A stretch of DNA of 64,000 nucleotides from Dicyema japonicum (lineage: Eukaryota > Animalia > Dicyemida), in NCBI GenBank assembly GCA_011109175.1, contig RDEW01000012.1, positions 1,088,129 through 1,152,128 on the forward strand. The letters are read 5' to 3'. Of the stretch, positions 1 to 64,000 are shown one piece after another. Position 1 is the stretch's first letter, and every line of letters begins with the position of its first letter. Under the pieces are notes generated by a model that had not been told where the DNA came from, made no database searches, and was given only the letters and a program-made list of their open reading frames with translations. A program made the position numbers and the translations under genes.

Positions 1-1427
1 GAAGGAACTTCTATCTTTCTTTAATTTTTTGTGAAGAGTCGAAAATGACCTTTTCACTTCACAGTATGTTGCCTGGTATTCCATTAACAATAAATGATCA
101 AACGGAGAAATTACTATTTCAATGAATTGCATAATTGCTGAAATGTTTTTTTTGATTCCTTTGCTTAAGTATTTTCAAATTTTGCAGAAATTTTTCCTTA
201 AAATAAGCATTCTTTAAAAATAATATGCCTTAAATATTGCAAATTTTTTTGATTCAATTACAGTTAAAATATTTGTTAATAAATTATATTCCTGGTTTAC
301 GCAAAGACGTGCGAGGAGAAAGTTTTATGCAGAAAACTGGTGGAACGGACAGTGAATAGCACGGCACAATCGGAAACCTAAGTATTCATAGGCTTATGGG
401 TAACGTATGAGTTCATTTAACTAACTTAAGTGACAATAATTGATGCATATTGTTTTTTGGTTGAGCTGGTGTCGTGGTTCTTAAACATTATGTATAGAAA
501 ACACGGAATTCGTGGACTACTCTTGGGCGTTAGGGTTATATGAAACTGGTTATATGAAGTTTGAACGTTGAAATAATAATATTAGATTTCCACATAATCC
601 AGTATAACTTATAATATATTGAATTATTAATTAAAGTAATACTTTTTAGGTTTCTATATTTATTTATCCCATTAAAATTTAATAAAGGGAGAGTTTGTGC
701 TAATTTTATTTTTGTTATCCTATGGCGATACCTGTACTAACTTTAACAGATGAGAGAGAAGCTTGTACCCAACCCGTGTCTCCAAAATATAAGTTTAAGT
801 TCTTTTCTAATAGCTCCAATTTAATATAACACAAGAGATTGTATATGGATTGAGAGTTCCCTTCAGGGTCGCGAACCTGATTTTATGGAAGAGACATCAT
901 ACTGTTCTAGGCTATCATTTCTGTGATCCAACAAGTCCGATCATCTCAACAAATTTTATGATATTGAGTAGAGCACTTAATACTTGTAAGCGTGGAATTG
1001 CAGTCATCTTAATGCCTAAAGCGTACAGCTGAATATAAAAATATCAAAGTAAAAATGATATTCCACCCAATATGTTCAAATGATGATAGTGATTATAAAC
1101 AGGTGGAATGTATACGCACTATAACAAAGATAATACTACTGAGTCACTATTAAGGGGATTTTGCAATGAGATAGTATGTCGCCGCTTCTCTTCGTGTTCT
1201 GCCTCGAACCGTTGAGCAGACTCATCAATTCCCAATTCGAACAAGTTCCCATCATTTATGAGGAGGTTTATGTTAGTATGAATCACCTATTTTCATTGAT
1301 GACATAAAACTGAAAATCTACGGTTCATGAGTGAATGCTTTTGCGTTTTTTTGAGAGAAATCGGTTATGAAAAAAATTTTTTTTTAAATTTAAATTTATT
1401 TATAAGCAAAAAAGGACAAAACATTAG

Positions 1428-2965
1428 TTAGCTGCCCTCTCACTGCGTGGCTGTTCCCTCTCAGAATTGCGAGCGAAAATCGCTCAAACCGCCAACGGCG
1501 TTCGCGGAGATCTCTAGTGCATGAGGTGATCCGGTTTCCAAGAGGTCCGAAAAACTCTAGTGTAGAGGTGGAGTAGGATCCAGAAGTCTCTATAGCAAGG
1601 AGAACAAATTAGACATTATCGGGAAGGTCGCCGTATTTTTCGAGTTTGGTCTTCTCCGCTTTGACGGCTGCAGAACATGCCCTTGAAGCGAACTCGTGAA
1701 GATTGTTCGGGGCGAACGTGTCTTTACATGTCACGTTCCAAACAAGTGGTTTCCCGACCTCAAAGGGAAATATGGTCATCCCGTCCAATCGTTTCCCGTC
1801 ACTTCTGCGTAACCTGACCGGTTCAAAAATGGCCGGAATATCCAGCAGCATCCATAGCCCGCTTGACAATCTCATTCAGAGCCTTGTGCCTTGGAGATCT
1901 GCCAGCGCTCCTCTTGCTTGCGAGAGGGTGCAGGCCATAGAGTCTATCAGGATGCCACATCGACATGGGTGAAGTATACATACTTTCAGTCCTAGCCGCA
2001 GAGAGATACCACTTCTAACGCATCCATTATCCAGAAAGGTGCCAGAGTTCCATTTGGGATGGCGTTTAGCCAAGCTCCGCTCTCAGGGGAAGCCCTTGAA
2101 AGCAAACAAGCGCGTCGGTCTGATTGGCTGATTCCAGTATGAGTCCGAATGATTTCCAGCACAATAAATTTTCCAGGTTTCGCTGGCAGTCTTGTGAAGG
2201 AGGCAAAGGCAGGTTGGTGGCATTCCAGGGTTCTCATGCGTGGATTATGTCTTGGTCAATTGAGAATTCTGGTAAGGAGTGTAGAATCCTCCTGACCAAA
2301 GGTCGCAGGCCGTGAGTGAAGACAGATGTGCAGGAAGTGAGACGTCCAAAGATTCCAAAACCCCAAATCTAACTGGGAGTGTAGCTTTCTTCCATGTAGC
2401 ATCGTCGAATTTGACATTAAATATTTGCTCCGTCGAGCTGAGAAAATACAAATCAAATGCTCAAGCTGCTCCAGTTGGGAATAGTAGGGGCTGTCCTGAG
2501 TAAATAGGCGATTCTCTGAATGTTAAGACTTCTTTTTATGAGGAATAGTGTTGAGTGTGAGTCAAGTAGCTGTAATCTGTCCAGCGATTCGCATAGGAGT
2601 TGTTTTTTGTCAAGAAAGACGTGCTTCATCGCATTCCTAGTGAATGGGGATTCAAGAAAAATCAATTCGTTTTCAGGGGTCGAAATCTCACCAAGAAACA
2701 AGGAGTAAAATTTTGGAACAATTGAATAGAAGTCATCGTCAGCAAGACCACAGTTTGTTATTTCACATTTCGTTGTGTTCAACACAAGACCCATCTCGGA
2801 CAACGCGGGGATGAATACTTCTAACTCCTGGAAGACCGTTTCTAAGACAGCGTCATCGAGGTACCAGATGTTGAGTGAGCATCGAGAGAGTTTCGTAATC
2901 ATCTCAATTCTGAGGGAGAACAGCAGTAGTCCGAGGGGCCCTGATGAACACCTGAGGACGATGGA
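1428..2965 (-). mobile_element. Degraded CRE-clade non-LTR retrotransposon (RT to REL endonuclease, 3' end)
   Basis: Broken ORFs 2453-2902 (IWYLDD..LGLVLNTTKCEI), 2245-2456 (QATLPVRFG-like), 1992-2237 (SPESGAWLNAIP), 1609-1875 (RRSDGKRLDGMTIFPF..GKPLVWNVTC); C-terminal FSLAILRGNS near 1440-1480; A-rich tail leftwards. Confidence 0.85.
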
Positions 2966-3059
2966 ACCATGAAATCCCCGTAAAACAGACTATTAACAGA
3001 ATGATTCCGAAGTAAATTGGAGTAGTACTGAGGAGCCTAAATTACTTTAAAGCTATTCA

Positions 3060-3240
3060 CCTCCGACCTGCGGTCCAAAGAAGAACAAGAAATCTTTATC
3101 GGACATACTCGGATACCTGTCACAAGGAACCTCTCAATGCTGGGAGTGACATACGACAGGCTGCTTAATTTCACTTACCATGCCATACAGGTCTTCACTA
3201 AAGGACTACAGAAATTGAATTTTGCAAGTACCCTCATCCA
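3060..3240 (+). mobile_element. Ingi/Jockey-type RT C-terminal fragment
   Basis: Translates IPVTRNLSMLGVTYDRLLNFTYHA (LGVTFD..L.F..H motif). Confidence 0.6.
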
Positions 3241-4449
3241 AGTTTAAAATCTGCTGGTCCCCTACTGGTTAGTGAGGCAGGGGATTCAATAATGACCTAG
3301 GCAATATGACCACTGTATGGCAGCAAAAATATTAAGATTGGACATCTTCCAGTGATCTTTAGAAGACCGTGGCTGAACAGGTCCCTTCATAATGGCAATT
3401 ATGGAGGCGAAATATTCGGATGATTGCCGCCAAGTTCAAAACTTGGAGTGTCTGTAGTATGGACGTCTTGATAGGACACGAGGAGGTTACGAATGACGCT
3501 GTTTTCGAATTCTGTTTTAGTAGTAAGAGACAACCCTCATTTCAAAACCCACAATAGGCCGGTCACGAATGTGTAGTTTCCGTGATTTAGCAAAATTAAA
3601 ATCCACGTGGATCCAGCAATTTTGTAAGTACTAAAACTGAAGAGACCTGTAAAAGACCCGATCTATTATCCATGGGCATTAACCGAACGCTGATCTACCA
3701 TAAAGAGCTGGTTGTGATTGGGAGTGAGTTGATCTGATAACATCCACCAGAAGACTTGTGAGCTGTAGATCGAGTGAAACCCTCATATACTCAGGTGAGA
3801 TAAATTAATATATTTTAATATTCAATAATACTGAGGAGCCTAAATTACTTTAAAGCTGAAAGTTACTCAAGTATTATAAAATCGTATATAATTTGATAAG
3901 ATTTAGTATATATTAATTTTTAGTGAAAGTTAATAAAATATTTAAGCAATAATGATTTTTTACAATGAAAAAACAGTAATAGAAAAGATAAAGAGACTCT
4001 TTAAGTCCATGAGAAAAACTGAAAACAGGGGTAATCAGTTTCAGGGGAATAGAAGCCCGCAATATATCTATGTTAAATCCTGACGTTCTAAATTCAAATA
4101 TATTTCAAATATACGTTGTTAAATTGTATTAAATTGTTTTATTTTGATAGAAAATATGAAGTTTTCAATTTTTGTTTGTTTATGTTCTACAAATCTAATT
4201 ATAATGAGAAATTCTTTTTACGTCGTTAAAATTGAATATTGGAATAAATCACTGTATTCAACGGTAACTGAAGAAGTATTTTTTCGGTTATATTTTAGTA
4301 TTTTTGTGAATTCTTTATATATTAATGATTACACAATTATTATATGCTTTCTTGAATAATTAAAATATTAAAAATTATATAATTTAATTTTTCTATATTC
4401 TATGGGTACACTCGTGGTATTCGAGTCATTGTGGACGACAAAACACTAT

Positions 4450-5760
4450 AACCAGACCTTTTAGAATTATTGCTGCTAAGAACGCCATAGTTTCTCTGGT
4501 CTGCCTACGCTGTAGGAATCACTCATATCTGAATGGGAGAAAAGTTGAGGATCTTTCTACTCGTTCAAGAACAGAAGGAATGTTTGTAGACTTGAGGATC
4601 GCTGGGATTGAATTGACTGGGCGTTTTAAATGGTCGTCAGCTTCATTCATTTTAGCAAAACTGGGATAATTCCTTAACTTGCCCTTTGACTTCTGCAAAT
4701 GATTGCATATGTTACCTCCTTAGACATCTTTAAAGTTCGTTCCCGTACGATATTCTTCATTATTCCCCCTACTCGTTTGGCTCCCTCTTGTTAATTATGT
4801 CTCAGAGGTTATGTCTTCTCTAATTGGGGGTGATCTAGGTGGAACTCATAAAGGTCGTGATGTTACAAGGCAATGTATTCTTTGGAAAAGCATCAAGTTC
4901 TTTAGAAATATTTCACATGCTTCCAAATGGATACGTATTTTAAATCCCCCAGTTATCCTTGCAAAAATTGTTTACTGGGACTCAGAAGCAGCTAAAGAAA
5001 AGAAGCAATACCGTATCAGTAATACCTGAATCAGTAACTGGAATGTCTACGAGGATTCACATACAGAAGGTTTGACATTCTTGATGGTTTTCCTCCTTTT
5101 ATGATTTATCAACATAACTGCTCTTCTCCTCACAGTGTTAAAACCGCCAAGAATATCACGCTCCTTTGTTGTTATTACAGTCAGGTTCCCTTTCTCAATG
5201 CCAGTTCTGCTTTAGTTATTTAATGTCCTATTACTCTATAAAGGAATATCAAACTGAAATAGAGTAATATAGGCTCTATCTGTAGAGTCATTCCTTCTAC
5301 CGAAACTACAGATCTACTCGGTGTTTATCTATTTTTACCAGAGGTGCTAACCTTGGAGAAACTATCTAGTGGAAATTTTCTAGTATAAACATAACTAATC
5401 CAGTAAAAAGGTTATTATAACCATCAGATTTTTGTTAATGATTATTAAAGAGCTACAAAGGCAATTTACTGATCCGACAGTTTTAATGTCTGAAAATCCC
5501 CTGTGTTTATTGGTTAGTTTGCCGAATTACGCGGTGTAATAGGTGCTGGAGCAAATCCAGATTGTGCTGAGTTCAAATTTCTCTACTGTCTACTTTGGCA
5601 GAAGGTTCCACGCATCTACGACGCTTCTGGGATTGGAGAGTAACATCGTCATCAGTGGAGCTGGATTATCTCAGGAACTCACACACAACAAAAAGAAAAG
5701 ACAAGTAGTTAAGAACACCTTAGATGTCTTGATTAATTACAATAACAGATCTATACTTCT
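4450..5760 (-). pseudogene. Unidentified decayed protein-coding region with short GT-AG introns; related relic at about 9950-10750
   Basis: Coding-like stretches with stops (SSSTDDDVTLQSQKRRRCVEPSAKVDSREI*TQHNLDLLQHLLHR) and a plausible 30-nt intron; shared ends (ttgctgctaagaa at ~4468 and ~9953). No family recognised. Confidence 0.3.
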
Positions 5761-6262
5761 TAAATAAACTATTTGCTTTGCCAAGCTGAGATGAGTAATG
5801 GAAACATTATTACTCAGTGACGGAAGGGCTGAATTATTATTTATTATTTCGTTGACATAGAAGAAAATATATTTTTTTACAAAGAACACGAAAAAATTGG
5901 TGACTCAAACTATAGTAGAATATATAAGGCAAGGTATGATGTGAATATGTTATGATTGAATTTCCACTATTGACAGAAAAGGCGTGATAATTAATACGGA
6001 TTAGAAAAACTAGTGGGACAACTCACTCAATTAATATTCTCACGTGGAAGACTAAACTGGTTAATCTGAACATACTTGGTTCTCAGACTTTTTCCATAGA
6101 GTCGTCATAGAGTCGTGATTAGGTTGCTTATATCACAAAAATAAGTTTTAAACTCAGCTTCGGTTGAGGTGCGTAATTTCAGGACATTCGATAATCAAAA
6201 ATACGAGAAAACAAAAATTTTACGATCAAAGACAAGAATACAGTCGGTATTATTAATCTTTT

Positions 6263-6730
6263 TCATGACGTATTTCTCAGCTTTATATACGTGTCCTGGA
6301 CCTTTGATCTCCTCTTGAAGCCATTGATCCGATCCTCCACAATCTTGCTAATCGGTTCTAAGAGTTTGTTTTCGTCTTCGCTTAGACAGTTTTTCAGTTT
6401 CTTGTTTAAGGAGAGCTTAATTGCAGCTCTTCTAGTTTTCTCTAGGAGAGATAAGATCTTGTCCCTCTTCGGAGAAAATAACCACCCCTCGCACCCATAA
6501 AGTAGGCTAGGGAGAATAACTCTCTTGAAGATAAACAGGTAAGTGTCACGGCTAACGTGTAACTTCCGTGTACATAGGAGCGACTGAAAGGCTCTCTTTC
6601 TCCTCCCCTTTATGTCGTCCATGTAATCTCCTGCCTGTCTATAGTCGACCCCCAGGTAGCGCAGACTGTGTGAATTGTTTACTTCCAGTGTGTATTCTTG
6701 TTTTTCAAACTGCTTATTCGGAGTGCGCAA
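6263..6730 (-). mobile_element. RTE-like RT C-terminal fragment
   Basis: ORF 155 aa: LRYLGV...IFKRVILPSLLYGCEGW. Confidence 0.75.
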
Positions 6731-8054
6731 GATTCTTCATCAGAGTGTTATATTATATGTTCTTAGGCGATTTTTGTCAATAATTTCAATATTTATATGT
6801 TCTTAAAATTGTAAAAATTTTCAAAAATGTAGTTTTTAGTCAAAAATAGCATATAAATAAAGTTAGAGTTAATCAATCCGAGGGTCTTTTGGTAGGGAGT
6901 TGGGTTTCTGGGACGTCCTCCATCGAGCATCTATGCTAGTGAATTTTCATTACCTCGTGAAGTTCAGGTAAACATGGCGCCTACCGCTGCGGTCACCACG
7001 TGGGTATCACACTACCTAATATAAGACCGGGCATACAAAGTCGTCACTTTTCTCTTCCTGTTCACTTTAGGACCACAGGACAAGTAACCTTTTCTCGTGC
7101 CCTGTCCCGCCTTTTGTTTCTCCGCGCGGTGTCAACCTTTTGGATTCAAGGAACATCAGTATATTGCAGTTACATTCTCTTTAGGAACCGGTTTCTATCA
7201 CTTGAAGGTACCGAGGGTAAATACATAACTTGAGTTCTACATCTTCTTCACAACTCCCTAAAATTAGAGGATTTTATAAAGACGTTGGTATTCGTATTTC
7301 TTAGGTAATGAGCAATCACAATAAAAAACAAAACAAGAGAAATATTTATTAAAATTGTCTAACCACCCAAAATAATTTATAATTAAATTTTTAATTATAA
7401 ATAAAATACAAATTTACATTTCAATTTCAAATCAAATGTCGCCTGTGAAGTAGTAATACGAAAAATTATTACTATGAGGAAATTTTATGTTGAAGCTGAT
7501 TGACATTGAAACATTAACAGAACAGTATATCCTTCATCAATTAGTACGAGATTTAATAGATTTTTGGTCAAAGTTGCAAGGAATGTGTTCATTCATAGTT
7601 TCGAAATGTTGAATCAGAGACTAAATACGACCATGTCTATACATTTGGTTCTTTAGTCTCGTTATGAGACAGATTTCCTTAAAGGATATCAAATTTGATT
7701 TGATCGCATAGACATGCTTTATATCCAAAATTTTTTGTTCAACAAAAATAGCAATCATCTTCGAAAGCTAAGAACTTACTGGATGTCGCGAGCCACAGCA
7801 GTTGCACCATTTTTTACCAGCCGCAGACGTTACAGCGAAAATAAAATCGCCTTTGAAAGCTCAGGAACTCACTGGATGATCTAGTTGGATGGCTAACATG
7901 TCAAGGAAACCGGTGGCTAAAATGTCAGCTTTAATATTCAAAAAAATTAAAATTTAAAGGCTACCCATTGTGGATAAAGAAGATATTTGACTAAGAGGGT
8001 GAGTCATGAAATTAAGATCTCGTAAGTCGTTTAGCCCCGGCACGTGAAGAAATG

Positions 8055-9380
8055 AAATTATCAAATCACATAAATAAAGCAATAGTGGGCATGTATGATT
8101 GTATCAATGAAAAAAAATGTATTCCAAATTTATGGCGAACTTGGTATCCCACATAATCTTTATGACTCCATAAGAACAGTTAATAGTGATTACTTGTGGA
8201 AATTGAAATAGCGGAATATAATTAATACTTCAGTTGAGGATTCTATGAATTTAGGATAACAAATGATTCTTCGAAATCGTATTTGCATTAAACAAGACAA
8301 TAAGGATGTAGAACAACAGAGAATTTATATTTTATAATCAAAATGATTTTGTTGAGCTTCATTTCAATATTCAATAAATGGAAGGAATGTTAACTTTCTC
8401 ACATCCGTTAGAATGTGTTGTTTTGATTTGATGCACAGCAAATGTTATTTTTGATTCAAAACTGTAGTATTTGTCAATAATGTTTTAGGAGTAATGTAAT
8501 TATTGAGAGGAGCTTTCGAGGGAATTAAAAATTAATGTTTTCAATGACACAGAAAATTGTTTTCGTGTATGTTACTGTCAAGACAATTCTCGAAATGACT
8601 GAATTATTTTCTAAGCATTTTGTGAATTGACAGATTACACAAATTGACTGCAACATATATATTTTACATTTATTTTGATTTTTATATATTAACGGAAATG
8701 AAAAACACTGGAAAATTTTAAGGTGAAGCTGATGGGTGTTAGAAAATAATATTGGCACGTCAAGACACGTAAATTATCAAATTTCATGTTGCTGTCGATA
8801 ATTGAGAATTTTAATATGCAATCGGGCATGTATGATTTTGTCATAGGGAACAAAAACTTGTCTTTCATTTTTTGTCGAATTTGGTAGCTCCTTTAATGTC
8901 CATGAATTATAAGAACCATTAATAGTGATGACTTGTGGAAGTTCAATAGCAAAATAAAATTAATACATAAATGATGATTCTAGTCTGAATTTACGATAAA
9001 ATGGAATCTTCGAAATTGCATCAAACAGGACAATAATTATTTCGAACAATAAAAATATGTTGCTAACTGAATTTATGTTTTACAGTGAATATACAGTTTT
9101 TAATCAAAATGATTTTGTTAAGTTTCATATCAGAATTCGATAAATTGGAGAAATATTAACTTTCTCATATCCGTTAGAATGTAAGTTGTTTTGATTTGAT
9201 GCACAGCGAATGTTATTTTTGATTCAAAACTGTAAAATTTGTCAATAATGTTTTATGAGTAATGTAATTATTAAGAGTTGCTTTGGAATCAAAGTTAATG
9301 TTTTCAACGACAAAGAAAAATGTTTTCGTGTATATTTTTTAAATTTTATTTTGAATCTTTATATTAACTGAAATGAATTT
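8055..9380. repeat. Diverged tandem duplication, period about 716 bp; partial third copy about 9520-9800
   Basis: aaattatcaaat at 8055 and 8771; shared blocks gggcatgtatgatt, tccgttagaatgt, gttttgatttgatgcacagc, aatcaaaatgattttgtt in the same order. Confidence 0.8.
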
Positions 9381-12300
9381 GATAGACCTCGAAAATTTAA
9401 TGACCGGTTGAAGCGAAGGTGTTATCCTTAATATCTGAGTGCGAGATTTCTGTGCAAGATTTCACGTTGTAAATGATTAATTGTGGACAGTGAAATAGAG
9501 GAATACACATCATACGTCATTTGAGGATTCGTAGAAATCATATTTGCATTAAACAGGTAAATAAGACTTTCGACAACAAATTGACAAATGAGTTTATGCT
9601 TTACATTGAATTTAGAGTTTATCAAACTGATTTTTTGGTTTATTTCAGAATCCTGCTAAATGCTTGAGATTGTAAGTTTCTCAGATTTTTAAAAAAATGT
9701 AATGTTTTAGGAGAAATGTAATAATTGAGAGAAGTGTTTTTGAGAGAATCAGAATTTAAATGAATTAATGTTTCAAGGAAAAATGTTTATGTCAATATTT
9801 TTTCAATTTTAGTTTGCATTTCTTATATATTAATGATTATCTAATAATTATGAAATTTTGATTTTCCAATTATTATGAAATGTTTTGAATAATTAAAATA
9901 ATTTTTAACAAAACTAAAATTTTCTAATTTGATTTTTATGAGAATGGAATTGGTTGCTGCTAAGAAAACAAGGAGATTGACTACAAAAAGTGTAACAATT
10001 TTATCAAGAAACTTTTGTTTACTTTTTACCTTATACAATCAGCTCTCAAGTGGAGTATGCCTGTGTTTTTGAGTTTGTAGAATCCCAGTCTCAAGTTACG
10101 ACACCATAAATTCTCTAGAATGGTTCGTTTGACAAACCGTTCTACTCTATTCTTCCCCACCCTTTGCTTGAAAACTCTGCAACCTGGAATAGTGAGTCGG
10201 TTTCCGTACTCTATGTGGTGTCGAATCTTCGTCTCATAAGAAAATCTATTGAATATGATAGATCAGCAGTAGAAGCCATCGAAACTCGTAAACTCTTAAA
10301 GAAACACACGTCTCTCAAATTATGCTGAAAGAGGAGCGTCGTGGCAGCAGAAAAGGAGTGGGAACTATGTAGGAATACAGGAGAATCCTCATGGACAAGT
10401 TGTGACTAATTGAATCAATGAGAATAATATTATTTTTACTCTTCTCTCAAGTCTCTCATCTCACACAAATAAGCATCTCTTCTTCATTATTTGCACTATC
10501 TCATCACGTCACTCAAACAGTCTCTCCAATAGGTCATTGTACTAGTTAGGAAGTTTTATTTGCGTAAACACAGACAACTCCTGTTAGAAAACGAAAAGAT
10601 GAGTTAGCTGACATTGGAGATACAATGTTTCGGAACAAGGAAGTGTTAAATACACTATTTCTCGAATTCATCCTAACAAATTTTGAGAAAGTTGATGCTC
10701 TATGGGAGTAACTGCATCTTGTACATGTGCCATCTTCAATTCCTAAGAAGTATAAGTTAATCTATTTCTTTCACCGGAAACCAAGCACTTGAACGGCATT
10801 CAAAAATGATTTATCTCTTCCCTATTCCGTATTAATATCCCGGAATATAATTCGATTGATATTTCAAGGCGTCCTGGTACTATTAGTGTATATGTAACCC
10901 TCTTTTCTACAAGAAAATTTAAATTAACGATCACTAAAAATAAAAATGTTGTATTAATAAGCACTTATTACACAATCTGTCCACTATTTAATGCTCCATT
11001 GCCAAGAATTATTAAGGAAAATGTTAGCGAATCGATTTGAACGCGTCTGGATGGATAACAATTGGTGGTATTACTCGAAGAAATTGAAGGACTATTCATG
11101 GACTATCAAGATCTTATGGTTCATGATGGAAAGTCTCCAAAAGAATACTATTTGTAACAAAAATGACAACCACCTTCAGCATCCATAAAAGATGTTTGTC
11201 GCAGTTTAATAACTGAGGAATCTTCATGGTGATTAGACGGTTGAATTATGCAGTGGAAATCGTCCATATTTGTGAAACACCACAATCAAGCACTAAGCAA
11301 GAAATTAACCATAATAGAAAAACCAACACGGGATTTGACAAATGCAATCAAATTATTGTGTAGTTGTATAAGAGACCATAAAAGATACTCATAGAATGAA
11401 GATCTATAATGGAAATCGAACTTTCTCTGATAATAGAGTATCGTCCCCCGCTTTAATTTGAAACGTGGATTCGAATTGATTGACTGGGAGTAAATAAATT
11501 AATTCTAAAAATAATGTGCTTGGGGGTTAAAAAAGTAATAAATAAATCTCAAATGGAAAATAAAATATTCCAGATCCATAAAAAATATTATTTTTATTGT
11601 GACCCTTGAAATAATCAAATTCATTTTAATTATCGCACATAAAATAATGTTAATATTGAAGAATTTGTTATTTACAATCAAAACCAATCATCTGGTAGAA
11701 TTAACAACACACTTTAGTGACGTACTAATCGAGTGGGGTAAGGGGAAATTGAGGAGTATAAAATCAACAACAACTCTGCTCTTTCTATAATAAAGTGTAC
11801 TTGTCCAATTAGTGGAGGGGTAAAGAAAAATTCATATATACCAAAATATTCCTAAAGAACACTGTGATAATAGCTTTCCAACACCAATAAAGGAATCACA
11901 ATATTGAAATTTATACTCGTTAATAAATAAATAATAGCGAAATATAAAAATGCAGAAGACAAAAAAGCAAACAACAGACAAACAAAACGTTGCGGACTAA
12001 ACCTTTTTTTAAACGTGTTTCCATATTAAAAAAATTATTTTATTAAATAACATTTAAATTTAAAAAATAGCTTAAATTTTGTTTGATTTAATTTTTTCTG
12101 GAAAGGTTATCTCTTTAATGTCTTTGGAATCCCTAATCTGTAAGAATCGAGGTATGCACCGTGCAACTACAAACATTCTTTTACAGGACTAAACGTGCTT
12201 GTGTGTCTTGAATGATGAGCATCGAGTTAAGATGAGGTTACTGCCGATGGATATCAACATCACGTGAGTAGTTAATTTGGCGTTACCTTGGTCTTTAGAA

Positions 12301-13689
12301 TTTTTTATTCATATTAAGTTTCCTAGTTAATTACACTTCATTGACGTATAGAGCTGGTTCTGTAGAAAGACAAGATTAGCTCTCTCAGTTGTACTTAATA
12401 ATACTTAAAAGTACTCGAAAGTAAGTTGAAAGTCGCTAGACTCTGAAATCACTGACTAACAGTCGATACGGAAAATAATATTATGTCAGCGTTAGAAGAT
12501 CCAACAACGAAGGTTTTAGCATCATTGACTGAAAAGGATATTAACTGACTAGTTGTAGACGAGAATAGCAAGCTGTTTCTAAATTAATATTTACAACTTG
12601 TAGCGACTGTCCTTAAAATTATCACGTCCGCAGTTCATCGAGGTCATTCATGAGGTAGAATAGACAAATATGAGTACGATAAAGATATCTACGTTATTAG
12701 AGTGACCGCAGTTATCAAGATGACAGGTGTCTTGCAGAGCTGTGGAAGGGAGAGCCTAGAATAACATCATTGATCTTTCAAAAAATGGGCTCACAATCAA
12801 GAGGGGTAGCTCCCACAGCGTGCTCAATTCATGCATGCAATAATGAAGCCCTTCTACTTTTTTAATTAAAATCATCTGCAGATATGATTGAAACCTTGAG
12901 CATATACGCACAAATAATGGATGAAGCTAAAAATAGAATATGATGGATCTGAGAATCCGACAGCAAATCGTCTTCATTTTCCTTTCAGAGGAGACGGCGT
13001 TGAGAATAATCAGGGTTTTCTACGCTTCTGCAAGGAGCTAGGAAGCCCATTCGAGAAAGGGTGGATCAACAAGAATTCCGATTGACCACAAAATTGCATC
13101 CAATAGAATTCCTCTGTAGACAACCTGGGAAGAGCTTGGAACACTCAGGGAGAGATCGGAAGCTATCGGAGGCTGGAATTACCTAATTGGTTGGCAAAAC
13201 TTGTTAGATAGATAAAAAAAACTGACCTATTTACTCTTCCTCCTTGAGGCAGATTCGTCCATTTTCTCAAATTTTGAAAAAGAATATATCAACTCTTGCT
13301 TAATATGGAAAGTTGGGTACCCGGTGTCTCCTGAGCAGCATTTTTCCAATCCGCATGAGAAGAAAAATTTTAACTTGTTTTGATTTTTGGGAGATGAAGA
13401 TGTTTCGTGTAATAGAGGTACGTCACCTCCCAAATCCTCTACCTAGTTCATGGTCACGAGACAATACAAGAGTTTTCATCCACCATAAACAAGCAGACAT
13501 TTCGTCCAATAGAAGTGCGTCAATAGCTGATTCCCACATCAACTCTCGACTTAGTTAATTTTTTTTAATTTATTTTTTATTTTTTTTTTATCTAAACTTA
13601 TATTATTATAAGGAAAAAGATATGACTATTGTTTGTTTTGTTTTAACGATTAAAATTGAATTATAAGGAAAAAGGAAAAAGAATAGTTA

Positions 13690-13800
13690 ATTTTAATTCA
13701 GCTGTTGGGAGATGCACAAGCTATTCCCACGGACAACAGCCAACGAGAGCCTCTCCTTGAAGCCATCTCGTCTCACGAAGATCACCAGTTTTGTCAGTTA
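13690..13800 (-). mobile_element. CRE-type 3' end fragment
   Basis: Minus strand reads FKERLSLAVVRGNSL (CRE C-terminal RLS.A..RGN). Confidence 0.6.
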
Positions 13801-14199
13801 GTAGTTTTCCCAAATGGTGTTCAGGAACTTATTTATTTTAAAAATTCAACCATCAATATATTAAATATTAAATTAATTTGGTTAGTAATATTTTAGTAAT
13901 TATCCCATTCTTAGCATATTCAATGATCTTTTCTCATTAGGCAAATCTGGTAGATCAGCTTGATTATCCTCATAAAAATGATCAGACTGGTCGTCCATTA
14001 TCTCTACTTGAACATAATACAAAACAAATACAGCTGACTGCTAGTGAAGAACTAGCGAAAAATAGCAAGCAAACTAACAATAAATAATTCATCAAAAAGC
14101 ATTAAATCAGTCTATTTTATGTTCAATAGTGCAGCACATGCTTTTTTTGCATAAATGACATTGGTTGTATAAAATCAATTTTAGCATTAATTACTTGCT

Positions 14200-14520
14200 T
14201 TACGCCCAAAATCCAATTATTGAGTACTTCAGGGTTTTCTCTAAAACAAGTGCAATGTTCCTAGATAAATCTGTCATCTGCGTATATAATCTCCATCGGT
14301 ATGTATCCTTCGCATTATGTTCTAAGAGCTCTCAGTACCGCCTTCAGGCATACGACGAATAGAACCTCAGATTGGAAGTACCCTGAGCTGTTTCCAACTG
14401 TTGTCCCGAAAGGCATCGATGTCGTGTTCCCATCCCGTACAGTTAGTTCAGTATTAGAAAAGTGTTATCCTCATCACGGAAACTCCCAATAACTTTGAGC
14501 GTAAATGAAGAACTCAGGTA
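14200..14520 (-). mobile_element. RTE RT fragment, related to the 39499-42475 element
   Basis: SNTELTVRDGNTTSMPFGTTVG...VLFVVCLKAVLRALR...MEIIYADD. Confidence 0.75.
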
Positions 14521-15803
14521 CATGGGGGATCACATAGCTAGATTTCAAGAAATGTTATTTTGACTGTCATTTTTACCCATCGAGCCGAAACTTGGAGATT
14601 CGAGGTCAAAAACGCCTTTATTTATACGTGCCATCGAATCGTTGATAGTGAAAAAGGTGAAAAAGGATTGCTGATTTTCCACGTTTCTATAATAAATGGT
14701 AGAGAGAATGTAGGAGAGTAACTTACTAATTTATACCACTTAATACTTTTCGACTATAAAGTATAACAATGACTTTCGAAATATTCAGTGTATATGTCAC
14801 AGGAAATTTCGCTTCTATGGCTGTCCTGACTTTGTGAAAGAGAAAACGAAATTTCCAGAATATCTGACTGCAGTCTTGATAGAGTTTTTATATATATTTG
14901 CCCATGATTACTCGTTAAAAAGTAATGTCCTTTGCTATCTGAGTTATCCAAATCGACAAATTGTGGCCGATATCGGTAAGGGACGATCATCGCATCTCAT
15001 TGGGAATAGGGTCGTTCATATTTTGGAGTTGGAACATTTCTTCCCAACAGTCTACCACAGTAGTTCCCAAAGTGTGCTGGAGGCACCCTAGGGTGCCTCA
15101 AAAATTATGATATTTAAAAAATTAATTTAAATTAAATATTTTGTTATAATATTCCACGCCTGTTTGAATTTCGCATGTAATTTTTTTCTTGTAATGGATT
15201 GTATGCCTATTAAAGTTTATAACTTATTTTTCCACTCTAGAATAGAAAATATAAGAATATCTTGCTTATGGATTTTGCTAGTTGAGGATTGATGATCTTT
15301 CAATGACATTGAAGATCAATTAGTTTCCCGCTTAAAAAATCTGATTATTTTTCTATTCAGTTTGACGAATCAACTGATCTTGAAAGGATTATCATATATT
15401 AGTTTTTTGTTCGTTATTTGCTTGATTCTACTTGTTTTTTTTACATTTTCTACAAAATTGTCAATGAAATAATGTCAAATATCCCGCAGTTAATGGGCTT
15501 AATTGGAAATATGAAAATTTCTCTTTCGATATCAATAAAACGCAGAGCTATGTTGTATGAGATTACAGTACCTCCAGATGTAATTATCACAAGATGGGGG
15601 AGTTTCTTAGAAGCGCATTTTCTCATTCCGAAAATCTCGTTGCAATAAAAGACGTTGAACAATTTTGAAGCGATGGATTATTGTTACAAATGTGACAATC
15701 ATAATCAATGAAAATTTGTTTTCATGAACTCTTTGAAATTGCGAAATAAAAATGACTAAATCTGATTTGAAAAAAAATTCTCAACGCATTCAATGAAGAA
15801 AAT

Positions 15804-16136
15804 AGCCGCGTGGCGCCATGTGGTGCTGCGTGGTTAATTGGTTGAAGTTTTCTGCTTGCTTGTCTGTTCCTCCTCTCTCTTCCTATTAGAGTGGCGTCAT
15901 GTGATCCACCTGTCTAGGTGGCGCCCAGTGTCAGGCCGGCATGAAAAAGGATCATTTGCTCTTCCCCACTCCACTGGAGGTGTTTCCACAACTGCATGTA
16001 ATGGACGTCTTACCTTTTATGCTGATTCCGGATGGACTCTGTTTCTGTAGAAGTGGAAACTGGATACACTAAATTAGTTGTTTACTTTAACTTTTTTCTC
16101 GATGTATCCGGGGTTAATAAATTAAATTAATTAATC
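15804..16136 (+). mobile_element. Short non-autonomous retroposon (SINE/RIME-like), copy 1
   Basis: TSD gaagaaaat at 15795-15803 and 16137-16145; near-identical to 50645-50970 (minus); LINE-like tail ending ggggttaataaatt. Confidence 0.9.
15893..15954 (+). ncRNA. Candidate HDV-like ribozyme fold in retroposon copy 1
   Basis: P1 GGCGTCA/TGGCGCC, P2 TGATCC/GGATCA, P3 ACC/GGT, P4 GTGTC/GGCAT, A-rich J4/2. P1.1 and L3 are non-canonical. Confidence 0.5.
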
Positions 16137-17329
16137 GAAGAAAATTTGCTGTTTTTAAAAAGATCACCTCTTTTCTGTAAAAGGAGATATTGAAAATTAT
16201 TTTATTTTAAGGAATAAGAAGAATGAATTAATGGATGTTGTTAAAATGACTGACAAATCAATAAATCCAATGACACATTGCTACCTTCTAAAATGTCCCT
16301 ATACTTCAATTGCAGTGAAACAATCTTTCTCCCGTTTGAGTCTAAAGATAGAAATTTCAATGAAAACAACTTTGAAAAATATTTCATGCTAAATTAAAAA
16401 TTCCCTGACAATACATAGTTTTTATTAATTTTCAAATAAATTGTCCTAAAATGACTTGTCCTTTGTTCTTTCTTAAGATGTCCTAATTGTACCATTTTGT
16501 TTTTAAAATGTCCTAAAAAAGTTCTATTATTTCCGACCTAATGATTACTATGCTGAAATTTTATTTGCAGATAAAAACGAAACGATTTGGACTTTGGTTG
16601 CTACATGTTTGAATACGAATCGTTCTCCTAATGTCAGGTATTTTTTTCTTTTAGAATCTCGGCCTTTGCTGAGGCTGACCCTGGTTGAGTTGCTGTTATT
16701 GTGAGGTTTGATAAAGAGAAGCCATCAAAATTAATTTATATGCGGTTTTATTGATTTTTATTATTAAACACAAATTTTTATTTATTTTTTAATAAAAACA
16801 AATTATTATTTATTTATTCAAACAAATGGTTCATATGTTGAAGTTACGAGACGATACGGTGAAATTGGACGTTGAATGGTGATTGTGGTAGCATCAGTAT
16901 CAATTTGTTGAAAATCACGAAGAATGGGGTCCTATAATTTGTATTTCCGGAAACGGAACTAAATGATTAAAAGATTTTAAAAATTGGGCTTTTTACATGA
17001 AGCAGATTAGACAAATCATCTTATGGAAAACTTATCCTTCAATGATGGAGGTAGATAGTTCATGAGGTACCCGTTCGTCCACTCAAGATGCTATTGAGCA
17101 ACGTAGATGAAGATCTATAATATAAAATAGTAAATTTCTGTGAACGTATGGGAGCTAGTCAGCAGTATTTATTTTTAGCATAAGGTAATTTGTTCTACAC
17201 GTGGTCTCAAGATGTGACGATCTTTCCGAGCATTGTTAGGACCACTAAGATAAAGAAATTAGCATAAAATATATTTTCAGCAAAAAATTGAGGTTAAGTA
17301 CCACGTGGAGTGAAATGAAAACAAAAATA

Positions 17330-17480
17330 ACACCAAACTAACTATTCACATGATCCCGCACGTGACAACACAAAACCTTAACTTGGGATGATGTTCACAC
17401 CTTGAACCAACAAAAGCACTTATCGGCCTTACAATTGGATGCGCATGGGCCCGCTCTTGGTTCATGCGGATTAGGAAATC
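17330..17480 (-). mobile_element. Ingi/Vingi-like LINE 3' tail fragment
   Basis: Reverse complement gcgggatcatgtgaatagttagtttgg resembles the tail at 57960 (VLSRAGIM*). Confidence 0.45.
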
Positions 17481-18282
17481 CAGGGGACATTTCCAGAAGA
17501 AGAGATTGAATTGATTTATAGCCATAGTCTAGATGTTTCTGATCGCTACGATTTGGAATGGATTAGTATAGCCATTTTTTAAAGTAGATGGAAATGGTTT
17601 AACTACAATACTGGGTATACTCAGATTACTGCCCTCAAAAACATTGGAAACCATGTGTGTTGAATATAAACATGGGTTCCATGAAGCATTCGAAATCTCA
17701 GGTCTAGTAAAGTCTTAGTGGGGGGAGGATATCTCTCCTGAAAAAACATTGAGTTATCTCATCTTGAATTTTAGGAATTTGGTGGTGGCTTCGTAGAGTG
17801 ACTGTTTAATAGAGTAACTGTCGTTACCAACTTTCGATACCGTCCTATCAATACTGCTTCCAGAAGGTGGACACAAAGTTTTGGCCAATGACTCTTTTGG
17901 CAGCTTGCTTGATTGCAGACAGTTTCAGGAGAGAGAAGCGGGAAATGGACATTGACATGACTCACTTGTAGGTCGTTTGGAAAGTATTAAAGCTACCCGA
18001 GGAATTATTTAATGTCATTGATAATGAATGATTCATCCACGAAAACACTTAATCTCTATGTTGAGAGTCCTCTAAGCATAGTCGTTAGACCAGTCACCTT
18101 ACCCATTTTACTTATAAAATAGAAAAAACAATCACATTACCCCAAAGGCATATTAAACAAAGGAATAAGTCAGTAATTTATATATATAGAAATCCCAAAA
18201 TAAAATCTATATCAGAATTCACTTTTCATGGCAGTCAGCGACCTACAATAATATAGGCAGCCACTTGGCATCAGCCGACTGT

Positions 18283-20966
18283 TTAACATATCCCCTCCTT
18301 CACAGACTTTGACAACACTTTCAACCAGCTCTTCTGGTCTTCCACTGTGGGAGCCAACAAAAGAAGGTCATTCACATCCATGATCTTTTGAGCACCCACT
18401 AAAATCAGCAAACTGCCTCACCGCTGCAAATTACGTTGTATTCGTTATTCTCCACGTGGCCTCTGTGCAACTTAACGTGGCAGTCTATGAAAATCTAAAC
18501 CCAGCTTACTTTTGCATTCCATTGCTGGTTGGGGGTTGAAAAGGGAAACCATTCCCTTATGGCACATGTCACAAGTAACGTCTCCCGTTCTATAGGAGAT
18601 CGCTACCATATCGTGTCCCTTATAATAACTGCTACCAGCCGCTTCTCAGACATGTTCTACCACGTGTCAACAACTAAAATACCGTATTTGTCGACCTGAA
18701 GGACCCCGACTCTTTGCGAAACATCCCCTCACAGCAGTAGAGAATCTGAATAGAGCTAAAATCCGCACCTGAAATATTTTAGGAATATCCCCCGCTTCGC
18801 TCTGCAGACGTCACCCGATGATACAGGTCGCACGTGGTATACCTTCCTACAAATCAACCCCCGTGAGCCACCCAATATCAATGACCATGTGAGGATCCTT
18901 GTTCTTTTCATCATACACTAACAGCTTGTTGTCATTGAATATCACGCGGTTCTTATTCCACCATGTCGCTTTATATTTTTCGATTGTGTGTAGAGGATTC
19001 CTTCTTTTGACCTATAAATTAGCCCACGTGGGTCAACTTTCTCCATCGAACTGATAACCGATACAATATCGCTACGAGTGGCAATTGCCTTGGCAGAGAA
19101 TAACTCCAGCTGCATGTTGTTCTTCTCAACCAACAACTCATCATATTGCTTGTTCAGCATCTTGCGTTCAGATTCAAACTTGGCTTTGTCTAACAGTTAG
19201 TAAGGAACCATGTGCCTGATTGAGCTCTTGTTCAAGGCGCTTGTAGTCCATTTCTTTCTTTTTCAGTTTCATCTCAAATTCTGAGCTCAAATCCTTCTTT
19301 TTTTTCTTTGTCATGTTTATCTTCAGCTGAGAGATCTCTGCAAGTTTGTTTACAGCCTACATTCTCTAGGAAAGGGAACCTGCTCTTTCTTTACCTTCTC
19401 AGAATAAAAGACTTTTCCAGTTGCTTGTAATTTTCTGTTACCATAAGATACTCCTGTTTGATTTTCTCGAGTTCCTCTGCATTTTTAACATCTTCAGATA
19501 AGCTCAATTCCGCTTGTAATTTGGCCTCGTTGAATTTTATTTCTTCAATTTCCTTTTCTTTGCCAACAAACAACTCTTCAATTCTCAGCCTTTCTTTCTT
19601 CTCATCAGTCAGCTGGCTCATAACATCGGCAAGCTCTTCCCTGAGCAGAGAACTTAAAATTACTCGAAATGTCCTACATTTTGTTCTTCAAGTTGATTTC
19701 AACCTTTTCCATAGTTAGGACCTCTTCGTTCTTCCCCATAATCTCCATATCCTTGACTTTTACTTCAGATTCCATCTCTCTCTTTAAAATTATCAGAAAT
19801 CTGGTACAATTATGTTATCCTTGTTGAGAGAGAAATATTTTGACTTTCAAGCAAAATCTCATTACTCGCCAAGTTTCTAAAATAAATAGTCATTTTAGGG
19901 TGGCAAGCCGAAAAAAGTAATAAATTTATGGCGCGAAAAATAGTTAATATAAACCTTTGTGTGGAGGTCAGCAGTTGTTGGAGTTCATCCATTTTGACTG
20001 TGTTCAAGCTTATTTCCTAAAGATAAATATTAATAGGTACATATTTATATTTAGAGCGCTCCTCGTTCAATTCCTCAATCTTTTGGTTTAATTTTTCGGT
20101 CTCTTTGGCATTCATCATTCTTTTAGCTTTCTCGGCGGAATAAAGCACATTTGTTTGCTTGGCCTACAAAATCAAAACTCGTCATCACATTCTTTTCTAC
20201 TTGAGTCAGTTTTTCCCGCAGAGCTTTAATCTGTGTCTCAAGGGCCTCATTATCCACTGATGAGGAGCCTATTATGCTTCAGTTAAAACAACCAGCTCCT
20301 TGTGATTTTGATAGTTCATGAAGTCTATCGATTTCCTGCTTGATCTCTTCGTTTTCAGCCATTAGTTCTTCCTTCGAATCCTTCAAAGAGGAAAAGTCAG
20401 CTAATTTTGTAAAACAAAACAATACATTCAATCTCAATCATCTTTGACTTTAGATTCAAGACTTGGGAGTTGGCTTTATTCAAGTTACGATCTAAGTTCG
20501 CCTTCTCCTTTGAGATTCGTTCTTGATCTTTCTTAAGCGATTCTAGGTTGGCCAATGCTGAGGACAAGGCGAAATCTTTATCAACAAGTTTCTAAAATAA
20601 GGCAGTCAATCACCTGCTGAGTCTCGACAAGAGAGGAATGAACGCTCGAGTAAAGCTCAGCGTCGTTGCTTTGTTTGTGTGTCACTGATTTCAGTTCTAG
20701 TTTAAGCTTTGAAATTTTCTCTTCATATTTTGCCACTTGCTTAGTTAAGGAGTACACTTCGTCCTCATTTTGAACGGAGGAATCTCTGAACGAAGTCACC
20801 TGGTTTTTAAGCCTTGAATTCTCCTCCACCAATGAGGTCAACTTGTTGTTTGCCTTCACTTAATGTAAGCACGTACCTCGTTTATATCAATCGTCGCCAA
20901 ATTCAATTTCTTTTCAGTTTCTTTCAACTGTAGACACGAATCTTTTAGTTCTTCCTCAAGTGAAGC
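18283..20966 (-). CDS. ROCK: Rho-associated protein kinase, C-terminal part only (coiled coil, RBD, split PH + C1); 16 introns; 5' kinase exons not found in window
   Basis: Spliced translation gives EQAVNKLAEI (RBD), KRLEQELNQ, EGILYTQSKNIKRHGW, MVIDIGKVYHVRPVSSGDVCRA..DIPKIFQILY..EG, YKGH..CDMCHK..FNPQPAMECKNCHVKLHRGH, DLLLLAPTVEDQKSWLKVL. Introns: 20854-76, 20592-613, 20401-25, 20269-92, 20164-88, 20017-40, 19877-954, 19782-807, 19653-77, 19357-79, 19190-208, 18847-71, 18746-68, 18657-82, 18485-509, 18399-421. Five 1-nt shortfalls, each placeable in a base run, must be corrected. Confidence 0.93.
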
Positions 20967-22861
20967 AATTTTCCGCCTATTTAATGAAAATAAAGAAATT
21001 AATGAAAAATAACAAATTAATCTCTAATTAGTACTTAGGCACTCAGAATATAGTTACGCACAAGTATGCTAAAACAATATTAGGGAAGCCATGTTCACTC
21101 AGGCTCGCCTTTAGCGCTCAAACAAGGCGCAATTATTTTCATGACTATAATCAAACATAGAAATGATTTTGGTAAAATAAAGCGATAAGGCAAATTGATG
21201 GAGCGTTAAATTGACAACTCTCAATTTGAATGGATTTAGCTGCGTTGTCAAAAAACTAATTTTCATAAAATGATAATAGGACTAAAATCTTACATTTTTG
21301 ATAAGTCATTTTCTTTTGGATTCACAGAAATTTAATATAACTACAAGAGATTGTAAAATTTTAAAGTTAATTCGATTTCCTAATAGATCTTTGAACGGCT
21401 TTTTCAGAATTTGGAATAACATTTTGTGCGATATCTAGTTTCATGTGATTTTATAGGAGACTGAGAATTTATCGATCCCCGAAAGGTTTGATGAATAAAT
21501 TGTTAGTAAAATGAAGGAGACAGCTTCCTTAAATACGTTGTACATTTATTAACAAGCAGCTAAAATGCAGTTAACTCGAAAAGACCCAGTTTGAAGGAGA
21601 TTATTGATTAGATGAAGGACGGACGTGCGAACAACCCAGAAATTCCAGAAAAAGGTAATGATCTATTCTGGAGTTAAAGTCGGTCTTATTTCATTACGAT
21701 TTCAACATTATGTCACTTTTGGAGGCGATGGGAGTCTTGAATGGAACCTTTCCGGAATTCTCTTATTGTCTTTTTAAGAACTCCATGAAATTCATGGCAC
21801 GTGGTACGTCATACCTCCCAACACTAAAAAAAGAAGTCACTCATATCGACCGTTTCTTCTATAAGTTTTCTTCTGAAGACACATGGGACGCTGCAAACTA
21901 TGAGAAAGTAGAATCTCAGATCAGAACTGTATCCTAGAAATATCAGAAAAATACTCAACGACGCTCATCGGTCGACACCCAATGCCCCATAAAGATCTTA
22001 CTAAACTTTGCAGATTTAATGTCGAGGTTAGCATCATAGAACTGTATTACTATTCATGCCAATAAGTGAATATTGATATATCTATTTGAATTCAGGTTAG
22101 AGTTTTTTATAAATAGTGAATATATATCAATACTATAAACTCATCTGGTTTCTAACTAACCTGCCAATGTGGAGATATTAAAATAAATGGTTTTTCCTCA
22201 AATTAGTTTTATTGTTTCAAACAATAAGTTTTTACGTTACTCAATAATTTTCTTATTCTTCAGCTGGGCCAATTTCGAGATAACTTTTATCCATAAAAAT
22301 GGGAGACAGCGGATCAGATTAAAAAACGACCATAAATGCACACTCTGGAAAAGTCAATTCATCTAAACGGTGCAGTAACTAGGTGTTATTCAATATATAT
22401 TATTATGTACTCTCATCGTTTTCCGCAGATATTTAATATTTTGATTCTTTTGAATTTTCATTAATTTCTGAATTTTGTTTTTGAATTTGATTTAATTATA
22501 AGTAGTACTATTGTGAAATTATAGTTGATACCAATAATCTATAAGGTTAACAGAAATGAGCAAAATTTGCAGAATTTAAAGGCGTGTTTATTTGGTTTTG
22601 AATGCTGTTAACGGATAGAGTAAATTTTGATATTAATTAGGAAATTAAGTCTTTACGTTATGTACGTTTCATTTGTAAAAGTTTCATAAAAATGTTGATC
22701 AAGATTTATAAATAATATTCCAGAAACTGTACTTTGATGAGAAATGTATACGTTGCCTAATAATATTATAAACTGAGAAATTGTATTTAAGTGATTTATG
22801 TCGGCATTTGTTGACTTTTACGTTTACCAATAAAGTTAGTGAATGTTCAATTATCTATGTA

Positions 22862-24823
22862 TTTATTTAATTAATTAACCCGAAAAGGGAACACCAAGAA
22901 AGAAGGAGTAATCCAACTAATTAAGTGATCCCGGTACGCCTCAACAGGATCGAGAGGTTTTTCCTGTGTTCCTCCAGAGTACCCACGGCTTTCCTGAATA
23001 AACGACGATCATCTTTCATTAGAGTTTGAAGAGGAGTGGGGTTTTTCCCCAAATTTCGTGTATTTGAAGCCTTCAGCCTTGAATGGAAGAAACGACTTGT
23101 TTCTTGGCCACACAGACAGATGAAGCCGGAACCATTATTTTTGATTGCGGCGAGGTCAAGCATTGGAGGAAAAGATCGGGGGGTAGATTTGTTTGACGTG
23201 CTAGTTTTCCAATTAGTGTATTGATCTTGAGTGAATTTGATATCGAAGCTCCATAGGCCCATGTGGCACAGGCGTACTCAATCGTCGGTTTTAGGAGTTG
23301 ATTGAACACGACGAGGGCGCATTCCTGTGAAGGTTTGGACTTCAAGAGCGGTTTGATATATTAAGTTTCCTGAGACCCTTTGTCATAACGTTCTTCACAT
23401 GTTGAGAAAATGACATCAAAGGGTCAAATGTCACTCCCAGGATAGTTGGACGAGTCTGTAGTGGTAAGGAGTCTCCAAAATGTTCAAATCAAGTGTATGT
23501 TTTTCTTTTCTGTCCGTGGTGAAGATTGTATATGTTGATTTGTCCCTGGATACGGAGAGACGATTCAACTTCAACCAGGCTCCCAGGTCGTCAATATGTG
23601 ACTGAAGCTCTGATTTTGCTGTACCCACGTATTTGTTCCTGCTAGCGATGATTAGGTCGTCAGCATAAGTGAGAAGCATTGAATCTGGTCCTCCAGGGCA
23701 GGGTAAATCGTTGAGGAACAAGTTGAATAATGCCGGAGAGAGGGGCGATCCTTGAGGGACGCCATTTGGTAGGAGACGGGACCTCGATCTTGCGTGGCCT
23801 ATACAGACACGTCCTCTTCTTCCGGAGAGAAAATTGGCTATCCATCTTTTCAAATCCGTCTGAATGGTGGTGTCAAAAACCTTCTTCGTGAGTAATATTC
23901 TCGAGACAGAATCGAACGCCTTCTGGATATCCAGGGAAACCATTATTGTCCGTAGATGGCGTTTCGGTACGTTGAACCCTTCTGATATAAATTGAGACAG
24001 TGAAGTCAAATGTGTCGTAGTTGAACGCTCACATTTGAAACCATGTTGAAAGTGGCAGTCGGGCAAATGGGGTTTAATTTTCCAGAGTACGAGTTTCTCC
24101 ATTAGGCGCGATAATGCGCACGTTAATGAAATTGGACGGTAGGAAGAAGGTAAGGTTTTCGGTTTTCCTGGTTTAAGGATCGGTATTATAAGTGAGTTTT
24201 TCCATTTGCATGGGATGACGTTCATGTTAGAAGACAAATTAAAAATTGACGTAATTGAATTGATTGCAGCATTACCAAGGTGTTTTAACAAAATTCCCGG
24301 ATGCCGTCAGGTCCACACGTAAAAGATCTCTTCATCGATCTTATAGCCTGTGTGACCTCGGCATGCGTAAACAGATTGATCCATGAAGTTGGTTTAGGCA
24401 CTAAATTCCGAAAGTGACAAGAATGGGATTTCGAGAAGTCCTTGTGGCTTATGGATGCGTAATATTTCATTAGGTTGTTAGCTTGCACAGTATTTGGAGC
24501 AGAAAAAGATTCTGATTCATCTGATAAGTTTAGCTTGATTCGACGAATAGTTTTCCATAAAAGACTCGTGGATTTCATATGTCCAATAGATGATAATAGG
24601 CGCTTCCACGCCCTATCTTTCTTTTCTCTGATGAGCTTTGTAATTCTCTGATTTAAGCATTTTATATTTTGCAAATCAGAAGAGGTTTGCAGATGATTCA
24701 TCTTCAGGGAGTTTCTTTGTTTGATGAGGAGACGAGTCTCCGAGTCCAGAGTAGGCTTGTAGGATTTATAAACTGCACGTGGTACAAACAACTTTTCAGC
24801 TTGAAGGATTACATGGTTTACAT
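22862..24823 (-). mobile_element. Ingi/Vingi-like LINE, RT to 3' end (left arm of palindrome)
   Basis: ORFs 24285-24836, 23431-24291 (YRPISL, QHGF, SLDIQKAFDSV, GVPQGSPLSP, YADD), 23073-23345 (LKPTIEYACATW), 22921-23262 ending RTGIT*; 3' stem-loop and AT-rich tail; no RNase H seen. Confidence 0.92.
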
Positions 24824-26858
24824 CAGGGGTTCTCAACCTTTTTTTACTCGTCGACCCCTTGACTAATTTTTTCGACCCCCCTAATATTTAATCGACCCCT
24901 TAAAACTTTTTTATTTAGAACAGACAATTCTAAGTAAAATTAGTTAACTGTCTAAACTGAATTCATTGTTAATAATCAATTCAAACAAAAAAAGTATATA
25001 CTCGATGTTAAGTTAATATCTTAGCATAAATTTATAATAAAAAAATTAAATACCAATGGGATTCCTGTGACTGATGTTTTATTATCAAAGATTCGATATC
25101 TGGCTCTATATGTGTTATTTTTAAACGAAGATCTCCTCTAAGGGACACTTCCAATCTGTTTCGTTATTATTTTTGATTCTATGTAGAATGCTGAATCCGC
25201 ATTCAACACAGTATGATGTAGGAAAATAGAGTAGCAATTGTGCTATTTCTGTCCACAATTTTGGATAACTCTCCTTCACTTTCATAATTTTGCCAAAAAA
25301 TAACAGGTGATTGTGAATCATTATAATATAGTTTTTAATTCTGGATTGAATTTTAACATAATTAATTCCTCTTTAATAATTTCTTTTTGTTCTTCTGGCT
25401 TTGACAAATACGGATTAATCATCCAAGATGGAATTTCTAATTCAAGAATATCTTGGAATCGAAGAATCAAATCTTTTTCTATGCTTAATAAATGTTGCAA
25501 AAAGTTTGTTAATATCTTCATCATCAAATGTTGATTAATTGAGTAGAATTCAGGAATGTTATAAATTTCTTTATTTCCAAGTTATATTTATATAACTTAA
25601 TTTTTTCGATAAACATTTGAATAATTCTTTACAATCTATTAACGTCACATACTTTCCCTGAAGTTCTAATAAAACTTCATTAAATTTTCCAAATAGACAA
25701 TTTTTTTCTTTTCCGATACAATTAAATCTGCTAAAGTTTTATCACCCAGAAGTAAGAAAATTTTACGATTTTGTCAAATAATATTGAAAATCGTTCTAAT
25801 GCATTTTCCTTTGATAACCATCGTACCTATAAAATAAAATTGGAAACTATAACCTCAGTGTGAAGCACAAAACGAACATATGTTTCTTTAGCCTCATAGC
25901 AAAATTTTCTAAAAAGACGGTCATACTTGCTGTTTGCTTTAATTTTGTTATGGTTTTAATAACTATATTTAACGTTTCATGTAGAATTGGCGAAAGAGCT
26001 TTTGAAACAAAATGTTGTGTATGTAGAACGCAATGTATATGAATCACATTTGGACATATTTTTTTCAAATATGCCTCAAATCCTTTATATTTTTCAACCA
26101 TAGACATTGCACCATCTGTGGCACAAAAGACCAAATTTTCATATGGAATCTTCTTGTCATCCAAAAATAATTTGACTACGGAAAAAATAGAAAAATCCAG
26201 TCATATCAGTTTCCAAATATTTGACGGAATAATAAAGCTTCTGTAGGAATAGCATGATCGTCAAAATATCTTAAAGGGTAAGCTTCTAATAAGATTAACC
26301 TGACATATCCCATTAGAATTTATTGGTTGTCACATGTATGACTTTCGTCAATTTGAAGCGAAAAAAAATAGTATTTTTTGTTTCTTTCAATACTATTTTG
26401 TAAAAACTGTCAATCGTTTTTTGTTTACGAAAAGAATCCTTTAATTCTTCAAAATACTCTAATGGTTTATCTTTTTTATCCGAATGTTTTACTCTAAAAT
26501 GATCCAACAATTTGGACGGTTTCATTGCATCATTTGATAACTTGTTACACAGTAAGCAATATGGTCTATTATCAAAAAAAATTTTATAAATCCAAATTCA
26601 AATATTCATTTTTATATTGACGAATTTTTAATGTAGAAGACGACTCATACACAAACAAAAACATGCATGGTAATTTTAAAATTTTAAAGAACAAAGGTTT
26701 ACCACTTTAAAAATAAACTAACTTAATTTAAATTGAAAAAGATTAAATATATTAAATTTATTTTCGACCCCCAAATATTTCATTTTCGACCCCTTACGAT
26801 CGATCTGGATTGATTTTAGACCCCTGGGGGTCGAATCGACCCCAGGTTGAGAACCCTG
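24824..26858 (-). mobile_element. Buster/SPIN-type hAT transposon with TIRs and a decayed, internally deleted transposase
   Basis: TIRs caggggttctcaacct (24824-39) and aggttgagaaccctg (26844-58); subterminal cgacccc repeats; MKPSKLLDHF..KH, ATDGA.SM, IHIHCVLH, LLYFPTSYCVECGFS. Confidence 0.92.
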
Positions 26859-28223
26859 ATCTAAACCATGTAATCCTTCTAGCTGAAAAGTTGTTTGTAC
26901 CACGTGCAGTTTACAAATCCTACAAGCCTAATCTGGACTTGGAGACTCGTCAAACAAAGAAACACCCTGAAGATGAATCATCTGCAAAACCTCTTCTGAT
27001 TTGCAAAATATAAAATCCTTAAATCAGAGAATTACAAAGCTCATCAGAGAAAAGAAAGATAGGGAACCCCCTATTATCATCTATTGGACATATGAAATCC
27101 ACGAGTCTTTTTATGGAAAACTATTCGTCGAATCAAGCTAAACTTATCAGATGAATCAGAATCTTTTTCTGCTCCAAATACTGTGCAAGCTAACAACCTA
27201 ATGAAATATTACTTATCCATAAGCCACAAGGACTTTTCGAAATCCCATTCTAGTCACCTTCGGAATTTAATGCCTGAACCAACTTCGTGGATCAATTTAT
27301 TTACACATGCCGAGGTCACACAGGCTATAAGATCGATGAAGAGATATTATACGTGTGGTCCTGACGGCATTCCGGGAATTTTGCTAAAACACCTTGGTAA
27401 TGTTGCAATCAATTCGATTACGTCAATTTTTTAATTTGTCTTCTAACATGAACGTCATCCCATGCAAATGGAAGAACTCACTTATAATACCCCTCCTAAA
27501 CCAGGAAAACCGAAAACCTTACTTTCTTCCTACCGTCCAATTTCATTAATGTGCACATTAATCGCGACTAATGGAGAAACTTGTACTCTGGAAAATTAAA
27601 CTCCATTTGCCAGACTGCCACTTTCAACATGGTTTCAAACATGAGCGTTCAACTACGACACATTTGACTTCACTGTCTCAATTTATATCAGAAGGGTTCA
27701 ACGTACCGAACCGCCATCTACTGACAATAGTGGTTTCCCTGGATATCCAGAAGGCGTTTGATTCTATCTCGAGAACATTACTCACGAATAAGGTTTTTGA
27801 CACCACCATTCAGACGGATTTGAAAAAATGGATAGCCAATTTTCTCTCCAGAAGAGAGGACGTGTCTGTATAGGCAACGCAAGATCGAGGTCCCGTTTCC
27901 TACCAAATGTCGTCCCTCAAGGATCGCCCCTCTCTCCGGCGTTATTCAACTTATTCCTGAACGATTTACTCTGCCCTGGAGGACCAGATTCAATGCTTCT
28001 TACTTATGCTGACGACCTAATCATTGCTAACAGGAACAAATACGTGGGTACAGCAAAATCAGAGCTTCAGTCACATATTGACGACCTGGGAGGCTGGTTG
28101 AAGTTGAATCGTCTCTCCATATCCAGGGATAAATCAACGTATACAATCTTTACCACGGACAGAAAAGAAAAACATACACTGGATTCGAACACTTATGGAG
28201 ACTCCTTACCACTACAGATTCGT
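26859..28223 (+). mobile_element. Inverted duplicate of the same LINE segment (right arm), truncated at 28223
   Basis: Reverse complement of 23450-24823 at roughly 94-95% identity (about 18 differences in a 330-nt block checked by eye). Confidence 0.92.
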
Positions 28224-29207
28224 AAAAACTTACCACTTTCGAGAATTGTATCACATTTAACTCACAGATAGAATCATCCGAGTATGTTCTGAACACCCAG
28301 ATGGGATTAGTCATAATGATTTCGAAGGTGTTGTTGGTCAAGACAAACTCACCGACTTTGTATTTGTTATAAACCAGCTCACCTCCGAAGTAGTCATTTA
28401 TTCTATTTTAGGAATTATTGATATCTCAATGACTGGGGGATCTATCCATTACCGACTCAGTAAGAAGGAGGCTCAATCTACATACGAAATCTCCAACACC
28501 GATCAATTGGTCCTAGATATGATCGCCGAAGCACAAGCCACGGGTTGCCTTGTATATAACCAAAGGCTTGACAACACGTGAAATCAAGAATCAGATAAGG
28601 GGTGCCCGCCCACGTGCTGTTCAGCAATCCCTCAAGACCCTAACTGGGAATGGATCCGTGGTTGCCGCGTTTTCGACACAGGTTGCTGGGTTATGCTTAT
28701 AGTAGAAAAGAGAGCGAGTGTACATTCTAAAGGAGCATGAAGTTGAGCAGTCCAATCGGGGGAACATTTTCCGGAATAAAGAGGACGGTAAGGTGAACCA
28801 TCAGTTAGTGGACCTGGTCAAGAAGCTGTGTCTTGAATTTGCTGAGAATAAGTACAAGGAAGTGGTTGTGTTAGTTTGTGACTAAGAATGAGGAAAAAAT
28901 GGCTTCATTTTTCTCCCCCGAGGAGGTGGGACAGTGGATGAGGCAGGAGCACTCAGTGGATCTAACCACGGCTGAGGTTGTGAGGATTCTTGATAATCTA
29001 TTTTACTGTGATATGTTGAGAATTAATGGGGATCCGGGAGAACCCAATCTGAGGTATAGGTTTTTGAAGGAACGCTATAATGTGCGGCCGAGTATATGCC
29101 TTTACTGTGGCTGTGAGGTTGGGTTATTGTTATTGTAGGCGTGTAGGGGATCACTAATGATGCCAGTAAATGCATTCTGCATAAATTTTTTATGTCTTAT
29201 GATGTAA
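28224..29207 (+). CDS. POLR3F: RNA polymerase III subunit RPC6 (C34/RPC39) homolog with micro-introns; start codon not evident
   Basis: Spliced: RIIRVCSEHPDGISHNDF..INQLTSE/GIIDISMTGGSIHYRL..DQLVLDMIAEAQATGLTTREIK..RVYILKE..LCLEFAENK..SPEEV..ILDNLFYCD..CLYCGC, matching the winged-helix repeats and terminal Cys cluster of RPC6. Introns 28248-67, ~28390-411, 28544-65, 28682-705, 28862-86, 29118-38 (last acceptor ambiguous). Confidence 0.85.
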
Positions 29208-29299
29208 TTTGCTTTTCTTTTATGTTGTTTTTATTATTTGACTCTTTTTATGAGGGAATTGTAAGATGGGAGATACTTTATGATAACCAGTGATATACA

Positions 29300-30590
29300 T
29301 TGAGATAGGTTTCATCAGTTGTACTAGTCAAGGTGGGGTGTATAGTTTCCAACGGACTTTCAGAGTATACGTAGTTGAACCCCCGGGAAGATAAGGATTG
29401 CAGTCGGTTTTGGGATTCCTTAGTTAGGGAGATCCAGTGGCATTCGCGAGATCTTTAGTGCAGGAGGTGATCCGGTTTCTGAGCACTTTGTCTTGATTCA
29501 TGTCCTAATTTAATGACATTTTAATACTGGAACCCATAACACTCTCACTAGGACTCCATTACTGCTTTTGTTCTGATTTGATTATGACCCATTGATGAGT
29601 TATTGGCATATGTCCAGTCCTAGGCGCTGTGCCACCCCGATCCTTAGGCTGTTTTCGTAAAGGAGGGTCCCAGATATGGGCACGAAGAGCCTAGAACCAG
29701 ACTCCATTTCCGCGATACGAGGCCGATTTAATGCTTGCTAGTCGGTGTGATTGGCAAGCAACTCTTCTGGCAAGCATAGTTCGACTGAAATTCAAAGCCC
29801 AACTCTCCCCACAACTTGCTAACTCTATCAAGCTCCGAGTCCAAGGTATGTCCGATTGCGTTACATAAGACCTCTTGGACCAAGCGACTGCAGCTCGCAA
29901 GGGATGAAAAGTAGGAAGGCAATGGGGGATCTTAACGCAATGACCCCATTTCTCGCAGGTATTTGCACATTGTCCAGCTCAGATCATCGAATTTGACATT
30001 CAGTATTGACTCCGCCGATCGTCTCAGAGTCCCATCAGCCGACGATAGTGCTTTCCGGTGTTCAAAACATGGTGAACATTTAAAATTTACATCAACTTCG
30101 ACATGGAAATACATTTCTTGAGCAATAAGAACGACAATGTGGATAAAGATGATACTCTTTTTGTAAAGGCTTCAACTTCATTATCCTTACTGGTAGAGCA
30201 GTTTTCCAGCTCGTCGTTTCCGAGAGGGTAGCCGAGGATGTGTGCCTTGTCCAAGGAGGATGTGCTAAAACATGGAAGTTAGGATCTGATTTCTTGGCAG
30301 GCAGTAGAAATGCTTGGAGATGAGCAGGAAATATTGATCACTTTCGATTTCATAACATTGACACTTAAACCCAATTGGTTTAGAGCTGGAATGGTTGAAG
30401 AAATATCCTGATATACATACTTCAATTCAGTGGGAGTAAAAGCTGGGAAGTCTTCTAGCATTGTCAAGTTCCGCTGGTTCGGTGGTGGAGCAGGGTGCTT
30501 CGTTCTCAGTAACTCCAAGACTTCTCGGCACGACTTCAACAGTGATTCGTCACAAGACACTACTAATACAGCTGCGTGAACGTCCCCTTC
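29300..30590 (-). mobile_element. Second degraded CRE element with internal deletions
   Basis: EGDVHAAV..EVLELLRTKHP, LGLSVNVMKSKV, SILNVKFDDLSW, ESWALNFS, GNGVWF; 3' block tagtgca.gaggtgatccggtttc shared with copy 1 (1516 vs 29457). Confidence 0.8.
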
Positions 30591-32929
30591 TATGTTGATA
30601 TTACAATCAACAATATTAATAAAGTGACATAGCCAAAGAATATATTCATCTACAATCCCTCCAAATTGTTTGCTAAAATAACTAATAACTTCTTTTGATG
30701 CTAAGATGCTGACAAAAAAGCCTACATTCATGACTACTTCTGTTCCTTGAATAATCTTGGAAAACACAATTCTCTCTAGCAGATCGGTTCCGAGCGAATG
30801 TTGACCATTGGAGGCTCGTAAGAACTCGCCACTTCCTTCTTCCAATTACTTGCAGTTGACCCTATTTTGTATACATGTGATCAAAAAATAACATTTTCTG
30901 AATCCATTCAAAGGTTACATCCTTATTTTTATAAAACAATTTTATTGAAAACCTCAGTAAGATCTCTATAAAATCTACAACACACACGGCGTTGAAAGGA
31001 ATCTTTAGACGATCTATGGATGATGCCAAACACCCTTCTTTGGTCAAACCAGTCCTTTAATGGGGAAACATCCTATGGGATGACCATCTTCCCTTGAAGA
31101 GGCGAAACCTCTTGCTGGGATCGCCATCTTTCTCTTAATACCATATCAAAGTCCACTTTATTTATTTTAAAACCACAAGACCACCAAGAATAAAGAATTA
31201 ACTCAGTGAAAATTTTACTACATCACAAAAAATGATTTCCATTAATTTCGATTTATTTTCCGTTATCAAAAACAATTAGGTCTGACTTTCGATACTAACG
31301 TTCTGAACAAATGTGAAAAGAAATGCCTAACAGGTCTGTAAAAAATTGGACATCACTCTATACTTAAAACGCTATACTTAACATGTACATTAACCATGGC
31401 CATTTCGAAATCAGAAATCTCCGCAACTCAGAAAAAAGCCATCAAACTGACTGAAAGATTATATACAGGGAAATATCAAATCACCGACGCTTTAAGTTTG
31501 TCCTTCAAATTAGTTCGTCTACCAAAAAATCCTCAACTTCTTGGATCTCCACTGCTCGATGGTCTTTCAAATCAAAGTTTTTTAAATTCTTGGTAGGAGT
31601 GTTTTTTATAATGGTTTCAAGGATTTGAGTGAACGGAACAACAATAGTTAATTATTCAAAAGAAATTCTCAAAGATCATCTTTCTGAGGACTTCCCCGCT
31701 GAATTACATTCTGAACTACACATTAGTTACGATTTGGCAGATTCAAGTTAGTGTAAGACGGACCTTCAATGGGGTGCTGGAGCTCGTGGCGTAGATGTTG
31801 TGCGCATTTCATTCTCAAGTTGAACTTGGTGTGATTCAAGCTGGTCGCTGTGTACCTGTATGTTTGTGGAGAAGGATCTAGTTATGTTTGGTTTTGTTTT
31901 TGAGTATTTGATAAGGGTTACCCGAATTGGTGTTCTAGAAAGAGGGTATGGTTAGTTTTTATTAATTTTGTGTTTCGTTTTACTGTGTTCTTTATAGGAG
32001 GCAAGATAAACGTCTTTCTCTTCAGGAGTGTTTTGATCAATTTCGGAGTCTATCGAAAAAAGTTGCATAAACCCTTCTCGTCTAAATATTTTATTAGATA
32101 TCTCTATTTTGGTTTATTTTGCACTATTCGCAGTAAAATGAAGATGTTCCATATGAGTCTATAGTCCCATCATCGTTCTCAACTGTTTGAACATATTCCT
32201 TTTCATTATGAGAGTATTAGTGTGTGAGTAAAGCTAATAGCTTAAGTCCTTATATGATTAATTAGGATAATGCTTACGTCGTTCTGCATAAATCTGAGGA
32301 AAACCGTCCGTTCTTTAACACTTATCTAAGTCGATTTTTTCTGTAATCGTTTTTTGAAGTGAAATAATTCTTTTAGAGGCAAGAATATAGCTGTGTGATT
32401 CAGTTGCCCAACCAGGATATTAATTAAAACTTAATAAATTTGAAGTAATTAACACAATTTATATCCCTGAAAAATGAACGATTAAGTTAGTTAAATGTTA
32501 AATTTAACTCCGCAAGTTCCAAGTACATTATACTTGTTTTTATTGGCACTGCAGACTGAAATAACATTATTAATTACTTAATTCACATGTCTGTTTTTCT
32601 AAATATATTACTTTAACATATACAATATAATATCTTTGAAAATTGTAACTATTACTTCTTTATATCTATACTAAATATAATATCATACGCCTTAGGATTA
32701 TCGAATGAATCAGTGCAAACGATAACACTATATTATTATTATTAAAAATACTTTTATATAAACAATGTTGGAATAACTTTAAAAAGTTGAATAACACTTA
32801 TTCCTTGAGGAAAGATCTACATTAATTACAAAAAAACTACATTCGAAAGCATTGATAAATTTTCCGCAAATTCGATCGATATGAATTTGAGGGAATACAG
32901 TATTAAAATCTATAATTTAAAAAAATATG

Positions 32930-33570
32930 TAACATGTCCTTAATGGTAGGTGGAATGTTTTGTTGTCTACAGTTTTTAAACTTTCATCATAATAACACAT
33001 CGACTATGAATATTTAATAATAATTACAAGCATCTAACTTCATTCCCAATAATGAAAAGTTGACATCAGGTTCAAATTAATATTTTGAACAATTAATGCA
33101 CTACATAAAATCAGGTAGGCCAGTTATCGAATATGTACAATTAATCCAATATCTTAATAATTTATATTTAATACAGAGTTTTATATTATTAATTCGTTTT
33201 TGCATAAATTCTGTGATGTCAAAATATCGAATGACAAGTTTAACACGAAAAAGTGAACATCTATAAGATTAAATACCAAAATAATGAATATACGATAACC
33301 ACAAGAAATAAAAATTACTACATGAAATACAGTCGTCATAATTAATAATAATTTTATTAAATAAAGTGTTGGATTAAAAAATAAAATTAAAAAATAATTT
33401 AATTAAATTCACACAATTACATGGTTTTCCGATTTGTTTAATAATTTTACCATAAAATTTAATAAATTTGTCAAAAATGTCTAATAACTTTGCCTTAATG
33501 TTTAGTAACTTTATCAAAATTTAAAAATTGTGTCAAAAAGTTTAATACTTTTGAATAATGTTTAATTATA
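32930..33570. repeat. Dispersed AT-rich repeat, second copy about 43195-43700
   Basis: Colinear blocks gaatgttt.gttgt.tacag.ttttaaact, ttaaattcaca.aatt, tgtctaataactttgcc.taatgttt. Confidence 0.6.
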
Positions 33571-33639
33571 GGTCAATTTGCGCAAAAATAAAATTTTAAG
33601 TGAATCTGAAGAGAGGCTACGCACATTGACACTTCAGAA

Positions 33640-33775
33640 GTTGACTCACAATAACCAATTCTTTTGTTGTCTATCTGGAAGCTGCTCTTCGTAATCTGGG
33701 ATCTAAAAATTGTCCTATCTTTATCTAGGAACTAAGATATGCGGATGACCTGGATTTTGTTTTAGAAGAATGATG
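33640..33775 (+). mobile_element. RTE RT fragment
   Basis: FVVYLEAALRNL...ELRYADDLDFVL. Confidence 0.65.
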
Positions 33776-36398
33776 ATAGCTAATTCTTTATTAGACAAGA
33801 GTACTGCAGGGTAAATGAAATTATTTTTTTCAGACAAGAGTACTGCAAGGTAATTTAATTGGTCTAATTTTGGAGGATTAGACTTGAAATTTACACAAAG
33901 CAGTATGAAGTATTTAGCCTGAGTATGATAGGAGAATCTTTTGCCTTTTTAGAATCAAATAGATGATATAGTTCTAAGTAATGAATGACCAACATTCGCT
34001 CTCTCGAATTGATTTTATGTGAAATATTAAAAAATCGAATAAGGTAATCAATTAATGACAAAATAAATTTTGTGCGATTTTGGTTACATATTGATCTATC
34101 AGGACTAAAAGATTTTCAACCTCGATGATTTTTTACTTGAAAGTAAAAATAGGTCATATTTCTCCTTGACCGTAAAATTAGGTCAACCGTTAAAGTAATT
34201 TTAAATATACATTTGATGACTATAGATGCTATTAGTATCCTTAATATTATTCGCAACCAAATGTGGATGCCATTGGTTTATTCTGACATTACCACTTCTC
34301 TTATTTCTTGATCTGTGGACGATTAGGAGGATATTTTCTGAATGATCTAAATGACCGAATTAATCTGAAATCACATTAAGATATGTTTTTGAAAAAGAAA
34401 GAGTTCCTTGAGAGGAATATGATGCTAGGAGGTCGGCTTCAAGACGACTAGAAATTATTCAACAAATGGTTGGTTGAATGTATATCAATGTGGTAAAATT
34501 GGCAACGTTCTGACAAAGAAGCAGTGAGAATAGCTGCCTCGCTCCGTTTTGACCTTATTTTGTGTTAATGAAAATTCATTTGTGGACGCTGAATCGATGG
34601 TTATCATCCTTTAAGCTAATTTATGGCTGTCCCTGAGGTAACAACTTGACATTAAAAATGCACTTTTTCTGCTGGCCACAACTAGTTTCTTCCTTTGCGA
34701 TGGCAACGCCCCGAAGGGATAACGATATTCCCATTCGCTAATGGTTGAAACATTGCTTGGGGCGTTACACATGTTAAAATATACTAGTATCTCGTCGATA
34801 ATCCTTCCTTGAAGCCATGTTGGAATGTAGGTTGTGGGAGAAAGGGCGAATAACTTTTAGGACCAGTTTCTCCAGGATCCTCGACAAAACACATATAAGG
34901 GAAACTGGTCTGTAAGAGCCGGGATCGTTCTTCGGTCTTCCCTGCTTAAATATTGGTCGAATTTTTGATAGTTTCCATAAAGTCGGTATGGTATTTATGT
35001 TCAGCGATGTGTTGTAGATGTTTGTTAATGCATTTATTGATGCTGGGCCCAAGTGTTTCAGCAAAATAAGAGGAATTCCGTCTGGGCCACATGAGTTTGT
35101 TTTTTTCTGATTTGATATTGCTTTGGATACATCTTTAGGGAGAAAATAAATCAGCAGGGCAAATTTGGATGGCTTTCTCTTTATTTTCGTTTGTGTGTTA
35201 ATCTTTTTATAAGGAATGTGACTGATTCGAATACAATGTTTCATATATTTATTCAGATTGAGCTGGCATTGTTCTTTGTTATCTTCGTATTCTGGGATCT
35301 TCAGAACATCTTCCACATGTTGGAAATTGAGGTCTGATTATTCATGGCAGCAGAGATTCGAATGAGTTTCTTCCTTTGGGTGTTGTTTGTGCTTTTCGTG
35401 ATAAGAATGTTTAGTGACCTGATTCGATTAATAACCTCTCGTGAACGATGTATCATTCTCTTAAGGTTGTTTCTTTCCATAATTATTTTCCTTGTTTTTG
35501 AGTCGTATTTCAATTTTTCGTTTTTTATATATGCTTTTCTGATAAAAATATTTCTCCCGTCAATGATTGTTTTGTTGAAATAGTATACAGCTTTGTCTAT
35601 GGAGGAGAAATTTTCAGGTTGGAAATGTTGCAGTTTTGAATCAACGAAATTTGTAAAGCCAGTCCAATTTGCATTTTTGTAATCATAGAAATGAATAGGC
35701 TTCGGTACAAAGCGTGGCTCGCAGTTCAGCTTCATAAACATTGAATGGTGGTCGCTCCGGAGGTCATAACGGACCGTCCAATTAATGATCGGGGAAAGAC
35801 GAGGTGAGCAGACGGATAAGTCCGGAGATGTCACCATGTCCTTCGTGTTGTATGGTGTCCTAGTGTTCTTTTTCGGGTTGTTGATGATTATTAAGTTTTG
35901 CATTTGGGATAATAGCAGGTTTCCTCTGTTATCAGTGGCTTGGTAGCGGAACCAAGAAGGGTGCTTCGCATTCAGGTCTCCACATAAAAGCAAGTTCTCC
36001 AGTTTGTCCAAGGTGGATAGGTCAAAGGAGAAATTTTTCTTGCAGGAGCCAGGAGGAGAAACATAAACATTCGCAATTTCAATTTTTTCCAATGGAAGTT
36101 ATAACAGAGATTCCAATTATCTCCGTGTTCGAGTCTTCCATTAAGCTCTTGTAAAGAGAAGGGTTCTCGAGGTATTTTATTCCTTTTCTCACAAGAGTCA
36201 GTAGACCCCCTCCTTGGAAGATGGGCGGTCGGATCTTACTGTGTTGTATCTGTTAAAGAGAGGAGTAGGAATGTTATTTGAAAGTTTCGTTTCCTGGAGA
36301 AGGCAGATGTCCACTCTGTTCCTCTCCAAGAATAAGGAAAGTTCGGCAATCTTTCCTCTGATCCCGTTTATGTTTAAGCTTTGGATTGTTAACTTCTT

Positions 36399-36437
36399 TG
36401 GGCCTGGGTTTTGTTCCACGTCTCCTGAGGTCAACAG
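36399..36437 (-). other. 2A-like StopGo (ribosome-skipping) motif LLTSGDVEQNPG/P
   Basis: Exact D(V/I)ExNPGP consensus immediately upstream of the APE domain. Confidence 0.85.
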
Positions 36438-36511
36438 TCTCAATCGATAGAATGTTCCAACAGTGAGAGAATGCCGTCCAGTGGGAAGTCCTCTGGTTGA
36501 TAGAAAGCAAA

Positions 36512-36578
36512 TGGTTCTTTTTAGATATAGTTTAGGACTATATCCGACGCCACCAGAAACGGTGAACCACATGACGCA
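36512..36578 (-). ncRNA. Candidate HDV-like ribozyme at LINE 5' end
   Basis: Order P1-5'(GCGTCA), P2-5'(TGGTTC), P3 (ACC/GGT), P1-3'(TGGCGT), GG, P4 (ATATAG/CTATAT), J4/2 CTAAAA, P2-3'(GAACCA). Confidence 0.6.
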
Positions 36579-37218
36579 CGCTCAGTAGTCTTCGCATACA
36601 TGAATTGAATGAAGTGCCGTTGAGTGGGAACTCCTCTCGATGGTTGTTGACTGATGGCACCTTTTAGATATAATTTAGAAGTATATATGGCGCCACCATA
36701 TACGTCGAACCAGACCGCACATTGAATTTATTATTAATAATAATATTAAAATTAAAAAATATTATATATTAATTTAAATATCAGATTTTTAGTTTTGAAT
36801 GATTCTTAGTAACGAATTCTTGCATAACTTTTATCAATGCTGTGCTGTGAAATACTCTGACGAACCATGGAGAAGACAATAGAAGATCGGGTCGTTCCTG
36901 GGAGATCCAGAAAATGTGACATGCAGAAAACTCTGATCACTGGGGGCGTATAAAAGTTTTTACTAATTTGGCAGGCAAAAAGAAATTGTTGACAAAGTTA
37001 AATTAAATATATACAACTCATTCGTACTACCAATACTAACATAAATATGTGGATCCTGGGTGCTCTCAAATCAGGAAACCCAGATTCTAGACAGCTTCCA
37101 TAGATCCCAGATCTGTGCAGCACAAAATGATATCCGATGAAGATCAAGAACTCAGATCTAAAACCGTAGCAACTCTCAAGAACTATCGCTGGATATCTTA
37201 AAATCAAGAGGAGCCTTT

Positions 37219-37437
37219 TTGGCTATATCCTACGAATGGAAATATATACTAAAATATTGCATTGGAAACATACGTCGTGCAAAGCGGAGGAGCATTCCGT
37301 CTATTTTGAATCATGAACTGAAGCTTGAAAACGCAGAAGACCATGACAACTTAATAGAAAAAGCAAGAATCAGAGCTACTTGGAAGAGGATTATTAACGA
37401 AATTGTTATGAACGTGGCACAAAGGAAGCTTAATTAA
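37219..37437 (+). mobile_element. RTE-type C-terminal fragment
   Basis: IPSILNHELKLENAEDHDNLIEKARIRATWKRIINEIV parallels the C-terminus of the 39499 element (LPEVLNGDL..DL..L..LASDRRGWERLIKRIV). Confidence 0.6.
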
Positions 37438-37506
37438 CATTTAAACTTCTTGGAGTGCATATAATCTTAGCCGAGTGAAGTCATGTGTTGATGTGGCTAC
37501 TTCGTG

Positions 37507-38823
37507 TCCATTCAAAACGGCCTCCATTCAAAACGGCCTCCATTCAAAATGGCCTCCAATTAATTTTTTCAGGTTTTGGATACGTTCATCAATAAACATC
37601 ACGAGATTTTAGCGAAACGACATCTTTAGGTAAAAAAAGTCATCTTTTTTAAATCTTATAAAAATTGATTTACCAAGGTCCTCGACATCTTTAGGTAAAA
37701 AGTCATATTTTTTAAATCTTATAAAAATTGATTTTGCCATGGTCCTCGACATCTTTAGGTAAAAAAGTCATCTTTTTTAAATCTTATAAAAATTGATTTT
37801 ACCAAGGTCCTCGACATCTTTAGGTAAAAAGTCATCTTTTTTAAATCTTATAAAAATTGATTTTACCAAGGTCCTCGACATTTTTAGGTAAAAAAAGTCA
37901 TCTTTTTTAAATCTTATAAAAATTGATTTTACCAAGGTCCTCGACATCTTTAGGTAAAAAAGTCATTTTTTAAAATCTTATAAAAATTGATTTTAACGGG
38001 TCCTATGGGTAAGTGGAACATTTTACCAAGGTCCATATTTCAATTGGAGGCTGGCACAACGTTTTTAGAAGTACATTTGGACACTAAACAAGATTCCAAG
38101 AAATTTTGTTAAGAAATTGATAAAAGAAAAAAGCATAATGATAAAATTCTTAAGATTACGAAATGGAGAAAAATTCTTAAAAAAACTAAATATATCGCTT
38201 TATTTGAGAATACATTGAGATTTGTTTAAGAACAAATGTTACTTAACTTGGATCCGATAGAATATATATTCAACTAAAAATATATTCTATTACATTTATA
38301 ATTATTTTCTATTTTTCTTTTTGAAAATAAATCTTTCATTTTAAATTTAAATAAAAATATTTAAAAAAATAAATGTTTACCTAAAGATGTCGAGGACCTT
38401 GGTAAATTGTTCCACTTACCCATAGGACCTGTTAAAATCAATTTTTATAAGATTTCAAAAAGATGACTTTTTCACCTAAAGATGTCGAGGACCTTTGTAA
38501 ATTGTTCCACTTACCCATAGGACCTGTTAAAATCAATTTTTATAAGATTTCAAAAAGATGACTTTTTCACCTAAAGATGTCGAGGACCTTGGTAAATTGT
38601 TCCACTTACCCATAGGACCTGGCAAAATCAATTTTTATAAGATTTAAAAAAGATGACTTTTTTACCTAAAGATGTCGAGGACCTTGGAAAAATCAATTTT
38701 ATAAGATATAAAAAGATGACTCTTTTACCTAAAGATGTCGAGGACCTTGGTAAAATATCTCGTGATGTCTATTGATGAACGTATCCAAAACCTGAGAAAT
38801 TTTATTGGAGGCCATTTTGAGTG
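37507..38823. mobile_element. Foldback-like element: long modular inverted arms built of tandem subrepeats
   Basis: Left: 16-bp x3 (37507-54) plus six 64-66-bp units (starts 37621, 37686, 37750, 37815, 37879, 37945). Right (inverted): 95,95,95,63-bp units (38379-38727) and the mirrored outer block ending 38823. AT-rich ~350-bp spacer. Confidence 0.85.
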
Positions 38824-39498
38824 TTTGGAACCTTTAGTCAGAATGTTAGTCAGCGAGATTTGCACACAAATTAGAGTCAGGAAACCCAAGCCTTGACTGC
38901 ATGGTTATTCAATTTAGGAACTCCTGTGGGGCTGAGTTAGGCTTACGAGTCTTTTTAAAGAAATATTAGTGAATTTTAGAGCTCGCTCGGCCTGGGGAAT
39001 ATATCATCAGATCTCATTTTTATGGATAGCCAGTTATGAAAAATAACCTTACAGTCGACTAAGATGTACGATCTGACAAATATTGGTATTCCATATAGAT
39101 TCTGATTTAGTGAAAGACAAAATTCAAGATAACACATTAAACAGAATTTTTTTATTCTAAATTTCTGGAAAACAGTATTTCTTATTAGATTATAAAGTGA
39201 TTGGCAGAATTCATCTCTCAGAAATTTTATTATCTGTTTGATACTTTTATTTAGTTGTCTGATGGATTCAACTCTGTCGAATAGCATCATTTCGTTTGGT
39301 CCTTTGTTTTATGAGTGTAAGTGTCCGGGAATTGAGAATAGGTATAAAATTCGTGAAGGATGAAAAAAGAATAAATATGTTGTCAGCCTTTTGAATGGCC
39401 ACACTGATGATTTTTGCGACTTCAAATGGAAATAGTCATTTGACCAATCAAGATCTACGAAGTCAGAGAACCAGGGCAGAATCATATAAACTATAATT

Positions 39499-42475
39499 CT
39501 ATTCGTGCCGCGTCCGAACAATCCTCTTAATTAGCCTTTCCCATCCCCTCCTGTCCGATGCCAAGTTCCGCAGACTACTAAGGTCTTCACCGTCCTTTAG
39601 TTGTCTGGTTACTGATCTCAGGTCACCATTAAGGACTTCCGGAAGAGTTATTCTTGGACGACCTCTGAACTTCTCCCCTGACGTATCGAAGTATTCTTCC
39701 ATGACGACGTTTGCTGGTGTGTCTTGTTCCAATCTGAGAATATGGCCAAACAATCTCCAGCGAGCCTTCATGATCATGGTGCTCAGAGGTCCGGAACCGC
39801 ATCTTCTATATAAATTTTCACTCCCTACACGCATTGGCCACTTTAGTCCCAAAAAGAGACCGAAGTTGCCATCTGTGAAAGGAGTCAAGGTTTTGTTCGT
39901 CCGTTTTCGAAATTCCCCATGTCCCAGAGTTGTATGTTAGTATGGGCCTCACGAACGCCTCATACAACCTCAGTCGGAGTGATGGCCCGACCGAGCATTT
40001 TCTTATCCAACATTTCATAAGTTTTTGCATAGTAACCGTAGATAACAATTTTCTTCTTGCAATGTCTTCGGAGTCTCCGAGAAGAGAGCCAAGCTTTACG
40101 GTCTTCCTCCAACCTTCACTATTGCGTAGTTCCATCCGCTTAATTTCAACAATATCCGTTTTCTGAACATTCAGTGATAGACACCATTTGGCCAAACAGC
40201 CTGATGCAACCTCCAAGAGACGTAAGAGTGCTTCTTTGTCAGTCAAGATAAAGTCAACATCATCGGCATACACGATCTCCATAATATCATTGTTGTAATA
40301 CTTCCGGAGGTCTTGCAGAGCCGATTCAAGGTATATAGCAAACAATACTGGGGAAAGGGAATCTCCTTGGGGTGTGCCCACTGTTGAAATAATTTCCCGT
40401 GACAAACATTTTTCCAATACGCACTCGTAACCTCGTGTTTGATAAGAGTATCCGTATCAGAATAACCGAGTCCTTATCCAGGAAACTTTCAAGCACTTCA
40501 ATGAGTTTTCCCCGACGGACAGTGTCGAAAGCTCTGGTCTGATCAATTCCAAGGATAGTCTTTGAGCTCCGGAATCTTTGTTGAATAGCACATTGCCATC
40601 TATGGCACCATACTACATCAGCCGTTGATCTTCCTGTCCTAAAACCACTCTGGCTCTGGGCCAAGTACCCGTCCACCGGCTCTTGGATCCGATTAAGAGT
40701 AATTAGGGCAAGGATCTTCCTTAAGGTGTTTAGAAGGATGACAGGGCGCAGGTTTTCAACTGGCCCAGGGGGTTTATTACCTTTTTGAACTGGTACTAGT
40801 ATCCCCTTTCCAATTTCTGAAAAGTCCTTGTTTTCTATCATGTCATTCAGCAATTTTGAGAGATTATCTGCAAGTTCTGGAGGGCCAAATTTTAGCAATT
40901 CAGATGGTATATTATCTGGTCCTGGAGAGCGCCCAGATTTAAGTTTCCTTATCGCCATGCAAACCTCCTCCGGTGAAATGATCCGTTCAAGTGTTGTGTT
41001 CTTAGGCGTGAAATCTGATTTTTCTCCTTTTACAAAGAACAGTTGTTCAATATGCGATGCTATGAACTCTGTCTGTTCTGCAACATTTCCTATTGTTTTT
41101 CCATTTCTGTCATGCAAAATAAGTTTCACTGATTGGCTCTTCCTCCGTATTAGTCGTATAGCCATGAATGTCGCAGCATTGTCTTTAAGGTTTTCTACCT
41201 CTCTGATCTTGCTTTCCAACTGACTAGTGTGATGTAGTCTGTTTAGGAGTTTGATTTTTCTCTCAATTTGCCTTCGTTCTTGTTTCAGTTTGCAAACAGT
41301 CTGAGGATCGACAGTATTTTCGGATCTAAGCCTTAAGTTCTTCTGCAAATTCAATAGGGCTGACACTTCCGGGTGACGCTGACTGCTATGGGGTTTAAGT
41401 TCCCCCAATGTTTGTCAGCAGCGGAAATGATCCCTCTCATAGTTTCGAGCCATGCCTTTCCTGGTGAAAGATCCGATGCCGTATTATTAATTGAATCCGA
41501 TACACATTCTTTATAGTCTGCTTGTACTTTTGGTGAAGAGCCCAAGAGTTCAGTCATATACCTTCTTGATCGCGTGGAATCTCCACCACGATGTGTTTGG
41601 AAGAAGCATCTTCTATTAGTTATCCCGTAGAGGAACTCCTCCGCAGTTGGACCAAGTCTTAAGCTGAATCTTGCTGACACAATTTTGTGATCACTGTTAA
41701 CAGTTAGTCCTCCATAAGATCTCGAGTCCCGTAAGAGAGATTTGTCTTTTACTCGACACAGAATATAATCGATCTGATTATAAATCCTTATCAGATTTCC
41801 GGTGGTCGATAGTCTAGTGCCCATCCACGTTGTCTTGTGGCGTGCGGAATGTTGGAATTGAGTATTGCACAGGAATAAATCAAAGGATTCGCAGAAATAT
41901 GCCAGAGCAGTACCAGAATAGTTCCTGATCCCCCTTCCATGTGGTCCAATAAAACGTTCGTGTCCTTGATGTACCCCAGCTTTAGCATTCCAATCACCAG
42001 CGATAAAGAGGAACGATGAAAACTTCAGAGAAGATACGACCTCGACAAGTTCTTCGTAGAAAACGTCCAATTCCTCTGGGTTTTTGGAAACACGGCCACT
42101 ATGTGGGGCGTACACGTTCACAATGGAAATTAGTTGCCTGGACTTCCCTTTGGGTCCAATAAGAAATTGAATAACACATATCCTGTCATCAATTTTCCAA
42201 TATCGATGTAATCTGGGGAGCAAATTCTTGTGAACAGCGAAACCCTGTCCATAGTGTTTACAGTACGATGGAAGGAGGATTAGTCTGTAGTCTCCAAGGT
42301 TTTCATCGAGTCCTTTTCTGAGCTTCGTCTCTTGGAGACAGCAAACAGAGCATCCATATTTTGCAAGGTCCAGACATAGTTGGTGCCTCTTCGACCAGTC
42401 ATTAAGGCCCCTGGCATTGAAGGTAAGGGTAGAAAACCAAGGATTATTCAATTGCGTATTAGACATGTGTGCCAT
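39499..42475 (-). mobile_element. Near-complete RTE-clade LINE (APE endonuclease + RT) with three frameshifts in base runs
   Basis: TFNARGL, CLQETK, NVYAPHS, AGDWNAK, NQIDYIL, SDHKIV; QSGFRTGRST, IDQTRAFD, GTPQGDSLSP, YADD; WRLFGHILR, RGRPR, ASDRRGW. Confidence 0.95.
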
Positions 42476-42769
42476 GTTATAATCTAGTCAATATATATTT
42501 CAACGATCTCAGCTCTTTAATAAGTTTGAGCCCGAAACCTTCAAACTCATGTGAATTTAAACTCATGTAATTCAATTATTTCTGTATTTGTCATATATGA
42601 TTCGACTAATAAAGAAATCATATAGATAGTTTTCAAAGGTTTCTCGGACATGTAGCCATGAACGACATAATCTATTATTATTTATTTAGACATAATCTAT
42701 AGTGGTTTTAGAGGCCTATTTTTTTAAACTATTTTTTGGATAATGAAAATTAATTAAAAAAATTAAATT

Positions 42770-43130
42770 ATTCAACTTATTCATGTCGGATCTCAATTCA
42801 GCGACTCAGTCCGCACAACAAATCTTGACAAACTGGAACTATGGCTCTCGAAGCGGAGAGTCGACGCATCATCAACAAAATCCTCTGTCACGCTGTTTAC
42901 CACTTACAAAAGACAGCTCTGTGTCGAATTAAAAATCTTTACGAAGAACGAGGCTATTCCTATTAACAAAACACCGAAGATTCTGGGAGTCACCTTCGAT
43001 CAGGGGACTCATTTTTTATCCGACATGATGATAACATAGTAACTTCTGCTGTGGCCTTGCCACGATTTATGTACAATTTATCTTGACCCACGATGACGTA
43101 TGCAAGTCCTTCGTGGGCAATGCAGATTCA
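42770..43130 (+). mobile_element. Ingi/Jockey-type RT C-terminal fragment
   Basis: KSSVTLFTT...IPINKTPKILGVTFDQG; MTYASPSW; ends near the single n at 43148. Confidence 0.7.
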
Positions 43131-44522
43131 CGATCCTCCTCATTGAANAGGGAATTACATTCTTGCAAAAGTCTATACTATACAAATATATATAACAAGT
43201 CGTAAATGCTAGATGGGAATGTTTGGTTGTTTACAGATTTTAAACTCATGATTCTGACAGTTACTCTGAATAATTAATATTTAATGCACATTCTGTAAAT
43301 TCATTCTCAACTGAAAAATTGACATAATGTTGAAATTTAATGTAATGAACTCTTAATTCATATATTTGAGAATCGGAAAATTGACATTCATTCCAGTTCT
43401 TAATAATTATTATTTAATAAAGATATCCACGAGCTATTACTTCTTGACAATTTTCTGTATAGTCAAAATGTAGAATCAGAAGTTCAAGATGAAGCAAGAA
43501 ATTACAGTCGTCTTAAAAAATACTAATTTTATTAATAAATAAAATTAAAAAATAATTTAATTAAATTCACATAATTAACATTGTTTTTTGACGTGTTATA
43601 TAATTTTACCATGAAGCTAAATAAATTTACCAAAGTGTCTAATAACTTTGCCATAATGTTTAATAACTTTGTCAGAATACTTAACAATTGTGTTAAGGAG
43701 CAGATGACGGATTCTTAAAAATAGTATGGAATAAGGTAAAGCGAAACCCTAAGTATTCATATGTCTATGGGAAATGTGGAAGTGCTTTTAACTAACTTAA
43801 TAACTAAACTAATACGTTAAGGTTCTACTTCAATAAGTAAGTGAAAATTATTCCCTGATTTAGTTTAAATCCAAAAATCAGAAATTTAAATTAATTATAT
43901 AAAAAAATTATTTTTCCATTTGATTATTTTTATTAAAATAAAATAATGGAACAAACACAAGACAATTTTTATTTTTGGCGCTCACTCACTTAACCCAGCA
44001 GCCTCTGCAAACATGTTGATAGAATCTTATTACTCCATTGACTGCCTATTAGGCATTACGTGTCCGACTACGCACAACCTTGCCAATTCTTTATGCTTAA
44101 GATATTCAATGTGTAGAGACAGTTAACTTAGATGGCATTGATACACACTATGGCCCCGGTTTGAGGAACCAATTTTAAAAAGAAAATTCAAAGGCTTTAC
44201 AATATTTTTAAAAATCATGCCCTCGAATAATTTGTCTGCACAGTGTTCTTTATCGACATAATCTGTTTCCAAGATTGTTTAGTGAACTTAAATATTGTGT
44301 CAAAAAACTATAAATAAAATAAAATCAACAGTAAATATAACCGACTATTTAAAAAAAATTTGCATTGATGCGGTTGAAACGTCTATATATCATAATTGTA
44401 GAACATAATTTTCAAACATTTTCATCCATCATTCGAGATATTTTTTTAATAAATTTTATTAAATTAAAAATAATTTAATAATTATTAAATAACCTATAAA
44501 TAAATAAAGATAACCTATAAAT

Positions 44523-45180
44523 CAGAGGTTGTCAAACGGTGTGCCGCAAGACAATTTCTAGTGTGCCGCCTGCCAAATACAAATTTGAATAAATTTATAT
44601 ACATTTTTGACTTAATTAATTTAAAAAGATAAACGAATTAAAATAATTACTAAAATTAAAATAATCATTTTTTTATTATACATTAAATGACATTTACATT
44701 GGTTAACCATTATTTATAAATTTTTTAATAACGTGAGCATCAACGTGCTTATGGGTAAATCAGTTCGTCGTTCTTATAAAGATTCTTATTTGTCATTTGG
44801 ATGTATATGCAAAGATAAAAATATTGGCGAAAACTTGATAATCCCTGCTTGTTGTATTATTGCTCGGACTATGTTTGGTCATAAATATGAACAAAAAATA
44901 ATGAAGATACCTTTGTCAGATAAACACTGTTTCTCGTCGGATTTGTGCTGAAATGCGAGTGCCTTTGTTAACCATTCGACCTGATATTGATGATATATGC
45001 AAAAACAATAATAATTAAGAATTCATTTTTTTATTAATAAAAATTTCGGCATTAAATTACCAATTTTTGTACTTAGTTTTACACATCTTAAAAATTAATT
45101 TTTTTATTTTTTTAATGTGTGCCGTGGATTATTTTTTTTACGATTAGTGTGCCGCGAGAATTATTTTTTGAAAAGCTCTG
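44523..45180 (+). mobile_element. Non-autonomous Buster-type hAT deletion derivative with normal direct TSD
   Basis: Ends cagaggttgtcaaac / tttgaaaagctctg; TSD ctataaat (44515-22) / ctatatat (45181-88); gtgtgccg subterminal repeats; relic KDSYLSFG..IGENLIIPA..IARTMFG..KIPLSD. Confidence 0.85.
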
Positions 45181-47545
45181 CTATATATGTTCTTAACTTT
45201 ATGTGGACATGAATTATTAATTAATTTAATAAGTTCTGTAATTTTAAATCAAATGGTTTATACTGATACTGACTCTCGTCATGTAGATCACTATGTAAAA
45301 GCATGTTCAGTTAAATATTTAAAATTTTGGAAAGTAGAAAATAAAGCCCTTTTAAAATGAATTGTAGAAGTAACATAAGTAAAAGATAATGAAGTTTGTA
45401 ATTTTATTAATATTAGAGTATGCATTTCATATTTAGTAATGAAAATTCCAAATTAAATAGAATTTCATTAAAAGATAAAATTGTTCTAATTTTATCATCA
45501 CGAAATATTGATTTATATTTCACATTTCGTTTAGTGTCTGATAGGAGATACCTTGAAAAGATAGAACTATTTATTTGTAATTATAATCATTCATTCGTAG
45601 ATAATTCTGATAATTATACGATTACACTTGATAGAGACTTGCATTATAAAATCTTTGATTATTTTTAAAAAATTTTCTTTCGATGTTTCACTGAATACAT
45701 TTTTGTGTCCTTTTCTAGATAGCCATGATCTTTTCAGCATTTGTCCAGAAGATGATATCATGGAAGATATTAAGACCAAAAGATAATTCTCCCCCTCTCA
45801 TGTATGGAAATAATTTTTACTTATTCTATTAGCCCTGAAAGTTCTCGAGGACCACAGAATGCGACTAATGATTTAGCAAGAGTAACATTTACTCTATCAA
45901 GAAACTTTCTCGTTTCATGGTAACAATTTATTGGCCTGGGCTCATTCCTCATCGACATAAACTCTTGGCCGATACAAGAACGGAAAAAGACTTGTATCGG
46001 TTACACAACTTCACGTAAATGGGTACGGGAGATCAGTGAACTCCGCTTTTTTTTCAAAATACACGATAAAGTTGCCTCTTTTTAAAGTTTAAAGTCTATA
46101 ATTAATGTCCCTTATAATCCTGTTTCATGAAGAGTTGAATTGTATTTATCTTACCTCTTTTACTAATTTCATTTTCTCTGGGTTTAACCCAAACCTTGAC
46201 ATCTGAAAATGTGCTCTGTTCAATTGTTATTCCCAAAGTCTTTCTCGTAGTCCAAAATAAGATTTTTAAACGGAAATTTCTGGAAATATTAAACTCCTTG
46301 CATTGGATATTTTGAATAGTCACGGCTTGTGTGGCCTGACGAGTGAAACACTAGACCGGAGAAAATCCTTTGTCCAGAACTTCTGGGTTTATGATGTCTT
46401 CTGAGTCTATCACCTCGTCCATGCTTACAAGAAGGAGACATTAGCTTTTATTGATCATGAAGAATAGCAGGCATTTAATGCAACAGAAGTCCGTCACAGT
46501 CTGAACCTTGTGACCAAATAACCCCATGATTAATTAGGCTTTACGTTGGGGGGACAATCATTAGCATTTTGAAACCTTCTGGATCATCCTATCCATCTTA
46601 CCTTCCTATTCCCTCTGTCAATCGTTTCTAAAATTCCAGAACAACTTGTACTGTATTTCATCAAACCGTATCTGCTGTTTGTCGATTCTTAACATAGTTT
46701 TCGTGATTTCCACTTTACTGATCTTTCAAAACGTATATTTTATGGCAAATGGAGTTAATAATCACATACCTTCAGGTAAAGTAGTTGTTGCTTTAATTGA
46801 CATAAACAAACTCCGTGATAATGATTCTGAGTAATAGACAAAGAGATCCTATTTCTCGTAAAGACACACACGTTCTCTTCGGGTTTATAAAGTTGAAATT
46901 CTTCAAATTACCAACTTAGCCCTCTCAGTCGTGCTTAATAGTCTAGATATTAACAAACTTCTTGGACGTCTGCCGCTGGACATGTGAAACTTTCCTACCC
47001 CTGAATTTTTTCCCTACTCGGTACTCCTCCGCTACGGTCGCTAACAGGGTTACAGAACTATTTAACATGAAAATCGGTTTCCTCCATGTGCCCTTCTTGC
47101 CTTCAGACGACCAAAAGATGGACAACTTTTTTTTGCCCTGGCCTTCTTTTAATTCCCCATCATTTCAGCTCGATCTTATTGATTTCTAAGAGCGTCCACT
47201 TTTGCTAGTCACTTGTTGTTGTAACCGATTTCCTTCACTGATAAGACCGGGTTAAATAAATAAGTTCCAAGTTCTTTCACTTTTGGGCCGGACGAGATCA
47301 GACCCCAGCATGCTTGCATGTGACACTTCTTCTGTTTAGAACTTTGATATCCGATATTTCTTGAGTTCATCACTGCTTACAAGAAGGAGAAAATCACGTG
47401 GTTGCATCCTCATAAAACCAAGTATTAACCATGTATAATGTCATCACCTCAACTTTCTGATAAATAACGATTGACTTATTTTGTTAATGCACTTGTTTGT
47501 TATTTATTAACCCCAGGCTTACAATCTTTGTAAGTCCAGCACAAT

Positions 47546-48827
47546 TCATCCAAGAAATGAACCCAAGAGAGAACGCCTGCATGTGTCGATCAAATCCATC
47601 CTCCAATAGTCCATTACAGGTGTCCATTCAGAAGAGAGGTGGAGAATTTGCCTTTTACCATTTAGCAGAATTACATGACGAAGGTTTATTTTGTTTATCA
47701 ACCATTTGAATTCATCCTCATCCTCCTCAAAACACAAATACTGAATCAGATAATTTGAGTAATAATCTTTAAAGGTCTTGAAATTCTCATATCCAATGGT
47801 TGCAAATATGGTGTTGTATTTTTGGCAAAAATAAAATAAAAACTCAATATTTTGAGCATTCAAATAGTTTTATGACATCCCGCATTATGCATTTATAGAG
47901 GATGAATATGAAATTCCAAAATCTTTCACATTGAAATTTTTGAGACATTGAGGGTTTTTAAATTTTCCAACAATCAATGGCTCAAGTTTTTCCCCATGGA
48001 ATTGCAACAAAGAAGTACAGTGACTCTTTCTTTTCCCTGTTTAAAGCCAAAAGTATCGTCATTTATTCCGACAAACGACTTTCGTGAGTCCTTTTTATAT
48101 GAAAGAAGTTTCATCACAATTAAAAACATTTTGTCTTCCATATTGAATAATTTTCTCGTCAAGAATTTTAAAAAACTCATTGATGTAAATCAAGTCACAT
48201 GAATTTTTTTCTCCACAAATTGATTTAAATTTCAGTTCATGTCGCTATTTAAATCTGTCAAGCCAGCCGTTTGAAGCTTTGAAAGTATCAAATCCAATTT
48301 TTGAAGCCGTATATAAAACAATTTTCTTTATGAAAGGACCTGATATTGGAACCTTATTTCCGCGTAGTTTCTGAAATATTTCAAAAACTTGATCATCGAA
48401 TTTAGATTTCTCACAATAAGGCATAGGATCCTCATCCGTGTTTACAGTTCCTTGTTCAAGAAAAGGTACAATTGTTTTTTTTATTCGCGAAATCATGCCT
48501 TTACTAGTTTTGTATTTTTTAATTATCTGTCTTTTAGATAATTTGTTCTTCAATATCAATTTAGCAATCGTTAATTTTGTTTCGTAGTTGATAACCATTC
48601 ACAACAAAAAATGTAAATAAACGTGTAAATTAAAATTATATATTTATTAATAAAATATAATTTTATTTACTTATAATTTCATTCCCCACAATTTTATAGT
48701 GCCCCAAAATTTCCATATTTTTTATCGATTTTCCATTTTACTCTGCCAAAATGTTGGCCAAAAAAAATGCCCCAAAATGCGAGGGTGCTCCACCCCTGGG
48801 GTCTGCCCAATTCGGGGTCGGACTGTA
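47546..48827 (-). mobile_element. pogo/Tigger (CENP-B-like HTH + DDE) transposase pseudogene with one end
   Basis: 48245-48598 (VPISGPFIK...FKASNGWLDRFK), 47974-48180 (GFKQGKERVTVLLCCN), 47546-47863; terminus TA+cagtccgacccc at 48827. Confidence 0.85.
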
Positions 48828-49799
48828 GTTACGAGATGGGGGAGCTAACTTATGGCTGTTTCTTACTATGCTACAAACCTTCCAAATGTTATTCAAGTAC
48901 GCACTTCTTTAGAATTAGAATTTTTGCTTATTAAAAGAGTGAAATAAAGTTTATTTGATGAACAACTTCATGAAGATCTAACGAAGGTAAAATCACAATA
49001 TTTACATTTATTACATTTGCTTGATGATTTTTAATCGACCAATTTCACTATAAAGCATACAATTATTAAAAAATTGGATTTTAAAGAAGACGTATGTAAT
49101 AATAAAAATTATATTAACAAAAGAATCCTAATGATATCACAAAATAAATTTTTGATGATCATTCCATTTCACCTTTAGATTATTCTTTGTTGATTGAACG
49201 TCAGGGTAGGAATTTTAAAGCGGATAATGTAAAATATTACTTAATTGTGATTAACTCGATAAACGATGAATAAAATACTTTAATTTTCATAAGCGTAGTT
49301 TATACATGAAAATAAAGTTGTAACTAGTATTTTTTAGGTCAATTTTTAAAATTTTAAGATTAATTAAATTGACTTTTTAAAGGCAATTTTCATTTTTTAA
49401 GTCAATAAAAATGTTGCCCTAGTTACTATTTACGCGGTCGACGTACTGATATCAGACATATCGAAAGATTTGAAGAAGGAGACGTTTATCTTTATTTTTG
49501 AATGAATTATTTTGCCCTCTCTCGTCTAAGGAAGTGAAGGAAGGCATTTTCCGTCCAAAAGAGATATTTTGGTCAAAGTTATGCAATAAATTTGAACATC
49601 TTATGGAGTTTCTATCATTGTTACGTTTGATTTAAGAGTTTGAATAAATCATCGTATTTAACAGCTAATGAAACTCGCTACTTTGTACGATTCGGCCGTC
49701 CTTAAACGTCTACAGCTATTGCTGGACGCTTTCACAAGTCTCCGAAGTTCACCTGAGTTCCCGGACAGGAGTAGCTTCTTATAAAATCAATGATAATTG

Positions 49800-50140
49800 T
49801 TCGGTGGTGGAAACCAATAGCCCGAATTACTCTTTAAGAAAGAAGTGTCCAGTGCATATTTCTACTAGGGTCCTCCTTGTTTTATTCGAGATTATTCTTA
49901 AAGTCATCCACCAATTTCGAAGGCCACACAGCAGATTTTTCGGAGCCAGTCTTCGGATGGCTTTGATAGAAAGTGTTTATGTATTGTCTTTGACTTGGCT
50001 TTATGGAGCTCCACTTTGGAGGGGATCGCGTATTTCAAGGTGATCCTGATGTATTGATTGTGGATTGTTCTAAGGGTTTCCTTCTCCTGGCCAAAGATGG
50101 ATTCAGCCACGTAATAGAGGGCGTTTGTAAAATTCACTAG
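49800..50140 (-). mobile_element. LINE C-terminal fragment
   Basis: ALYYVAESIFGQEKETLRTIHNQYIRITL resembles the post-RT domain of the Ingi/Jockey-type copies. Confidence 0.45.
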
Positions 50141-50152
50141 GAATGATTTTAN

Positions 50153-50312
50153 TACTTATAATTTCATTCCCCACAATTTTATAGTGCCCAAAAATTTCCA
50201 TATTTTTTATTGATTTTCCATTTTACTCTGCCAAAATGTTGGCCAAAAAAATGCCCCAAAATGCGGGGGTGCCCCACCCCTGGGGTCTGCCCTAATCCGG
50301 GGTCGGACTGTA
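50153..50312. repeat. Second copy of the 160-bp pogo terminus (48668-48827)
   Basis: Direct repeat about 95% identical ending ggggtcggactgta; begins immediately after the n at 50152. Confidence 0.85.
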
Positions 50313-50644
50313 TAAATATTTTTTTTCATTTTCTTATTATTTTATTTTTTTAATTCAAAAAATTGAACTCGGAAAATCATAACTGAGGCATGTAAAAAAA
50401 AAGCTTTAAGGATGCTATAATTTATACCTATCAAGCGTAGTAAAACCTAAATTGTACAAAAATAATAAACTGTTTTCGGCATGCTAAATGGACCCAAGAT
50501 TTTATTGAAGAAATTAATGACGAGTTTTTGTCTGAAATTTATCAAGATTTCGTGTCAAGACTGCAAATAAATGATCCAATTCGAGAAGATGAGTTTCTTC
50601 TTTATGAATATACATAGAATGAAGAGATCCTGGAAAATTTGGAT

Positions 50645-50970
50645 TTAATTTATTAACCCCGGATACACCGAGAAAGAAGTTAAAGTAAACAACTAATTAA
50701 GTGTATCCAGTTTCCACTTCTACAGAGAGTCCATCCGGAATCAGCATAAAGGGTAAGACGTCCATTATATGCAGTTGTGGAAACCCCTCCAGTGGAGTGG
50801 GGGAGAGCAAATAATCCTTTTTCGAGCCGGCCTGGCACTGGGCGTCACCTAGACAGGTGGATCACATGACGCCACTATAATAGGAAGAGAAAAGAGGAAC
50901 AGACAAGCAAACAGAAAACTTCAACCAATTAACCACGCAGCACCTCATGGCGCCACGCGGCTATTTATTT
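50645..50970 (-). mobile_element. Short non-autonomous retroposon, copy 2
   Basis: 14-bp TSD tggaaaatttggat at 50631-44 and 50971-84; same 5' start (aaatagccgcgtggcgcc) as copy 1. Confidence 0.9.
50812..50873 (-). ncRNA. Candidate HDV-like ribozyme fold in retroposon copy 2
   Basis: Perfect P1 GGCGTCA/TGACGCC, P2 TGATCC/GGATTA, J4/2 CTCGAAAAA. Confidence 0.55.
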
Positions 50971-53900
50971 TGGAAAATTTGGATGAAAATGATGAAGACA
51001 AAGAATGCATTAATGATGGAGAACAAAAGAATGAACAAGTCGTTTCAGACTATGATGCAATGAATGCAGTCTATACATTGAGGAAGTACTTATAACAGAA
51101 GGATGAAGTTAACTTAAATGTCTTCAATCTCCTTGATGATGTTAGTAGAAACATCAGAACGAACATTAAAACTAGAATAACTTATTATTTTAAAGGAAAT
51201 TAATGTTTTCATCTTTTAACTAGTCTTTAAAATTAAAAAATGCATTTTATCAATTTATAAAAAAATTCAACTTTGCCTCTCGAATCCGTCCTAATTTCCC
51301 AGGTCCCAAATTTGGTCGATTGAAAGGTTTTACTGTATTTTGTAGTCGTTCAGTGAGAGAGGTTGGGTCTGTTCACTTCTCCCCGACCAAATGACCACAT
51401 GAAATCCCTGAGTTATCCTATTTAAGAAGTTCAACCGAGAGTGAACTTATTTGAAAAGATAAAAACTTTAAGTGAATTAGAGTTAAGCATAGTGAACCAT
51501 AGCTACGTCACCAGCTCGACCCTCTGCCCAATTAACTACTAAGTAGTCTGCGCTACAAATAAATAAAAGTCGATTAAGACTTTCAGAACTGTGAGGATTT
51601 GGTTCATTGTACAACAAAATCCTCACAGTTCATATTAATGCCAGGGTCACTGAGAGATACAAAATGTGCTCAATTAGTGGCTAATTTCAGTTCCCGCCAT
51701 TAGCAGAGCACCTTACGTTCATGGTCTTCCATTGCATCAACCGATTCCCGGAAGCACCTTCTTCTGTGCTTACACAGGAAATCTATTGGAGAAGAGAACT
51801 TAGGAGCAGACTTTCTTTCCTTTAACTGAGGTAGAGACAGGAAAGAGGGTTTCTGTCTTTTTCACCAAAGTGGAGGAATTTGTCTTCCCATCTACGAATC
51901 GGTTAGTTAGTTTTAAAAATAGTCATAATCGATTAAATTTAAAATTTTTGAAAAATTTTGTTGTGATTTTTCCCGCCTTGCCTCCACTTGTCAGAAGAAG
52001 TCAATCTATAAGATTTTTTTGTTTAATGTATTCTGTCAAAATCAATACCGGATCCCACTTATCAAGAATATCTCCATACGTCCATAATTCCCCCAGTTTC
52101 TTTTAGTTTTATGAGTTTTCTATAAATTTGCGGTACAAAATATATAGAAAAGTCTCTTGATTATTCAAAATCTTTATAAAGCTAATTAAGTTTATTACAT
52201 TATTTAAAATACTGTATAACTTATTAAACACCTCAGAGTACATGAATTTGTCAGTTATCTTCATAAAGGTCCACATTTTCGACCAAAGCTCTAGAAGTAA
52301 CCGATTGTAACCAGACTGTACCTTTAGTATTACTTACAATTATAATGAATTCTAGTTATATTATATCTCACTTTTGAAAAAGTTTTTTGACCACGTGCTT
52401 TTTAGTTTTTTGTGTGACACTTTTATTTCAATTCAAAGTGCTTAGGAGACTTGAAATAAGTAGTTTATTATTGCATTTGTAAGCAGAAAAGTGTTTAAAT
52501 AAAAAGTTTAAAAAATTAAGTTTTGATTTTTTACCCACGTGGGCTGTCTCCCATTGTCTTCCATCTAAGGGATCTCTGGGTTCTTGTATTAATGCCTAGA
52601 AATGATTAAAGTTGAAAGTTTTTGAAATTAGCATTAATGGTCACGCCACTTGACAGGAGTAATATTAATCGAAATTTCCCGAAACTCAAAGTCTTCATTT
52701 GTGATCCCTGGGGGACCTAAGTCAAGACAAGTTTGCCAATTTTAAAGAAACAACAAATATGCAAGTGCGGACCCGAAAAAAGTTAGGTCAAGTGGGGACA
52801 AATCCCGGAGAATCTGTATCTATTCGAGGACCAGAAAAAGTGCTTGTTTTAAGCCCAAAATAACACTTAATAATTTGGTTTTAGAAATTAAAAAGCTATT
52901 TTTTAAATTGATTTAATAAGCTTATTTGTTAATTTGGTTTAATTATTTCAATAGAAAATGAGCCCCGATTTATTTGGAGTACCCACATGTCTTGACCACC
53001 TGGGTCTGACCACGTGGGTAATTTTTTGAGTGTCTAAATTTTTAAGTTTCCTAGCTTAGACGCGTGCCTAGAATATATTAATTAAATAGAAAGTTATAAT
53101 TAAGCCTTAAAACAGATTTTTAAGTTCAACTTTGATATTTAAAACTTTTCTTGACCACGTGAACAGTTTTTTTCTTAGTGGTAAACACGTGTTTAAAATA
53201 AAAAATAAATAAGTAATTAAATACTATAATTAAATAGTAAAATTAAAGCTTTTATTTGGCTTTTTAACTGAATTTCTAATGAATTTCTAATTCTAGTTAT
53301 CATGGGCTTTACACGATTGAATGCATCAACCGTTCATTGAAAAATCCAGAATATTGATAGTCCTGTGTGTCTTTGATTAAATCCTATTATGTACTTTTAA
53401 CACGTTGGCTATTTCGACTTCACCCTCATCCAATATTCTATTCCAGTTGAGATTCTTAATGGTCGTATTTTGCCTTAATCCCTTTGTAGTGAATGTGACA
53501 TTTCGTTATCGTTTCCGACTGAATGGACAAAATGATAGACTCAGTAGACAGCGGATATACGAAGTTTCAAAGGATACACTGTGCTCTGGATTCGAATCTC
53601 GTCTGTCACAAAATTTGAAGAAAGAGCCTTGTGGAGGAATAAGTGATTTTGAGTATTAACACCCAAAACGTTATATTTCAATCATTTAATACCATAATAT
53701 AAGTATTATCCCACATAAGCTGTTTCGGAGGGATCAGTTGTGTCCAAATTCCTTTTATTTTCGAATCCTAACGATAGAACATCCGATTCTTATTAAATTC
53801 AAAACTTCAGATTTCCGCTGTTTCATGACTTGATAATTTTTTGCATGCAACGAAATGAAGGAAGACTGCTTCTATCATAAAACGATGCAGACATATCGCA

Positions 53901-54420
53901 CATTCCTCTTTCATGGAAGTTACGTCATTAGGTACGAATTATTAATTGTAACTTTAAATCGTCAATTTAAGGCAATATGATCTCTTTTAAATATCCTGGC
54001 GAAAGCACACTATTATAGCAGGAACAAATAACCAATAGTTCTTCTGTTCATCCTTAAAGCAGACCTGCTCAAGGTAATCTAATCTTGTCCAGATGGGATT
54101 CAAATCCAGTCATTAGTGGATTCCATGGATTCTTATTTCAAAAACATCTGGTTTCAGATGTCTCCTGATTCCTTAAGATGTTAGACCAGAGGTTTAAAAA
54201 ACCACAGACAAACAATATTTTTACTCTTACCAGGGAACTATAATAACTTCACTTAGTGAAGGCTATTCATTCAGTTACCCCCGATAATTTCGAGTGAAAA
54301 AAACAAAAAATTACAGCCAAAAGCAAACGCTCCAGAGATCCGATAGTTAAAACTATAGGAAGCTCATTTATTTAAAAACAAAAAATTTTATTTATTCAAA
54401 ACAATTTATTTATTTATTTT

Positions 54421-54720
54421 AATAACCCTGGGAACAGCGAGAAAGAAAGACAAGAGTCAAACAGTTAGGTTGGAAAATTATTATTATTATTTAAGCCAAA
54501 GAAACACCGTCTTAACCAATAACTAATATTCAGGTGATCCCGGCATCTCTCAATAATCGGGCCATTTTTTCTCGATGCTCCGACCGTGATCCCACGCATT
54601 TTCTATACGGACGGGGTCTTTTTCCTTTCTCTTCTGAAATTGCCTCCAGTTGCCTCTATGATAGACTCGAGTGCTCTGGGGGCAATTTCTTTCTGGAGAA
54701 TGTTCAACTATATAAATTTT
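54421..54720 (-). mobile_element. Two stacked Ingi/Vingi-like LINE 3' tails
   Basis: SEHREKMARLLRDAGIT* with stem GGGATCACC/GGTGTTTCT and (taa)n tail, followed by a second tail cctaactgtttgac...cagggttattaaaat similar to 56620. Confidence 0.7.
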
Positions 54721-54909
54721 GAATTAAAAACTGATTTATCGTAGGTGAAAGTTTAAAATTAATTTAATAATATATATTAAAAGTAATATTAAAATTAAAT
54801 AAAATTAGCATCTTGCTATTTTCATGCCTTGTGACGTTGTTATTTTCTAATCGCAGTTAATAAAGTGTTTTTATCTGACACAAATTTATTTTTTAGAAAT
54901 AAATTACTT

Positions 54910-56600
54910 TTTGGAAGACTAATACAATGCTAATACAACTGCTAACAACTTTGGATTTCCAATACGTCATATTTTTGACTCTCCTCTAATTCGACCTTTG
55001 AAACTCTGGAAATTTCTCCAATTTGTTTGTAAATGCAAATAGCCCAATCATTTTTGGAAATCAAAGGATGATTTCAATTTTTGGCATGGCAGGAAATTTA
55101 GTTAATATTTTCGGAGTGCCACCCGAACTCATTTGGTAGCCAAGTAATGAATTCAAACTTTGGGTCGAACTTCGTAAATCAGTGGAATGAATAATACTGG
55201 AGGTTATTAATGTCATCGAATTTTGGTATCTTTGGGAACTTCGAAATTTCTTGATTACCTCAACTCTATTTGGAGTGCAGCAAACAAACTCAAACCTCGG
55301 AAATAACTTTTATTATTTTGGAAATCAGATCAATTTTGTAAACAACTACTTTCAGACTAATTCTAATCAACACACCAATTCAATGTAGCAGACCAACCTT
55401 GATCAACCAATCAATTCAATATGGCATACTAACACTCAGTCTACTAATTCAACATGGGGTGCCAATACGAATAATACAAACAACTTTTGGAAGCAAGACA
55501 CAAAGTTCGTTAAGTGGTTAGCCTTAGTCAAATAAACAGTAGTTTTATGTAAAATCAGAATAATCAGTAAGTTTTTAGAAAATGCTGCTAATGGATCTTT
55601 CATTGGTTATAGACAAATTTCCTCAGAAGAATTAGCCAATATAAACGGAAACTCTCTACTATGCCTGAATACAGTAACAAGTAGATTGAGGTAAAATTCT
55701 ATGTAAAAGTGTTAAGAAATTAGATATGAAGATTATCCAGCCAACAATAAGTTGGTGGTTTTTTTAATTTTTTATTTTAGCTCCCGTTTTATACAGGGAG
55801 CTTTCAACACAAATTTGATATGCAATACTGGACTTGTAACGCAGAATTTTATGTCCAATAATGCTGGAATTAATCAGGGCTTTTGAATCAGAACTTACCT
55901 GGCAATTTCTCCGGTAAACAACTATTTTCAAACGCTAATGCTCCGGGGACTAATAACACCGGTAGGTTTGGGATCACTTCTGTCTTTCAAACCCAAATAG
56001 TGGACTTGAGAATAGAATTGGTTTTCCTGGAATAATACATTTAACAATTCATTATTTTCGGCCGTATACTCTGGTATTGGAAATTTCCCTGGATTACTAA
56101 GGACAAATATTGGCTTTGAAATTAGTGCTCCCAATTGTGGGATTCATGCTTCCTTTTTTCCGTAAAATATTGCTGGATTTGTAATTTCTTCTAATCTCTC
56201 AAATACCAACACGACCGGATTTCCTCAGTCCAATATTTTTTTCGGAAACCCTCTCGGCTTTTCTTTTACCAATACTATAGTAAACATTGGTGCATTTCCT
56301 TCTACTAATACTGAATAAACACTGGTGGTTTCCTCATTGGTAATAATGGAGTAAATACTTGTGGATTTCCTTTTACCAATACTCTGGTTAATACTGGTGG
56401 ATTTCCTACTGTCAATACTGGATTTAGTACTGCTGGTATTCCCTCTCCAACACTGGATTAAACGCCATTTTTTCCTCTTCCAATACGAGATTTAGTACCG
56501 GCGGTTTTCCTGCAGCCAATACTGGATTAAACGCCTTTGTTTTTCCTGCTACACATACTGGATTGAATACTGTTGTTTTTCCTACAGTGAATTCCAAATA
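54910..56600 (+). pseudogene. NUP98: Nup98-like FG-repeat/GLEBS pseudogene (N-terminal part only)
   Basis: NFG/IFG/LFG- and N/T/Q-rich translation; GLEBS-like STMPEYSNK*IE/EIRYEDYPANNK at 55655-55750 across a ~25-nt intron; NTGGFP-type repeats 56160-56600; substitution stops present; no autoprotease domain seen. Confidence 0.7.
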
Positions 56601-56619
56601 ATGTATTTATATTTTTTAT

Positions 56620-56740
56620 TTAGAACCCCGGGATCACCGATAAAGAAAACAGAGAAAAACGTCAAACAGTTAGGCAACACCAGTTCCCGCAATCAGTCGA
56701 GCCATCCAACGCATGTGGTCTCCCATTGTTCCCACTACCG
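56620..56740 (-). mobile_element. LINE 3' tail fragment
   Basis: HMRWMARLIAGTGVA* then ...ggtgatcccggggttctaaat. Confidence 0.6.
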
Positions 56741-56954
56741 ATTACCCATATTATATTGTTCGATTACTCGAAGAATACAACTTTTTTAATAAGTACCAAA
56801 ATTTTATTGTTTTTAAAATTAAATATTTAAATTTTATTTTTGTTAACCTAACTTTGAAATTATAATAGTAATTAAATTTTTATGTGGTAACATTTATTCT
56901 AAATTTAGTGTAGTAATTTTATAGTACACATTTTCTGTCAATAAATTTTTACCA

Positions 56955-57240
56955 AATGGGGTCGTACATGGATCCCGACTGTCACCCATTCTCTTCAACT
57001 TCTTTATGAGCGATATGCCTTTCCATAGCAGCAACAATACTCTGGTCCTCGCTTATACTCACGACATAATCATGGAAACAAGAGACCAGTATGTTCACAC
57101 AGCGGGTACCCGCTTACAAGATTTACTGGATAACCTGAGCTGTTAGATTATAATGAACCTATTACACACAAGTCCTGAAAACTCTAACACATTGATTTTT
57201 ACTTCAGACAGAAGATTACAAAATCCCCTCCGCTAACTCT
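56955..57240 (+). mobile_element. Ingi/Jockey-type RT fragment
   Basis: GVVHGSRLSPILFNFFMSDMP...LAYTHD...LQDLLDNL. Confidence 0.7.
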
Positions 57241-57577
57241 ATCAAAATACTGGAAATCAGATACGTCATCCTTATGATTTTCGGAAAACATGCCAGCAAC
57301 GTAATTTCTTCCCAACGAAAACTAAATTTTGTAAAAACACTTCTCGAATACTACAAAGGTTGTTTCTACACCACGTCTCGATTGCCGTCTCGCTTGCTAA
57401 GTTATTTTATTTAAATTATTTTATTATCATTTTATGGGTGACATTAAAATGATTTTTTAAATACTATTTAAATTGCATTTAAAAAATTAGCATTTAAATT
57501 TTTTGAACAAATTTTTTTTTTTTAATTTTTTTTTTTTAATTTTTTTTAACAAAAATTTTTTTTAACAATTAAACAAA

Positions 57578-57700
57578 TGTCAGTTGAGGAAGCCTGCTGC
57601 GTGGATTGCGAACGAGTTCCCTCGGAGTATGGCTATTCCAATCTTTTGTCTTAGCCATAACCCTTCTCGTTGATCCCTTTTCTTTCTAGCAAGCAATCCT
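57578..57700 (-). mobile_element. CRE-type 3' end fragment
   Basis: DQREGLWLRQKIGIAILRGNSFAI. Confidence 0.65.
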
Positions 57701-57719
57701 CCGAGTTTTTGCTGTTTTG

Positions 57720-58025
57720 AACAAAATTAAAAAATAATTATTCCAAAAACAATTTTATATTAAAATAAGTATAAAGACCACGTATCGGTGGTCTTGTGGG
57801 AGACACAGAACCGGACAGATTATTTTGGAGGCCCTTATTAAACAAAACTCCAACATGCGGGAAGGTGGCCCTGCAAATACAGTCAGCCGCCCTGTACGAG
57901 CTTGTGTGGGTACGAGGGAGGAGCACCGAAAAAGAATGAGGATTTTGGTGGAGCGCATCGGGATCACGTGATAGTTAGTTTTGGTTTTACCGTGGTCTTG
58001 GGTGTTAAATAAATAAAATAAAAAT
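57720..58025 (+). mobile_element. Ingi/Vingi-like LINE 3' end
   Basis: VGTREEHRKRMRILVERIGIT* homologous to the 22921 terminus; stem GGGATCACG/CGTGGTCTT; taaataaataaat tail. Confidence 0.75.
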
Positions 58026-59399
58026 AGCATTTTAGCACTTAAATTGCCCTAGTTATTAGTTATTCTCTTCCATCCTCCACGGTAACACAAAATTGATATC
58101 AGCTCGTCTAGAGCCATTTTCTCACTCTTTGGAGGTCTTTGTTTAGCATGATAAGGAGTTTAAACATTGATCGGCCACAGAAGTATTTCCACTCGAACAT
58201 GAAGTGATCTTCCAGCATTTGAGATCCTGGCAGGCCATTAAAAATCCCGGTTTCATGGAAAAATCGGAATCTAATGTTGATATCAAGATGAAAGCTTAGC
58301 CATAAAGTGTTGAAATCAAAATTGGCGAATTTCGAGTGTAAACTACTCGTGAAGAAATTATAGAGAGAGAACATCCCGGGAACAAAAGAGGGGACTGGGA
58401 AGGAAATATACATGTATTTCTTCTTTTTTTGTACACTTCATTTTTCATTGACTTTATACTGCCCACTTAGTATAAGCAGAGTTTGAGTAAATCGTTGATT
58501 TTGTTATCTTGGGCAAAAATTGGCCATTTACCTCTGCTACAGCAAATTAATTGCTGTTTCACAGATTAAATAGCACTTTGAAGTGAATGAAGAGAATTTG
58601 ACTTGCTGTGTGATTATTTAATAAATGTGTTAAAAAGTGCTCTTTACTGGATTTTTCCTAAAAATGGCTGAACTGTCCCAGAGGAAAGTTATTGGGACCA
58701 ACGACATTATAATTCAGCTCCTGCAGAGTTCCGTGGTACAAAGTTTCCTTTTTTTCTGAGGAGAGAATTCAAAGTACAATAATGCCTCACTTATTATACG
58801 TGGCTCGTAAAAGACAGTTGGGAGATTCGAAGTGAATTCTACTAATTTCCCCAATATTTTGACCTTCAATCTATTTTACGACACGTGCTCGTGATTCTGT
58901 CTTTATTTGATTACGACTTGAAAGACCGTAAAATTTGTGATCCATTCGATAGTCATGCTTTAATTTAATATTTGAGAAAGACCATTTGGATACTGGCATC
59001 CTTCTTACTCTGATCAAACGTATAAACTTATTTTTGTTAACCAAACACGACCATTCGCAGTTTATTCGTTTGTTTGATCTAAGATTGCCAGACAGTACGA
59101 AACTGCCTTAACTATTCCATACTTCTCGACGTTATGAAAGATGCGTCATTCTGATGATATTGATTCTTTGAAAACTTTACCTTCTAGTAAGCAGAGATTT
59201 CGTTAAGGATTGATAAGTTGGAAAAGACCACAGAAGCAGTATTTTTTAATATTAAGCTGAGATTTCAGTCTGGAATTTGATTGATGGAGGATAATTTGAA
59301 CTTTGTAAAGATGTTCGCATCCAAAGTTTGAAAAGCCTGTCTGAAAATGAGTTTTATATGATATTTCCAGCTTTTTAAAGCGTGAACATGCCATTTGTT

Positions 59400-60440
59400 A
59401 AATTCATGGATACTAAGATAACTTTACAGAACGGCCAATATTACTAGTTTTAACAAATCGATCAATATGTATACAATTTCCCATATTTAATTATGTGGAA
59501 ACTCGTAGAATTGAAATCTACATATCCCATTGATATTGTCTAATTATAAGGTCTGAGCTACTCCCTAAAATTTGCCAGAACAATCGAAACACTGAGAAGC
59601 ATTGAGACATTGAGATAATTTTCTAAGCGTTCATTCATCATACTCAAAATTAGAGACTTTCACGGAACTCATGTAGTCACAGTTCTTTATGCGTCTATTT
59701 TCAGCATTATATACTGAATGTGAAAGAATCCACGTGGTTTCTCTAGCTACAACTTCAAGTGTTGTATGTGGCAAAAGTCTTATGTTCTGAAAGTGACTTA
59801 TGAGCCTTTGCAGAATATGATCTTTTCAAACTCTTATAAAGAACTCTGGTTTGTAAGCCACCTCACTTTGATACGAATTTTGTTGTTTTGAGTAAGCCTG
59901 GAGACTCTAGTAAGGAGTTGATCAATAGTCAGTAGATTCCAAAAGTGAAGCAACGCAGGTAAATCGAGGGTTGAGTAATAAGCCACTACTTCATACATGT
60001 AATAGATGATTTCCAGTCAAACCTTGACACACAAACCATTACCTCACGAAAATATAGTCCGGGAGACCACTAAAGTGTTGAGTCAATAGCCAGTAGTGTC
60101 CAAACGTATGGTCAACTGGGTCCAGGGGCTTTGAGACATAAACAACTACTTCCCACGTGGATCCAAGAAGTTCCAATCAAAACTTGAGCCACAAGACGAT
60201 AATTCCCACAGTTTATCCACTGATTTCTAGTCAAACCTTTAGCCAAAATCCACTACTTCACGAAAATATGGACAGGAGACCAGCAATGCGTTGAGTTGAG
60301 TCGTGTACAAACTTGTAGTCACGTGGTTCAAGCATGCATTGAACCATAAGCCACTACTTCGCGAAAGCACTTTCCGAAAAAGAGTTAACAGTTGATAATA
60401 AATACCAGGAGAAATAGTCTCATCCTCTAGGAGGTTCAAA
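59400..60440 (-). pseudogene. Unidentified decayed, possibly helical-repeat protein relic with an internal ~110-bp duplication
   Basis: Leu-rich translations with many stops (LEVVARETTWILS); 60010-60110 is repeated at about 60230-60340. Confidence 0.25.
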
Positions 60441-61234
60441 AACCACGGAATATGAAGAAAAGGTTGATTATTGTCAATATCTGACCTAACTCCTGGTAGG
60501 TAAACTGTCCAGGAAGCTCAATGACTCAAACCCGGAGTGTTTAGGCTCACTGCGGTTATAACCATTTTCAGAAAGCTAAGTCACATCAAAAATCAACCAA
60601 ATTGTCAGGAAATGACTTTCAAAAAACAGAAACTGCTGGTTTCTTAGCTGATGAGGGGAATTAAATAGATCATAAATGATACCATAAACGTGGGGATTTT
60701 TATCTCTTTTCTGTGAACACTCGTTTATTCCCTTTCTCAGTCAGTGAATCATCGTTTAAGTTGACAAATTTACCTGATTTTTTCCGTTTTCTAGACTTGT
60801 CAGAACTCCCCTGAGTCTCCTATTTATTTGTATCAATCGATTTTTCTTTTAAGTGACAGATCCGTCAGTTTGTTCGTCTTCTTTAGACTTGAGACCCTTT
60901 TAGTGGTCCCAGTCATCTTTTTTACTTGTTTTCTTGCTGAGGAATTAACTTCTGGAAACAATAGTCTGAGAATGAAATTTTCTGTATTTTTACTATGGAA
61001 TAGTCGGCGATTAAAAGATGTGATTACAGACACATAATTCCTGGGACGAGGATTATAACCGATAGATGTCTGGCCATATCAATCAATCCCACATTGAGAT
61101 TACAGTAAATACGCCATTATGGGTGAATCACTCCCAAAATTTTGTTGATCTCGCCGATCCAAATGTTCAAGTCTCTAATTCCGTATTTTATTTGAACTCG
61201 TTGTTTTAGAATTTGTTTAAAAAATCGATTGCTT

Positions 61235-61660
61235 CTACGCTTCTGTCAAAAGTCTTCCTTTCATTGTTATTGATGTTCCACTCATCTCCCATTGATTTAT
61301 ACTCTTTGTGATTTTGGAATGTTTAAACATCGGGATTCCAATAAGGGAAATTCCTGCTTGTTGTCGTAAAATACGACAGATCTTCGGTACAAACTTAAAA
61401 ATCCACATTTGGGTTACAAAATGATCTGATTCAGCGATGTCATGAAGTTGGACGGCTTTTTTAGTACGATAAACCCAAATCCTCCTTTTGTCAGGTGTTT
61501 TTCTTCTCAACAAGTTCAAGGCAGATGCATAGCTTCGACAAAATGCAGAACAACCACGTCGTAGTTGTATTCTGTAACGGAAAACCTTCGAAGATTTAGT
61601 TAGTTGGTCAAGGTTATTCTCGTCGATTCTCCTCGACAAATCAACCTCGTTTTTAAACAA
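61235..61660 (-). CDS. Uninterrupted 141-aa ORF of unknown nature
   Basis: From the ORF track only; no recognised motif, no obvious introns. Confidence 0.2.
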   Translation of the reverse strand: MFKNEVDLSRRIDENNLDQLTKSSKVFRYRIQLRRGCSAFCRSYASALNLLRRKTPDKRRIWVYRTKKAVQLHDIAESDHFVTQMWIFKFVPKICRILRQQAGISLIGIPMFKHSKITKSINQWEMSGTSITMKGRLLTEA

Positions 61661-63559
61661 ATCTCCGTTTTTAAAAAGTATGAAAATTTGTAAATTAATA
61701 GATGCATATTAAATACCTTTTGGAAACATTTCGGGTAGCTTTCCTTTTTTTTCCGTTTGCTTTAGAACCAACGTCGACAAGATCATTAATTCCACATTTC
61801 TGCCCAAAATCAACTAAAATGTTGAGGAAAGATTGGTCCACTACAAAACTAGACCTCTACCCAGTTCTGCAGAAAATAAGTTGAATTTTATAAATGTTAC
61901 TTTACAGGTACAGAACAGCAGATAAAGCATGTCACGTGTGTGAAGATCCACAGTTTGGAAAAAATTGACCTTTTCTTAGATATATTTTCGTTCAATATGA
62001 TTTCCCACAGAAAATTCATGAAAATGGGGTTAGCTTAAATTGTAATAATTAGTGAGTTGGCTTCCAACTTAACTCCCAATGTAAGGGAAAATAGGGACAT
62101 TTATAGAATTAAAAAAAGTTTTCATTGAAATAAATAATTCATGTTGAAGCTCTCATGTTATTATCATTCGTGACCGTCAGGGGATCATTTTGCGATAGCA
62201 ATAACTTTCCTTTTGTGTCAAGAGGTGGCATGTTAGTCGTTGGGAGTGATTATCTTTCATATTCCATTATCATCTTATTGGTGGGAAATCTGGAAGAAAC
62301 CAAATATCGACATCAAATAATCCAACAAATACCCGCTCCCAAACTAGCAAAATGAACATAATGTTCACTTACCTGATCGGTGATGAAATAATTCCTGAAA
62401 ACGGGGAATGAGTTTGTGTGTTAACCCAAGTTCAGAATGAAGTTAAGAATGATTTTATATCGATGTTTCTATCAATCATACTGCAGATCGAACCTACCTC
62501 AAAAACTGGTGGCTTCATCTGGCGAAAAAAAGTTTTTTGTTTAGAAAATCTGTTTCCTATTTCATAAGAAATTAAACTGAAAGTTGTCTTTTCACTAGAA
62601 GCATTCTCTAAAAGCAATGAACGATGAGAAAACTGTTATTTATCCATAAAATAAGCAGCCATGTCCTCTATAAATACACTAATGTAATCTTCCAGCCTGA
62701 AAGCGCTTTCAAACCGGGGATTAAATTTTCAATCTTCTGACAGGATGATAAAGGTTTTTGAATAAAACTTTTGCTAGAATTCAATTTTGACGCTTGTGAC
62801 TTGCTAAATGTTGAATGAGACCATAAAATCGGAAAAACAAAGTACATCGTCATGTGGTTTATCGTTAGTGGGTTCAGGAGTATTAAAAAGCAGTTTCTAT
62901 TTTATTTAAATGATTTTATATAAAAATACGGACTACCTCACATGAATGAAGGAATTAAATGGAGAAATATAATTATCTGGGGAATACTTCACATGAATGA
63001 GGAATTAACTGAGGGAATATGTTGGTTACGCATACTTTAGGGTTTGAACAGTTCATGCGTCCCTATCGTGTAGGTTGAGACGGGGGACAAATGCTGTTGT
63101 TTTGATTGATCTTTTCCAAAAAATCCTGAGAAATCTCAAGCCGTTTGTTTAAAAATTTAATGTATAATTTGTTCGACTACATTTAGATCCTCAAATTCAT
63201 ACTTCTGCAAAAATAGTTTGGCCTAAATAAAGAGAAATATTGAAGATTCACAGCAGAAATTAAAGATCTCTTGGATAAAACAGATATTATCCATTGCGGA
63301 ATCAACCGAGCGTAAATATTTGACTGTAAACTCTGAAAGCATCACTTAAATTCTTGTTTAAATTTTGATCACAATTAGCGCTTGTAATTAATGAAGGTCT
63401 TTTTTTCCGAATCAACTTCGATTGAATCTTCGACCTACCATAATATTAGGTTGTTGGTGAAGTATAGTTATACATCACCGACTGGGAAATCTAGAAAAAG
63501 ATGCTCCGAGAGAAAATAAAGTTTCTGGGAGTGGTGTTAGATTCGTTTTGTCTTAAAAC

Positions 63560-63740
63560 TATGCAAACTTGTTGGAGAGGGTTATTTAGAATGACGAGGA
63601 ATTAAATCTCTGACGAGACACACTCCCCTCATTTATACAATTTACCATCGGTAGACCAACAGGATTCCTATCATTGAAATCCCCGTACACGATTATGTTC
63701 TTCAGGGTCAAGATCCAAGAGAAATCAGGTTAGTATCCTT
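63560..63740 (-). mobile_element. APE endonuclease fragment of a LINE
   Basis: LTLKNIIVYGDFNDRNP..NCINEG. Confidence 0.5.
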
Positions 63741-64000
63741 TGGAGCATGTAGGTTACTTAATTATTTGTTTAAAACCTTAGACTACCAAAAAAGTATTAA
63801 CTCAATAATTTGGTGATCCCAGCCTCAAACATCTCTCGAATACTCTTCGAATTCTCCCAGCGATTTAACTGCACAACAGAAGTATTTTCTCTTATGTCTG
63901 CAGATAACTTCTATTGGATTCTATAAGTTTTTGGAAGCTAAAATTTTTCCACTTCAATCTAAGAATAATATATGAGGATGACCAGGATTTTGTTTTCTAG

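Follow-up and report, generated by a model that had tools for sequence, protein, structure and literature searches.

The stretch of Dicyema japonicum DNA analysed here, 64,000 nucleotides long and referred to below as the window, carries two full-length copies of a short retroposon which we name SINE1. Copy A occupies 15804-16136 on the plus strand (333 nt) and copy B 50645-50962 on the minus strand (318 nt), and the two are 93.5% identical over 324 nt. Copy A is framed by a 9-bp target-site duplication, GAAGAAAAT, found upstream at 15795-15803 and as an identical 9-mer downstream at 16137-16145. The duplication around copy B, ATCCAAATTTTCCA, is 14 bp long (upstream 50971-50984, downstream 50631-50644; minus strand), and 8 extra nucleotides, AAATAAAT (50963-50970), lie between its upstream half and the start of the element. 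A preliminary description of this DNA had reported two copies of about 330 bp with duplications of 9 and 14 bp, and both were found; it had extended the second copy to 50970, which is right as to locus and strand, but the element, read on the minus strand, starts at 50962 and the 8 nt upstream of it are a junction extra. Neither window copy has terminal inverted repeats, and both terminate in GGGGTTAAT followed by an A/T microsatellite. In the surroundings of copy B, a plus-strand open acidic frame, EEILENLDENDEDKECINDGEQKNEQVVSDYDAMNAVYTL, runs through 50963-51080, and the copy may have been inserted into or beside an exon.

Read from its 5' end on the plus strand, copy A begins with a head hairpin (15804-15835), recognised from the minimum-free-energy folds of two copies and from a step in conservation at nt 1, and continues with a pyrimidine-rich head spacer (15836-15881) that contains a TTTT run at about nt 46-49. 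Then follows an internal copy of the 11-nt leader with which the related LINEs begin (CCUAUUAGAGU, 15882-15892; AAUUUUAGCGU in LINE C and AAUUUUCUCGU in LINE A), and after it a hepatitis delta virus (HDV)-like fold (15893-15956; covariance-model match of 95 bits), whose counterpart in copy B is at 50804-50876. The rest of the LINE 5' module, from the leader-ORF region to a remnant of the 2A codons, takes up 15957-16056 and was placed by a shuffle-tested alignment to LINE C nt 109-176; the remnant reads GTAGAAGTGGAA, and its LINE counterpart GGAGACGTGGAA encodes GDVE. The 3' part consists of a stem-loop common to LINE tails, GGAUACAC ... GUGUAUCC (16062-16109), and of the terminal GGGGTTAAT with its A/T microsatellite tail (16110-16136). 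Copy A deviates from the family in this part: its 3' stem strand is AUGUAUCC, and the conserved start of the loop, UUAAUUAG, is UAAAUUAG. SINE1 is without coding capacity, as the AUG within the fold stands directly before a UGA and the sole other frame, in the head, has 23 codons.

The LINEs related to SINE1 are of a compact type, 2.9-3.0 kb with a single ORF for a 2A peptide, an APE endonuclease and a reverse transcriptase (RT), and two families of them, A and C, are represented in the window, both on the minus strand. The family C copy (34794-36582, element nt 7-1800) has the HDV-like fold at 36504-36581, the 2A codons at 36399-36437, the APE and the start of the RT; it is without the last ~1.07 kb, which in this family ends in a (TAA)n tail. 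The family A copy (22860-24823, element nt 1009-2971; 99% identity to the full-length copy L070) is without the first 1,008 nt and contains the RT (RVT_1, E 5e-33), the C-terminal region, the 3' stem-loop and the tail; a mirrored arm of family A lies at 26859-28223. The window thus holds no complete LINE, as the preliminary description had supposed it to do. Two smaller fragments may be mentioned here. Directly upstream of the LINE C 5' end, 98 nt at 36615-36712 (minus strand) are 74% identical to LINE C nt 20-117; P1, P2 and P3 are missing from this stretch, which probably derives from the 5' end of another LINE family. The other fragment, at 54404-54470 (minus strand), is a tail of the stem-loop/GGGTTATTAAA type that has lost its 5' part and measures ~60 nt; immediately before it stands a LINE C 3' fragment (54477-54692), which ends in (TAA)n.

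Complete LINEs were found elsewhere in the genome. The sequence of family A is based on one full-length copy, L070:2721-5690, which is 2.97 kb long, is bounded by TCTATCTAATGCA, starts with (G)GAATTTTCTCGTGGCGTCATGTGGTTCACC and ends with GGGGTTATTAAATAAATAAATAA; the same 5' end occurs at 13 genomic sites. LINE C elements are 2.87 kb long, with the start AATTTTAGCGTGCGTCATGTGGTTCACC and the (TAA)n end in 28 of 30 fetched copies. Before P1, the 13 LINE A and 28 LINE C copies have in common a leader of AATTTT and 5 further nucleotides. A G stands directly before the first templated base (GAATTTT) in 7 of the 13 LINE A copies, above the expectation from base composition, as would be expected of a copied cap. 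Both families have one frame-shifted ORF of ~960 aa with an APE (Exo_endo_phos_2) and RVT_1. It starts at the AUG of GGCGUC-AUG-UGG, inside the fold, and the 2A motif, GDIEQNPGP or GDVEQNPGP, follows after 58-59 codons, just before the APE.

The Ingi/Vingi-like type to which the preliminary description had assigned the LINE is a putative label. When the pieces of L070, a decayed copy, and the window ORFs were searched with Pfam, the domains returned were Exo_endo_phos, Exo_endo_phos_2 and RVT_1, with no RNase H in either, which argues against Ingi proper. A 2A peptide is also present in the CR1, L2, Rex1 and Crack clades, and 2A LINEs of the CR1, L2 and Rex1 types may be considered as well as Vingi, which the size of ~2.97 kb with one ORF of ~960 aa would fit. 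Searches of the ESM Atlas and a word-based protein search yielded no clade-specific neighbour, returning generic RVT_1 clusters and ‘jockey’-labelled spider proteins of at most 50% identity. In its compact, ~3-kb single-ORF form the helper is comparable to Vingi-2_Gav, which has 3,128 bp and 993 aa (PMC5786205, PMC3708506).

SINE1 across the genome

The assembly searched comprises 67,542,437 bp in 377 pieces; the published description gives 67.5 Mb, 377 scaffolds, 36.7% GC and 49% repeats (PMC6736024). When SINE1 was compared with the assembly by BLAST, 1,972 first-look candidates came up; 40 of these were scored, and all 40 were full length at 94-97% identity. The copy number would be about 1,200-2,000. 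Counts of 28-mers, allowing up to 3 mismatches and with reversed-pattern controls of zero, were 610 for the head (nt 3-30), 883 for the core (nt 90-117) and 1,166 for the tail-proximal part (nt 252-279). Such a fall from 3' to 5' is the pattern to which LINE-driven copying gives rise.

Despite this loss toward the 5' end, SINE1 has a defined beginning. Among 30 fetched copies, conservation rises from background to >90% exactly at (A)GCCGCG. In a census of 40 copies selected solely by the tail 28-mer, 22 start at nt 1-5, 8 at nt 12-31 and 7 are scattered deeper truncations, the remainder being alignment breaks (2) and a copy adjoining an assembly gap (1). The claim that the element is a defined unit and not a product of random truncation is thus borne out, the 5' ends being mostly uniform, where generally scattered ones would have spoken against it. 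The Logan contigs of four public runs, all from one 2019 study and none recorded as RNA, have a depth excess of ~1,000-fold over SINE1, with mixed flanks piling up at 15800-15809. One truncated copy (L074, G000:C1:917750-918240) starts at nt ~82 (ATTAGAGTGGCG), which is the position of the LINE 5' end.

Clear target duplications of 8-14 bp were seen in ~19 of 32 full copies, and the 5' junctions often have 2-20 extra A/T-rich nucleotides. The extras in L020, L017, L024 and L077 are T-rich and often resemble the antisense of the tail repeat, and that of L020 includes a partial second copy of head nt 17-30; these four suggest template jumps at the end of reverse transcription. Taken together, the target duplications, the junction extras, the variable tails and the minority of 5' truncations show that the family is mobilised by target-primed reverse transcription.

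The family has been active recently. Divergence from the majority sequence ranges from 0.6 to 19%, with a mean of 4.4%, and since it can be as low as 0.6%, some copies are very young. In 65 copies, G/C sites are altered twice as often as A/T sites, and the change from the majority at CpG (5.5%) is close to that at other G/C sites (5.8%); nothing in these copies points to CpG decay through methylation in this genome.

The LINE-derived body and the HDV-like fold

Behind its head, SINE1 follows a LINE at both ends. SINE1 nt 79-253 is colinear with LINE nt 1-176, a stretch that begins with the 11-nt leader, continues through the HDV-like fold and then follows the leader ORF as far as the codons of 2A. 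Within it, SINE1 nt 88-170 against LINE A nt 8-90 in L070 is 77% identical over 83 nt (E 1e-11), which agrees with the LINE 5' signature previously noticed in the middle of the element, and the SINE1-LINE alignment runs on through CATTTGCTCTTCCCCA. The alignment of SINE1 nt 199-253 to LINE C nt 109-176, up to the GDVE codons, was equalled by 2 of 1,000 shuffles. From nt ~254 to 333, SINE1 follows the last ~80-100 nt of LINE A, with the 3' stem-loop and then a (TAAA)n tail, and the tail of copy A matches the window's LINE 3' end at 22861-22931 as had been proposed (73% over 75 nt, E 4e-4). The 3' module is common to at least three LINE families. Its stem is GGAUACAC/GUGUAUCC in SINE1, GGGAUCAC/GUGUUCCC in LINE A and GAGAUCAC/GUGAUUUC in a third family; the loop opens with UUAAUUAG and includes the LINE stop codon, and GGGGUUAAU and the microsatellite come after it.

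This colinearity with LINE nt 1-176 and with the last ~80 nt shows that the body of SINE1 is an internal-deletion derivative of a LINE that has kept these two parts. The preliminary description had reached the same derivation by pairing ends which, as it turned out, belong to two families (the 5' end to C, the 3' end to A); the pairing does not stand, but the conclusion does, because full-length family A copies outside the window carry both ends. Family A, through L070, is the one LINE family in which both SINE1-like ends were found together, and no LINE copy in the window has both. It is best seen as a relative of the parent LINE, and not necessarily as the parent or the current helper, because the best LINE match to SINE1 is 72-77% identical.

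The HDV-like fold is shared by SINE1, LINE A, LINE C and a second short family, SINE2, which is described below. In each of the four, a stretch of 62-68 nt can form P1 to P4, arranged along the sequence as in HDV-like ribozymes. In copy A, P1 pairs 15893-15899 with 15919-15925, P2 15900-15907 with 15949-15956, and P3 15908-15910 with 15917-15919; the P4 hairpin lies at 15928-15942 and J4/2 at 15943-15948. P1 (GGCGUCA/UGACGCC and variants) has 6-7 bp and P3 (ACC/GGU) 2-3 bp. P2 occurs in three compensated versions, UGUGAUCC/GGAUCAUU, UUGGAUCC/GGAUCCAA and UGUGGUUC/GAACCAUU, and over the four lineages it has 7-8 pairs in register versus 0-6 with the partner strand slid. These pairs were counted by script with the slid strands as controls; the MAFFT and covariance-model alignments misregister P2' of SINE2 by one column. 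The P4 hairpin differs in sequence in each lineage, and P2 and P4 covary. A covariance model built from these sequences matches, in 185 kb, only these families.

The nucleotide at -1 is always U, and LINE A and LINE C have a G1-U pair. Both LINE families and SINE2 have a C before the A-rich J4/2, and so does the majority sequence of SINE1 (CGAAAAA); this candidate catalytic C of the majority (CACGAAAAA) is a U in window copy A (CAUGAAAAA). The candidate P1.1 pairing, UG/CA, falls at different loop positions by lineage and has no consistent placement, and the HDV-type models of Rfam gave no match to SINE1 or to the LINE 5' end at E values up to 10.

It is worth pointing out that the genomic copies do not begin where such a ribozyme would cut. 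None of the 40 tail-selected SINE1 copies starts at nt 90, the predicted cut site, which is G1 of the fold, and neither does any of 41 LINE copies. Upstream of G1, every integrated LINE copy has kept its 11-nt leader and SINE1 has 89 nt, as against the ~85 nt previously estimated. Since leader and head were copied along with the rest, the RNA that was reverse-transcribed would have been uncut at that site, in line with the earlier proposal that self-cleavage does not set the 5' end. On these structural models we regard the fold as real and as not defining the 5' ends, with catalysis as a prediction.

The head module and the 5' end

The head of SINE1, nt 1-78, is without a counterpart before the leader in the sampled LINEs. 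A 14-bp hairpin, AGCCGCGUGGCGCC-AUGU-GGUGCUGCGUGGUU, takes up nt 1-32 and dominates the predicted structure of the whole SINE1 RNA (z of -4.5 and -3.5). The hairpin resembles the LINE 5' terminus itself: head nt 5-31 and LINE A nt 7-37 are identical at 24 of 26 aligned bases with a 4-nt gap, a likeness which is short, at 26 aligned nt, and which was equalled by 14 of 5,000 shuffles (p about 0.003). Against LINE C, the likeness was equalled by 53 of 5,000. The repeat of the P1-like motif that had been noticed in the head is confirmed, and the substitutions after CAUGUGGU are those that enable the nt 1-32 hairpin. About a third of copies have UGGCGCC as their P1' strand, and the GGCGCCA of the head is the complement of this. 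The head spacer was also considered as a second LINE 3' loop, which would make the element a kind of dimer; this was rejected, the likeness to the LINE A loop being equalled by 27 of 2,000 shuffles (p about 0.014) and the spacer having no likeness to SINE1's own tail or to LINE C.

The same head is found in SINE2, a short family with at least 446 core matches (copies at L061:5204-5423, L019:1219-1414 and L024:2781-3040), which has the same fold with a different P2 and tail. Its P2 is the compensated version UUGGAUCC/GGAUCCAA, its J4/2 is CAAGA and its tail ends in ...TCTTTGGAATAATTTTAATTT. A SINE1-type head (TGTGGTGCTACGTGGATAGTTTGTCAAAATTATTTTCC...) precedes the SINE2 core in 22 exact-anchor matches; a head 28-mer taken from one SINE2 copy matched only itself. 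Because the same head stands before the SINE2 core, it is a module common to both families, and a chance event in a single master copy does not account for it.

The simplest account of the head would be that a LINE family outside those sampled owns the hairpin and spacer as its 5' UTR, so that SINE1 nt 1-253 would be one contiguous LINE 5' end and the element a plain bipartite derivative. The genome has many LINE families and 5' ends were sampled from two, the head starts with LINE 5'-terminal sequence, and it is common to SINE1 and SINE2, all of which this account would accommodate. However, a plain derivative begins with the LINE 5' terminus and nothing added, and SINE1 has 78 nt before the LINE-type leader. 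Both sampled families start at this 11-nt leader, which lies intact inside SINE1 at nt 79-89, and the head matches (610) are fewer than those of the core (883) and tail (1,166), with no visible excess of head-bearing LINEs. We consider this account unlikely.

A head of this kind could, on the other hand, be the badly decayed remains of a tRNA-derived promoter placed before LINE 5' and 3' parts, as in SINE2-1_ACar, so that SINE1 would be a classical Pol III SINE. The order of head, LINE 5' part and LINE 3' part is that described in PMC5786205, an internal promoter would suit the uniform 5' end, and the first 20 nt of the head bear a loose likeness to the acceptor and D arm of a tRNA whose A box is imperfect: TGGCGCCATGTGG departs from the A box (TRGCNNAGTGG) by a single mismatch and one additional base. 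Yet SINE1 has no B box, as had been stated before, and ARAGORN, and Rfam at E values up to 10, detected no tRNA, 5S, 7SL or other known RNA in the element or in its head; at gathering thresholds, Rfam returned nothing meaningful for the whole window. The TTTT runs at about nt 46-49 and nt 222-225 belong to the family majority, and such T4 runs would terminate Pol III in most animals. The 3-kb LINEs, moreover, have the same motif at their 5' end, and these are impossible as Pol III units. When set against the strict definition of a SINE, SINE1 has the LINE-derived tail, the target duplications, the high copy number and a length within 100-600 bp; it has neither a small-RNA head with A and B boxes nor freedom from internal Pol III terminators. 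A Pol III origin of the head is in our judgement very improbable.

By contrast, a tRNA-type SINE head elsewhere in this genome is readily spotted by eye. In L051:1148-1515, and also in L056, ~335 nt flanked by a 13-bp duplication, GGTGGCGTCGGAT, interrupt the 5' end of a LINE C; on the opposite strand this insert opens with a head like a tRNA, in which both the A and the B box are perfect (TGGCTTAGTGG ... GGTTCGAATCT), and finishes in (TTA)n. This composite, present on two contigs, looks like the insertion of a canonical tRNA-type SINE.

The uniform 5' end could also come from processing of the RNA, for example by an RNase P-like or RNase III-like cut at the base of the hairpin that trims read-through transcripts. 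An element that brings no promoter along needs some means of this kind, and the very stable 14-bp hairpin begins exactly at nt 1. The hairpin loop has 4 nt, though, and no tRNA-like features, and the LINEs, which are without the hairpin, have an equally uniform 5' end; processing is therefore thought to be quite unlikely as the source of the 5' end.

Our preferred reading is that SINE1 is a non-coding, non-autonomous retroposon which is very probably copied in trans by the RT of a compact LINE. The LINE protein would recognise the shared 3' stem-loop and tail in trans, in the manner of the ‘stringent’ type. The head would have arisen by duplication and remodelling of the LINE 5' terminus, and the uniform 5' end would reflect a transcription start fixed by sequence internal to the element. 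Most likely this sequence is an internal promoter of the Pol II type that came with the 5' end of the LINE, and neither ribozyme cleavage nor a Pol III A/B-box promoter would set the 5' end. The HDV-like fold would be retained as an RNA structure, the template RNA remaining uncut at the predicted site in the LINEs and in SINE1 alike, and the head hairpin may lend stability to the 5' end or be a competitor of P1.

We would also like to put forward a wider proposal, tentative and to be taken with some doubt, in which SINE1 and SINE2 make up a class of retroposons whose promoter-bearing head is a duplicated and remodelled LINE 5' terminus in hairpin form, with no captured Pol III gene. The HDV-type pseudoknot behind the head would be a structural module, either non-cutting or attenuated by the head; in the parent LINE, the pseudoknot would hold the start codon and the 2A peptide would shed the peptide encoded there.

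Relatives and significance

Of all LINEs, only RTE, Ingi, Vingi and R2 are known to yield bipartite non-autonomous derivatives made of a 5' and a 3' part (PMC5786205). The closest parallels are in trypanosomes, where NARTc with L1Tc, and RIME with ingi, are like SINE1 in being ORF-less partners built from the 5' and 3' ends of their LINEs. L1Tc and NARTc share a 5' module with an HDV-like fold (Pr77/L1TcRz; PMC3185411, PMC3383444), as do SINE1 and its LINEs, and the ORF of L1Tc opens with a 2A peptide (PMC3708506), as it does in the Dicyema LINEs. There are, however, clear differences. The L1Tc fold starts at +1, so that cleavage coincides with the transcription start, whereas here an 11-nt leader in the LINEs, or 89 nt in SINE1, precedes the predicted cut. 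The tail of L1Tc and NARTc is poly(A), while that of SINE1 is a stem-loop with (TAAA)n. And, unlike the trypanosome systems, this one has a metazoan host and no RNase H was found in it.

In Drosophila, the R2 SIDEs have a 5' HDV-like ribozyme joined to a LINE 3' end; they spread through target-primed reverse transcription, and their 5' junctions vary (PMC3414825). SINE1 is similar in having an HDV-like fold joined to a LINE 3' end and in these two further respects. R2 itself is site-specific in 28S rDNA, has a restriction-like endonuclease and uses its ribozyme to make the 5' end. SINE1, compared with the R2 SIDEs, is dispersed, depends on an APE-type LINE, is far more abundant and has its 5' end away from the fold. 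Elements derived from Vingi and RTE (the Vingi-1_EE derivatives, SINE2-1_ACar, Bov-A and WALLSI3) have the same layout of head, LINE 5' part and LINE 3' part; SINEs built on such derivatives have tRNA- or 5S-derived heads, whereas the head of SINE1 is without a small-RNA match and is like a remodelled LINE 5' end.

The fold can be compared more widely with the HDV-like ribozymes of R2, RTE, Baggins and L1Tc. It has the P1-P2-P3-P1'-P4-P2' order in common with them, as well as a 7-bp P1 opening with G, the U at -1, a variable P4 and an A-rich J4/2 that in most lineages follows a C. It differs in matching no Rfam model, in its inconsistent placement of P1.1 and in genomic 5' ends that are off the cut site, and its cleavage is, in contrast to theirs, a prediction only.

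Judged by its sequence, SINE1 is thus an element of a known kind, RIME/NARTc/SIDE-like, with an unusual head. The family itself appears to be undescribed. No earlier description of SINE1 was found in the literature searched, Repbase being outside the scope of that search; the Dicyema genome paper, which reports 49% repeats, does not describe these families (PMC6736024), and the other dicyemid papers found do not, by their titles and abstracts, concern them.

With these elements, a first anatomy of a LINE and its short partner is at hand for the Dicyemida, and a lineage is added to the very short list of LINE clades that spawn 5'+3' deletion derivatives (PMC5786205). The L1Tc-style package of an HDV-like fold, a 2A peptide and a short partner is thereby seen in a metazoan. 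For the annotation of this small genome it is relevant that ~0.5-1% of it is SINE1, with copies near genes and perhaps inside them. The leader and head retained in front of the fold, finally, offer a natural test of whether such folds still cut, or instead serve translation or transcription.

Follow-up and report, generated by a model that had tools for sequence, protein, structure and literature searches.

Inverted LINE pieces around a hAT transposon in Dicyema japonicum, a possible scar of fold-back repair

Layout of the locus

We analyzed a window of 64,000 nucleotides (the whole stretch of DNA under study) from the dicyemid parasite Dicyema japonicum, in which mirror-image pieces of a LINE enclose a 2-kb hAT transposon. 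The structure is located ~200 bp upstream of a host gene and comprises the following features:

22865..23449, minus strand: 3' part of an apparently young LINE copy (C-terminal region of the reverse transcriptase and tail); tblastn HSPs cross the boundary to the left arm
23450..24823, minus strand: left arm, LINE coordinates p to p+1373, LINE antisense on the plus strand, nearly intact
24816-24823: left flanking 8-mer GTTTACAT; family state GTTTAGAT according to an empty-site contig from run X1
24824..26858, minus strand: hAT element of 2035 bp with one broken transposase gene and TCGACCCC-type subterminal repeats
26859-26866: right flanking 8-mer ATCTAAAC, identical to the uninterrupted LINE at this site and fitting NNNTANNN
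26859..28223, plus strand: right arm, the same LINE coordinates p to p+1373, LINE sense on the plus strand, heavily decayed
28223..28225: outer junction of the right arm with unique DNA

Repeat search and gapped alignment pair 23450-24839 with 28223-26844, with 1308 matches and 66 mismatches (95.2% identity; 93.7% by blastn once gaps are counted). Ten small indels are found in the LINE part, all but two of them 1 nt long (the others are 5 and 8 nt), and the eleventh is a 1-nt difference within the terminal repeat of the hAT element. The inverted repeat is genuine and far beyond chance, and the ~1370-bp, ~95% identical inverted LINE arms of the initial annotation are recovered at 23450-24823 and 26859-28223. 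Both hAT ends adjoin the same LINE nucleotide, with the arms in opposite orientation, and the gapped alignment bears out the earlier claim that the mirror junctions are exact. The 5' part of the LINE, also described before as absent, is truly missing on both sides, because a contig from run X1 reads the LINE uninterrupted through the insertion site (...GGTTTA|GATGGTCCACTG).

Both arms contain the LINE-type reverse transcriptase that characterizes non-LTR retrotransposons (Pfam RVT_1, E is 5e-33 in the left and 3e-16 in the right arm), and their closest homologues in the protein collection are LINE reverse transcriptases with up to ~50% identity. Within the 64-kb window, blastn returned no other copy of this LINE family. 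The 22865..23449 segment joins the left arm directly, and the right side lacks an equivalent. Of the bounded pair of arms proposed initially, only the right arm is cut, at 28223, whereas the left arm runs unbroken to the 3' end of the LINE at ~22865.

The terminal repeats of the hAT element, CAGGGGTTCTCAACC (24824-24838) and CAGGGTTCTCAACC (26845-26858), match at 14 of 15 positions with a one-base length difference, representing the short terminal inverted repeats typical of the hAT superfamily. The subterminal regions of the two ends differ. We assigned the element by an exhaustive HMMER search with its ORF pieces, followed by Pfam on the matches. The gene is split into many pieces, three of which match one ~590-aa transposase in colinear order (residues 30-106, E is 8e-20; residues 221-319, E is 2.6e-21; residues 527-560 in the hAT dimerisation region, E is 3e-5); the homologue P0266 scores 30.4 bits for Pfam Dimer_Tnp_hAT against a cut-off of 21.4. 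Pfam applied directly to the ORF pieces gave nothing significant, and a word search of the protein collection with a hAT piece returned no match. Membership of the hAT superfamily is thus supported by homology. The sole lead to the name Buster is an Atlas search, a language-model lead only, which returned FAM200/ZBED5/ZBED8/DUF4371 clusters with a score of 0.95. Because its ends differ and it holds one colinear transposase gene, the central hAT is evidently one complete element and not half an element folded on itself. Its ends occur with other flanks in the reads (loose ends in X1 at 24824 and 26855), and the hAT therefore moves without the LINE arms.

The 8-mers next to the hAT element are inverted and one base off, and each fits NNNTANNN, as previously reported: GTTTACAT and ATCTAAAC agree at 7 of 8 positions as reverse complements and at 4 of 8 as direct repeats. 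Two other hAT flanks in the reads (ATATAGAC and CTTTAAAA) fit the same pattern. No direct 8-bp target-site duplication surrounds the central hAT; this absence, the very anomaly of the locus, concerns the history of this copy and leaves its assignment to the hAT superfamily unaffected. A second element in the window (44523-45180) had been put forward as an internal control. It does have a direct 8-bp duplication (CTATAAAT and CTATATAT, 7 of 8 positions), but it belongs to another family, with no similarity to the central element in blastn.

Unequal decay of the LINE arms

We polarised the differences between the arms with 40 reverse transcriptase homologues. The conserved residue is kept at 16 sites by the left arm and at 2 by the right arm (p = 0.0013), and frame-breaking indels are distributed 8 to 2 between the right and the left arm; residue and indel asymmetry combined give p = 2e-4. 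At least eight such indels split the ORF of the right arm into five pieces, whereas the left arm has two frameshifts and no stop codon inside two long ORFs (24836-24285 and 24291-23431). A tblastn search with reverse transcriptase homologues returned one 278-aa HSP with 49% identity for the left arm, and three broken HSPs with 32-42% identity for the right arm. Comparison of ORFs and homologues revealed no disabling mutation common to both arms, the arm-to-arm dN/dS is 0.43-0.54, and differences of the G/C-to-A/T type number 37 against 17. Measured against the read majority, the left LINE has 6 deviating sites out of 1824 and the hAT element 2-4 out of 2035, placing both within ~0.1-0.3% of their family majorities. 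There are indications, short of proof, that the ~50 extra changes of the right arm are private to it, and that those of the left arm amount to only a handful. Judged by sequence decay, the young hAT element thus apparently has an old LINE fragment to its right and a young LINE copy to its left. The inner 365 bp next to the hAT element are less diverged (9 mismatches compared with 57 in 1009 bp, p = 0.015); four right-arm indels are located there, and we see no clear partner-copied tract nearest the hAT. Error-prone synthesis or strand-biased hypermutation of the right arm was rejected as a source of the asymmetry, since 4.5% divergence of mixed spectrum is both too high and too evenly distributed.

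The unequal decay bears directly on the simplest origin of the structure, in which the 3' flank of a LINE copy carrying a hAT element would have been reverse-copied to the other side, by fold-back or sister-chromatid transposition, with both arms decaying since. Such a duplication would generate the mirror junctions and the flipped 8-mer in one step, would account for a right arm that ends in the middle of the LINE and is joined to unique DNA without homology, and would make a second LINE copy unnecessary. We nevertheless consider it improbable. Twin arms should decay equally, yet we observe the 16:2 and 8:2 ratios given above; their dN/dS should be about 1; and twins would be expected to have disabling mutations in common. 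The arms are 4.8% apart, although the hAT element and the left LINE are so close to their family majorities that arms copied after hAT insertion should be ~99% identical and not 95%. The duplication could be rescued only if the whole left LINE had later been overwritten by a young copy. What we find is not the pair of equally old twin arms that a one-step inverted duplication would leave. The view of the locus as a rearrangement fossil is therefore retained in part: the geometry agrees with a rearrangement pivoting on the hAT ends, but one inverted duplication is a poor fit because the arms are not of one age. The contrary outcome envisaged in the initial annotation, arms from different LINE subfamilies that each carry an independent hAT insertion, is nearly reached, in that the arms behave as different LINE copies.

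Outer borders and read contigs

At the outer junction (28223|28224) we found no microhomology, and no LINE remnant is detectable to the right of 28223 (the local score is 16, equal to the shuffle maximum of 16). Inspection by eye revealed no microhomology between the hAT end and the LINE at their junction. The outer flanks ATAGTTGG and AAAAACTT show no duplication, and there is no direct repeat of at least 10 nt between the flanks of the whole structure (22865 and 28224) that could represent a LINE target duplication.

The read evidence consists of Logan short contigs, and among those listed none extends across a junction. A 155-nt contig of single-copy depth (988 in X2 and 60.9 in X4) matches 28225-28317 and continues with 63 letters unlike the window, departing exactly at the outer edge of the right arm. 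Contigs specific to the right arm have depths of 24-49 in X4, compared with ~26 of 100 for the window-type haplotype. As these values are similar, the contig departing at 28225 is more simply explained as a second allele. Expressed against single-copy depth, the right-arm-specific contigs reach 0.25-0.5, and a surviving source copy sharing their variants is not apparent. Read contigs are ~3.5% off the window sequence at 28646-28900. In the reads, the LINE and the hAT element each occur at roughly 100-500 times the single-copy word depth.

The assembly is a Platanus+Falcon hybrid draft from pooled animals (PMC6736024), and an artefact at one or more junctions, particularly in the 28223|28224 join or in the placement of the right arm, is an unlikely explanation. 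The single-copy-depth contig that leaves the window exactly at the arm's edge and the mismatch at 28646-28900 would both fit such an error. Assemblers, on the other hand, have no reason to place breakpoints exactly at both transposon termini and at one LINE nucleotide, the 15-bp terminal repeats are below the k-mer and overlap lengths used, and right-arm-specific contigs are present at about the depth of the window-type haplotype.

The abundance of both repeat families and the pooled hybrid draft would also suit a history in which hAT elements inserted independently into two LINE copies, in opposite orientation but at one and the same preferred site, and were later merged inside the 2-kb hAT by ectopic recombination or a chimeric join, and two LINE copies of unlike age are what the arms resemble. 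This scenario appears unlikely to us, as independent insertions would have had to choose one nucleotide a second time out of hundreds of TA sites. Beyond the loose NNNTANNN pattern, ATATAGAC and CTTTAAAA have nothing in common and give no hint of a site-specific hot spot, and the 3' truncation of the right arm would take yet another event.

The borders speak against two further origins. Twin priming, in which a single retrotransposition generates a head-to-head LINE pair and a hAT element later inserts into its center, predicts a left copy with a complete 3' end and a right copy that starts at an internal position, as we observe. The two segments, however, overlap fully (both p to p+1373) and do not represent adjacent LINE parts, a flanking duplication of at least 10 nt is lacking, the arms are of unlike age, and a hAT insertion into the p|p junction would have left a direct 8-bp duplication, which is absent. 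We regard this origin as very improbable. Even less probable is a composite or foldback-type mobile unit that uses the LINE arms as long terminal repeats. A transposase-bearing center within long inverted arms has this appearance, and the initial annotation had offered a composite unit with extended terminal repeats as its alternative. We abandon it, as ATAGTTGG and AAAAACTT are no duplication, the left arm has no outer end of its own and goes on as LINE, and hAT ends have unrelated flanks in the reads.

Three other models were rejected. Had a loop been deleted between two LINE copies already in inverted orientation (hairpin-loop deletion), the 8-mer would have been lost on the wrong side. Insertion of a hAT into the stem of a hairpin should yield two hAT copies in inverted orientation, and retrotransposition of a read-through RNA of hAT and LINE should place one and the same hAT end at either side. 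Models were dropped when they required two identical hAT ends, produced colinear instead of mirrored arms, or left the shared nucleotide unexplained.

Proposed fold-back repair and related systems

We tentatively favor a one-off rearrangement scar at the hAT ends, in which fold-back or template-switch repair primed by a terminal repeat used a second LINE copy that gave one of the arms. As in known fold-back products, the spacer is bounded exactly by the terminal repeats and the outer junction is without homology. In the proposed sequence of events, one LINE copy would first have received a hAT element at ATCTAAAC through normal transposition. A later break at or beside one hAT end, followed by resection, would have exposed a 3' end carrying one terminal repeat, which could snap back on the other terminal repeat 2 kb away; after trimming of any non-matching tail, this end would prime DNA synthesis outward past the other junction. 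Snap-back synthesis by itself would suffice to give the hAT element another junction with the LINE, at exactly the nucleotide of the first and with the 8-mer turned around. The new LINE-sense strand would then pair with, or switch template to, a non-allelic copy of the LINE family, and non-homologous flaps, the original LINE 5' half among them, would be removed. The expected outcome is a young hAT element between mirrored LINE sequences, the right one an old and decayed fragment and the left one a young copy. The geometry, the nature of the component parts, and the unequal arm decay are observed; the break, the priming by snap-back, and the involvement of a second LINE copy are steps that we infer.

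Several observations weigh against the fold-back model. Only 14-15 bp of pairing are available in the terminal repeats; a nearby second LINE copy or an ectopic template is required, and the 64-kb window holds no other; the 3' truncation of the right arm takes a further event if this arm is the old resident; a clear partner-copied tract is lacking nearest the hAT; and the low depth of the right-arm-specific contigs (0.25-0.5 of single copy) reveals no source copy that has survived.

Inverted duplications of flanking DNA are a known consequence of hAT activity (bioRxiv 10.1101/2020.01.07.897926; PMC3744419). In sister-chromatid transposition with re-replication of maize Ac/Ds and in Antirrhinum Tam3, a hAT element likewise pivots an inverted repeat of the neighboring DNA (bioRxiv 10.1101/2020.01.07.897926; PMC3744419, refs 45-47), and one junction is exact at the element end whereas the other is end-joined at an arbitrary position. 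The maize events, however, involve the ends of two nearby elements, leave an excision footprint at the center, span 0.3-3.2 Mb, and have twin arms. The dicyemid structure has one whole element at its center and 1.4-kb arms of unequal age. With one element only and no 8-bp duplication at the outer borders, it does not correspond to Ac/Ds-type alternative transposition.

Inverted duplications are known to arise when resected ends fold back at inverted repeats that are diverged and far apart, and the tails are removed (PMC10164571; bioRxiv 10.1101/2024.12.14.628481). The likeness to fold-back at a resected double-strand break extends to the use of short or diverged repeat pairs, the trimming of tails, the priming of synthesis, and a spacer that becomes the center (PMC10164571; bioRxiv 10.1101/2024.12.14.628481). 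In known fold-back products the arms are copies of each other, whereas the dicyemid arms behave as two copies of a repeat family, and an extra template switch or annealing step is therefore needed.

If such a repair took place, a dispersed repeat family contributed a second member to the mending of a break at a transposon end, and caution is warranted when palindromes of this type are dated by the divergence of their arms. What was not anticipated in this structure is that its arms differ in age. Rearrangements caused by cut-and-paste transposons are known mostly through genetic screens in maize, snapdragon, and flies. To our knowledge, natural fossils with both junctions exact to the nucleotide are rare, and we know of none described for dicyemids. 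Here the element at the pivot, the 8-mer in its flipped state, and an outer junction formed by end joining have all been kept, so that a repair route can be read from the sequence.

It is doubtful that hAT ends are recurrent seeds of palindromes in this genome through snap-back of their terminal repeats. Were this the case, snap-back would duplicate the junction and draw in another, non-allelic copy of the repeat in which the hAT element happens to sit, and the resulting inverted repeats, built from family members of unlike age, would be possible sources of hairpin RNA against the LINE. 

Mu killer and Ac killer are natural inverted duplications that go back to faulty transposon events, and their transcription can yield hairpin RNA. 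They repeat the DNA transposon itself, whereas the dicyemid structure repeats a LINE, and it could give rise to LINE hairpin RNA if transcribed.

Mirrored LINE arms around a central hAT element

The locus consists of two mirrored pieces of one family of LINE non-LTR retrotransposons, placed on either side of a hAT element:

23450-24823 (-), left LINE arm
24816-24823, 8-mer flanking the hAT element on the left
24824-26858 (-), central hAT element, 2035 bp
26859-26866, 8-mer flanking the hAT element on the right
26859-28223 (+), right LINE arm

A repeat search and a gapped alignment match 23450-24839 to the reverse complement of 26844-28223 with 1308 matches, 66 mismatches (95.2% identity; 93.7% by blastn, gaps counted) and, counting one at the inner end that falls inside the terminal repeat, 11 small indels. 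Both arms encode a LINE-type reverse transcriptase (RT; Pfam RVT_1, E 5e-33 and 3e-16), and their closest database relatives are LINE RTs of at most about 50% identity. The left arm has no outer boundary, as RT homology crosses 23450 into the remainder of the LINE (22865-23449); the right arm ends mid-RT at 28223. We found no LINE remnant right of this edge (local alignment score 16; shuffle maximum 16), no direct repeat of at least 10 nt between the LINE 3' flank and the right flank, and, by blastn within the window, no further copy of the family. The outer flanks are not duplicates of each other when compared as a target duplication, and read depth indicates that the right flank is single-copy. 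Together, the arm extents, the flank comparisons and the single-copy right flank exclude a composite mobile unit with extended terminal inverted repeats, one of two origins offered by the initial annotation, and argue against twin priming.

The sequence left of the hAT element reads ...ATTACATGGTTTACAT and the reverse-complemented right flank ...ATTACATGGTTTAGAT; thus the same LINE nucleotide adjoins both hAT ends, as had been annotated. The flanking 8-mers are indeed inverted copies, whereas hAT insertion makes a direct duplication. Whatever the prior arrangement, a hAT element inserting in the ordinary way does not produce inverted 8-mers; at least one hAT-LINE junction was therefore copied from the other. 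Among short read contigs from sequencing run X1, one matches 24731-24820 and then runs on as GATGGTCCACTG, which is uninterrupted LINE and gives GTTTAGAT as the family state of the 8-mer. Other X1 contigs carry hAT ends with unrelated flanks (left ...ATATAGAC, right CTTTAAAA), so the element is mobile on its own and its target preference, NNNTANNN, is loose. We regard it as improbable that the hAT struck a hot spot twice and that recombination or the assembler then merged the two insertions. The 658-bp hAT-like miniature element at 44523-45180, previously taken as an internal control, has a direct 8-bp duplication (CTATAAAT / CTATATAT) and terminal repeats matching at 12 of 15 positions, but it has no sequence relation to the 2-kb central element and belongs to a different family.

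The central hAT element starts with CAGGGGTTCTCAACC and ends with CAGGGTTCTCAACC; its subterminal regions are unlike each other, and both are rich in TCGACCCC. It holds one fragmented transposase gene on the minus strand, whose pieces align colinearly to ∼590-amino acid proteins: an N-terminal piece (residues 30-106 of the homologue, E 8e-20), a middle piece (residues 221-319, E 2.6e-21; 884 matches) and a C-terminal piece from the region that is Pfam Dimer_Tnp_hAT in the transposase homologue P0266. A feature search returned FAM200/ZBED5/ZBED8/DUF4371 clusters, which are compatible, as a lead only, with a Buster-type hAT. In one contig from run X4, 16 foreign letters separate 24851 from 26834, which marks a miniature derivative of this hAT family that has lost its interior and lies elsewhere in the genome; run X2 contains several further internal-deletion joints. 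Compared with the read majority, the element shows few substitutions and numerous single-base length differences (e.g. at 25286, 25332, 25505, 25627, 25947 and 26789); errors in the long-read consensus of the draft, as opposed to mutations, may account for some of its frameshifts.

Unequal age of the two arms

The main new result is an age asymmetry between the arms, on which five observations agree in direction. In tblastn searches with RT homologues, the left arm yields a single in-frame HSP (278 amino acids, 49% identity) and the right arm three broken HSPs (32-42%). When the right arm was projected onto the frame of the left and aligned with 40 homologues, the arms differed at 26 of 275 residues; the conserved residue is kept at 16 of these sites by the left arm and at 2 by the right (binomial p = 0.0013). 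The LINE part has 10 indels; taking the frame-preserving state as ancestral, the right arm carries the derived state of 8 and the left arm that of 2, one of these 2 being a read-confirmed deletion near 23476 (extra base in 69% of depth). Residues and indels combined give p = 2e-4. No disabling mutation is common to both arms. Of the G/C versus A/T differences, 37 have G/C in the left arm and A/T in the right, and 17 the reverse. Between the window and the read-contig majority there are only 6 differing sites across 23000-24823 and 2-4 across the central hAT (2035 bp), so that the left LINE and the hAT each depart from their family majority by only about 0.1-0.3%. Read depth in mirrored bins is 2-13 times lower in the right arm, which is no independent measure, as consensus-type contigs are placed on the better-fitting left arm.

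Had copying of one arm into the other followed the arrival of the hAT, an identity of about 99% would be expected; the observed identity is 95%, and the change sits nearly all in the right arm. The young hAT is therefore flanked by LINE sequences of different age, an old fragment and a young copy. The dN/dS between the arms (0.43-0.54) indicates that some of the change separating them accumulated in active elements under selection. A simple duplication whose left LINE was replaced afterwards appears to us quite improbable.

Divergence is lower next to the hAT, with 9 mismatches in the inner 365 bp versus 57 in the remaining 1009 bp (2.5% versus 5.6%, p = 0.015). Within this inner region, 142 bp (24459-24600) are mismatch-free, a possible trace of arm-to-arm conversion or of the founding event.

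Possible origin by snap-back repair

Judged from the sequence, the locus is in part what the initial annotation had proposed, a scar left at hAT ends by aberrant repair; that proposal was right in kind and wrong in detail, since the arms are not twins. The locus would add a new, natural case to a known event class, with an unexplained twist. We tentatively favor snap-back priming at the terminal repeats, involving a second LINE copy, every step of which we infer. A break and resection would expose a 3' end that includes one terminal repeat; this end would snap back onto the other repeat and, its tail trimmed, prime synthesis across the existing hAT-LINE junction. The new LINE-sense strand would then anneal, or switch template, to another copy of the family (a neighboring inverted copy, nascent LINE cDNA or an ectopic copy), a step needed because the arm ages are unequal. 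Trimming of all non-homologous DNA would set the inner end of the second arm at the same nucleotide.

Several findings speak against snap-back priming: the terminal-repeat pairing is only 14-15 bp, the window contains no candidate second copy, and the sequence beside the hAT shows no clear tract of partner-arm origin, though the inner 365 bp are less diverged. Contigs specific to the right arm have depths of about 0.25-0.5 of the single-copy level and thus give no sign of a surviving ectopic source. In yeast, widely spaced, diverged inverted repeats fold back in single-stranded DNA and their tails are removed (PMC10164571), and resected ends at LINE-1-induced breaks self-anneal and prime local inverted duplications (bioRxiv 10.1101/2024.12.14.628481). 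The hAT elements Ac/Ds and Tam3 generate flanking inverted duplications (bioRxiv 10.1101/2020.01.07.897926; PMC3744419), but, unlike the present locus, those events involve two elements and leave arms of megabase size around a central footprint.

Right flank, alleles and draft assembly

A gene, seen as short ORFs with apparent tiny introns, starts about 200 bp from the right arm:

28400-29140 (+), right-flank gene (from about 28,400)

A 50-amino acid piece of it weakly matches the RNA polymerase III subunit Rpc34 in Pfam (E 0.097). A 155-nt contig of single-copy depth matches 28225-28317 and continues with 63 letters foreign to the window, its divergence beginning precisely at the outer edge of the right arm (28223|28224). 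Contigs covering 28646-28900 differ from the window by about 3.5% (8/200 and 10/279). X4 depths are 24-49 for right-arm-specific contigs and 26 for the exact window-type contig, with a locus total of about 100. The simplest explanation is that the pooled sample contains two alleles or lineages that have diverged deeply and that the rarer of them, with roughly a quarter of the depth, carries the mirrored structure.

The read evidence comes from short Logan contigs, and the order of the parts along one molecule is that given by the draft assembly. Mis-assembly seems unlikely, although the join at 28224 may be wrong; at the inner junctions, an assembler artefact is disfavored by breakpoints that coincide exactly with the transposon termini. 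The draft is a Platanus+Falcon hybrid, mate-pair scaffolded and gap-closed, from a genome with an estimated heterozygosity of 1.24% and 49% repeats, and the transcriptome RNA came from pooled animals (PMC6736024). Single N letters stand at 43148 and 50152 in the otherwise gap-free 64 kb, a pattern typical of drafts that were merged or gap-closed.
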